The notes beneath the pieces were generated by a model. The model did no database searches. It had not been told where the DNA came from and saw nothing but the letters and a program-made list of their open reading frames with translations. This document shows, one piece after another, positions 1-64,000 of a stretch of DNA of 64,000 nucleotides; positions within the stretch are counted from its first letter, which is position 1, and each line of letters starts with the position of its first letter. Both the position numbers and the translations under genes were made by a program. This DNA is from Squalus acanthias. Its lineage: Eukaryota. The stretch covers positions 868,001 through 932,000 of the forward strand of contig JASTWF010000114.1 in NCBI GenBank assembly GCA_030390025.1, in the 5' to 3' direction.

Positions 1-2631
1 TGCAGAACACCAAAGGGCAGAAAACGTTAGTGGGAGTTGTGTACAGACCTCCAAACAGCAGTAGTGAGGTGGGGGAGGGTATGAAACAGGAAATCAGAGG
101 TGCGTGCAAAAAAGGCACGGCAGTTATCATGGGTGACTTTAATATGCATATAGATTGGGCTACTCAAACTGGAAGCAATACGGTGGAGGAGGATTTCCTG
201 GAGTGTTTAAGGGATGGTTTCCTAAACCAATATGTTGAGGAACCAACTCGAGGGGAGGCCATCCTGGACTGGGTGTTGTGTAATGAGGAAGGACTAATCA
301 GCAATCTTGTGGTACGAGGCCCCCTGGGGAAGAGTGACCATAGTATGGTGGAGTTCTACATTAGGATGGAGAAGGAAACAGTTAAGTCAGAGACCATGGT
401 CCAGAACTTAAATAAGGGCAACTTTGAGGGTATGAGGCGTGAATTGGCGAGGTTAAATTGGCAAGCGATATTTAAGGGGCTATCAGTGGAAGGGCAATGG
501 CAGACATTTAGAGATCGCATGGATGAACTACAACAATTGTACATCCCGGTCTGGCGTAAAAATAAAAAAGGGAAGGTGGCTCAACCATGGCTAACAAGGG
601 AAATCAGGGATAGTATTAAAAGCAAGGAAGTGGCATACAAATTGGCCAGAAGTAGCAGGAAACCCGGGGACTGGGAGAACTTCAAAACTCAGCAGAGGAG
701 AACGAAGGGTTTGATTAGGGCAGGGAAAATAAAATATGAAAGGAAGCTTGCAGAGAACATTAAAATGGACAGCAAAAGCTTCTATAAATATATAAAAAGA
801 AAGAGGTTAGTAAAAACAAACGTAGGTCCCCTGCAGTCGGAAACAGGGGAAGTCGTAATGGGGAACAAGGAAATGGCGGATCAATTGAACAAGTACTTTG
901 GTTCGGTGTTTACTGTGGAGGACACACACAACCTGCCGGAAATAAAAGGGGTCAGAGGATCTGGTAAGAGGGAGGAGCTGAGGGAAATCCTTATTAGTCG
1001 GGAAAAGGTATTGGGAAAATTGATGGGACTGAAGGCTGAAAAATCCCCGGGGCCTGATGGTCTGCATCCCAGAGTACTTAAGGAGGTGGCCTTGGAAATA
1101 GTGGATGCATTGACGATCATTTTCCAACATTCCTTAGACTCTGGATCAGTTCCGATGGAGTGGAGGGTGGCCAATGTAACCCCTCTTTTTACAAAAGGAG
1201 GGAGGGAGAAAGCAGGGAATTATAGACCGGTCAGCCTGACATCGGTTGTGGGTAAAATGATGGAAGCAATTATTAAAGATGTCATAACAGACCATTTGGA
1301 AAGTGGCGACATGATAGGTCCAAGTCAGCATGGATTTGTGAAAGGGAAATCATGCTTGACAAATCTTCTGGAATTTTTTGAGGATGTTTCCAATAGGGTG
1401 GACAGGGGGGAACCAGTAGATGTGGTGTATTTGGACTTTCAGAAGGCCTTCGACAAGGTTCCACACAAGAGATTGGTGAGCAAAGTTAAAGCACATGGGA
1501 TTGGGGGTAATGTGTTGACGTGGATTGAGAACTGGTTGGCACACAGGAAACAAAGAGTAGGAGTAAATGGGTACTTTTCAGAATGGCAGGCAGTGACCAG
1601 CGGGGTACCGCAGGGTTCGGTGCTGGGACCCCAGCTGTTTACATTATATATTAATGATTTGGACGAAGGGATTAAATGTAATATCTCCAAATTTGCGGAT
1701 GACACTAAATTGGGAGGCAGTGTGAACAATGAGGAGGATGCTAGGAGGCTACAGAGTGACTTGGACAGGTTGGGTGAATGGGCAAATGTATGGCAGATGA
1801 AGTACAATGTGGATAAATGTGAGGTTATCCACTTTGGTGGTAAAAATAGAGAGGCGGACTATTACCTGAATGGTGGCAGATTAGGGAAAGGGGAGGTGCA
1901 ACGAGACCTGGGCATTATGGTACATCAGTCATTGAAGGTGGGAATGCAAGTGCAGCAGGCAGTCAAGAAAGCAAACGGAATGATGGCCTTCATAGTAAGG
2001 GGATTTGAGTACAGGAGTAGGGAGGTGATGCTGCAGTTGTACAGGGCCTTGGTGAGGCCACACCTGGAGTATTGTGCGCAGTTTTGGTCTCCTAACTTAA
2101 GGAAGGACATTCTTGCTATTGAGGGAGTGCAGCGAAGGTTCACTAGATTGATTCCTGGGATGGCCGGACTGACATATCAAGAAAGATTGGGTCAACTGAA
2201 CTTGTATCCTCTGGAGTTCAGAAGAATGAGGGGGGATCTTACAGAGACATTTAAAATCCTGACTGGTTTAGACAAATTAGATGCGGGCAGAATGTTCCCA
2301 ATGGTAGGGAAAACTAGAACCAGGGGTCACAGTCTAAGGATTAAGGGGAAGCCATTTAGGACTGAGCTGAGGAGGAACTTCTTCACCCAGAGAGTGGTGA
2401 ATCTATGGAATTCTCTTCCACAGAAGGTTGTTGAGGCCAGTTCGCTAAATATATTCAAAAGGGAGTTAGATATAACACTCACAACTAGGGGGATCAAGGG
2501 GTATGGCGAGAAAGCAGGAATGGGGTACTGAGGTAGCATGTTCAGCCATGAACGCATTGAATGGCGGTGCAGGCTCGAAGGACCGAATGGTCTACTCCTG
2601 TACCTATTTTCTATGTTTCTATGTTTCTATG
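1..2631 (+). mobile_element. Young CR1-clade LINE, cut by the window edge at its 5' side
   Basis: Uninterrupted ORF2, CR1-type 3' UTR and (CTATGTTT)n tail ending at about 2631. Confidence 0.95.
30..2531 (+). CDS. CR1 ORF2 (APE endonuclease C-part plus reverse transcriptase), 5'-partial
   Basis: GDFN and SDH endonuclease motifs; [26 protein letters not shown] and FADD RT motifs; 833 codons with no stop. Confidence 0.93.
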   Translation: MGVVYRPPNSSSEVGEGMKQEIRGACKKGTAVIMGDFNMHIDWATQTGSNTVEEDFLECLRDGFLNQYVEEPTRGEAILDWVLCNEEGLISNLVVRGPLGKSDHSMVEFYIRMEKETVKSETMVQNLNKGNFEGMRRELARLNWQAIFKGLSVEGQWQTFRDRMDELQQLYIPVWRKNKKGKVAQPWLTREIRDSIKSKEVAYKLARSSRKPGDWENFKTQQRRTKGLIRAGKIKYERKLAENIKMDSKSFYKYIKRKRLVKTNVGPLQSETGEVVMGNKEMADQLNKYFGSVFTVEDTHNLPEIKGVRGSGKREELREILISREKVLGKLMGLKAEKSPGPDGLHPRVLKEVALEIVDALTIIFQHSLDSGSVPMEWRVANVTPLFTKGGREKAGNYRPVSLTSVVGKMMEAIIKDVITDHLESGDMIGPSQHGFVKGKSCLTNLLEFFEDVSNRVDRGEPVDVVYLDFQKAFDKVPHKRLVSKVKAHGIGGNVLTWIENWLAHRKQRVGVNGYFSEWQAVTSGVPQGSVLGPQLFTLYINDLDEGIKCNISKFADDTKLGGSVNNEEDARRLQSDLDRLGEWANVWQMKYNVDKCEVIHFGGKNREADYYLNGGRLGKGEVQRDLGIMVHQSLKVGMQVQQAVKKANGMMAFIVRGFEYRSREVMLQLYRALVRPHLEYCAQFWSPNLRKDILAIEGVQRRFTRLIPGMAGLTYQERLGQLNLYPLEFRRMRGDLTETFKILTGLDKLDAGRMFPMVGKTRTRGHSLRIKGKPFRTELRRNFFTQRVVNLWNSLPQKVVEASSLNIFKRELDITLTTRGIKGYGEKAGMGY

Positions 2632-2659
2632 AGACTGGAGTGAATTAATTTCTCCCTAA

Positions 2660-5600
2660 CACTGTGCCTGCATGCTAGCTTCCTGTGTTTCTTGCACGAG
2701 GACAACCAAATCTCTCTGAACACCAACATTTGAAAGTTTCTCACCATTTAAAAAATATTCTGTTTTTCTATGGTTTCTACCAAAGTGAATAACCTCACAT
2801 TTCCCTACATTATACTACATCTGCCATTGTCTTACTTTCTATCTGTTTCCTTTGCAGACGATTTGTGTTTCCCTCACAGCTTACTGTCCCACCTAGCTTT
2901 GCATCGTCAGCAAACTTGGATACATTACACTCGGCCCCTTCATCTAGGTCAGTAATACAGATTGGAAATAGCTGAGGCCCCAGCACTGATCCTTGTGGCA
3001 CCCCACTTGTTACTGCCTGCCAACTTGATAAAGATCAGTTTTTCCCTCTTCTCTGTTTTTTCTGCATTAACCAATCCTCCATTCCTGCTATTATATTACC
3101 ACCAACTCCATGAGCCATAATCTTGTGTAATATTTTTTTCTGTGGCACCTTATCGAATGCCGTTTGGAAATCCAAATATACTACATCCACTGGTTCCCCT
3201 TTATCTACCGTGCTAGTTACATCCCAAAACACATTCTAATAAATTTGTCAAACACAATTTTCCTTTCATAAATCCATGTTCACTCTGCCTAATCATGTTA
3301 TGATTTTCTAAGTGCCCTGATACCACTTCTTTAACAATGTATTCAAGCATTTTCCCGACGACTGATGTCAGGCTAACTGACCTGTCGATCCCTGTTTTCT
3401 CTCTCCCTCCTTTCTTGTTACATTTGCGACCTTCCAATCTGCTGGGACCGTTCTAGAATCTCGGGAATTATGGAAGGGCAAAACCAATGCATCCACTATT
3501 TCTTCAGCTACCTCTTTTCGAACCCTAGGATGTAGGCCGTCAGCTCCAGGTGTTTTTCGGCTTTTAATCCAATAAGTTTCTCCAGTGTGTTTTCTCGAAT
3601 AATAATTACGTGAATTCCTCACCCTCATTCGAACCTTGGTTCCCCCAATTTTGGTATGCTTTTAGTGTCTTCTACGGTGAAGACAGATACAAAATATTTC
3701 TTTAACGTTTCTGCCATTTCCTTATTCCCCATAATAATTTCTCCTGTCAGCCTCTAACGGACCAATGTTTACTTTTGCTACTCTCTTCTTTTTGAAATAC
3801 TTGTAGAAGCTCTTACCTTCTGCTTTTATATTTCTTGCTAGACATCTCTCATGTTCTATTTTTTCACTTTTTATCAATTTCTGGTCATACTTTGCTGGTT
3901 CCTGAAACTCTCCCAATCCTCAGGCTTACTGCTATTCTTCACAAAATTATTAGGGTCTTCTTTCAATCAAAAACAATCCTTTACTTCTTTAGTTAGCCAC
4001 GGTTGTATCACTTTTCCCGTGGTGTTTTAGTTTCTCAATGGAATTTACTTTTGTTGAGAATTATGAAATATTTCTTTAAATGCTAGCTACTGCTTATCTA
4101 CCGCCATACATTTTAATCTATCTTTCCAATCTACCTTACCCAAGTAAAGCCTATGTAATTGGCCTTATTGAAGTATAATGCCCTGGTTTCAGATTTAGGG
4201 AAGTCATTCTCAAACTAAATATGAAATTCTCGCATATTATGATCAGTCTGCCCAAGAGGAACCTTTACTATGAGATGGCTAATTAACGCTGTCTCATTAC
4301 ACATTATAAGATCCAAAATAGCCTGTTCGCTGGTTGGTTCCCTGACGTATTGTTCTGGCAAACTGTCCTGAATGCATTCCATGAACTGGTCCTCCAGACT
4401 ACCTTTGCCCATTTGATTTGTACAGTCTATATGAAGATTAACGTTCCCCATGATTATTGCGTTACCATTGTTACAAGCTCCCGCTATTGCTTGATTAATA
4501 TTCTGCCCAACGGTATAGCTACTGTTAGGGGGCCTATATACAACTTCCACCAGTGTTTTATGCCCCTTGTTATTCCTTATCTCCAATCATAAGGATTCTA
4601 GTTGCTGATCTTCCGAACCGAGGACCTCTCCCTCTACTGTCCTTATGCCATTCTTTATTTTCAGGGTTACATCCCTCCTTTTCCATTCTACCTATCTTTT
4701 CGAAATGTCACATAACCTGGTACATTTCGTTCCTAACCTTGGTCAAATTGCAACACGCCTCTGTAATGGCTATTAGATCAAACCCATTTATCTGAATTTG
4801 TGACAGCAGTTCGTCTATATTGTTACGAATGGTTCATGCATTCAGATAAAGAGCCTATAGCTTAATTTTATTACCATTATTACTGCTTTGAAATTATTCT
4901 CTACTGCACTGCTACGTTTAAACTCTCTGTCCCTTCATATCACACTCTGCTTATTTATACCCAAATCGTTACACTGCTCTATTGCCTTGAAATTTCTCTT
5001 TAGAATTTTAGATGTCTCCTCACCTGTCCCCTCCCCCCCCCCCCCCCCATTTTTAGTTAAAAACGACTTATCTGCACCATAGTTATTCGATTCGCCAGGG
5101 CGCTGGTCCCAGCCCGATTTAATTGGAGACCGTCCCGACGGAACAGCTCCCTCTTTCTCCACTATTTGCGCCAGTGTCCCATGAATTCAAGCCCCATTTT
5201 CCCACACCAAACTTTGAGCCACTCATTGAATTCTCTGAACTGCTTGACCCTATGCCAATTTGCGCGTGGCTCAGGAAGTTATCCAGCGATTATTACCCTT
5301 GAGATTCTGCTCATTAATTTAGACCCTAGCTCCTCAAACTCCATCAGCAGTACCTCATTCTTAGCTTTACCTATGTCGTTGGTTCCTAAATGGAAAATGG
5401 CAACTGGATCCTCCACCTCCTACTCCAAGGGATTCTCCAGCCACGAAGATATATCCTTAACCCTGGCACCGGCAGCCAACGCAGCCTTCGGAACTCTCTT
5501 TCACGGCTGCAGAGAACAGTATCAATGCCCCTGACTATACTGCCCCCTAATCCTACTACCTTCCTTCCTTCTTCCCCCAGTTGGATGGCTTCCTGTAACA

Positions 5601-6030
5601 CAGTGTCGTGTTCAGTTTGCCGATCATTCCAGCAGAGCTTTTCCTCATCCATACGGTTAACAATTACATCGTACCTGTTGGACAATGTCCAGGGCTGAGG
5701 CTCCTCCATCACTACATCCTGGATCCCAATACCTTCCTGACTCGAGGTCACACCCTCATGCCACTGACCACTAATGAACTCTAAAGTACTACATACCCTA
5801 AGCTTGTGACTGCCTCCTGGAACAAACTCTCCAGGCAGCTCTCCCCCTCCCTGATGCATCGCAATGTCTGCAGCTCAACAAATCTGAACCAACGTCCCTC
5901 GAGATGCAGACACTTACTGCAGAATTGGTTGCTCGGGAAACTGATGCCCTTCACAAACTCCCACATGCTGCAGTTACGAGACACTGCCTGTCCTGCCATC
6001 TCTAACATTTTTTTATTAATTAATTAATTA
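2660..6030 (-). mobile_element. Degenerate CR1 LINE with ORF1 (Cys-rich plus SGNH esterase-like) and broken ORF2
   Basis: ORF fragments [13 protein letters not shown] (2810-3001), YLDFQ, VYRPP (4215-4586), CSKC and GGSIVRG (5386-6008); many stops and frameshifts. Confidence 0.88.
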
Positions 6031-6064
6031 GTTAATGCTTTTATTCAACATATATTTTACTTTT

Positions 6065-6480
6065 ACAAAAAGTGAATGCTGTAAATGCTGGAAATCTGAA
6101 ATAAAAGCAAAAAATGCTGGAGATACTCAGCAGGTCTGGCGGCATCTGTGAAGAGAGAATCAGAGTTAACGTTTCAGGTCGATGACCTTTCGTCAGAACT
6201 GGAAAAAACAGGAAATTGGAATAGATTTTTAAGCAAGTGTAGAAGCTGGGAAATGGGGGAGTGGATGAAAGAACAAAAGGGAAGGTCTGTGATAGGATAG
6301 AAGGCAGGAGAGGTTAAGAAACATTAAGAGATATTCGAGGCAAAGTGAGATGGTAATGGGACAGGTTAAGAAACAAAGGATGGCTCGAGATGAAGTGTAA
6401 ATTGCGCTGGCAGAATGAAAGACAGCTGCCATGTGGGAGAGAAGAACAGAAGGCACAAACAAAAAGTGTGGATAAAAATA
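6065..6480 (-). mobile_element. Penelope pseudo-LTR-derived short repeat carrying a hammerhead motif
   Basis: On the minus strand: pyrimidine-rich body, hammerhead core, then GCTGCCAGACCTGCTGAG-like and CCAGCATTT tail. A related degenerate copy lies at about 34195-34340. Confidence 0.7.
6164..6200 (-). ncRNA. Minimal type I hammerhead ribozyme motif
   Basis: Minus strand reads AGTT-CTGACGA-A-AGGTC-ATC-GACCT-GAAA-CG-TT-AACT: stem I AGUU/AACU, CUGANGA core, 5-bp stem II, GAAA, palindromic ACGU stem III and a GUU cleavage triplet. Confidence 0.8.
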
Positions 6481-6699
6481 TATATATGATCAACAAACGC
6501 CCGCCATATCCCTGGTCTCATAAACGCTGAACATTGTTTCATCCAGAGTCTGACAAATGAGTCTAGAAAATTAGAAATCACAAAGGTTCAAGACATGCAG
6601 AACATTAGAAGTTACTGGGTTGGATTTTGCTCTCAGTGGTGAACGAGCGGCGCGGCCATTCTTCACATTTGCACGTGGCCACAGATTTTCTGTAGGATT

Positions 6700-7781
6700 T
6701 TACACTGGAACTTTCTGTAAATCCTCATGGGTGCAGAACTTGGCTATCAGTTTCTGCTCGATTATTTTGCGTTGTCGTGTGTCTCGAAGGCCGCCTTGGA
6801 GAATGCTAACCCACAGTTCCGAGGCTGAATGTCTTTGACTGCTGAAGTGTTCCCTGACTGGGAGGTAAGAATCCTGCCTGGCGATTGTTGCACGGTGTCC
6901 GTTCATACGTTGTCTCAGTGTCTGCAAGGTCTCGCCGATGTACCATGCCGCGGTGCATTCTTTCCTGCAACGTATGAGGTAGACAACTTTGGCCGAGTCA
7001 CATGAGTATGTACCATGTACCTGGTGGGTGGTGTACTTCCGTGTGATAATGGTAACTCTGTTGATGATGTGGCATGTCTTGCAGAGGTTGCCGTGGCAGG
7101 GTTGTGTGGTGTCGTGGTCGCTGTTCTCCTGAAAGCTGGGTAATTTGCTGCGAACGATGGTACTTTTGAGGTTAGGCGGCTGCTTGAAGGCGAGTAGTGG
7201 AGGCGTGGGGATGGCCTTAGCAAAGTGTTCGTCGTCATCGATGACATGTTGAAGGCTGCGAAGAACATGGCGTAGTTTCTCCACTCCGGGGAAGTACTGG
7301 ACGACATAGGGTACTCTGTTGGTTGTGTCCCGTGTGCGCCTTCTGAGGAGGTCTATGCGATTTTTCGCTGTGGCCCGTCGGAACTGTCGATCGACGAGTC
7401 GAGCATCATATCCCGTTCTTACGAGGGCGTCTTTCAGCGTCCGTAGGTGTGCATCGCGTTCCTCCTCGTCTGAGCAGATCCTGTGTATTCGCAGGGCTTG
7501 TCCATAGGGGATGGCTTCTTTAACGTGGTTAGGGTGGAAGCTGGAGTAGTGGAGCATCGTGAGGTTGTCCGTGGGATTGCGTTAGAGTGAAGTGCTGAGA
7601 TGTCTGTCTTTGATGGAGATTCGTGTGTCCAAGAATGAAATCGATTCTGAGGAGTAGTCCATGGTGAGTTTGATGGTGGGATGGAACCTATTGATGTTAT
7701 CGTGTAGTTATTTCAGTGATCCTTCGCCGTGGGTCCAAAGGAAGAAGATGTCGTCGATGTATCTGTTGTACAGCGTTGGTT
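6700..7781 (-). mobile_element. Penelope-like element fragment (RT C-terminal part plus GIY-YIG endonuclease), pseudogenised
   Basis: YIDD at 7750-7761; ORF 6700-7557 with SFHPNHVKEAIPYGQALR, a Cys-rich linker and VVYLIRC...WYIGET; in-frame stops upstream of 7557. Confidence 0.92.
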
Positions 7782-8200
7782 GGACACACGACAAGGCAAA
7801 ATCATCGAGCAGAAACTGATAGCCACGTTCCGCACCCATGAGGACGGCCTCAACCGGGATCTCGGGTTCATGTCACGCTACAGAACGTGACTCGACATCG
7901 TTGTCTGGTTTTCCAGTTTTAAAAATAAAGTTAAAAGCTTAACTGCAGACTGCAGCATTTGACACGTTGGACCCCCTGTGACCCACCTCATTGTCTTAGC
8001 TGTACTCTGATGTGTCTTTGATGTAATGCCTCCCTGACGGATTGTATCTCTGCAAACACATTGTTCTCTGTCTATATATACTGTGTAATCGATTTGTATT
8101 CCCTCACTGTACCTGAAGAAGGAGCAGAGCTCCGAAAGCACGTAATTTCAAATAAAACTGTTGGACTATAACCTGGTGTTGTGCGACTTCTCAATATTGT
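7782..8200 (+). mobile_element. Inverted Penelope pseudo-LTR joined to the 5'-truncated body, with a degenerate hammerhead at about 8108-8145
   Basis: 7782-7845 is an inverted copy of 6721-6784; it contains CTGAAGA-AGGAGC-AGA-GCTCC-GAAA and AATAAA. Confidence 0.85.
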
Positions 8201-8310
8201 TCTTAACTTACAGTTATTAACAGGTCAATTTCTGTCTATTTCTACAGCCTTCCAAAATACAGCACAGTCATTCAATTGCTGTAAATTATCTCCGCAATAG
8301 TGGGATAGAG

Positions 8311-8370
8311 AGTACCGTGACTGAGCGCTCTGAGGCGCTGGTTTAAGGCTCCTGTTAAATCCAACTATTT
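8311..8370 (+). pseudogene. tRNA-Leu(AAG)-like relic, internally deleted
   Basis: AGTACCGTGACTGAGCGCTCTGAGGCGCTGGTTTAAGGCTCC resembles the 5' half of vertebrate tRNA-Leu-AAG; variable arm missing. Confidence 0.6.
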
Positions 8371-8994
8371 GTAGATGGATCAGATTCTTAACATGTCGCT
8401 CTAAAACCGCAGGCCCTGAAGTCGAAGTTATGGTCTCGGCAATAGTACCGGGAAAAGATCGCAGACAATCCTATCAGTAGCGGTGGGCGTGTAAAGACAG
8501 GACTTCAGCCCAACGTGGGTGGGCGGGAGGGGTGGAGTTTGCTCGCTCCCATCAAACAGCTGCATTTCCGGCCTCTGAATTCTCCCTCGAGACTCCGAAC
8601 ACGGGCGAGGGTCCCTGTTTCACAATTCTCAACAATGTGTTGGACAGAATCCTTGTTTGTTTTGACCATGATGTTGAAACACGGACAGGCGACCCATGGG
8701 ATTACAAATCTTCCCTTTTGTGACAAATGTATTGTCACCGCGTTACAATCGAGTCTTTCTCTGGCACCTCATTCTTTACATCACAGTTGCTGGTTTCAGA
8801 GTGTAAACTGCGCCCACTCCCTCCTATAAACAATAATACTAAAGAGCTGTTGTAAATCTCCCATCCGCTATCGAAACACTACATCAGGAGGCCTTATTTT
8901 CCACAGGGTAGCACTTGCAAGCAGATGCATCGTGGAACACACACCTGTTGGACCTTCAACGGTGGCCGAAATTTTCACAATTAGATGAACTACC

Positions 8995-9089
8995 TGCACT
9001 AGGTGAGGCTGGAACTCACCACTTCAGCACTGACCCGATCTCTCACTGTCTTACAAGGACCGCACACTGAGCTATTGCGGCTCTAGGGC
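8995..9089 (-). pseudogene. Intron-containing tRNA-Ile(TAT)-like pseudogene
   Basis: Minus strand GCCCTAGAGCCGCAATAGCTCAGTGTGCGGTCCTTGTA-[about 20 nt]-...GTGAGTTCCAGCCTCACCTAGTGCA follows the Ile-TAT consensus; anticodon mutated to TGT. Confidence 0.7.
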
Positions 9090-9325
9090 TGGCTACAGCC
9101 CTGTCACTATGATCACCTGTTCCAATCTGCTAGAAATAATCTGCCGGTGAGAGAATCTTTTCCTGTGAAACGTGTCCTGTCCCCTTGATGAAATCATTAT
9201 CTGCACTTTCACTTTCAGTTTCTTTCATATCCTCTGCTCCATCTCACTGCATTCGGAGTTCACTACAATGAAAGACACTCGGTGCTTTTCAGGAGCCACA
9301 GTTTGAATAACTAACTCTGACCGCC

Positions 9326-10195
9326 ATATAAGAACATAAGAGATAGGAGCAGGAGGAAGCCATGCGGCAGCCTCGAGCTTTTTCCTAATTCAATAACATC
9401 ATGGGTGATCTTCGACCTCAACTCCACTTCCCCGCCCGATCTCCAGATCCCTTGATTCCCCAAGAGTCCAAAAATCTATCTATCTCAGCCTTGAACATAC
9501 TTAAAGAATGAACATCCCAAAGATTCACAACCCTCAGTCTGCAACAGAAGGTTATCCGTTGATTAATGGTGATTACAATAATTGCTCATCATTTCACAGA
9601 GTTTAATTAGTTACCTGCAAAGAGTTTAATAATGTTCACAACTGTTTTGTAAAATTAATACACTGACCATGAATTGAACCGTTGAAAAGCTCGCCGATTA
9701 TTAACCATGACGTCCTGTATTTACCCCGCTTAGTCTATCTGGTTGGAGTCTGTTGTTTGTAATGCCTGGATTCAGAGTTCGCTCCCGCAGGGGGTCAAAG
9801 GAAATTGTGCAAAGATTAAGCTCATACAATCATATAATGATACAACACGAAGCGAGACCATTTGGCACAATGTCCCTGTGCTGGCGCTCTTGTGCTGTAA
9901 TCTAATTAGTTCTACTTCCCTGCTCTTTCCTATAGACCTGTAAAAGGTTCCCCTCCAGTACTTCCCTATCGCAAGTTATTATTGAATTTGCTTTCAGCAA
10001 CCTTTCAGGCAGTGCATTCAAGATCACAGAACTCGCTGTATGAAAAACGGTTCCTCAGGTCGCCTCTGGCTCTTTTGCCAATCACCTTAAATCTGTGTCC
10101 TCTGGTTAACGACACTCCTCCCACTGGAAACTGTTTCTCTTTATTTACGATAACAAAACCGTTCATGATTTTGAACAGCTCAGTTAAATCCCTTC
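9326..10195 (-). mobile_element. Two CR1 3'-end fragments (about 9326-9536 and 9825-10195)
   Basis: CATAAGAA tail and reverse-complement CR1 3' UTR and RT-end sequence. Confidence 0.7.
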
Positions 10196-10463
10196 TAGTA
10201 AATCTGTTCTGCTCATTTCTACACTCTCAAACATAAATTAAATGAATGTTTATAAGGAAAATCACGAACAGATTAAAAAGGAGAGGGAAATAAATACTGA
10301 GCCAAATGGCTGTCAATATTTGGACGGTGAGAAGAACAGAAGATCGGAGTTTTATCATCGATCAGCAAGTGGAATCCATCGCTCCCTCGAGCTTCTGTGG
10401 GTCGGTTTACTGACACACCTGGGAATTAAGAGAAAGCTGGTTCATGGCTTGTCGAACAGTGCA

Positions 10464-10538
10464 GTTGCGATGACCGACAGTTTGGACGTGTAAATCCAAC
10501 GGGGTTTTTCTGTGCAGTTTCGAATCTTGCTTCCAGCG
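10464..10538 (+). pseudogene. tRNA-Ser(TGA/CGA)-like relic
   Basis: GTTGCGATGACCGA...TTGGAC..AAATCCAACGGGGT...GCAGTTTCGAATCTTGCTTCCAGCG follows the Ser consensus with a long variable arm; deletion in the D-arm. Confidence 0.7.
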
Positions 10539-10936
10539 CCGCTGTTTCAATCTGTCTCCCAGAACCGGTCTGAAAGGATGGCTGATTATCTGTGGGAGGC
10601 AGTGCTAGGCTACGCAGTCACTACTGTCAGTGACTCGCTGGCTGTCAGCCGGCTGCATGTGTCCAGTGTGAAACCTGTCTGAGGGCCCAGCAGACTGATT
10701 TAGATTGAACATCTTGAAATTTCATTTAAGAGTTGAGCAGGTGTTGAGTTACTTTCTTGAGAGCGGTTCGCCAATCCAGCTGAGAGGGTAAGTGGGTTGG
10801 GACTGGAGACACTTGTAAAACAGGGAGTGTCGGGACGGCAGGTTCCCTTCCCTGAAGGACATTAATGATCCAGTTGAAGTTTGGCAGCAAAGTTTCTTTG
10901 TCCAGCACCAGAAACAACGAAACCTGACCTAAAACG

Positions 10937-11020
10937 TGACCCTGGCGGGATTGGAATCCACAGCCTTTAAAGGCCGCATTGATCAGCAGTCTTTAAAGTT
11001 ATCCAGTGCGTCACAGCACC
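10937..11020 (-). pseudogene. Intron-containing tRNA-Arg(TCT)-like relic
   Basis: Minus strand CTGTGACGCACTGGATA...[intron-like]...TTTAAAGGCTGTGGATTCCAATCCCGCCAGGGTCA followed by TTTT; 5' side of the anticodon stem is deleted. Confidence 0.6.
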
Positions 11021-11199
11021 TATTCCATCGCACAGCCTTTCGTTGTGTATGTTGGTTTTCACGTTGCTCCCGTGAAGCTCGGGGATTCTGAACACTGCAG
11101 TGAAATCGGCGCGAGATTTAAGTTTGTATAATTTTAAGCATTTATGTTTTCTGCAATTTCTATAAGCTCTGAGAAGGTGATTTTGACGCAAAAACAACA

Positions 11200-11288
11200 G
11201 GGCTCGTCCAGGATTTTGAACACGGGACCTTTGGCATTTCTAGTGTGATCATTCCAAAGCGAGAATCATGTCCCCAGACCAACGAGCC
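11200..11288 (-). tRNA. tRNA-Pro(TGG)-like gene with a 16-nt insertion at the canonical intron site; probably a pseudogene
   Basis: GGCTCGTTGGTCTGGGGACATGATTCTCGCTTTGGA-[ATGATCACACTAGAAA]-TGCCAAAGGTCCCGTGTTCAAAATCCTGGACGAGCCC; anticodon at 11254-11256; T5 terminator at 11190-11194; mismatches in the anticodon stem. Confidence 0.85.
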
Positions 11289-11335
11289 GTTGACAAAGGC
11301 TCGCTCAACTCTTTGGTCTTTCTGGTTGTTCAGCT

Positions 11336-11985
11336 AAGAGAATAAGAAGATAAAACATTGGAGCAGGAAAAGTCCATTCGAACCTTCGAGCCTGCTTCAC
11401 AATTCAATAAGATCACGGCTGATCTTCTTTCTCCACACGACCTATCCGCATAATCATTGATTCCCTTACTATCCAAAAATCTATCGGTCTCTGTCTTCAA
11501 TATATCAAGAACTGAGCATCCATAGCCCGCTGGGGTGGAGAATTCGAAAGATTCACATCCCTCTGACTGAAGAAATTTCCCTTTCTCTCAGTCCTAAATT
11601 ACCGACCCCTTATCCTTCGTTGCAGCGCCTCTAAGGCATGTATATCCTTCCTCGGATAATGGGATCAAAACTGTGCACAGTATTCCAGGCGTTGTATCAC
11701 CAATGCCCTGTACAATCGTAACAAGGCTGTTTTACTCTTGTACTCCGAACCCTTTGCAATAAAGGCCAACATGCCATTTGCCTTCCTAAATGCTTGCTGT
11801 ACCTATATGCCAAATCTCCGTGTTTCCAGTACGAGGACCCCAACGTCTCTCTGAACACCAACATTTAATAGTTTCTCACCATGTAAAAGATGTGTTGTTT
11901 TTCTATTCTTTCTACCAAAGAGAATAACATCACGATTGCGAAATTAAACTCCATCTGCCACCTTATTGCCCACTCACTTTACATG
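11336..11985 (-). mobile_element. CR1 3' fragment
   Basis: CR1 3' UTR and RT C-terminal sequence on the minus strand. Confidence 0.8.
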
Positions 11986-14900
11986 TCTATTAGGTCACCT
12001 TTCAGCCTTCTTTTTTTCAAGAGAACAGAGACCCAGCCGGTTCATCCTTTCCTGATATGTATACCCTCCCATTTCTTGTATCATCCTTGTAAATCTACTC
12101 TGCACACTCTCCAGTGTTTCTATATCATTTGTATAATTTGGCGACCAGAACTATACGCAGTACTCTAAGTATGGTCTAACCAAGGTTCGATACAATTTTA
12201 GCATGACATCCCTACTTTTCAATTATATTCCTCTAGAAATAAACTTGGATTGATTTTTTTTAAAGACCTTGCCAACCATTGTCGCAACTTTTAGTGATTT
12301 GTGTATTTGTACTCCTAGTTCCCTTTGTTCCTCTACCCAACCTAGACTCGCAATCTGCAAGTGGTAAGTGACCTCCCGATTCTTCCTACCAAAAGGCAAT
12401 ACCTCACATTTATTTCTGTTTAACTCCATTTGCCAATTATATGTCCATTCTACAAGATTATTGATGTCCTCCTGTAACTCGTTGCAGTCCTCATCAGTAT
12501 TGCCTGTCCACCCCAATTTGGTGTCAGCCGCAAATTTAGAAATTATGTTTTTGACTCCTAAGCCTAGATCATTAATTTAAATTGTGAACAGCAGTGGTCC
12601 CAGCAGTGAACCTTGTGGAACACCACTACCCACCGTCTGCCTTTGTGAATAGCTAACCTTTACTCCTACGCCCTGCTTTATGTCCGGAAGCCAGCCAGCA
12701 ATCCATTCTGATACTTCTCCCCTGACTCCGCATTCTCTGACCTTGTTCATCACTCTATTATGGGGTGCCTTATCGAAGTTAGTTTGAAAATCCAGATCAA
12801 TTAAATGTACCATATTATCATTGTCTACTCTCTCTGTTACCTCTTCAAAACATTCAGTAAGGTTGGTGAAGCAAGACTTTCCCTTTTGAAATTCATGTTG
12901 ACTATTCATTATTATATTTTTGGTTTCTAGATGTTCTTTTACTTTCTCCGTTAGTAGGGATTCCATTATTTTTCTGCCACCAATGCTAAGCTGACTAGTC
13001 TATAATTCTCTGGACATGTTCTATCCCCCTTCTTAAATATCGGTATTAATTTAGCTATCCGCTAGTCCTCTGGCACTATACCTTTTTCTAACGAATTATT
13101 AAATATGTGCAGTAATACCTTTTCTATCTCTTCCCTAGATTATTTTAAAATGCGTGAATGAAATCCATCCGGACCAGGGGTTTTATCCTCTATGAGTTCG
13201 ATTAATTAATTTAATATAGCCCCTTTTTATTTTAAATGTCCTTATCTAATTACTAATCTCATCATCCTATGTCATGTTCACCTTTTCTATCTCTCTGGTA
13301 AATACCGACGCAAAATAATTATTTAATAATTCTGCCATCTCTCTATCGTTACCTGTGGTTTATCCTGACTATCCCTTAATGGCCCTATTCCCATCCCTAC
13401 CTTCCTTTTTTATTGATGTGCTTAAAAATATTTTACTGTTTTGTTTTATGTTCCTTCAAAATTTAATTTCACAGTTCCCCTTTGCCTCCCTTATTATATT
13501 TTGACTTCTCTCCTAATCTTTCCGTATTCTCTCTTATCATGCACTCCCCTGCTGTCTATGTACTTAACGTATGCCTCTTTCCTTACCCTCAATTGTTCAC
13601 TTATGGCTTTAATCATCCATGGAGTCTCATTATTGTTCAGTTTGTTTTTTCCTTTTAGCGGTATGTATTTTTCCTGCACTCTGTTGAACACCGTCTTAAA
13701 TATTTCCCATTGCTGTTCTACTATATTGTTTGCCAATACTGTTCCCCATTTTTTCCCAAGTTCTATTCTCAGCCCTGTCAAAATCAGCTTTTCTCCAATC
13801 TATTAACCTGGTTTCCGTCATTCTTATGTCCATCTCAATTGTCATCTTAATGCATATTATATTACGGTCACTATTGCCCATATGATCATTACCTTTACTT
13901 TTCTTATATGCTCTGGTTTATTCCCCATTACTAGATCTAATAGCGAATCCTCCGTTGTTGGGCTTTATACATATTGGGTTAGAAAGGCGTCCTGTACACA
14001 TTGTAGGAACTCCATTGCCTTATCCCCATTACCGACCTCTGCTGTCCAATTAATATCGGGTTAGTTGATATCCCCCGTGATTATTATTCTATGTTTTTTA
14101 CTCATTTTCCGAATTTGTCTGCATATTTCTTCCTCCACCTCCCTTCCACTATTAGTGATCTGTAGAGTACGCCTATTAGTGTGATAGATTATTTATTATC
14201 TTTTCTCTGTATCCATGTGAATTTAATTTTTGTCTTGCGTCACTTTTTTCGACTGCCATTATGTTATCCCTAATATGTGCAGCTACTCCAACTCCCCTTT
14301 TTCCATCGCTAGCTTTTCTAATATATTATACCCTGTAATTTGTAATTCCTTGTCCTGATTGTTCTGTAGCCATGTCTCCGTAATCCCTAATATGTCTGGT
14401 TCCTCGCAGCGTATGATTGCGTCCAGCTCCCCTGTTTTGTTACAGACACTGTGTGCATTGCTGTACGGTCAGTTTAACTCATTTTTAATAGGATTTCCTC
14501 CCGCTTTATGTTTAACCATCTTTTCAGTCGCCTGTTCTATAACTGTATTTATTCGAATGCCATGAACTTCCTCCCATACTTTATTTTTTCCTATGCGCTC
14601 TGTTGCAGTTTTGTTTATAGTTAGGCTGATTACGTTTCTGATAGATCCGTCTCCCCATCTTACCAGTTTAAAGCCTTTGCCACCTCCCTATATACCCTTT
14701 ACGCTTGGACACGGGTCACATCCTGGTTCAGGTAGAGCCCGTCCCATCGGTACAGATCCTTCCTTTCCCAGAACTGGTGCAAATGTCCCATGAAAAGGAA
14801 CCACTCTTTCCCACACCTGCCCTTTAGTCAAGTGTTAATTCTCCTGCTCTGTCTGCTTCGATCGCAATTTGCACGTGGCTCGGGCAATAATACAGAAATT

Positions 14901-15232
14901 ATTACCCGAGGGGTCCTGCTTTTTAATTTAGATCCGAACTCCTGATTCTTTTTTAGCAGGACCTCCTCCCTGTTCCTACCTATGTCGTTTGATCCAACAT
15001 GGACCACGGCAACTGGATTTCCACCCTCCCTTTCCAAGTTCCTCTCCAGCCGCCCTGAGATATCCCTTATCCTGGCACCGGGTAGGCAACACACACTTCG
15101 GGATTCTCGTTCCTGGCTGCAGAGGAGGCTGTCTATCCCCCTAATTATAGAATCCCCTATCACTACCATATTTCTATTCTGCTCTTCCCTCCTTGGACAG
15201 CCTTCTGAGATACGGTGCCTTGGGCTGCCTTG
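11986..15232 (-). mobile_element. Degenerate CR1 LINE of a second family, with SGNH-type ORF1
   Basis: GVPQGSLLGP (12577-12966); VVIGDSIIRG...CLPGARIRD...VHVGSND (14828-15240). Confidence 0.88.
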
Positions 15233-16852
15233 CAGAAACATTGAAACATAGAAAAATAGGAGCAGGAGTAGGCAATTCGGCACTTCGAGCCTGCCCCGCA
15301 ATTGAATAAGATCATGGATGATCCTCTATCTCAATACCATATTCCGGCTCCCTCCCCATACCCCTTGATGCCTTTTGTGTCTAGAAATCTATCTATCTCC
15401 TTCTTAAATATATTCAGTGACTTTTCCTGCACAGCCTTCTGTGGTTTCGAAATTCCACAGATTCACAACCTTCTGTGTGATAAAGTTTCACCTCATCTCA
15501 GTCCTAAAAGTCCTACCCCTTATCCTTAGACTGTGCCTCCTCGTTCTAGACATCACAGCCAGGAGAAATATCCTCCCTGCATCCAGTCTGTCTAGCCCTG
15601 TCAGAATTTTAGACGTTTCAATGAGATCCCCTCTCATTCTTCTAAACGCTAGTGAATACAGGCCTAGTCGACCAAATCTATACATATAGGACAGGCCTGC
15701 AATCCCAGGACTCAGTCTGGTGAGCCTTCGCTGCACTCCGTCTATGGCAAGTATATTATTTAATTGATGAGGAGACCAAAACTGTACACAATACACCAGG
15801 TGTGGTCTCACTAAGGCCCTGTATCACTGTAGTAAGACATTCTTGCTCCCCTACTCAAATCCTCTAGCAATGAAGGCCAACTTACTATTTGCCTTACAAA
15901 CTGCTTACTGCACCTGCATGCTTGCTTTCAATGACTGGTGTACAAGGACACCCAGGTCCCTTTGTACATTAACATTTCCCAATCTATCACCATTTAAATG
16001 ATACTCTGCCTTTCTGTTTTTCCTACCGAAGTGGAGAACTTCACAGTTATCCACGTTATATTGCATCTGCCATGTATTTGACCACTCACTCAACGTATCC
16101 AAATCGCCTTGAATCCACTGTGCATCCTCCTCACAACTCAGGATACCTCCTAGTTTCGTGTCGTCAGCAAACGTGGAAATATTACATTTGGTTCCCTCCT
16201 TCAAATCATTGATATATATTGTGAATAGCTGGGGCCCAAGCACCGATCCCTGCGGTACCACTCTAGTCACCGCCTGCCACCCCGAAAAAGACCCATTTAT
16301 TCCTGCTCTCTGTTTCCTGCCTCTTAACTAATTTACAATCCATGCCAGTATATTACCCCCAATCCCATGTGCTTTAATTTTGCACACTAACCTCTTATGT
16401 GGAACTTTATCAGAGGCCTTCTGAAAATCCAAATACACCACTTCCACTGGTACTCCCTTATATATTCTACGAGTTATATCCACAAAAATCTCCAGTAGGT
16501 TTGTCAAACACGATTTCCATTTCATAAATCCACGTTGACTTTGTCTAATTCCGTTGATATTTTCGAAGTGTCCTGTTATCTCATCCTTTATAATAAACTC
16601 TAGCATTTTTCCTACTACTGATGTTAGGTTAACCGGTCTGTAGTTCCCGGTTTTCTCTCTCCCTCATTTTTTAAATAGTGGTGTTACATTTGCCACCCTC
16701 CAATCTGCAGGAACTGTTCCATAATCTATAGAATTTTGCAAGATGACAACCAATGCATCCACTATTTCCATGACAATGTCTTTTAGTACTGTGGGATGCA
16801 GATTATCAAGCCCTGGGGATTCATCGGCTTTCAGTCCCATTAATTTCTCCAG
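15233..16852 (-). mobile_element. 5'-truncated CR1 LINE inserted into older CR1 sequence
   Basis: GAAACATA tail at about 15233-15255; RT fragments [14 protein letters not shown] and YLDFQKA. Confidence 0.88.
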
Positions 16853-19800
16853 CAACACTGATCCTTGCGACACCCCACGCGTTACAGTCTGCCAACCGGA
16901 AATAGATCCGTTTATCCCTAATCACTGTTTCCTGTCGGTTAGCCAATCTTCTATCCATGCTACTATATTACCCCAACCCCATGAGCCCTAATCTTGTGTA
17001 ATAACCAATTATGTGGCACCTTATCGAGTGCCTTTTGGAAATCCAAATATAGTACATCCACTGGTTCCCCTTTATCTACCCTGCTAGTTACATCCTCAAA
17101 AAACTCGAATAATTTTGTCCAACACGATTTCCCTTTCATAAAGCCACTTTAACTCAGCCTGTTCCAGTTATGATTTTCTAAGTGACTTGATACCACTTCT
17201 TTTGCAATGGATTCCAGCATTTTCCCGACGACTGATGTCAGGCTAACTGGCCTGTAGTTCCCCGTTTTTTCTCTCCCTCCTTTCTTGAATAGCGGTACTA
17301 TATTTGCGACCTCCCAATACGCTGCGACCATTCCAGATTCTGGAGTATTTTGGAAGATCAAAACCAATGCATCTCTTCAGCCACCTCTTTTATAAACTAG
17401 GATGTAGGCCGTCAGGTCCAGGGGATTTGTTGGCTTTTACTCCCATTCGTTTCTGTAGTGTTTTTTTCTCTACTTATATAAATTACGTTATGTTCTTCAC
17501 TCTCATTAGACCCTTGGTTCTCCACCATTTTTGGTATGCTTTTTGTGTCTTCTACTGTGAAGACAGATACAAAATATTTGTTTAACGTTTCTGCCATTTT
17601 CTTATTCCGCATAATAATTTATCTGGTCTCAGCCTAAAAGCGATCAACGTTTACTTTTGCTACTCGTTTCCTTCTTAAATACTTGTAGAAACTCTAACAA
17701 TCTGCTTTTATGTTTCTTGCTAGTTTTATCTCATATTCCATTTTTTCCCTTTTTATCGATGTTTTAGTCAACCTTTGCTGGTTTCTGAAACTCTCCAAAT
17801 CCTAAGGCTTACTATTATTCTTAGCAACATTATAAGCTTCTTCTTTCAATCTAATGCCGTCCTCAACTTGTTTAGGTAGCCACGGTTTGATCACTTTTCC
17901 TATGGAGTTTTTGTTTCTCAATGGAATGTATTTTTGTCGTGAATTATGAAATATTTCTTTTAATTCTAGCCGCTGCTTATCTACCGCCATAACTTTTAAT
18001 CTATTTTTCCAATGTACATTAGCCTACTTGCCGCTCATAACTATGTAATCGTCTTTGTTTAAGTTTAAGACTCTAATTTCGGACTTAGTCAAGTCACTCT
18101 CAAAATTAATGTGAAATTCTACGATATTATGATCACTCTGCCCCAGAGGATCCTTTACTATGAGACTGCTAATTAACCCTGTCTCATTACACAATACAAG
18201 ATCTAAAATAGCCTGCTCCCTGGTTCGTTCCATGACATATTGTACGAGGAAACTGTCCCGAATGCATTCCATGAACTGGTCCTCGAGACTACCATTGCCA
18301 ATTTGATTTCTCCTGTCAATATAAAGATTAATGTCCCCCAAGATTATTGCAAAACCTTTGTTGCAAGCTCCTACTATTTCTTGATAAATATTCTGTCCAA
18401 CGGTATAGATACTGCGAGGTGGCCGATATACTCGTCATACCAGTGTTTTCTGCCCCTTGTTATTCCTTTTCTCCACCCATACTGATTCTACTTCCTGATA
18501 TTCCGATCCGAGAACCTTTCCCGCTAGTGTCCTTAGGACATCTTTTATTATCAGGGCCACTCCCCTTCCTTTTCCATTCTGCCTGTCTTTTCGATACGTC
18601 AAGTACCCTGGTACATTTAGATCCCGACCTTGGCCACCTTGCAACCATGTCACTGTAATGGCTATTAGATCAAACTCATTTATCCCTATTTCGCCAATAT
18701 TTTGTCTATCTTTTTACGAATGCTTCGTGCATTCAGATAAAGAGCCTTTCATTTAATGTTTTAGCATTATTCACTGCTTTGACCTTATTCTCTGCTGCAC
18801 AGCTACCATTAAACTCTATGTCCCTTCCTGTAATATTCTGCTTAATTTTAGCCAAATCGCTACCCTGCTCTATTGCCTTGGCCTTTCTCTTTAGATTAGT
18901 AAATTTCCCTTAACCTGACCCCTCCCCCCTTTTTTTTATTTTAAAGCCCTATCTACAGCCTTAGTTTTCCATTCACCAGGACACAGGTCCCAGCCCGTTT
19001 TAAGTGGAGCCTGTCCCCATGGAACAGCTCCCTCTTTTCCCAGTACAGGTGCCAGTGCCCCATGGAATGAAACCCCTTTTTCCCACACCACTCTTTGAGC
19101 CACGCATTTAATTCTGTGATCTGATTGACCCCATGCCAATTTGCGCGTGGCTCAGATAGTAATTCAGGGATTATTACCCTTGTGGTTCTGTTTATTAATT
19201 TAGACCATAGCTCCTCAAATTCCCTCAGCAGAAGATCATTTTTCGTTCTGCTCCTGTCGTTGGTTCCTACATGGACCACGACAACTGTATCCCCCCCCCC
19301 CCCCCACTGCAAGTTCTTCTCCAGGCACGAGGAGTTATCCTTAACCCTGGCACCGGGCGGAAAACACAGCCTTCTGGAGACTGTTTCACTGCTGCAGAGA
19401 ACAGTATCTCTCCCCCTGACTATACTGTTCCCTACTACTACCACATTACTACCTTCACCCTACCCACTTGGATGGCACCCTCTCCCACAGTGCGTCAGTT
19501 TGACCATCCTCCCTGCAGTACATTTCCTCATCCATACAGGTAGAATTACCTCGTACCTGTTGTACAACGTCCAGGGCTGAGGCTCCTCAATCACTACATT
19601 ATGGGTCCCCATACAGTCCTGACTCGACGTCACATCCTCCTGTCCCTGACCACTGGAGAACTCTAAAGTACTTCTTAACCTAAAGGGTGTAACTGCCTCC
19701 TGGAACAAAGTGTCCAGGTAACTCGCCCCCTCCCTCATGCATCGCAATATCTGCAGCTCGTACTCCAGTGCAACAATCCTGAGCCGAAGTTCCTCGAGTT

Positions 19801-20180
19801 GCAGACACTTACTGCAGATGAGTTTGCTCGGGACCGCGATACTCTCCAAAGACTCCCAGCTGTTGCAGTTACGACTCACACCCTGCCCTGCCATCTCTAA
19901 CCTTGTTTTGTTCACTAACTAATTAGTAAAAAAAAATATTCAATCGACATTTTAGGTTTATTGTTTGATTATTTTATTTAGTTTAAGTTACTACTTTAAT
20001 AAGTACTCGCAAGTTACCTTTTCTCAGCTCTTAATTTAACCCTCTTCACGAACGTCGAGAGCAGAAATAACTGTAATACTCACCAACCAATCACCTACAT
20101 GCTGTCCTGTGACGTCACGCTTTGTTTTTTTTGATTTAATTCTGCTTTAATTCAGGTTCGCTCTCGGGCCGCTCTTTATC
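16853..20180 (-). mobile_element. Degenerate CR1 LINE with 5' UTR, ORF1 (CSKC plus SGNH esterase) and ORF2 5' part
   Basis: ORFs 19460-19915 and 18953-19444 (GNSIVRG, VHVGTND, GDRLHL); endonuclease and RT fragments at 17149-18653. Confidence 0.88.
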
Positions 20181-20184
20181 CCCT

Positions 20185-22250
20185 AGTTTAGATACTGGAT
20201 GGGATAAAAAATGATAAAGAGCAGGTACTACAAAGGCTGGCTGTACATAAAGTAGATACGTCACAAGTACGGGTGGGATGCATCCTAGGATGCTTCAGGA
20301 GGGAAGGGTGGAAATTGCGGAGGTACTGGCCATAATCTTCCAATCCTCCTTGGATAGGCGCGTGGTGCCAGATGACTGGAGAATTTAAAATGTTTCACGC
20401 CTTATTAAAAAAGGGTGTAAAGATAAACCCAGCAGCTACAGGCCAGTCAGTTTAATCTCAATACTGGGGAAGATTTTAGAAACGATAATCCGGGCCAAAA
20501 TCAACAGTCACTTGGACAAGTGTGGATTATTTAAGGTAAAACAGCACGGATTTGTCAAAGGCATAGTGTGTTTAACTAACTTTATTGTGTGTTTTGATGA
20601 GATAACAGAGAGGGTTGATGATGGCAATGCGGTTGATGTGGTGTACATGGACTTCCAAAAGACGTTTGATAAAGTGCTACATAATTGGCTTGCCAGCAAA
20701 GATGAAGCCAATGCAATAAAAGGGGCAGTGGCAGCATCGATACCAATTTGACTAAGTGACAGGAAACAGAGATCAGTGGTGAACGATTGTTTACCGGACT
20801 GGAGGAAGGTGCACAGTGGTGTTCCCCAGGGGTTGGAACTGGGATCACTGCTTTTCTTGATATATATTAATGACTTGGACATGGGTGTACTGGGCACAAT
20901 TTCAAAATTTGCAGATGGCACAAAGCATGGAAGTATAGTGAACAGTGAAGAGGATAGTGATAGACTTCAACAGGAGATAGATTGGCTGGTGGAATGGGCG
21001 GACACTTGGCAGATGAAATTTAACGCAGAAAAGTGGGAAGTTAGGAAGAACGAGGAGAGGAAATATCAACGAAAGTATACAATTATAAAGGGGTTGCATG
21101 AAGAGAGAAACCTGGGTGATTATGTGCACAAATCATTGAAGGTGGCAGAACAGGTTGATAAATCGGTTAAAAAAGCACACGGGATCATGGGCTTCATAAA
21201 TAGAGGCATAGAATAGAGAAGCAAGGAGGTCATCTTGAAGCATTATTAAACACTTGTCCGCCCTCAACTGGAGTATTGGCCCGAAAATTAGACCTAATAC
21301 GCGAGAGTACGCACTGTGTACTCTCGCATATTAGGTCCCGAATTGCCGGTTTCCTGCATGCACTGCGCATGCGCGGGAAACCGGCACTTCGTGCATGGTG
21401 TAGGGGGCGGCTCCTAAGTTAACCGCGTGCGCGCTACAGGCGGCGCGCACACAGTGCACTTATGTTTTTTTTCAGGTTTGAACGCGCAGGTAAGTGTTGA
21501 AGATTTTACACATAAAAAAAGCAGGCGTAAGACCCCCTTTTAACAAGGTAAGTAGTTAATTAAGTGTTATTTTAAAAAATTTTCAACAGTTTTATGTTTT
21601 TTAGAGACTTTAAAGAAAAATAAGTTTATTTATATAAATTTTAATAAGAATTTAAATTTTTTCAAAATGTAGTTTTTTGTTTAAAGTGGTTAATTTATTT
21701 AACTATAGTTATTTTATTAATGTAATGGCTTTTTAAAATTTAATTCAGGTTTAGCTGTTCTTTTGGGGGCTTCTTGTATTCACAGCTTTGACAGCCCTTG
21801 CTGTTGAAACTATGAATGAAAGATGGTGTGCTGCCATTGGCTCTAACTGTCCCATGTAATCCCAGAGCTCGCACAAACTAACTGCGCCTCTGGGACACGC
21901 AAGCACTGCACGCCGGCAACAGGGAGAGGCCCTCGAAATGAAGTTCGTGTGGGCCCGAACCATAAAGGTAGGCGCGGAGTGCGATATCGCGGGGAATCCA
22001 TACCCCCGCGGCAACCATCGAACTCCAATTTCTGGGCCAATGTATCCAATTCTGGGCACCGCACTTTAGGAAGAATGTGAAGGCCTCAGTAAAGATTTAC
22101 AAGAATGGTTCCAGGGAGGAGGGTTCAAGGGATGAGAAACTTCAGTTACGTGGATAGACTTTAGAAACTGGGGGTTTTCTGCTTAGACAAGAGCAGGTTG
22201 AGAGGGCAATTGATCGAGGTGTTCAAATTCATGAGGGGTCCAGACAGAGC
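20185..22250 (+). mobile_element. Degenerate CR1 RT fragment interrupted by a MITE
   Basis: YMDFQK, GVPQG and FADG in ORFs 20512-21216; CR1 sequence resumes at 22039. Confidence 0.85.
21278..22038. mobile_element. Non-autonomous DNA transposon (MITE, possibly PIF/Harbinger-like)
   Basis: Terminal inverted repeats GGCCCGAAAATT / AATTTCTGGGCC, 3-bp flanks ATT/AAT, splits a CR1 GAGTATTGT.TCC motif, no ORF. Confidence 0.8.
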
Positions 22251-25200
22251 AAGAGAGTTTTCTAAATCAGTATGTTGAGGAAACAACTACAGAACAGATT
22301 TTTTTAGTATCTAGTATTGTGCAACGAGAAAGGGTTAATGAATAAGCAAGTAGTAAAGGGGCCTTTAGGCATGAGTGACCATAATATGATAGAATTTTGT
22401 ATTGAGTTTGAATGTGACTTAGCTGAATCGGAAACTAGGGTCTTAAATCTAAAGAAAGCAAAATATGTAGGTATGAGGTGTGAGTTTGCTAAGGTAGATT
22501 GGGAAACAACATTAAAAGTTCTGACAGTGGACGAGCAATGGCTAGCATTTAAAGAAGATTTAAATAATTTACAACAAATATACATTCCTTTAAGGCACAC
22601 AAACCCCACAGGAAAAGTGATTAAACCGTGTCAAACAAGAGATGTTAAAGATAATATTAGGTCAAAGGAATGGTATATAATGCTGACAAAAAGAATAGCA
22701 AGCCTGAGGATTGGGAGGATTTTAGAATTCAGCAAAGGAGGATCAAGATATTGATAATAAAGTGAAGATAGAATATGAGAGTAAACTGGCGCGAGACATA
22801 AAAGCAGACTGTAAAAGCTTCTAAAGGTATGTAACAAGGGTGGGTCCCTTACAGGAAGAGAGAAGATAAATTATAATAGAGAATAAGGAAATGGAAGAGA
22901 AATTAAACACATACTTTGCATGTGTCTTCACGGAAGAAGACACAAAAAACTTCCCGGAAATAGTGGACAACCAAGGGTCTAGCGAAAATGAGGAACTGAA
23001 AGTTATTAGTATTAGTAGAAAAGTAGTATTGGAGAAATTAATGGGACCTGAAGCCAGTAAAACTCCAGGAACTGATGCCCTACATCCTAGGGGTTTGAAA
23101 TAGATGGCTGTAGAGTTATGGGTGCATTGGTTGTCATTTTCCAAAATTCCATAGATTGTCGAACGGTTCCCACGGATTGGAAGGTAGCAAATGCAACCAC
23201 ATTATTTAATAAAAGAGGGAGAGAGAAAATGGGGATCTACAGACCAGTTAGCCTGACATCAGTAGTAGGGAAAATGCTAGCTTCTCTTATTAAGGACGTG
23301 GTAACAGGGCATTTAGAAAATCATAATAGGATTGGGAAGAGTCAACATGGATTTATGAAAGCGAAATCGGGTTTGACAAATCTGTTGGAGTTCTTATAGG
23401 TTTAACAGCAGAATGGAAAAGAGGGAACAGTGGATGTGGTAAATTTGGATTTTCAGAAAGCAATATATAAGGTGGCACACAAGATGTTATGAAACACAAT
23501 TAGGCCTCATGCGATTGGGGGTAATATACTAGCATGAATTGAGGATTGGATAACAGACAGAAAACAGATTGTAGAAAAACATGGGCTATTTTCTAGTTGG
23601 CAGGCTGTAACAAGTGGGGTACCACAACGATCAGTGCTTGGGACTCAGCTCTTCACCATATATATCAATGATTTGCATGAGGGGACCAAATGTAATATAT
23701 CCAAGTTTGCTGATCATACAAAGCTGGGTGGGAATGTAAGTTGTGAGGAGGATGCAAGGAGGCTGCAAGGGGATATAGATAGGTTAAGTGAGTTCGCAAG
23801 AACATGGCAAATGGTATATTATGCGGAGAAATGAGAAGATATCTACTTTGGTAGGAAAAATAAAAAAGCAGTGTATTTTTTAAATAGTGAGAGATTGGGA
23901 AATGTTGGTGTTCAGAGGGACCTGGTTGTCCTTGTACACGAATCACAGGAAGTAAACATGCTGGTACAGCAAGGAATTAGGAAAGCAAATGATATGTTGG
24001 CCTTTATTACAAGAAGATTTGAGTATAAGAGTAAAGACGTCTTACTGCAATTATATAGGGCCCTGGTGAGACGACACCTGGAGTATTGTGTACAGTTTTG
24101 ATCTCCTTACCTAAGGAAGGATATACTTGCCATCGAGGGAGTGCAACGAAGGTTCACTAGATTGGTTCCTTGGATGGGGGAATTGTCCGATGACGATGAT
24201 TGAGTAGACTAGGCTTATATTTTCTAAAGTTTAGAAAAATGAGAGGAGATCTCATTGAAATATACAAAATTCTTACAGGGCTTGGTACAGTACAGCTGCA
24301 ACACTGACATTTATCCGACAATGTGGAAAATTGCCCAGGTATGTCCTGTCGACAAAATGCAGGACAAATCCATCCCGATCATTTACACTACATCAGTCTA
24401 CTCTCAATCATCCGCAAAGTGATGACAGGTGTAATCGACAGTGCTATCAAGCGGCACTTACTCACCAATAACCTGCACACTGATGCCCAGTTTGGGTTCC
24501 GTCAAGAAAGCTCGGTTCCCGACATTGGTCCAAACATGAACAAAGGAGCAGAATTACAGAGGTGAGATGAGTGTGACTGCCCTTGACATCAAGGCAGCAT
24601 TTGACTGATTGTGGCATCAAGGAGCCCTAGTGAAACTGAAGTCATTGGGAATCGGGGGGTGGGTGGGGGACGTTCCAATGTCTGGAGTCATACCAAGCAA
24701 AAAAGAAGATGGTTGTGGTGTTTGAAGGTCAATCATCACAACCTCAGGACATCGCTGCAGGATATCCTCAGGGCAGTGTCCTAGGTCCAATCATCTTCAG
24801 CTGCTTCATCAATAACCTTCCCTCCAACATAAGGTCAGAAATGGGGATGTTCGCTGATGACTGCACAGTGTTCAGTGCCATTCACAAATCCTCAGAAATG
24901 AAGCAGTCCATGCCCGCACGGAACAAGACCTGGACGAATTTCAGGCTTGGGCTGATAAGTGGCAGGTAGCATTCGCGCCACAGAAGTGCCATGTAATGAC
25001 TATCTCCAACATGCCCCTTGACATTCAACGGCATTACCATCGCCGAATCCCCCACCATCAACTTCCTGGGCGTCACCATTGACCAGAAACTTAACTGGAC
25101 CAGCCAAAAAAATACTGTGGCAACAAGAGCAGGTCATAGGGTCGGTATTCTGCTGCGAGTGTAAAACCTCCTGACTCCGCAAAGACTTTCCACCATCTAC

Positions 25201-26082
25201 AAGTCACAAGTAAGGAGTGTGCTGGAATAATCTCCACTTGCCTGGATGAGTGTAGCTCCAAAAACACTCAAGCAGCTCGACACCATCCAGTACAAAGCAG
25301 CCCGCTTGATTGGCACCCCATCCACCACCTTAAACATTCACTCCCTCCACCAACGGCGTGCCGTGGCTGCAGTGTATACCATCTACGAGATGCACTGCAG
25401 CAATTCGCCAAGGCTTATTCGGCATCACCTCCGAAACCCGCGAACTCTTCCACCTAGAAGGATAAGGGCAAGACGCGCATGGGAACACCACCACCTTCAA
25501 GTTCCCCTTCAAGTCACTCGCCATCCTGACTTGGAAATATATCCCCGATCCTTCATCGTCGCTTGGTCAAAAACCTGTAACTCCTTGCCTAACAACACTG
25601 CAGGAGAACCTTCACCACATGGACTGCAGCAGTTCAAGGAGGCCTCTCACCACCACCTTCTCAAGGACAATTAGTGATGAGCTATAAATGATGGCCTTGC
25701 CAACGACGCCCAGATCCCATAAACGAATTTTTAAATATGATGCAGTGAGGATGTTTCCCCTGGCTGGGAACTCTAGAACCAGTGGTCACAATCTCTCAAT
25801 AAGCGGTTGGCCATTTAGGACTGAGATGAGGAGAAATTTCTTCACTCAGAGGGTGCTTAATCTTTGGAATTCTCTGCCCCAGATGGCTATGGAGGTTCAG
25901 TGGTTGAGTATATTCAAGACACAGCTCGATAAATTTCTGAAAAATAAGGGAATCAATGGATAGGGGGTTAGTTCACGAAAGTGGAGATAAGGCAGAAGAT
26001 CAGCCATGATCTTATTGAATGCGGAGCAGGCTCAAAGAGCCAAATTGCCTAGTCCAGCTCGTTTTTTTAATGTTCTTATGTC
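22251..26082 (+). mobile_element. Degenerate CR1 LINE, ORF2 to 3' UTR, split by another LINE
   Basis: Endonuclease and RT fragments at 22317-24101; resumes at about 25737 (RMFPL...RRNFFTQR) and ends in a TTCTTATG tail. Confidence 0.85.
24285..25735 (+). mobile_element. Distinct non-LTR retrotransposon fragment (CR1/L2 group, different family) nested in CR1
   Basis: [21 protein letters not shown] and MFADD; tail CACCACCTTCTCAAGG...GGCCTTGCCA.CGACGCCC shared with 38970-39110, 61595-61875 and 62880-63260. Confidence 0.82.
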
Positions 26083-26084
26083 AT

Positions 26085-26435
26085 GTAAATAGATGGATAG
26101 AATCTGTTTCTATTGGCGGAAGGGTCGAGAATCAAAGGACACAGATTTAAGGTGTTTGGCAGAAGAACCAAAGTGGAAATGAGGAAAAACTTTCTTTATG
26201 CAGCGATTGGTTAGGATCTGGAATTCACTGCCTGAAAGGTTCTGGAGGCAATTTTATTTGTGGTTTTCTGAAGGGAATTGGATAAACACCTGAAGGGAAG
26301 AAGGTGTGGGGCTGTGGGGAAAGGGCGGGGGAGCAGGACTAGCTCAAGTGGTCTTGCAGAGAGCCCGCACGGGCTCGACGGACCGAATGACATCCTTCTT
26401 TGTATTAACCACTCTATAATACTATGATTCTATGA
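26085..26435 (+). mobile_element. CR1 3' fragment
   Basis: RT end, 3' UTR and CTATGATT tail. Confidence 0.75.
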
Positions 26436-26452
26436 TTTATCTCATTGGTTCA

Positions 26453-26647
26453 TGTGGTAACACAATACAGCTTCCTGTGACTCGAACTTTATTGCATCAC
26501 TTCCTGTGATTAGTCCAGGATAAATACTGGACAGATCAGTTGGATCCTGGAGAAGCATAGAGTAAGACCTCTTTTGTATATAGCACCATTTTTAGCTGAT
26601 TAAAGCTTACTTTAAGTTCACCACGTGTAAGGCTCATACATACGACA
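26453..26647 (+). repeat. 5' LTR
   Basis: TGTGGTAA...TACGACA; 8 mismatches to the 3' LTR by manual comparison (about 4%). Confidence 0.95.
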
Positions 26648-26725
26648 ATTTAATCAACTTTGGAAAACTTCGCACTCAAACTTTTTGGACGAACTCGGAA
26701 CTAAGGATCCAGGGAATCACCCATC

Positions 26726-27574
26726 ATGGAAAACATCCTTAAACCATCGCGTCTTGACTTGGACCCAAACACCCCAGCAGCCGGTAAGGTGTGGAAACAC
26801 TGGTATCGCACGTATGACAATTTTCTGGAATATTGTAAGCCTGATGATGACTCAAAGTTGCGGATACTCATCAACTGTGTCACCCCGAATGTATTTCAGT
26901 ATGTGGAGGAATGGGACAGTTACGAGGAGGCAATTCGGAAGCTTAAGAGACTATATACTAAGACACCGAATGAGGTCTATGCCAGACATCTACTTGCTAC
27001 AGCCCAACAAGGGCCGGAGGAATCCATTGATAAATTCCTCCAAGAGCTTCGCAGACTTAGTATGGACTGTAACTTTCGGGCGGCCTCAGCTAAGCTATAC
27101 CGTGAAGAAATGATCCGTGATGCTTTCATCTGCGGGCTTGCCTCCCCATTTATACGCCAGCGTCTACTGGAAATTAAGACACTTGAGCTTCAGAGAGCTT
27201 ATGACATGGCTTGCTCTCTAGATCTGGCAAAAAGAAATGCAGACCTTTATACAGTGCCCAGACCTCGGTCTACTGCCTTAACTACAGTCAGGCAATTTAA
27301 GAGGCCACAGGTGAACTCTATTAGGGAGGTCTTTATCCCTGACGATCAATCTGATGACTTCACTGATGAAGAGGATGATGACCCCACTGTGGCAACCTCT
27401 TGGCAATCTAAGAAATGCTTCTTTTGTGGTGATGAGTAACACCCTCGGAAATTCTGCCCTGCTCGCAATGCGTTTTGCAGTCATTGCAACAAAAAGGGTC
27501 ATTTTGCAAAGGTTTGCCTATCAAGAGCCTCTACGAGGGCTTATCAAGCTATGTCCTACCGAACTGCCCGGTAA
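26726..27574 (+). pseudogene. gag: gag with two CCHC zinc knuckles and a premature stop at 27437-27439
   Basis: IRDAFICGL..IRQRLLE; reading through the TAA gives CFFCGDE*HPRKFC and CSHCNKKGHFAKVC. Confidence 0.88.
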
Positions 27575-30500
27575 GGGCCTATCAAGATGTTCCGGCTAAA
27601 ATCTATCGTGCTTCCTCTCGAAGAAACACACCTAGAGTTTCAGCCACTCTTTGTGCAAAGACACCAATTACAGCTGCTTGTCCTCAGAACCTATTCCATG
27701 CAGCTACAAAAGCATCAATTAATGGACATACTTTAGATGCCTTAATTGACTCAGGTAGCACTGATAGTTTCATTAGGGAACTGATTGTTGCAGAGTTAAA
27801 GCTACATGTTTTCCCATCGTACCAGGCAGTTGCGATGGCTCAGTCATCACTTAATACCAGAATTTCTGGCTTTTGTAGGGTTGAAATAATACTTAATGGT
27901 CACAGGTATCCCTCCACCCGGCTTTTGGTGCTCAAGGACTTATGTAGTGATCTTATCTTAGGACTGGATTTTCAAAAGCAGCATAAGAAGCTCACCATTG
28001 AGTTCGGCGGATCTAAACCTGAACTCACTATTTCTAATATACTACCTCGATTACCGTTCTGTGCATTGTCAGCAGCTTCACTGGATGAACCCTCACTGTT
28101 TTCCAGTATCCCTCCTCGATGCAAACCGATTATAACAAAGTCACGACGTTTCAGTCAGGAAGACCAGTCTTTTATTGTGGCTGAGATTTCTCGGCTTTTA
28201 GCAGAGGATATCATCGAGCCTTGTTCGTCGCCATGGCGCACCCAGGTCGTTATTGTTAAGAACCCTCTAAAACCTCACAAGAAACGGCTGTGCATTGACT
28301 ACTCACAGACCATCAATCAATATACGGACTTGGACGCATACCCATTGCCACGCATCGATGATATGGTTAATAAATTGGCTGAGTACACGGTGTTCTCAAC
28401 ATATGATCTAAAAAGTACCTATCATCAGGTACCCTTGAAGGTCTCAGACAAGCTGTATACGGCCTTTGAAGCCAATGGACGGCTGTATCAATTTCGTCGC
28501 CTCCCCTTTGGGGTCACTAATGGAGTGGCTGTCTTCCAGCGAGCAATGGATGGTCTGGTCAAACAGGAAGCCTTGAAGGATACGTTTCCTTATCTGGACA
28601 ATATTACTGTCGCAGGTCGCAATCAGCGGGAACATGACGCCAATCTCCAAAGATTTTGGGATGCACTCCAGCACCGTAATTTGACATTAAATGCGGCTAA
28701 ATCCATTGAGTCACAACCAACCATCAACATCCTTGCCTATTGTGTGGGCAATGGCATCATTAAACCTGACCCTGAAAGGCTTCGCCCACTCCAAGAACTC
28801 CCGCCACCTAAGAATCCGGCCTCCTTGCGCCGGGCCCTCGGCCTGTTTGCATACTATGCTAAATGGATTCCTAACTTCTCGGACCGAATCCAACCTCTAC
28901 TGAAGGCCAGCACATTCCCACTAGACGCAGCGGCTGTTGCAGCCTTTAACCTCCTGAAAAAACAGTTGGAGAAAGCGACTCTTCAGTCCATCGATGAGAG
29001 TCTTCCTTTTGTCGTTGAGTGTGATGCCTCGGAGGTGGCGATCTCGGCCACTCTGAATCAGGAAGGTCGTCCGTTGGCATTATTGTCCAGGACTTTTCAA
29101 GGGGCTGAGCTACATTATCCTCCAGTCGAGAAAGAAGCTACAGCCATCATAGAGGCAGTACGGAAGTGGAGTCACCTCCTAGCTCGCCAGCACTTTACCT
29201 TAATCACGGACCAGCGATCGGTCGCCTTCATGCTCGATAATCGAAAACGGACCAAAATTTAAAATAATAAAATCCAGCTTTGGCGGCTGGAATTGGCCTC
29301 TTTTGGTTACACCATCCACTGTCGACCTGGCAAGGAGAATGTGGCTCCAGATACCCTCACACGAGCATTCTGCTCTGCCATGGCACCCTCTACGCTCATA
29401 GACATCCATGATGGGTTGTGTCATCCGGGCGTTACTCGCATGCTACACTTCGTGCGGTGCCTAAATCTCCCATTCTCTAACGGGGATGTAAAGAAGATGT
29501 GCTCGGACTGCAGAGTCTGTGCGGAATTGAAACCTCGGTTTTTCCGCCCCTCGGGTGGTATACTCATACATGCGACCCAGCCAATGCAACGGCTTAGCAT
29601 CGATTTTAAGGGGCCGTTGCCCTCTTCAACTCGCAACACTTATCTATTGACCATGGACGATGAGTATTCCCGTTTTCCGATTGCCTTTCCCTGCCCCAAT
29701 ATGCTAACGTCCACGGTTATCAGCTGCCTTGAGCAGGTATTTGCTTTATGTGGCATGGCATCCTATGTTCATTCGGATCGGGGCCCTTCTTTTATGTCAG
29801 GAGAACTCAAGGCCTATCTCTCGGAACGGGGTATTGCTGCCAGCAAAACGACGCCTTATCATCCGGTCGGGAATGGGCAAGTCGAGCGTTTTAATGCTAT
29901 CATCTGGAATGCGGTACGTCTGGCTTTGAGATCTCGGGGCCAACCCAACCAGCAATGGGAGGCAGTACTTCCAGATGCATTACACTCCACACGGTCCCTC
30001 CTTTCGACCGCCACAAATACGACGCCTCATGAACGGTTCTTCCGATTTCAGCGTCGCTCATCCTATGGGATATCTCTCCCGTCGTGGCTGACTGCACCGG
30101 GACCAGTGCTACTCCGAAGATATGTCCGGGCGTCTAAGAATGACCCCCTGGTAGATGAGGTTGAGCTCACTGACGTCAACCCTAGCTACGCCTATATTCG
30201 GTATCCTGACGGTCGGGAATCTACCGTGTCATTGCCGGATCTGGCTCCCTGCCCGCCGAAACAAAGAGGGACACCAGGGGATGATATTGTACCAGGCACA
30301 TCTCTGGGCTCGCCAGGTGCCTCTCATCACGATCTGAATCTGACGCCGGCTGGTACCTCACTCCAGCGTGCCGACCTGGGGCAGACTGTCTATGAGCCCG
30401 TCGGGGCTCGCACGCGCAGCCACGATCCACCCTGTACCGTACGCTCGGAAACGGATCTGCCACAGCCCTGCCTGACACCCGTTCGGGCACCACTACACAA

Positions 30501-30663
30501 TCTGGATCGTCCTGACCCCTCACAGAGCGGGCTGGATCACTCGGACTCTGGTCCACGGCCCGCGGCGGGTAAACGGGCTAGGGGCCCTCTACCGCCACGA
30601 GAACCCAAACGGGTGCGGCTCTCCCTCGTCCAGCGGCTACGAAATGGAGGGAGAATGTGGTAA
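27475..30663 (+). pseudogene. pol: pol (protease, RT, RNase H, integrase) with an in-frame stop at 29260-29262
   Basis: LIDSGS protease, YLDN RT, VECDAS RNase H, HHCC and SIDF/HSDRG/GQVE integrase motifs; ORFs 27475-29262 and 29293-30663 share a frame. Confidence 0.93.
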
Positions 30664-30726
30664 CACAATACAGCTTCCTGTGACTCGAACTTCATCCCGG
30701 CCTCCTAATCTTTTGGGGGGGGAGAA

Positions 30727-30921
30727 TGTGGTAACACAATACAGCTTCCTGTGACTCGAACTTTATTGCATCACTTCCTGTGATTAGTCCAGGATAAATA
30801 CTGGACTGATCAGTTGGATCCTGGAGAGGCATAGAGTAAGACCTCTTTTGTATGTAGCACCTTTTTTAGTTGATTAAAGCTTACTTTAAGTTCACCACGC
30901 GTAAGGCTCATTCTTACGACA
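30727..30921 (+). repeat. 3' LTR
   Basis: Direct repeat of 26453-26647, preceded by a polypurine tract. Confidence 0.95.
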
Positions 30922-31087
30922 GCTAATATCTTAAGCGTTTTGATTTGATTCGTTTATATTAATCCTTTGGTACTTTCATTTATTCTTCGCAGCAAAAACG
31001 CACCGTGACATGTTTGGCTGGGTAAGGCAATTCTTCAGAAACAACTTGTTCATGTTCTTGTTCTAGATTCAGGCAGCAGAGAATGCA

Positions 31088-33010
31088 CTGGGAATCAGAT
31101 TCCTGCACGGAAGCCGAAGCAGTGTAACCTCGGCGGCCCAGGGATTGAAATTCCTGGACTGAGGCGGGAGCAGTGTAAACTAGGCGGCCCAGGGATTGAA
31201 ATTCCTTTACTGAGTCCGGTACAGTGTAATCTAGGCGGCCCAGGGTTGAAAATCCTGGACTGAGGACAGAGCCGTGTAAACTAGGTGGCCCAGGGATTTA
31301 AATTCCTTGACTGCAGCGGGAGCAGTGTAAACTAGGCGGCACAGGGATTGAAATTCCTGGACTGAGGCGGGAGCAGTGTAAACTAGGCGGCCCAGGGATT
31401 GAAATTCCTGGACTGAGGCGGGAGCAGTGTAATCTAGGCGGCCCAGGGACTGAAATTCCTGGACTGAGGCAGAAGCAGTGTATTCTAGGTGGCCCAGGGA
31501 TTGAAATTCCTGGACTGAGGCCGGAGCTGGTTAATCGAGGTGGCCCAGGGATTGAAATTCCTGGACTGAGGCCGGAGCAGGTTAATCTAGGCGGCCCAGC
31601 GATTGAAATTCCTGGACTGAGGCCGGAGCAGTAAAGTCTAGGCGGCCCAGGGATTGAAATTCCTGGACTAAGGTCGGTTCAGTGTAATCTAGGCGGCCCA
31701 GGGTCTGAAATTCCTGGACTGAGGCAGGAGCAGTGTAATCTTGTCGGCCCAGGGATTTAAATACCTTAACTGGGGCAGGAGCAGTGTAATCTCGGCGGCC
31801 CAGGGATTGAAATTCCTGGACTGAGGCAGCAGCAGTGTCTTCTAGTCGGCCCAGGGATTGAAATTCCTGGACTGAGGCAGGAGCAGTTTAATCCAGGCGG
31901 CCCAGGGATTGAAATTCCTGGACTGAGGCAGGAGCAGTGTAATCTTGGCGGCCCAGTGATTGAAATTCCATAACTGGGGCAGGAGCAGTGTAATCTCGGC
32001 GGCCCAGGGATTGACATTCCTGGACTGAGGCAGGAGCAGTGTCTTCTAGGCGGCTCAGGGATTGAAATTCCTGGACTGAGGCAGGAGACGATTAATCCAG
32101 GCGGCCCAGGGATTGAAATACCAGGACTGAGGCCGGAGAAGTGTAATCTAGGCGGCCCAGGGATTGAAATTCCAGGACTGAGGCAGGAGCAGTGTAATCT
32201 AGGCGGCCCAGGGATTGAAATTCCAGGACTGAGGCGGGAGCAGTGTAATCTAGGCGGCACAGGGATTGAAATTCCAGGACTGAGGCAGGAGCAGTGTGAT
32301 CTAGGCGGCCGAGGGATTGAAATTCCAGGACTGAGGCGGGAGCAGTTTAGTCTGGGCGGCCCAGGGATTGAAATTCCTGAATTTAGGACGAAGCAGTGTA
32401 ATCTAGGCGGCCCAGGGATTGAAATTGCTGGATTGAGGCGGGAGCAGTGTAATCTAGGCGGCCCAGGGATTGAAATTCAAGGACTGAGGCCGGCAAGTCT
32501 AATCAAGGTGGCCCAGGGATTGAAATTGATTGACTGAGGCCGGTAGCAGTGTACTCTAGGCGGCACAGGGATTGCAATTCCAGGACTAAGGCAGGAGCAG
32601 TGTAATCTAGGCGCCCCAGGGATTGAAATTCCAGGACTGAGGCAGGATCAGTGTAATCTAGGCGGCCCAGGGATTGAAATTCCAGGACTGAGGCCGGGTC
32701 TGTGTAATCTAGGCGGCCCAGGGATTCAATTTCCTGGACTGAGGCCGGAGCAGTTTATTCTAGGCTGCCCAGTGATTGAAATTCCTGTACTGAGGCCGTA
32801 TCAGTGTAATCTAGGTGGCCCAGGGATTGAAATTCCTGGACTGAGGCAGGTGCAGTGTAATCTACACTGCCCAGGGATTGAAATTCCAGGACTGAGGCGG
32901 GAGCAGTATAATCTAGGCGGCCCAGGGATTGAAATTCCAGGACTAAGGCGGGAGCAGTGTAATCTAGGCGGCCAAGGGATTGAAATTCCTGAACTGATGC
33001 AGAAGCAGAG
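31088..33010. repeat. 51-bp minisatellite, about 37 units
   Basis: Consensus CAGTGTAATCTAGGCGGCCCAGGGATTGAAATTCCTGGACTGAGGCGGGAG; produces the 17-aa periodic ORFs in the track. Confidence 0.95.
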
Positions 33011-33543
33011 TCGTGCAGTCGAGTCCCATCGTTCCATCACTGGAATCATTTATAAGATCCTGCAATTTAGGAACATTTATTTTTGGTGAATGATTTTACC
33101 CTGACGGCCTGGAATGGAAAAAATCTGAGAATAAGTTTGGGGCAATCAAGATTTGTTCTTCTTTTATTCATTCCTTTTTTCTGACAATTCCTCGTCTTCT
33201 GTTCTCATTTTTAGTTCAATACAGGAAGAGAAACTCCGTTCTCCCTATTCTGTCCCCGGCATATGATGGGCGGTTGAAATATTTCACATTCAATCACCTT
33301 ACATTTAAAGCTTTGTACAATAAGATGAGCAGGAGTGTGATGCAGTAAAGTGTTGTTGTGACAGTGGTTCAATGAGTCTGTTTGTTCAATGACTGTAATT
33401 AAGGCCATTTACAGTGGCGCCTAATGATGTCACTCGGGGATTTCTCTCTGCTCTAGATAAGGAGCTCCCTTCACTGTTCACCTCACACCATAAGCGCGTT
33501 GCATCCGGCACAAATACCTCCAGTCACTCACAGAAGTGAAATC

Positions 33544-33944
33544 ATGGTTCTGCCCCCCGCCCCACTACTTCTAGATAATTATCATGAAGAAGTGAGGATA
33601 ATTGAATTATTTTGCGATATACAAAGTATTTACTATCCCCTCCTCGCTGTTGTTTGTGTTCCGTATGTATCTATATTCAGTGATTAATTCTATAAGCCAT
33701 GTTACACTACGATATTAGCTTTGGTATTTAACGTCGTCATCTCAATTATTAATGGTATTCTGTGTTCCAAGTTGTTGCACGATTATTAACGCTTTGGTTG
33801 GTATATAAAAATACTGGCACATGCAGTTGGTGTTCCTGGTAATCCCTATATCGAACAGTTAATTATGTAAATTGTTTCTATCTGTATTACTGTTCTTGTC
33901 ATTTACTCCCTCCTCCTCCGCCCTCGCTGGTGTTGGTGTCCCTG
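33544..33944 (+). pseudogene. Probable first coding exon region (N-terminus/TM1) of the GPR139-like GPCR, with three candidate donor ends
   Basis: IQSIYYPLLAVVCVP then GTATGT (33663); AVGVP-G|GTAATC (33839); LAGVGVP-G|GTAAGT (33945). The downstream exon needs a phase-1 donor. Confidence 0.6.
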
Positions 33945-35634
33945 GTAAGTGTCTGTATCCTGTTATTTATTCTGTAAATGATGCTTAACTGTATTTTTCT
34001 CCTTGCTATTCGCTATCCCATGCGCGGTGCTGTCGAATATTGATTCTGTGCATGATACGGTGTCAACAAGCTTCAAAAACTCTACATTCAACTCAAGCAA
34101 TGCTACTCGACGATACTCTTTATTTAACGAATTTTGGTCTGCTATTGACACTGAACATTTGTAACAAATCCGTACAATGTTTCTTGCTTTAGGAGATTTT
34201 CACCTAATGGCAAAATGTCATCGACTTAACACGATAGCTCTCATTCTCTCTCCACACATGCTGCCTGACCTTCTGATTATTTCTCACATTTTCCTTTTTC
34301 ATTTCAGATTTTCAACATCCGCAGTATTTTGTTTTAGTTTTCAGCTACTGCTCGGTGTGGTTCCTTACACAGAGTCACAGGACCAAATCCTGGCAGATCA
34401 AATACACATTTTCAAATGTCTAAAATATCCAGAAATCATGCAGTTGCAGTCAGTGTTTCCTTTCCCACCATCTCCAGTTCTGCATTACTAGCACTGCTTC
34501 TAATGGTTAGAATAGGTTTACGAGGATAATTCACATTCTCAAAAAATTTCATTCAGCCAGATTTCAATAATTTTATTTCCAACCTTTGTTTTGAATTGAC
34601 AATTGGATGCCATACCCATCTGTGATAGTTCAGTGGATCTCTCAGTGAGACCCAGAGTGATTCTCTATTGCCTCCTGCTGTACTTCAGGATAACCAATCC
34701 CAGCTGATTGTAACTGAAGTACTAACGATAAGACATCCTCTGATATTCCTAGTTTAATATTCTCTACAGAAGTTGGGAACCAACAGGTGAAAAAGTACAA
34801 GGATAATTTTCTTCCATTTGTGTTCAGATATTAAACAAAGCAATCAGCGGCACTTTGCCATTGGGATACATCTTCTGATTTCGGTGCTACGAAATGCTTT
34901 TAATGGGACATTACCCGGTAATGATAACTGTTTATTTTAATCCAGTGTCCATTCGTTGTAATGTTAATTGTAAAATCTTCCTTTTAGTAAGCTACAATTA
35001 ATGTATTTCAAAAAAATGCAGAAAACTATAGCTTCAAAACACATCATAACTCCATGTCTCTTCATTGCTGCATTGCACTTGTAAATATTATCTTGGCGTT
35101 TGCATATTACATCCGTTCATTTTAAATATAATTGTCTGTAATTATTACATGTCAAGGGTCGCAGTTTCCGTATTTTGCTGTAGAATTCATTTTCAGTTCC
35201 AAATATAATAGATATTCTAACCAGGAACAGGAATCCAAGCGGGATTTCCCCTCTCGCTAACACAGGGGCACAGGAGCAAATTTCACTGCTCCAAATGCTG
35301 ACTGATCCTAAGACACAAAGGCTTCCTGAGAGGCTCTGGTCCTTTGTATCCCTGATATCTCGGTCGGTGCTTTTGTCTGCTGGGCTAAAGGTAGATCAGC
35401 ATTTAACATCTCATTGATCAAACATCTGTAATTGTCATGTTGTATTTATTTCCATTTCATGTATTGATGAATTATTCGTAAAGTAATCCCTTTAATCAAC
35501 TATACATGCTAATAGAATTAGATTATATCTTTGAATATCTCTACTGAGTTACAGATTTCACACTGATTTCCACCAAACTGCTGTTTTGCTCCCAGCCTGA
35601 ATATAATTTCCCTGTTTATTTCCCTTCCTCACAG

Positions 35635-36536
35635 TTAACTTAGTGACGATTGTGATCCTGTCTCGGGGAAAGTGCGGTCTCTCCAAATGTGTCACTCGCT
35701 ATCTGGTGGCCATGGCAGCGGCGGATCTACTGGTCGTTAACCTCGATCTGATATTGAGGCACATTCCGATTGTTTATAGGACACAGTTTTATTATTTTGT
35801 GAAGTCTATCCCCGTGTGTAATATACACGCCGTCCTGCTTTATTCAGCCACAGACTGTTCTGTCTGGTTCACCGTCACTTTCACCTTTGATAGATTTGTG
35901 GCCATTTGTTGCCAGAAGCTGAAATCTAAATATTGCACCGAGAAAACGGCGGATGTGGTTTTAGCAACAGTGACTGTGCTGAGCTGTTTAAAGAACATCA
36001 CCTGGTATTTTATGTTGACTGGTAATTATAGGCTTACGAACACTCCCTGGTTTTGTGATGTAACATTAGATATTATGATTTCACGGAACTGGGCAACAAT
36101 CGAATTCCTTCATTATATTCTCACCCCGTGTGTCCCATTTGTTGTGATTGTGCCGCTCAATGCTTTAACCGTCAGACACATTTTAGTGGCCAGCAGAGCC
36201 CGCAGGAGACTCCGGGGTCACAGCAGTGGGGAGAGTCCCAATGACCCAGAGATGGAGAGCCGAATGAAATCCATAATTTTACCGATTGTTCTCTCAGGGA
36301 ATTTCATACTCTTATGGGCAATCTTCATGGTGTTTTCTGTATGGAGCCGGATGTGGCTTTTGTGGTATCTGTCTGTATCTCTACCTATTTATGTTAAATA
36401 AATAGGATTCATGCTCCAGCTCCTGAGTTGCTGCACAAACACCTGTATTTATGCCGTGACCCAGACTAGGTTCAGAGAGCAGTTGAAGAATGTGGTGAAA
36501 TATCCCTTTACTCAAATTGTAAAATTCATTAAATGA
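35635..36536 (+). pseudogene. GPR139-like class A GPCR main exon (shark-expanded family), premature stop before TM7
   Basis: Acceptor TTCCTCACAG| then NLVTIVILSRGKCGLSKC, YLVAMAAADL and TFDRFVAIC. After TAA at 36399-36401 the frame continues IGFMLQLLSCCTNTCIYAVTQTRFREQL to TGA at 36534-36536. Confidence 0.92.
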
Positions 36537-37029
36537 TGTGAATCACTTTCCAGCATCAGAACGAAATCACAGCTCATATTCTGTCCAATCCACGGGGCCA
36601 GTGATATATGTTAATATTAACACACTCACGGACACACTGTGTGCAACAAAACCAACCGCCCGAGACACCCTGTGAACTGTAAACCTTCCCACTGACCTCG
36701 GGAATATTTACACTCTGACAGAGACCAGAAGGTAATATTAACACAGTTCTCTGAGACACTCTGCCGGTGCTATTATACTGCAATTGTCTGACAGTAATCA
36801 ATAACACCCTCCCACAGATCCTTGGCTCATATTTACAATTAGAGGGAGAGATCCCCCCTCTAAATCTAAACCCAGTCCCCATGTGTATATTAGTGGAATC
36901 ACTGAGAACCCTGCACACATTAGAACACTACCAGAGACAGTCACTGTGCAATAGAATTCTCCCACAAATCTAACATAAATATTAACACACGTGTAGAAAC
37001 ACATTGTTCAAAGTAACAGTGTAGGAATA

Positions 37030-37323
37030 TTTCACTCACACCTGGCCTGCCACACCTCTCCTTCTTTCCCACTGACCCATTCTCTTGCCTGTCCTCTCTC
37101 GCTCACCTGGCCAGCCTCTTTCTCTCTCTGTCTCTCTCCCTCACTCACTCACATACACTCACGCCTGGCCTACCTCATCTCACTCATTCTCTCTCACAGC
37201 TCCCCAACCTCACCTCCCTCACACTCTCTCTCACAGCTGGCCTACCTCACCTCCCTCACACTCTCTCTCACGGCTGGCCTACATTACCTCTCTCTTTCCC
37301 TATCACCGGGTCTACTTCACCTC

Positions 37324-37366
<43 letters not shown>

Positions 37367-37550
37367 CTGGGCTACCCAGCCTCTATCTCTCTCACCTGAC
37401 CAGACTCCCTCTTTCTCTCACTCACTCACATATTCTCTCGCCTGGCCTATCACACCTCTCTCTCGATCTGTTTCGCCTGGTCTACCTCACCTCTCTGTCT
37501 CTCACTCGTGCCCACGGCTAGTCTGCTTCTCTCTCACTCACTCTATCTTT
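37030..37550. repeat. CT-rich low-complexity repeat with recurring CCTGGCCTAC motifs
   Basis: (CT)n tract at about 37327-37358 and repeated motifs. A GA-rich tract also lies at 38045-38420. Confidence 0.85.
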
Positions 37551-38574
37551 TATCTGATGTTCATAGTATAGACAGGAGTTGATACTGATAAATACAGGGG
37601 CCATATATTAGCAGACTGGAGTGAATCGTTCCCTATTACCAGCTGTGTGCTGTACATGTGCAGGAGTTGGCAATGACATGCACGGTCCATACAGTACCAG
37701 GCGGAAGTGAATCGTGCCATTTTACCCGCTGTGTGCTGTACATGCTCAGGAGGTGACACTGAGACACACACGGGCGGTAGAGTACCAGACGCAAAGAGAG
37801 AAAGAAAGAGTGTTGTGAATCTTTGGAATTTCCTGCAACAGTGGTATGTGAATGCATAGTCTTTGAGATTACTCAAGGCTGAGATAGATAGCTTTTTGGA
37901 ATCCAGTGGAATCAAGGTAAAAGGAGATCGGGCGGGAAAGTGCATTTGTGGTGGATGATCAGCCATGATCTTATCGAATGGTGGAGCAGGCTCGAGGGTT
38001 CGCATGTCCTATTCCTGCTCGTATTTCTTATTGTCTTATGTTCTTATGAGAGAGAGGGACAGAATGAGAGAAACGGAGGGAGAAAGAAGGAAACAGTAGA
38101 CAATAGAGCGACAGATTGTGAGAGATAAGGAGAAGGGGCGAAAGAGAGAGATAGCAGGGTGAGACAGAGCGTGAGAGAGAAAGAGACAGGCTGAGTGAGC
38201 GTTAAGGGGATTGAGAGATAGGGAGAGTGAAAGATAGGGAGAGAGAAATTTAGAAACAGATGGGACTGAGATAAACAGAGAGTGAGAGATAGGGAGAGAG
38301 AAACAGAGAGTGGAACAGAAAGGAAGAGAATGAGAGACATGGGAGGGACCAACAGTGAGAAATGCAGGACAGAGTAAGACAGCGGATGTGTGAGAGAGGC
38401 TTCGGAGACAGCAGGGACAGATAGATATTCAAACAACGCAACAGCTTTTAAACATAATGACGAAACCTGTATCTGTATTTCATTTTGTATTCCGGGTTTC
38501 TGTGTACAATGTTGCTTCTCTCCCAGTGAGCAGTCGGACACTGTTTAAATCTCCCAGTACTGTGTTAACAACAA

Positions 38575-39415
38575 ATAGCCGCCTTGTTCCATTAAACACA
38601 AGCAGGGCAGGTACAGCACGGGTTAGATACAGAGTAAAACTGCAGTACATCGTCACAATACTGGGAGATTTATTACAGAGTCTAGTAATCTAGAGAACTG
38701 GACTAATGATCATGTGTTTAAATTCAGTTCATTAAGTAACTTTGCAATAAATAGCTAGAATTAGTAATGGTGACCATGAAAATAGCGGATTGTTGTGAAA
38801 ACCCATCTGGTTCACGAATTTCCTGTGGAGAAGGAAACCTGCCGCCCAAACCCTATCTGACCGAAAGTGACTTCAGACCCACAGGAATGTGGTTGACTCT
38901 TAACTGCCCTCTGAAATGGCATAGAAGACATTAGGTTGTACGAAACCGCTAAAACAAAGCATAACTTCCTAACAGCACTGTCGAAGTACCTTCACTACAA
39001 GGACTGCAGCGGTTCAAGGAGGCGGCTCACCACCACCTTCTCAAGGGAAATTAGGAATGGGCAATAAATGCTGGCCTTGCCAGCGACGCCTACATCACGT
39101 GAATGAATGAAAAATAATAAGCTCCCTCCAAACTGTAGAATCCAACACTCTAAGGTTCAACACTCTCATGTACAATACGGGTTAGATGAAGAATAAAGCT
39201 GCCCCTACATTGTTACATCAAATACTCCCAGTGCAGGTACAGCACGGGTTATATACAGATTAAAGTTCCTCTGCACTGTTCCACTAAACACTCACAGGGC
39301 ATGAGCAGGTGCAGCCGGGTAAGATACAGAGTAAAACTCCCTCTGCACTGTATCACCAACACTCCCAAAGCAGGTACAGCACGGAGATAGATACATAATA
39401 ACGCTCCTTCTACAC
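38575..39415. repeat. Degenerate satellite units of about 65 bp, interrupted by a SINE-like element (about 38690-39115)
   Basis: Recurring GCAGGTACAGCACGGGTTAGATACAGAGTAAA.CTCCCTCT.CACTGT...AACACTC. Confidence 0.8.
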
Positions 39416-39429
39416 TGAAAGAGGCACCG

Positions 39430-42400
39430 GCGTGGCGGGACATATGGGTATGATCTTGTGGCCATTGCAGAAACATGGCTGCAGGGTGACAATGCCTGGG
39501 AATTAAACATTCCAGTTTATTTAACGATCAGGAAGGACAGGAAGGAAGGAAGGGGAGGTGGAGTGGCTATGTTAATAAAGGAAGAAATCACTGTAATACA
39601 GAGAAATGATATTGGGTCAAAAGATCAGGATAATGAAACAGTTTGGGTGGAGATAAGGAATAATAAGGGGAAAAAAAACATTAGCGGGCGTAGTCTATAG
39701 GCCTCCGAACAGTTACAACTCTGTTGAACGGAGTATCAATCAGGAAATAGTTGAGGCTTGTATTAAGGGAAAATCTATAATTATGGGGGATATTAACTAT
39801 CATATTAATTGGACAAATCAAATTGGGCAGGGCTGCCTTGAGGATGAGTTCATTGAGTGTATTAGGGATGGGTTTCTTGAGCAGTATGTAACTGAACCGA
39901 CCAGGGGGTAAACAACCTTAGATCTGGTCCTGTGTAACGAGACAGGATTAATTAAAAATGTCCTAGTAAAGGATCCCCTTGGAATGAGTGACCATGACAT
40001 GGTTGAATTCCATATTCAATTAGAGAGTGAGAAAGTTGCATCGCAAACAAGCGTGCTAAGCTTGAATAAAGGAGCCTATGAAGGTATGCGAGCGTAATTG
40101 AGTAGAGTGGATTGGGAAAATAGATTAAAGGGTAAGACGATACATGATCAGTGGTGTACATTTAAGGAGTTATTTTACAACTTCCAAAAAATATATATTC
40201 CACTGAGAAGAAAAGGGTGTAAAAGAAAAGATAGTCATCCGTAGCTATGTAAAAAAATTAAGGATAGTATTCGACTAAAAACAAGGGACCTTAAGGTAGC
40301 CAAATCAAGTGGGAGGATACAGGATTGGGAAAACTTTAAAAGATAGCAAAAAATAAAAAAAAGATTGATTAAGAAAGGGAAGATAGATTATGAAAGTAAA
40401 TTAGCAAAAAATATAAAAACAGATAGTAAGAGTTTTTATAGTTATATAAAAAGAAAAAGGGTTGCTAAAGTAAATGTTGGTCCCTTAGAGGATGAGACCG
40501 GGAAATTAATGGTGGGAAATATGGAGATGGCAAATACACTGAATGAATATTTTGTATCAGTCTTTACAGTAGAGGACACTAAGAATATCCCAACACTGGA
40601 CAAACAGGGCCTATAGGGGGGGAGGAGCTAAACACGATCAAAATCACTAATGAAGTGGTAGTCATAGAGTCATAGATTCATAGAGTTGTACAGCACGGAT
40701 AGAGGCCCTTCGGCCCATCGTGTCCGCGCCGGCCATCAAGCCCTGTCTAATCTAATCCCATATTCCAGCATTTGGTCCGTAGCCTTGTATGCTATGGCAT
40801 TTCAAGTGCTCATCCAAATGCTTCTTGAATGTTGTGAGGGTTCCTGCCTCCACAACCCTTTCACGCAGTGAGTTCCAGACTCCAACCACCCTCTGGGTGA
40901 AAAAATTCTTTCTCAAATCCCTTCTAAACCTCCCGCCCTTTACCTTGAATATATGCCCCCTTGTTATAGGCCCCTCCACTAAGGGAAAAAGCTCCTTAGT
41001 ATCCATCCTATCTATGCCCCTCATAATTTTGTACACCTCAATCATGTCCCCCCTCAGCCTCCTCTGCTCCAAGGAAAACAAACCCAATCTGCCCAGTCTC
41101 TCTTCATAGCTGAAGCACTCCAGCCCGGGTAACATTCTGGTGAATCTCCTCTGCACCCTCTCCAAAGCTATCACATCCTTTCTGTAGTGTGGCGACCAGA
41201 ACTGCACACAGTATTCCAGATGTGGCCTAACCAGTTTTTTATACAGCGCCATCATAACCTCCTTGCTCTTATATTCTATGCCTCGGCTAATGAATGCAAG
41301 TATCCCATATGCCTTTTTTACAACCTTATCCACCTGTTCCGCCGCCTTCAGGGATCTGTGTACTTGCACACCAAGATCCCTCTGACCCTGCGTCTTGCCT
41401 AGGGTCCTACCATTCATTGTGTATTCCCTTGCCTTGTTAGTCCCTCCAAAGTGCATCACCTCGCACTTTTCCGGATTAAATTCCATTTGCCACTGTTCCG
41501 CCCATCTGACCAACCCATCTATATCGTCCTGCAGACTGAGGCTACCCTCTTCGCTATTTACCATCCTACCAATTTTTGTATCATCCGCGAACTTACTGAT
41601 CATACCTTTTACATTCATATCCAAGTCGTTAATGTAGACCACAAACAGCAAGGGAGCCAGCACCGATCCTTGTGGTACCCCACTGTCCACAGGCTTCCAG
41701 CCACAAAAACAACCTTCGACCATCACCCTCTGCCTTCTGCCACTGAGCCAGTTTTGTATCCAATGTGCCAAGGCACCCTGGATTCCATGGGCTCTTACCT
41801 TCTTGACCAGTCTCCTGTGCGGGACTTTATCGAAGGCCTTATTGAAATCCATGTATACCACATCCACTGCGTTACCCTCATCCACACACCTTGTCACCCC
41901 CTCAAAAAATGTAATCAAATTAGTCAGACATGATCTTCCCTTGACAAAGCCATTTTGGCTAACCCTGATTAATCCTTGCCTCTCCAAGTGGGGACTAATT
42001 TTGTCCCTCCGAATTTTTTCCAATAATTTTCCTACCACTGATGTTCGGCTCACTGGCCTGTAGTTCCCCGGTTTTTCACTACTCCCTTTCTTGAATAATG
42101 GTACTACATTAGCGGTTCTCCAGTCCTTAGGCACATCCCCTGTGGCCAGAGAGCTTCTGAATATATGTGTTAGAGCCCCCGCAATCTCCTCCTTTGCCTC
42201 ACACAGCAGCCTGGGATACATTTCGTCTGGACCTGGGGATTTATCCATTTTTAAACCTGCTAAAACCGCCAATACCTCCTCCCTCTCGATGTTAAAATGT
42301 TCGAATATATCACAGTCCCCCTGCCCTAATTTTATGTCTGCATCGTCCTTCTCCATAGTGAAAACAGATGCAAAAAATTCATTTAGAATCCCACCTACAT

Positions 42401-45400
42401 CTTCCGGCTCCACACACAGATTGACACTTTTGTCCCTAATGAGCCCTATTTTTCCCCTAGTTATCCTCTTACCCTTAATATACTTATAAAACATCTTAGG
42501 ATTTTCCTTTATTTTGCTCGCCAGTGTTATTTCATGGCCCCTCCTTGATCTCCTAAATTCTTTTTTAAGTATCCCCCTGCACGTTTTGTACTCCTCTAGG
42601 GCTTCCTCCATCTTTAGCATTTTGTATCTGCCAAAAGCCCTCCTTTTTTTCCTGATCCATTCTCGTATATCTCCTGACATCCAAGGTTCCCTGAGGTTTT
42701 TGGAACCACCCTTGACCTTTACGGGAACATGCTGCCATTGTATGATCTCAATCTCCCTTCTGAAAGAATCCCATTGCTCTGATGCGGATTTTCCTACAAG
42801 CAGCTGATCCCAGTCCATTTTGGCCTGATCCTGCCTTGTCCTATTAAAATCGGCCTTCCCCCAATTTAGAACCATTATTTCCGACCCATCTCTGTCCTTT
42901 TCCATGACCACCTTAAATCTCCCCGTATTATGGTCACTGTCACCAAAGTGCTCACCTACTAGCACTTCTTCCACTTGGCCGGCCACATTCCCTAGAATTA
43001 GGTCCAGTACCGCCCCCTCTCTTGTAGGACTTTCTACATGCTGGCTCAAAAAGCTCTCCTGGATGCACTTTAAGAATTTTTAACCCTCTAAGCCTTTCAC
43101 ACTCTGACTATCACAGTTAATATTGGGGAAGTTGAAATCCCCCATTATTATTACCCTATTATTTGCACATTTCTCACAGATTTGTCTACATATCTGATCC
43201 TCTATCTCCCCCTGAGTGTTTGGGGGTCTATAGTACGTTCCCAGAAAAGTGCTTGCCCCCTTTTTGTTTTTAAGCTCCACCCATATAGCCTCAATGGAGG
43301 AACCTGCTAGTATATCATCCCTCCTTATGGCAGTAATTGATTCCTTAATTAATATTGCGACACCCACTCCTCTTATACCTCCCCCTAAGTCTCGCCTGCA
43401 GATTCTGTACAACGGAGTATTGAGCTGCCAGTCTTGTCCCTCCCTCAACCATGTCTCCGTGATAGCAACAATATCATACTCCCATGTGTTTATGAACACC
43501 TTCAGTTCATCCACCTTATTCGCGAGACTCCTTGCATTCAAATAAATGCCTTCCAGCCTTGCTCTTACATGTTTGCCCTGTCTTCCAAGCTGACTTGTTT
43601 TTTTGTCTATATTTGACTGTACATCACCCCCTATTGTAGCTCCACTCTGTACTCCATCCCCCTGCCAATCTAGTTTAACCCCCGCCCCCGCAACAGTGCT
43701 AGCAAACCTCCCCGCAAGGTTATTTGTCCCGCTCTGGTTCAGGTGCAAACCGTCCGACTAGTACAAGTCCCACCTTCCCCAGAAGCAGGCCCAGTGATCC
43801 AGGAAACTAAAACCCTCCCTCCTGCAACAACTCTTTAGCCACGCATTCATCTGTTCTATCCTCCTTTTCCTAAACTCACTAGCACGTGGCACTGGGATTA
43901 ATCCAGAGATTACAACCTTTGAGGTCCTACTCTTTAATCAACTGCCTAGCACCCTAAATTCTTGATGCAGGAACTCATCCCCCTTCCTACCTATGTCGTT
44001 GGGCCGAATGTGAACCACGACCTCTGCCTGCTCCCCCTCCCCCTTAAGAATGCCCTGTAGCCGCTAAAATTATGGGAATCAAGGCGTATAAATCACCTGG
44101 ACCTGATGGTTTACAACGTAGGGTCTTGAGGGAAGTGGCGGTAGGGATTGTGGATGCATTGGTAATAAATTTCCAAAACTCCCTGGGCTCAGCAAAGATC
44201 CGGCAGACTGGAAAACTGCTAATGTAACACCCTTATTTAAAAAGGGCAGTAGACAGAAGGCTAGAAACTATAGACCAGTTAGCATAACATCTGTGGTAGG
44301 TAAAATTTTGGAGTCCATTAATAAGGAGACAGTAACGGGACATTTGGATAATCATAATTTAATAGGACAAAGTCAGCATGGTTTTATGAAGGGGAAGTCA
44401 TGTTTGACAAATTTGCTGGAGTTATTTGAGGAAGTAACATACAGGGTGGATAAAGGGGAACCAGTGGATGTGGTGTATTTAGAATTCCAAAAGGCATTTG
44501 ACACGGTGCCACACAAAAGATTATTGCTTAAGATAAAAAAAATCACGGGATTGGGGGTAATAGTCTGGCATGGATAGAGGATTGCCTATCTAACAGAAGG
44601 CAGAGAGTTGGGATACATGGTTCATTCTCAGACTGGCAATCAGTAACTAGTGGTGTTCCGCAGGGGTCCGTGCTGGGTCCCCAACTCTTTACAATCTATA
44701 TTAACGATTTGGATGAGGGGACCGAGTGTAACACATCGAAGTTTGAAGATGATACTAAGATGGGAGGGAAAGTAGTGAGTGAGGAGGACATAAAAAATCT
44801 GCAAGGGGACATAGACAGGCTAAGTAAGTGGGCAGAGATTTGGCAGATGGAATACAATACTGGAAAGTGTGAGGTTATGCACTTAGGCAGGAAAAATAGT
44901 AGAGCAAGTTATTATCTTAATGGCAAGAAACTGGAAAGTACTGAAGTACAAAGGGATCTGGGGATCCTGGTGCACGAAACTCAAAAGGTTAGTATGCAGG
45001 TGCAGCAAGTGATTAAGAAGGCCAATGAAATGTTGGCTTTCATTGCTAGGGGGATAGAATATAAAAATAGGGAGGTAATGCTTCAGTTGTACAAGGTATT
45101 GGTGAGACCGCACCTGGAATACTGCATACAGTTTTGGTGTCCATACTTAAGAAAATACATACTTGCTCTCGAGTCAGTACAAAGAAGGTTCACTCGGTTA
45201 ATCCAGGGGATGAGGTGTGGACATATGAGGCGAGGTTGTGTAGATTGGGACTCTACTCATTGGAGTTCAGAAGAATGAGAGGCGATCTTATTGAAACATA
45301 TAAGATTGTGAAGCGGTTGGATCGGGTGGATGCGGGGAGGATGTTTCCGATGATGGGTGAAACTAGAACTAGGGGGCATAGTCTTAGAATAAGGGGCTGT

Positions 45401-45815
45401 TCTTTCAAAACTGAGATGAGAAGGAACTACTTCACTCAGAGGGTGGCAGTTCCATGGAATATGCTGCCCCAAAAAGCTGTAGAAGCTACATCATTACATA
45501 AATTTAAAACAGAAATAGACAGTTTCCTAGAAGTAAAGGGAATTAAGGGTTACGGGGAGCGGGCAGGAATTTGGACATGAGTCCAGATTCGGATCGGTCA
45601 TGGCCCTGTGGGTAGGGTAGCGGGCCCAGGGGTCGTGTAGTCTGATTCTGCTCCTATTTCGTGTGTCCAATTCTGTTAGGTTCAGGAGATGGTTCTGTGA
45701 TAGTAGAATGGCGGTTAGGATCAGATCAGCCATGATCTTATTGAATGGCGGAGCAGGCTCGAGGGGCCAATTGGCCTACTCCTGCTCCTAATTCTTATGT
45801 TCTTATGTTCTTATG
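39430..45815 (+). mobile_element. CR1 LINE (endonuclease to 3' tail) split by an antisense CR1 insertion
   Basis: AIAETWL at 39458; breaks at 40660 and resumes at 44066; RT ORFs 44293-45580; (TTCTTATG)n tail. Confidence 0.9.
40661..44065 (-). mobile_element. Young CR1 LINE nested antisense in another CR1; ORF2 nearly intact
   Basis: 765-aa RT ORF (40752-43049) and endonuclease ORF (43080-43748: YLNARSL, ITETWL, GDFNFP) separated by one break; CTATGA-type tail. Confidence 0.93.
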
Positions 45816-45869
45816 ACATAAGGGAGAGTGCGGAGGAACAGCGCGGACCTACTCGGAGGCAGCGACGAT

Positions 45870-47594
45870 GGCGGAACGTTCCAGGATTTCCCCCCAAAAA
45901 ACAAGATGTGATGTCACATGGCAGCAGGTAGCTGATTGGTTGGTGAGTATAAAGGTTTTTTTCTGTCTCAACTAAGACAGTGGTTAAAAGTAAGAGCGGG
46001 AAGCTATAACATATTGTTTAAAGTTTATAGCCTAACTCGTTAAACTAATTAATATAACTCTAAATAATCTTTGAATAAAGACTTTAACTAATTAAATAAG
46101 GCTATACTAAGATATCGCAGGGCAGGTTGTGTGCCTGGAATGTAGAATGTGGGAGTTTGTGGCCAGCGAGACTGTCCCGAGCAAACACGTCTGCAGGAGT
46201 TGTCTCCATGTCGAATCTCTCCATCTCAACGTCATTAAGCTGGAGTGCGCGTTGGAGACACACTGACACATAAAGGAGGGGAAGGAATTTCTGGACAGTT
46301 TTATCCACAATACATTCACACCCCAGATGTATGCACAGGTTCAGGAAAGGGAGGATTTGACTGTTAGCAAGAAGGGTAGTGGGAATTTAGAAAGGTTGAG
46401 AAGGCGGTCACGCAGACACTTGTCCTGTCCAACAGGTACGATGTACTCGCTAACTGTCAGAACAAGGATAAAGACTGCGGGGAGGACAGCCACAATGCAG
46501 ACAAATGATTCGTGACTCAGATGGCTGTCCAACGGGGGAAGAGTAGAATAGAAATATGGTAGTGATAGGGGACTCGACAATTAGGGGGATAGATGGCGTC
46601 CTCTGCAGCCACGAACGAGAATCCTGAAGGCTGTGCTGCCTATCCGGTGCCAGGGTAAGGGATATCTCATGGCGGCCTGAGAGGAACTTCGAAAGGGAGG
46701 GGGTAAATCCAGTTACCGTGGTCCATGTTAGAATAAACGACATAAGTAGACACAGGGAGGAGATCCTTCTGAAAGAGTATCAGGAGTTAGACTCTAAATT
46801 AAAAAGTTGTACCACGAGGGTAATAATTTCTGGATTATTTCCAGAGCCACGTGCAAATTGAAATAGAAGCAGACAGATCAGGAGAATTAACACGTGGCTA
46901 AAGGTCTGATGTGGGAAAGAGGGGCTCCTTTTCATGGGACACTGGCACCAGTTCTCGGACCGGAAGGATCTGTACCGATGGGACGGGCTCCACCTGAAAC
47001 GGGCTGGGACCCGTGTCCTAGAAAAAGGCTAAATAGGGAGGTGGAAAAGGTTTTAAACAAGTAAGATGGTGGAGATATCTATTATAAACGTAACCAGCCG
47101 AAATATAAACACAACTGGAACAGAGAGCATCGGAAAGAATGAAGTAAGGGAGCACATTGATGTCAATGGAATACATAGAGTTACAGAACAGAAGTCGAAA
47201 AACACGTTTAAACATAAAATGAGAGGACATCCTATTAAGAATTAATTAAACTGCCTTTACAGCAATGCACACAATGTCTGTAAGAGAACAGGGGAGCTGA
47301 AGGCAATCTTACTTTGCGAGGAACCAGACATATTACAGATTTCTATGACATGGCTACAGAACAATCAGGACAAGGAATTAAACATTGCAGGGTATAACAT
47401 GTTAGAAAAGCTAGGGAGGGAAAAAGGGGAGGTGGGGTAGCTGCACATATTAGGGATAACATAGTGGCAGTAGAAAAAGGTGATGCAAGACAAAAATAAA
47501 ATTCATATGGACACAGAAAAAAGAAAATAAAGAATCAATCACACTAATAGGCGTAGTCTGCAGACCACTAATAGTGGAAGGGAGGTGGAGGAAG
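45870..47594 (+). mobile_element. CR1 5' part (5' UTR, ORF1 SGNH, endonuclease start) running into the gap
   Basis: Homologous to 14100-15230 (for example ACAGCAATGCACACA.TGTCTGTAA); VIGDSTIRG-like coding sequence. Confidence 0.82.
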
Positions 47595-48094
47595 NNNNNN
47601 NNNNNNNNNNNNNNNNNNNNNNNNNNNNNNNNNNNNNNNNNNNNNNNNNNNNNNNNNNNNNNNNNNNNNNNNNNNNNNNNNNNNNNNNNNNNNNNNNNNN
47701 NNNNNNNNNNNNNNNNNNNNNNNNNNNNNNNNNNNNNNNNNNNNNNNNNNNNNNNNNNNNNNNNNNNNNNNNNNNNNNNNNNNNNNNNNNNNNNNNNNNN
47801 NNNNNNNNNNNNNNNNNNNNNNNNNNNNNNNNNNNNNNNNNNNNNNNNNNNNNNNNNNNNNNNNNNNNNNNNNNNNNNNNNNNNNNNNNNNNNNNNNNNN
47901 NNNNNNNNNNNNNNNNNNNNNNNNNNNNNNNNNNNNNNNNNNNNNNNNNNNNNNNNNNNNNNNNNNNNNNNNNNNNNNNNNNNNNNNNNNNNNNNNNNNN
48001 NNNNNNNNNNNNNNNNNNNNNNNNNNNNNNNNNNNNNNNNNNNNNNNNNNNNNNNNNNNNNNNNNNNNNNNNNNNNNNNNNNNNNNNNNNNNNN
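47595..48094. other. Assembly gap (500 N)
   Basis: Run of exactly 500 N, likely a placeholder length. Confidence 0.99.
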
Positions 48095-49000
48095 AATCGA
48101 CCCAGACTTTTCGCAATCTCAGGACCCTATTCCACCCATATCTGAGTTTCCCGCCCCATGACCAGTCCGTCCTAGAGGCCGCCGACTTTCAACTCGCTAA
48201 ACTTTCCTGCCTTCCCGGCTACCTCAGTCCACCTGCCGTTAACCCTCATCCAAGGCTTTTTTACCTCCTAACGTGACTTTTCCAATGCTCGCGACCCCTC
48301 TACCGAAGACTCTTGGTAATCTTGAGCTCATCCAAACTCTTCTGGCCGCAGCCCATCCCCCTCATGTCCCACTCACTCACCATCCACGGTCTTGCTGTAC
48401 TGCAGGGACTCCTCATCCCCAAGGCCCCCAAAATTAAAATTGTCATCACTTGTTCAAATGCGTTCATGGCTTCGCCCCTCCCTATCTCTGTAACCACCTC
48501 CATCCCTATCTACCCCCAGCTCTCTGTGCCCCCCGAATCTGGCACTGGAGAAGGTGCAATAAAAGATTTACAAGGATGATACAGAACTGAGAGGTTATAA
48601 CTCGAAAACAGAAGCCTGAGGGGTGAACTGATAGAGGTCTTTAAAATTATGAAAGGGTTTGATAGTGTAGACATAGAGAAGATGTTTCACTTGTGGGGGG
48701 AGACCAGAACTAGGGGCCATCAATATAAGACAGTCACTAATAAATCCAATGGGGAATTCAGGAGAAACTTCTTTGCCCAGAGAGTGTTTAGAATGTTGGA
48801 TTCGCTAGCACTCAGAATAGTTGAGGCGAATAGTATAGATGCAAATAATGGGAAGCTACATAAGCACATGAGTTGAGAAGGGAACAGAGGATTATGCTGA
48901 AAGGGTTCACATGAGGAAGCTGGGATGAGGTTCGAGTGAAGGTTAAACACAGGCGTGGGCCAGTTGGGCTGAATGGCCTGTTTGTGCTGTGCATTCTATG
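48095..49000 (+). mobile_element. L2-like fragment followed by a CR1 3' fragment
   Basis: Pyrimidine-rich L2-type sequence to about 48545, then an ETRTRGH...RRNFFAQRV ORF. Confidence 0.7.
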
Positions 49001-49070
49001 TATTCCATTCAATGTTACTTTAAATGCTGAGTAAAGACGGACCACTTTAAGCTCGTGGCAGCATTTCATG

Positions 49071-49076
49071 TTTATT
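49071..49076 (-). terminator. Candidate poly(A) signal of the Ig light chain gene
   Basis: AATAAA on the minus strand about 305 bp after the C-exon stop. Confidence 0.55.
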
Positions 49077-49380
49077 AAGAGCTGTGTTACACAAGTTACC
49101 AATCAAAATATGGTCACAGACTAAAGGGAAATCTGTCCTCATTCTACACACAGCGAAAGTTTACATACAAGATATTGGGACAGTTGTACAGAAATTTCCA
49201 TCTCACAAAGGCACACAATCATTTCCGTCACTTCAGTTATTAAACAATCGGATTGTTTGCCAAAAACTGAAAATGTTACAGGGATTACTTTCCAAAAAAG
49301 GAGGATTGCACAGATTCAATGATCTGTTTCATTACACTAAACACTAGCAAAAATCAAACTTCACTCCAACTTGCACCGCC

Positions 49381-49709
49381 TCAGTCTGAACACGAGGAGG
49401 CGCTGATGGTCTTGAGAAGAGGCGAGCTCAGGGAGCCGTGGCTGACGCTGCAGGATTAGCTGGAGCCCTTGTTCCAGGCGGCGGCGAGGACTCTCAGGTA
49501 ACTGCTCAGGCTGTAGCTTTGATCGCCGTCCGTGGACACGGCGCCCGACGTCACCCCGCTGTCTGTCTCTTGGCCATCCACGCTCCAGCGGAGCCGCACC
49601 AAGCCCGGCTAGAAGCGACTGACCAGGCAGGACAGAGTGGCCGATCCCGAGACGATTTCCTCCGAGAAGGGAGGGAGGAGAAGTACCGAGGGGCTTCGAT
49701 CCTCGCTGC
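49381..49709 (-). pseudogene. Ig light chain constant exon, type I/NS5 (sigma-cart) class, with two nonsense codons
   Basis: Acceptor CACACAG|; SEDRSPSVLLLPPFSEEIVSGSATLSCLVSRF*PGLVRLRWSVDG...YSLSSYLRV..AWNKGSS*SCSVSHGSLSSPLLKTISASSCSD; stops at 49609-49611 and 49456-49458. Confidence 0.93.
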
Positions 49710-51016
49710 CTGTGTGTGGGGGGAGAGAAAATTCATTAGTTTATGGAATCCGTCAGCAGTGGGACGCTCTGATCTGAAAGCAAAGACGCCAAAGAACGCG
49801 CGAACAACATTCACTTTAAAATAAATTACTGATTAATACTGGATTTCCAATAAATTCTTAAATCTCTAATTCCACTGCTCCTCTGCCAATACTTTTGCCT
49901 ACATTACAGCAGTGACTTGGTTCAAAATACTTCATTGTCTGTAAAGCGCTTTGAGACGTCCTGAGGTCGTGAAAGGAGCTGTAGAAATACAAGTCTTTCT
50001 TTCTTTTTTGCAAAATAGCACAGAAAATGCTGGAAATACAGACCGAGTCAGTCAGCATGTGTGAGGCGGGAAGATCAGTAACTGACCAGTTCAGGTGCAG
50101 GTTACACCCCGAAACCACATTAACCTGTTTGTTCCCGTTACAGACACTGACCGACCGGCCGTGTATTCCCAGCATTTTCTGTTTTTATTTGATTTTGTAT
50201 AATTGCAGCTTTTTCCCTTTTTACTTCAATATAATAAAGCGTTTACTTTTCTTAAAATGCGTTGTGTTAACTTTAAAGAGTTTAAGTAACGGAGCTGTGA
50301 CTCTATTTTCACCGAGAGTCCACATATGATCTGATACCTCAAACAGATGCAGCCCTTTCAAAAAGCCGCCAGAGGCACGATGGGCCGAATGGTCTCCTTC
50401 TGTGCTGAATGATTCTATAAGACTCCGGAATTTTTTTTTTTTACAATTCATATTTTTTTTAGAATTGCGAGTTAGAAACTGATCCGCTTTAAATGTTGTG
50501 GGGTTAATAATTGAGCCGGGTCTGTTACCGGGTATTGAAAAGCTCATTGAATAAAGAGAGGACATTGTACACGGGCTGGGAATTAATGTAGTGACTCTGT
50601 CTAACAATATTGTAAATGCTTTACATAGAATTACACCGAATATACAGCAGAGAAACAGTTCATTGGGACCAACCAGTCCATGCCGGCGTTTATTCTCCAC
50701 TCGGGGCTCCTCCCATACTTCCACATCTAACTCTTTCAGCATAAATCTCTAATCCGTTATCCCTCATATGCTTATCTAGCCTCCCGTTAAGTGCATCTAT
50801 ACTATTCGGAAATTGTGTCAAAATTCATTTCAGCGCAGTATTATTCCCCGAGGCGCTTCAACAATTTCAAATCTGACCAGTTTAATATTTTTCGTATAAA
50901 TAGATCCATCATCAAAATTAACTGAATCGAGATTGCTCTGGCGCCCGGGCACAAAAGCGACTGTAAATTAATAATAATTGAAACAATGTGAATGATAGAA
51001 TGAGAGAGTCACTTAC

Positions 51017-51369
51017 TCTTTATACTCAGGGCGGTCCCGGGCCGAAGATATATCCCTATTTCCGCACAGTACAGTAATAGACGACGGAGACATTGGGCAC
51101 CAGGGTTCCGATGGTCAGAATGTAACTGTTACCGGAGGCGTCTCTGGAAGGTTGAAAACGTTCTGTGAAGCCGGTGCCTCGTTTGATGGTGCCATCATAC
51201 TTGTGATATTTCACCCACACCGGAGCATCCCCGGGTCGCTGTCGGTACCAGTAGACGCTGTTGCTGCTCACATCCCAGTTCTGCATCGCGCACTGTAACC
51301 GGGCGGTCTGACACGCGGAGATAGGATCGGTTATTGGGGACTGATTGAGGACGGGAGCCGCCAGGACAC
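51017..51369 (-). pseudogene. Germline-joined V-J exon of the Ig light chain (type I/NS5-like)
   Basis: APVLNQSP...LQCAMQN...WYRQRPG...RFQPSRD...YYC-TVRK*GYI-FGPG runs straight into J with no RSS. J lacks one base (CCG GG ACC GCC CTG AGT ATA AAG A). Donor GTAAGT at 51011-51016. Confidence 0.93.
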
Positions 51370-51521
51370 CTTCAATAAAAGAAAACAATTAACCCATCCA
51401 GTGACTTGGAGCAAATGGGACGTTAATGCCTCAATAAACCCGGAGAGAAAACCGCCCGATTCTCGGTATTGAACCAATTTAGTTGCGGATAAACCCGTGA
51501 CGGAAACCATCCTTCTCTCAC

Positions 51522-51570
51522 CTGTTAAATGGATCATCAGAGCCCACAGGAGATGCATCGCCTGAACCAT
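51522..51570 (-). pseudogene. Ig light chain leader exon
   Basis: MVQAMHLLWALMIHLT-G|GTGAGA, phase 1, matching the V-exon acceptor at 51370. Confidence 0.88.
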
Positions 51571-51687
51571 TTCCACTGGAGAAGCGCCAACAGCCACCGT
51601 CCAAATTTCCGACTGAACCGTGCGCTGTTCCTGTAAACTCCGGGACCTGGTCCGGTTACAGTGTCTGCAAACCCGAGACTCCAGGTC

Positions 51688-51710
51688 TATTTATTACCCG
51701 GTATGCAAAT
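51688..51710 (-). promoter_or_regulatory. Ig promoter: octamer plus TATA-like box
   Basis: ATTTGCAT on the coding strand (51703-51710, light-chain orientation) followed by TAATAAATA, about 135 bp upstream of the ATG. Confidence 0.88.
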
Positions 51711-52792
51711 GGTTGGGAGGGGCCAGGAAAAGAAAGGAGGCAGATTTTAAATCCCGGACTTTTATTTAAATCTATTTTTGCCTGACTAAATTATTACAAT
51801 CTCAAACTTTTAATATACAAATGTTTAATCTCCAATTGGAGTTTCTGTTAAGGTAAGTTTCCAAGGTTTCAAAGATTTTTGCGTTTAATGAATATTTAGT
51901 CTGTGTTCTACCCCAGAAAAATGAGGGGCGGATTGTAGAGATACGGTTCAACTGATGCACTTCGGCCGGAATCGATCTGTTAACGCGCTGTTCCTCTCTG
52001 ATATATTGCATCAGATTTTAAAATTAACTGTTCCCCTAAGATATATATTTCATAATAGACTGACGTCCCTTTCTCTAAATCAGCAGCAAGACAACTCTGG
52101 ATTTGTCAATCACTTTAAAATTGGGGTTTAAATTGACAAATATGATTTGGGCTTCAGTCTGTAAATACAATTCCGATGAAAATATTCCTGAGGCGGAGTA
52201 AAAAGCTAATTAGATGAATGAGAAAGAGGGGAAGTAAGTGGCATTTTACAGCCTGCCCCGGATTAAAAAGAAGTTGTTCCATTATACTCTGAGTCACCCC
52301 CTTTAAAACTCAGGAGGACAAATAAAACTCGCCACAATATTTTAAAACTGACAACTTGCCTTTAATTTGCTGCGGGTCCGATTAATGCGCGCAGTTCCCG
52401 TTTTAAAGCCTGTTCCAGTTGAATTATTAAGCGGCGGTGTCAGTTGTTTCTGGGTCTCTGTGATGTTGAACACTTCCCCTGTTTGGAGTCAATCCCTAAC
52501 TCGCCACTCTGAGTCTTGATTCATGTTTTTAAAAGTCAGACTGAAATTGGTTGTAGTCAGTTACATGAGGGCGAAAGAAAAATGTAATAAATTGTTAATA
52601 AACGCTTTGGCTGGAGATATTAGCGTGAATGCAATAATAAATTTTGTGTAATAAATATCTGAATTGTTTGTCTGTAAAGTTAGGTATACCCCTGTTCCTT
52701 AGAACGGAGGGATTCTCGCCCCCTGGAGTAGCCAGCACTGAATTCGGGCAGTGATTGGCTCTCACCTGGACATGGGGCTTTTCCGTGAAGCC

Positions 52793-55700
52793 CAGGTGCT
52801 TGGTTCTGTTTCTGCGCTTGAACTGATTACTGATTCCTCTGGTCTGTTAGAATTATTAAAGCGGCGTTGGTGCTTGAATGGAGCTGCTCTCTCAACTCTG
52901 CACAGGGACCAAGAGCTTTGTTACTGTTGACACCGACACGGTTGACTGGAGAACCAATCATTTCAGAGCACTGGCCGCACCGCGCAATGCACCTTAGGAA
53001 CTGTAGTTCCACATTGGGTAATAGCCAAGATCAACGTGTCTATTGACACTACTGTGTCAGCTCTATCTCACCATCACCTCTCTCAACACCTCCACTCTCT
53101 GAATTGTCACACTGCTTGTCCGACATCCAGTACTGAATATGCAGAAATGTCATCCAACTAAATATTGGAATTACCAAAGCCATTGCCTTTGGTCCCCGCC
53201 ACAAATTACGGTCGCTCACCACTGACTCCATCCGTCTCCCTGGTAAATCTCTGAGGCTGAACCAGACAGTTCGCAAACTTGATGTCATATCTGACCCCGA
53301 GATGAGCTTCCGACCACATATCCACGCCTTCAATAAAACAGCGTATTTCCACCTCCATAACATCGCACGGCTCCTCCCCGCCTCAGCTCACCTGCTGCTG
53401 AAAGCCTCAACCATGCCTTTCTTACCTCTAGACCTGACTATTCCAATGCACTCTTGGGACTCCTCCCACTTTCTACACTCCGTAAACTTGAGCTCATTCA
53501 AAACTCTGCTGCCCGTGTCTGAACTCGCACCAAATCTCGTTCACTCAACACCCCAGTGCTCGCTGACCTACATTGGCTCCCGGATAAGCAACTTCTCGAT
53601 TTAAAAAAATCTGCTCTTTGTTTTCAAATCCCTCCATGGCCTCGCCCCCCACCCTAGCTCGGTAACCTCCTCCAGCCCTCCTCTGCACTCCTCCGATTCT
53701 CCCCGATTTTAATTGCTCCACCATTGGCTGCCGTTTTCAGTTGCCAAGGCACTACACTCTGGAATTACCTCCCTAAACGTCTCCGCTTCTCTACATGCCT
53801 TTACCCTTTTAAGACACTCCTTAAAACCATCCTCCTTGACAAGCTATTGTTCAGGTGCTTTGTTCTGTTTCTGCGCTTGAACTGATCCCTGATTCCTCCG
53901 GTCTGTTAAAATTATTAAAGGGGTGTTGGTGTTGTGACTGGAGATGCTCTCGCAATCATGCACAGAGACCAAGAGCTTTGTCACTGCTGATACCGACACG
54001 GCTGCCTGGAGAACCAATTATTGCGCAGCACTATACACACCGCGCACTGCACCTTGGGAACTGTAGTTCCACATATAATGCAACAGTTATATATTTCTTT
54101 CTGGCGCAAAAACACTTAAGGAAAAGCGGCTAACAAAAGAAATGAAGGATAGTATTAGATCCAAAGAGGATTCATATAACGTTGCCAGAAAAAGTAGCAA
54201 GCCTGAGGATTAGGAGCAGTTCAGAATTCACCCAAAAAGGACCAAGAGATTGATTAAGAGGGGAAAATAGAGCATGAGAGTAAACGTGCAAGGAACATAA
54301 AGGCGCACTGTACAAGCTTCGACAAATATGTAAAAAGAAAAAAGATTTGTGAATACAAATGTAGGTCACTTACAGTCAGAAACCGCAGAATTAATAATGG
54401 GGAACAAGGAAAGGTTTGAGTAATTATACATATACTTTGGTTCTATCTTCACGAAAGAGGGCACAAATAACTTCCCCGAAATGCTAGGGAACCAAGGGTC
54501 TAGAGAGAAGGAGGAATTAAAGGAAGTTAGTATTAGTAAAAAAATAGTGCTGGAGAAATTAATTTAACTGAAAGCCGCTAAATTCCCACGGCCGGATAAT
54601 TTGCATACCAGAGTACTAACAGAGGTAGCCATGGAAACAGTGGATGCATTGTTTGTCATCTTCCAAAATTCTATCGATTATGGAACAATTCCTGCAGATT
54701 GGAGGGTGGCAAACGTAACCCCACTATTTAAAAAAGGAGGGAGAGTGAAAACAGGGAACTACAGGCCGGTTAGCCTAACATCAGTAGTAGGGAAATTGCT
54801 AGAGTCTATTGTAAAGGATGTGATAACAGGACACTTAGAAAATATCAATGGGATTAGACAAAGTCAACATGGATGTATGAAAGGGAAATCGTGCTGGAGA
54901 TTTTTGAGGATGTAACTGGTAGAATAGAAAAGGGAGAACCACTGGATGTGGTTTATTTGTATTTTCAGAAGGCCTTTGATAAAGTCCCACATAAGAGCTA
55001 ATGTGTGCAATATTAAAGCACATGGGATTGGGGGTAACATACTGGCATGGATAGAAAATTGGTTAACAGACAGGAAACAGAGAGAAGGAATAAATGGGTA
55101 TTTTTCGGTGTAGCAGGCGGTGACCAGTGGGGTACCGTAGAGCTCAATGCTTGGGCCCCAGCTATTCACAATATATATCAATGATTTCGATGAGGGAACC
55201 AAATGTAATATTTCCCAGTTTGCTGACGACACGAAACTAGGTGAGATTGTGAGTTCTGAGGAGAAAGCAAAGAGGCTTCAAGGCGATTTAGACAAGAGTA
55301 TTATTTAAATGGTGATAGATTGGGAAATGTTGATGTACAGAGGGACCTGGGTATCCTTGTACACCAGTCACTGAAAGCAAACATGGAGGTGCAGCAAGCA
55401 GTTAGGAAGGCAAATGGTATGTTGGCTTTCATTGCAAGAGGATTTGATTAAAGGAGCAAGGATGTCTTACTACGGTTATACTGGGCCTTGGTGGAATCAC
55501 ACCTGGAGTACTGTATGTAGTTTTGGTTCCTTGACTAAGAAAGTATAAACTTGCCATAGAGGGAGTGCAGCGAAGGTTCAGCAGACTGATTCCTGGGATG
55601 GCAGGACTGTCCTATGAGGAGAGATTGTGTTGCCTAGGCCTGTATTCACTAGAGTTTAGAAGAATGAGAGGAAATCTCGTGGACACGTATACAATTCTGA

Positions 55701-57050
55701 CAGGGCTAGACAGACAGAATGCAGGCAGGATGTTACCCATTGCTGGGTGGGTGGATCTAGAGCTAGGTGTCACAGTCTCAAGATACGGGGTAGGACATTT
55801 AGGACTGAGATGAGGAGAAATTTCTTCACTCAGAGGGTGGTGAACCTGTGGAATTCTCTACCACAGACAGCTGTGGAGGCCAAGTCACTAAATATATTTA
55901 AGAAGGAGATAGATAGATTTCTAGACACAAAAGGCATCAAGGGGTATGGCGAGATAGCGGTAATATTGTATTGAGATAGAAGATCAGCCATGATCATATT
56001 GAATGGCGGAGCAGGCTCGAAGGGCTGAATATCCCACTCCTGCTCCTATTTTTCTATGTTTCTATGATTCTATGGCCAATAGCCAAGTCAGAACGTCTGT
56101 TGACACCACTGTGTCAGATCTACCTCACCATCACCTCTCTCGACCCATCAACTATCTTTAAATTGTCACACTGCTTGTCCAACATCCAGCACTAGATGAG
56201 CAGAAATTTACACCAATTAAATATTGGGAAGACCCAAGCCACTGTCTTTGGAACCCGCCACATATTCCGCTCCCTCGCCATGGACTCCATCCCTCTCGCT
56301 GGCAGAACCAGACTGCTCATAGTCTTGTTTCCATATCTGACCCTGAGATGATCTTCCGAACACATATCTGCACCATAACTAAGACTGCGTATGTCCACCT
56401 CCGTAACAGCACCCATCTCCGCTCTTGCCTCAGCTCATCTGCTGCTGAAACCATCATCCGTGCCTTTGTGACCTCAATACTTGAATATTCAAATCACTCC
56501 TGGCCGGAATACCACTTTCTACACTCTGTAACCTTGAGGTCATCCAAAACTCGGCTGCCCGTGTCCTAATTTGCACCAATACTTGATCAATGATCACCCT
56601 TCTGCTCGCTGAACTGCATTGGCTTACGGTTATGCAAACCTCGATTTAAAATTTCTCATCCTTGTTTTCAAATTTCTCCATGGCCTCACTATCTCTGTAA
56701 TTTCCTCCAGCCCCACAACCCTCCGAGATATCTGCGCTCCTCCAATTCTGGCCTATAGAACATTCCCAATTATAATCTCTCAACTATTGCCGGCTGTGCT
56801 TTCAGATGCCTGTGCCCTAAGCTCTGGAATTCCCTGCCTAAACCTCTCCACCGCCCTATCTGTCTCTCCTTCTCTTACAAGCTCCTTTAAACATACCTTC
56901 TTGACCAAGCTTTTGGTTATCTGCCCTAATATATCGTTAGTTCTTACGTGGCTTGGAATCAATTTTTCTGTGCAAACGCACTTGTGAAGCACCTTGCAAC
57001 ATTTACTACAGTAAAAGCGCTATATAAATACCACTTGTTGTTGTTGTTGT
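52793..57050 (+). repeat. Old tandem duplication (about 220-bp unique segment plus an L2-like fragment); copy 2 split by a CR1
   Basis: 52793-53013 matches 53852-54073; 53018-53850 matches 56075-56930. Confidence 0.85.
54130..56072 (+). mobile_element. 5'-truncated degenerate CR1 LINE
   Basis: NYRPVSLTSVVGK and RRNFFTQRVVNLWNSLP ORFs; CTATG tail. Confidence 0.9.
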
Positions 57051-58044
57051 TGTTGGAGGTGGGTCGGGACTTAAGGCAGGACTCACAGCAAACAAACTAT
57101 TTTACAGCAAACAAATTCTATTTGCTGAGCAAACAGAGTCTATTTAAACAGCGCTGTACAGCAAACAGTCTACAGAGTCTATTTAAAAGAGTCTGTTCGA
57201 ACTACAGCAAACAGAACTCATGACCCAAACTACAGAAACTCTCTCTCTCTGTCTCTCTCTTTCTCTCTCTCTCTGTTTCTCTCTCTTTCTCTTTCTCTCT
57301 TTTAGCTCAGCGAACATGCACAGGAAGTACAATGAGACATAGTTTACAATTTTGTTTTGATATTGTGATTTACACATATCTAAAACCACAATCATGATTC
57401 CAGAAACAAAAATTGGAGAATAAGCATCATTCAATCAAGAATGTTCGGGACAACAATTTTTTCAATTAAATGCAAGCAATGGTTACACACAAAACCATCA
57501 TGAACTAATAGAAAGGTGTGTTTCGGCCATCAGGTAATGAATGCTAACCATATCCATTGAATGTAAACCTCCCTTTACAACCGCCAGTGATGCTAACTAA
57601 CACATTTCAGAAGGAAAGATCTCTGAAAATTTCTCCTCAACTCCCTTTCACCATCAAGCAAGCTCCAGCAGAACATGGTTACCAACAATTCCAGTTATAC
57701 TTAATATACTTTCGACTTACTGCAATGTGTCATTCCTGGATATTTATTAAATTGTGGAATAGAATAGATTTCTGCAACACTTTCTATTGCACAAGATGTA
57801 GGTTGTCTCTAAACACAATCCTACAGATACCGATAGGCATTAATTTATTGTGGATTGAATTTTATTCACAAGAACAATTTTTAGTAAACTTCTCCCAGGT
57901 ATCATCGGAGGGGTTCAGGCCTTCCCAAGTATGGCCAGGTGTTCATAGGTTAAGTAGTGGATTTTCTGTCCTCGTATGGCCTTGTGGTTGATATCTCTGT
58001 TCGGGGAGTGTTCAATTCAGCAGTTACAGAATATAACTATCTGT

Positions 58045-58435
58045 CCTGCTCGCCTCTGAGTCAGAAGGTTGTGGTTTCAAGTCCCACTCCAAAGGCTTCA
58101 GCACATAATCCAGGCTGATAACCCAGTGCCAGTACTGAGGAAGCGCCGCAGTGTCGGAGGTGCCGTCTTTTGGATTAGATGTTAAATCGAGCCACCGTCT
58201 TAATTTTCGTGTGGATGTAAAGTATGCCACGGCTCTATTTCAAAGAAGAGCTGAGGTTCACCTGGTTAAAATTTATCACTCAACCTACATCACTAAAACA
58301 GATTATCTGGAAAATATAACGTTGCTGTTTATGAGAGCTTGCTGTGCGCAATATGGCTGCAGCGTTTCCTACATTACAACTGCGACTGCACTTTAAAAGT
58401 ACTGCCTCGTCTCTAAGCGTGTTGGGACATCCTGA
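58045..58435 (+). mobile_element. Deu-domain SINE (SacSINE1-like), degenerate
   Basis: B-box-like GTTTCAAGTCC, GGTGCCGTCTTT.GGAT central domain and TTTCCTACATTACAAC tail; paralogous to 60307-60775. Confidence 0.75.
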
Positions 58436-58929
58436 AATCTGGACTGGGAGTTGGGCCCACAAACTTCCAAATCAAGAGTCGAGAGTGCTAGCAACTGCGC
58501 AACTGCTAACACCTGAACAAGAAGTGGTTTACTTATCCTATTTCAGTGTGAAACACTATTGCACTCTGGGGAAGAACACGGTTTCCAAATCTTTTATTTC
58601 AGAAATATAACGGGCGTGAACAAAACCTCTCAAGAAATAAGCAAAATTAATGTACCGTAATCAATCAGTCCCATTTACTTAATTAGCCTCAGGTAAAAGG
58701 GTCAGAATGGTGGGGCCTGGTTTTAATATGCACTGAATGGAAACTCGGGACACAGTGCGCCTAGCGGCCAATATAAATATCCACAAAAATCAAGAACTTC
58801 TTTGAGGGACCTGCTGGCCAATTAGGAGGAGGATGTTTGAACACATATCTATCATATCAAGCATCAGCAATCCTCTTCTCATTCAAAAAATCATGACGGG
58901 ATCAAATTACAAAATAACAATTGATCAAT

Positions 58930-60290
58930 TCCAGGGATGAGGGTCTTCAGTTACATGGATGGACTGGAGAAGCTAGGGTTGTTCTCCTTAAAGCAGAGAA
59001 GGTTGAGAGTAGATTTTTATAGAGGTATTCAAAATCATGAGGGGTCCAGACAGCGTAGATGGAGGGAAACTGTTCCCATTGGCGGAAGGATCGAGAAGCA
59101 GAGGACACAGATTTAGGTGATTTGCAAAAGAAGCAAAGCGACATAAGGAAAATGATTTTTATGCAGCGAGTGGTTAGGATCTGGAATGCATTGCTTGAAA
59201 GTGTGTTGGAGGCAGACTCATTCATGGCTTTCGAAAAGGAGTTGGATAAGTTCCTGAAGAAAAAAACTACGGGTAAAGGGCGGGGGTGGGACTAGCTGAC
59301 GTGCTCTTGCAGAGAGCCGGCACGGGCTCGATCGGCCGTATGGCCTCCTTCTGTGCTGTAACCATTCTATGATCCTATGATTCTAAACTTCTAATGCATT
59401 ATTCTATTTTAGGAAAAAAAAAAAATTTGCTTGCGGGAAGTTTACAACAAACTGGCCACTAACTGGTGCTACAGTCATAGTCATAGAGTCATACGGCACA
59501 GAAGGGGGCCATTCGGCCCATCGAGTCATGCCGGCTCTCTGAAGAGCAATCCCGTCAGTCCCATACCCCTGCTCTATCCCGTAGCTGTGCAAGTTTATTT
59601 CCCTGAATTGCCTATCCAGTCTCCCCTTGAAAGCATTGAGTGTCTCCACTTCCACCACTTCCGTCGGCAGCGAATTCCAGGTCCTCACCACTCGCTGTGT
59701 AAAACAATTTTTCCTCACATCCCCCTGTATCTCTTGCCTAAAATCTTAAATCTGTGTCCCCTAGTCCTTGTACCATCAACTAGTGGGAACAGTCTTTCCC
59801 CTTCTAGCCTATACAGTGCCACCAGTCAAGGCAAAAAGTGCAGGAAAATACGAGACCAGATCCTCCTTGTTGTTTAATGTTAATTGTACACTGCCATCTT
59901 ACTGATACACTGGATTATCTTTATAATATGCCAAGCGGTGTTTGAAAAAGCAATACCTTCTACGTAAATACTGGCGAGCGCAAAGCGATAGGAACATAGG
60001 AACAGGACGAAGCCGTTCAATGAGATCACGCCTGATCTGTATCTTAACTCCATCTACCCGCCCTGGTTCCTTAACACTTAATACCATTACCCAACAAAAT
60101 TCTATCAATCTCAATTTTGAAATTTTCAATTGACCCGCAGACTCAACGCTTTTTGGGAGAGAGAGTTCCAGATTTCCACTGCACTTTTTGTGACGAAGTG
60201 CTTCCTGACATCACCCCTGAACGGGCTGACTCTAATTTAAGATTATGCCCCCTTGTTCTGGACTCCCGCCACCAGAAGAAATATTTTCTC
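58930..60290. mobile_element. Three CR1 3' fragments (58930-59385 on +, 59475-59810 on -, 59985-60290 on -)
   Basis: QRVVRIWNAL and FTQRVVRTWNSLP remnants and CR1 tails. Another minus-strand fragment lies at 63720-64000. Confidence 0.75.
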
Positions 60291-60306
60291 TCGATCGAAA
60301 AGGAGT

Positions 60307-60775
60307 CAGCTGTGGCCGAGTTGCGCGCGCCCTCGCTTTTGAGTCTGAAGCTTGTAGGTTCAAATCCCACTCCAGAGACTTGAGCCCAAAAATCTGGGCT
60401 GACATTCCAGTGCAGTGTTGAGGCAGCGCTACACTGTCAGAGCTGCCGTCTTTCAGATGAGGCATTAAACTGAGGCCCTGTCTGCCCTATTAGGTTAACG
60501 CAAAAGATGCAATGACAATATTTCAAGGAAATGCAGGGGTGATCACGCTGGAGTCCTGGCCAATATCTATCCCTCATCCAGCATCACTAAAAAACATACG
60601 ATCTGGTCATTATCACATTGGTCTTTGTGGGAGCTTGCTGCGTGGAAATTGTCTGCTGCGTTTCCTACATTACAACAGTGACTACACTTCAAAAAGTACG
60701 TCAATGGCTGTAAAGCGCTTTGGGACGTCCAGTATTGGTGAAAGGCGCTATATAAATGGAAGTCTTTCTATTTTC
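60307..60775 (+). mobile_element. tRNA-headed Deu-domain SINE (SacSINE1-like)
   Basis: A box TGGCCGAGTTG, B box GGTTCAAATCC, Deu-like core and L2-type tail. A tail-only copy lies at about 49897-50010. Confidence 0.8.
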
Positions 60776-61479
60776 TATCAACTTTAATATTCTTAAACAC
60801 CTTAGTTTGAGATAGTTTAGGTATTTGTTGAGAGTCTCTGTGGCTTTACATTGCAAGTTCAATTGCTGTTTCCTCCTGCATTGGATTCTTTCGTAAATCT
60901 GACGGATCCCATTCGAGGTCACGTATCTTTCCTGCGTTCTTTTTTGTTGACATTTTCAATGCAGCAAAATGCAACGATGCGTAGAGTCTGGTCCCGCGGG
61001 CCATCCCGAGCCTGAAAAACATGTTAAAACAGGGAAATATATAGATATTTAAATCGAGTTTATATCAGCTTACTCGTTCTGCATAAGACACGGATCTGGT
61101 TTACTGTTTATAGGCAAGAGTAGACGGATAATAACGATAAATAATCTCAAATTCGAAACAAACAAGATTCATTTTAAAATCAAAGTATCCATTCAAACAA
61201 ATGCACTGTTTGATTGGTTGACACGTCCACCCAATCCAATCAACCGTTTCATCATACGCCAGCTGCCAGGAGAAGTGTTTCCAGGGTTAAGGGGCAAAGT
61301 TCCGAACAATGGACTCAGGTCATTGGTTTAAGAGAATGGAAACCGGTGATATGGCGCCTCTACCGGCAAGCGAAGAGTCTGCGTGTGCCTGGGAACTCAA
61401 TGAAAAAGCTGTTTGCCAGTTCGGAGGGACAAGCTCGCTGCTTAGTGACGTAGACAGATAGCAACATCTTCTCGTTATA

Positions 61480-62060
61480 GCACACATAAATGTGCACATA
61501 CAAAAACACATACACACATACACGCACATACATACACACATACATACACACAAACACATACACACATACACACAAACACCTACACACATAAACATACGCC
61601 TAGAAGGACAAGGGCAGCAGGCGCTTGGGAACACCACCACCTCCAAGTTCCCCTCCAAGTCACACATCATCCTGACGTGGAAATATATCGGCTGTTCCTT
61701 CATTGTCGCGATGTCAAAATCCTGGGACTCCTTCTCTAACATCACTGTGGGAGAACCTTCACCACACCGACTGCAGCAGTTCAAGAAGACGGCTCACCAC
61801 AACCTTCTCAAGGGCAACTAGGGATGGACAATAAATCCTTGTCTTGCCAGCGACGCCCACATCCCCTGAATAAAGAAAAATACTCACACCCACACACAGA
61901 CGCACACATATACACACAGACATACTCACACATACATACACACGTATATATATACACACATACAGACACACACAGCCGCGCATACAAACACACACACAGA
62001 CACGCACAAATATAAACACAGACTCACCCAAATATAAACACTGACATACACACGCACATA
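61480..62060. repeat. Imperfect (CA)n tracts flanking a LINE-tail fragment (61595-61875)
   Basis: CA/TA-rich runs; fragment homologous to 25450-25720. Confidence 0.85.
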
Positions 62061-64000
62061 AATGCATGCTTAAGTCTTGCATATCGACTTAGAATGGAAA
62101 CCATTTAGGAACATAGTTTGAGTTATCTTCACAATTATCCAGGATTGTCGTCGCATTTCTGCATCTCTACAATAATTCCTGTGGCTAAAGTATTAAAATC
62201 AATCACCCCACAGGGGGCCGGGGCGGGGGGTCCTCGACTCCCTGTAGAGATAATAAAAATACTTTAAAATCTGGGTATCTGAAATACAAACAAAAACTGT
62301 TGGAATTACACTGCGGATGAATGTCTGTCGAAATTATGCCCGAAACATAAACTGATGATTTCTATCAGTAGATGCCAGTGCGGTTGATGGATTCGCTCTG
62401 TTTCCATTCGGAGCGATAACGGGGATTGGATAGAAATTAAGATGACGTAGATCGCGGTCTGCTTTCTGTTCACGGGGCGAGGTATTCCTTTGAAGCTAAA
62501 ACTGTACACGAACAAAATATGAAACAAGCATTAATTCTGGTGAATCCTTGGTCACGTGCCATAAATATTGAGAATAGAATTGTGGGATGGTCTTTGAATC
62601 AATCTTAAAAGTACGTGGAAAATATAAAAAATATGCAATTGAAATCGGTGTTGGGTTGACTAGTTTCGACACAATTCTTGAAAACTACCACAATAAGTGT
62701 TTGAGGCCTCACCATGTTCAACCGCACACAGAAGAGAGTTGTCACCCAAGGTAGAGTCAACTGAACAGAGAGCAGATTCGAGTACATTGAGCTCATTTAC
62801 AGCCCCCCCTTCCATGTGACACCGCGTCCTGTTTATCTGCATTGCCCGGTGTTTGCACAGGAGTAATTGATCAAATTCTGACCCTCAATATCATTAATTA
62901 AATATCTACTCCCTTCACCACCGGCTCACCGTGGCTTCTCCGACAGCAGTTCCCAAACCCGCGACCTCCACCGCTTAGAAGGACAAGGAGAGCAGACGCA
63001 AAGGGAATACCACCACCTCCAAGTTCCGCCATCAAGTCACACATACCGACCTGACTTGGACAAATATCGGCCGTTCCTTCATCGTCACTGAGTCAAAATC
63101 CTGGAACTCCCTCCCTAACAGCACTATGGGAGCACCTTCACCTCACGGACTGCAGCGGTTCAAGTACGAAGTCCACCACCACCTTCTCAAGGACAATTAA
63201 GGGTGGGCAATAAATGCCGGCCTTGCCAGCGATGCCCACATCCCAAGAACGAATAAAAATAAACGACCAGGTACTTATTTTGTTCTAAAGGTAAAGAAAA
63301 GTGTGTTTAGATCAAATTCTTATAAACTTTTCACCCACTATCCCTCGTTTTCATTCCTCTAAGGATTTTCCCAGTGCAGATTATCGGACATTTGTTCTGT
63401 CGGGCACCTGCTGAATTTCCTCTGATCAGTATTTCCGGTGAAATCGCAAGCCAGCTCTTTCTGGAATACCTTTACAGTCCAATAGCAATAGCGACCATAA
63501 GACATCCTTATTCAGGATGCTGGTAACAAATTGCAGCCAGGGTTCAATGTCCTTCCTTTATTCGGTGTATGAAAACATTTCCGTGTCGTGACTACGTTTG
63601 GATTACATTCTGAACTTCTGGCTTTCACCTCCCAATCCCGTGAACATCACCCCCTAGAAGGAAAGTGCAGCAGGTGAATGGGAACATCATCACCTCCAAG
63701 TTTCACTCCAATTCACACACACAGAATCATAGAATCATAGATTGTTTGCGGCACAGAAGGTGGCCATTCGGCTCATCGAGCCCGTGTCGGCTCTCTGCAA
63801 GAGCATTTCAGCTAGTCCCACTCGCTCACACTTTCCCCGTAGCCCTGGATTAATTTCCCTTCAGATACTTATCCAAATCCCTTTTGAAAGCTACGATTGA
63901 GTCTGCTTCCACCACCCTTTCAGGCAGTGCATTCCAGATCCTAAACAATTGCTACGTTAAAAAGTTTTTCCTCATGTCGCCTTTGGTTCTTCTGCCAATC

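Follow-up and report, generated by a model that had tools for sequence, protein, structure and literature searches.

The window analysed in this work is a stretch of 64,000 nucleotides from Squalus acanthias, which contains a Ty3/Gypsy retrotransposon at positions 26453-30921. The assignment is based on LTRs with TG...CA ends, a polypurine tract (PPT), a target-site duplication and the domain order PR-RT-RH-IN. The features of the element are collected in Table 1. A sequence-only reading of the same DNA had ascribed to the element a gag with two knuckles, the YLDN motif and no chromodomain, and all three were found as claimed. The window copy is decayed, with stop codons at 27437-27439 and 29260-29262, a gag/pol frame change and a target-site duplication that matches at three of five positions. 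Its two LTRs differ at 8 positions over 195 bp, and four of these differences lie within the arm or the U5 hairpin.

Table 1. Coordinates of the Ty3/Gypsy element in the window (1-based, whole stretch).
Feature	Position	Strand	Remark
5' LTR, TG...CA	26453..26647	+	195 bp; corrected ends
TATA-like box GATAAATA	26519..26526	+	putative; within a short inverted repeat, arm 75 nt downstream
Candidate self-primer arm	26594..26604	+	pairs with the PBS at 10 of 11 positions in the window copy; 3' end is ATTAAA (26599-26604)
Predicted hairpin immediately 3' of the arm	26605..26617	+	from folding
Predicted U5 hairpin, adjoining the LTR end	26626..26644	+	contains 3 of the 8 LTR differences of the window copy
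Spacer of one base (A) between LTR CA and PBS	26648..26648	+	same spacing in 19/21 families
Non-tRNA PBS TTTAATCAACT	26649..26659	+	complementary to the LTR arm
gag-PR-RT-RNase H-IN coding region	26726..30663	+	broken; two CCHC knuckles, YLDN, no chromodomain
Additional purine tract and first 40 nt of the LTR	30646..30695	+	duplicated throughout the family, 71 nt before the 3' LTR
Polypurine tract	30715..30726	+	from sequence
3' LTR	30727..30921	+	195 bp; contains an arm without mismatch, with the poly(A) hexamer, at 30868-30878

In the surroundings of the element, a 51-bp tandem satellite with at least 37 copies extends from 31114 to about 33000, beginning about 190 bp past the 3' LTR. Upstream, short frames at about 24900-26000 give the impression of decayed LINE fragments. 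A twin of the insertion, 99.6% identical and with the same flanks, was identified on another contig (L124, G000:C3349) and probably represents the other haplotype.

The 5' LTR is not followed by TGG, since position 26648 is an A and the sequence then continues with TTTAATCAACT. As the sequence-only reading had noticed, this 11-mer forms an exact inverted pair with 30868-30878 in the 3' LTR. With the segment 26594-26604 of the 5' LTR, which is located 44 nt upstream of the 11-mer, it forms 10 of 11 pairs, the mismatch being at 26596; the hexamer ATTAAA at 26599-26604 is indeed part of the pairing segment. The chance that an 11-mer at a fixed site matches the reverse complement of any 11-mer of the LTR is about 6e-5, or about 3e-4 over six offsets. 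Complementarity to the LTR of at least 10 bp, a start 0-5 nt after the LTR and the absence of TGG, which together make up the criterion given in PMC6317226, were all identified here.

In the host genome of 3.7 Gb, the junction of LTR end and PBS occurs exactly 1,988 times. Among the best 30 copies of the family, the PBS is identical in all, and the 5' arm matches it at 11 of 11 positions in 28; the other two are the window copy and its twin. The family copies have 5-bp target duplications, and their LTR pairs are mostly 97-100% identical. Two further families, whose Pol sequences are 76-77% identical and whose LTRs differ, have this layout as well, with a duplex of 12-13 bp, and the genome contains at least three young families of the clade. 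Of 9 family copies that end in a proper 3' LTR, 8 contain the duplication of a purine tract and 40 nt of the LTR start (30646-30695). It is skipped in the contigs of 3 of the 4 sequencing runs compared; it may be a fixed scar of plus-strand priming. These four runs were taken from 15, all present as contigs and one registered as RNA; their contigs showed no transcript starts, ends or poly(A) tails and extended into the flanking DNA, so that they carry no information on expression.

Among the protein-search matches listed, 240 relatives were counted, with named hosts among corals, hydra, crustaceans, sea cucumber, tunicate and ray (Xenia, Hydra, Actinostola, Macrobrachium, Palaemon, Oratosquilla, Caligus, Apostichopus, Clavelina and Narcine). 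Two CCHC knuckles are present in the window copy and in 98 of 120 long relatives, and YLDN in 79 of the 120. A metagenome scan gave 80 loci, and a search of a viral contig set gave no relatives. The metagenome loci were scanned blindly for the longest perfect inverted repeat within 240 nt around the gag start, with at least 11 bp counted as positive. Scorable were 36 of the 80 loci, after exclusion of 41 without a gag N-terminus and 3 with insufficient upstream DNA. A perfect duplex of 11-18 bp upstream of gag was found in 27 of these 36, and a duplex of at least 11 bp in none of 166 control windows inside elements. After dereplication, the duplex was present in 21 of 29 families; three of the eight families lacking a perfect 11-bp duplex have the layout with 1-2 mismatches. 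The duplex persists in families that are 43-77% identical to the window element in Pol. In the family of L048, L049 and L097, complementarity interrupted by one mismatch continues over about 18 nt, this outer position being paired in one copy, which hints at a longer primer.

The sequence of the PBS changes together with the LTR, and the compensatory changes looked for on the basis of the sequence-only reading were found in the relatives. The 21 families with the duplex contain 16 distinct PBS 11-mers, and a PBS matches its own LTR at 12.8 of 13 positions, compared to 8.5 for non-cognate combinations. In an alignment of 14 elements, 98.9% of the cells pair, and both partners vary in 9 of the 13 pairs; none of 500 shuffles equalled the observed pairing, and controls with a slid register reached 18-52%. 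These pair counts, for the 21 families as for the 14 aligned elements, come from elements selected for the presence of the duplex; the register was not a selection criterion. The duplex begins exactly one base past the CA of the LTR in 19 of the 21 families, with loops of 21-70 nt. In LTR elements, the placement of the primer defines the end of the DNA, and the fixed one-base register fits this. A fixed start one base after CA combined with a variable loop is the geometry of a primer, and not that of tRNA priming. A joint change was seen at L041, which is 98% identical to two aligned sister copies: compared with four sister copies, one base is altered in each of its LTR arms, and so is the corresponding base of its PBS.

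Folding gave the LTR-PBS duplex as the unconstrained minimum-energy fold in all five stretches, which came from four families, with z values between -3.1 and -5.4 in the four short stretches and of -0.5 in the 143-nt stretch. With z values of +0.26 to +1.62, the 5' end of the window copy folds no better than shuffled sequences; a family copy whose arm is perfect folds better than these (z -3.1). In 14 of 21 families, a helix begins at the base directly after the arm (pairing probability >0.5), and this post-arm hairpin has a mean pairing probability of 0.61, versus 0.29 in shuffled loops. For Tf1, the available part of PMC10085805 describes a pretzel, in which a duplex is formed with bases downstream of the PBS. 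A duplex of this type was not supported in the 21 families (mean z +0.13, one family significant); what is predicted for the window clade is, in contrast, the local hairpin after the arm.

For phylogenetic placement, an IQ-TREE analysis of RT-RNase H was performed on 44 of 127 rows, of which four clade rows were represented by proteins only, with the PBS unseen. The self-pairing elements form a clade with support of 100/100 on a stem of 0.88, and the sampled chromoviruses form another (100/100), apart from it. A joint clade of the two was rejected (AU p 0.014), the chromovirus rows being those of green algae and plants, with Tf1, sushi and named Mag/SURL elements absent from the tree. On the tests run against these plant and algal chromoviruses, the clade is not a member of the Tf1/sushi group. 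This placement, together with the pairing kept in the relatives, supports the earlier suggestion of a separate self-priming lineage. A chromodomain or an SH3 domain of the Tf2 type was found in none of the 23 clade polyproteins. A chromodomain search of the host genome gave 16 matches, in short frames. The SH3 matches retrieved resembled endogenous retroviruses, two to four of which were used solely as outgroup of the tree. Loci resembling endogenous retroviruses (L131-L137) have long frames after pol, and L131 and L132 carry a gag-like frame on the opposite strand.

Two CCHC knuckles in gag are a feature of the Mag lineage. The sister group of the clade consists of unnamed rows of the TGG/K02A2.6-like type at a support of 88/72 and without a named Mag reference, so that the label 'Mag-like', used for the gag in the sequence-only reading, would fit the window clade weakly. 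The tRNA-primed K02A2.6-like Gypsy families of the host genome, also labelled 'Mag-like', share with the window clade this weak sister placement, short LTRs and a single gag-pol frame. They served as tRNA-type control, for which 20 loci of other Gypsy families in the genome were collected. In contrast to the window clade, all 12 that have an LTR pair carry TGG within a few bases after the LTR, and in RT-RNase H they are only 26-32% identical.

The PBS of the element is complementary to its own LTR, and by analogy to Tf1 these results make it highly probable that minus-strand DNA synthesis is primed by a piece of the element's own RNA. In the proposed mechanism, the predicted duplex of 11-18 bp would close the junction, and the hairpin predicted by folding would stack on the 3' end of the arm. 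By analogy with Tf1, the RNase H of the element might then cleave directly after the final AAA of the arm, and the released 3'-OH would be extended through U5 and the remainder of R. Strand transfer could rely on the remaining 15-25 nt or so of R before the poly(A) site, and the PBS would be rewritten when the primer is copied into the plus strand. It is this rewriting that is proposed as the reason why arm and PBS change together. Within the window family, compensation was seen in none of 12 copies with a PBS variant, none of 7 copies with a variant 5' arm and none of 11 arm-variant matches, and in one family element both LTRs carry an altered arm next to an unaltered PBS. Since variant copies are as rare as predicted by neutral decay after insertion, the rewriting of the PBS from the primer is neither supported nor excluded by this comparison.

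The source of the primer depends on where the transcript starts. In all three families of the genome, TATA-like boxes are located 75-92 nt upstream of the arm; this would place the start 45-60 nt before the arm, and the primer is then maybe not the very 5' end of the RNA. The TATA-like box lies within a short inverted repeat in all three families (26512-26534 in the window, and in the LTRs of L111 and L113), and in two of them it is preceded by a GC box. In 17 of 21 families, no TATA-like box was found inside the LTR. In one invertebrate family, the arm is preceded by no more than 45 nt of LTR and by a TATA-like run at -28 to -24; both fit transcription that starts at the arm, as in Tf1. A putative initiator is the A/T-G that follows a T-rich run and occupies the eleventh and tenth pairs counted from the inner end. 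A transcript start at the arm is given a slightly better than even chance, and a primer that derives from a source other than such a transcript is rather unlikely. In the latter case, the piece would come from a longer 5' fragment, from the 3' repeat or from a second RNA. The most far-reaching form of this idea, an animal-wide Gypsy clade in which self-priming is independent of Tf1/sushi and uses an internal primer released by a cut exactly behind the poly(A) hexamer, is considered doubtful. If it were true, one duplex would set both the start of reverse transcription and the choice of the LTR that is polyadenylated.

In HIV-1, a hairpin hides the 5' poly(A) signal. The sequence-only reading had brought up a comparable role for the duplex, and it is conceivable that the duplex serves chiefly for this in the 5' LTR and that something else primes. 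The arm ends with AATAAA or ATTAAA in 13 of the 21 families, the duplex is possible at the 5' LTR only, and the hexamer would be about 55-70 nt from the cap if the families of the genome start at their TATA-like boxes. However, the arm has no canonical hexamer in the other 8 families, which nevertheless retain the duplex, and the loop of L037 and of L040 contains a hexamer instead; this argues that occlusion is not the reason for the duplex. Occlusion also needs no exact start of the partner, yet the start is one base past CA in 19 of 21 families, and no alternative primer site is visible. As the chief role of the duplex, occlusion is thus very improbable; as a side benefit added to priming, it is a possibility that we hold tentatively.

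Priming by a host tRNA half, a tRNA fragment or another small RNA, with the match to the LTR being secondary, is scarcely credible. Half-tRNA priming is known in Copia lineages, according to the part of PMC6317226 available, and the tRNA screen covered a limited set of 47 genes with five clear isotypes. Against these genes, the best match of the PBS was 6 pairs, or 7 with G-U, and an intact tRNA 3' end cannot prime because the site has no TGG. A stronger argument than the screen is that the 16 PBS forms in 21 families each follow their own LTR. The last explanation, a functionless by-product such as a chance match of AT-rich sequence or a scar left by template switching, has a negligible probability: the 11-mer is AT-rich and the 5' end of the window copy folds like shuffled sequence, but such a match has a chance of only about 3e-4 in one element, the duplex is kept with compensation and fixed register down to 43% Pol identity, and the covariation of arm and PBS refutes this reading.

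Self-priming from the element's own RNA, as favoured here, has its closest parallel in the Tf1/sushi group. Tf1/Tf2, Tj1, Tosmo and the Tf1/sushi elements in general are, like the window element, members of Ty3/Gypsy which have no tRNA PBS and in which an LTR segment is complementary to the bases after the LTR. The 5-bp target duplication of the window family is a further likeness to this group. The self-priming mechanism of Tf1 is described in the accessible sections of PMC4600332, PMC10085805 and PMC5341516. Different from Tf1/sushi, the window clade has no chromodomain, but two CCHC knuckles and mostly YxDN. Its arm often ends with a poly(A) hexamer, and the capped 5' end, which is the primer in Tf1, is putative as primer here. 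Outside Tf1/sushi, self-priming was inferred from LTR-PBS complementarity for TAR, Houba and Osr-1, as far as the available text of PMC6317226 goes; these are plant Copia elements, whereas the window element has the Gypsy order PR-RT-RH-IN.

Among the non-chromoviral Gypsy elements of invertebrates, mostly marine, MolGy1/2, LGF2/4 and Saci2/lennie are likewise to be considered. In the portions available of the papers on them (PMC6238403, PMC8556966, PMC8220671, PMC12471100), self-priming is not mentioned; the comparison with these elements covers their published descriptions. For Saci2, the accessible part of PMC12471100 gives a target duplication of 4 bp, a length of 4.7-5.2 kb and tRNA assignments, in contrast to 5 bp and about 3.9-4.5 kb here.

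In the sections available of PMC6317226, PMC10085805, PMC4600332 and PMC5341516, self-priming is tied to chromoviruses of the Tf1/sushi/Tcn1 type and is predicted for the Copia elements TAR, Houba and Osr-1; further literature on self-priming, likewise available in part, comprises PMC11042837, PMC5006619, PMC6934838, PMC3601003 and PMC3587641. This literature, as far as accessible, treats self-priming in Gypsy elements as a mark of the Tf1/sushi chromoviruses, and its demonstration was made in elements of fission yeast. A description of self-priming in a clade like the present one was not found in the parts of the literature available, and Repbase reports, supplements or older papers may hold one. 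At the level of sequence, the signature of priming without a tRNA in this non-chromoviral Gypsy clade of animals is real and covaries strongly. A second, large self-priming clade would imply that such priming evolved, or was retained, on more than one occasion.

Annotation that requires a tRNA PBS would miss elements of the clade or assign wrong tRNAs to them. The elements may also be expected to escape silencing by 3' tRNA fragments. The 16 natural primer sequences, the fixed register and the conserved hairpin together represent what RNase H would need to recognise for the making of the primer.

A tandem arrangement was additionally observed at L233 and L234 (G000:C1:560500-580499), where three elements lie in a row with single LTRs between them in common, the array as a whole being bounded by one 5-bp target duplication. 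This array resembles the tandem arrays of Tf1/Tf2 that are described in the accessible part of PMC11042837.
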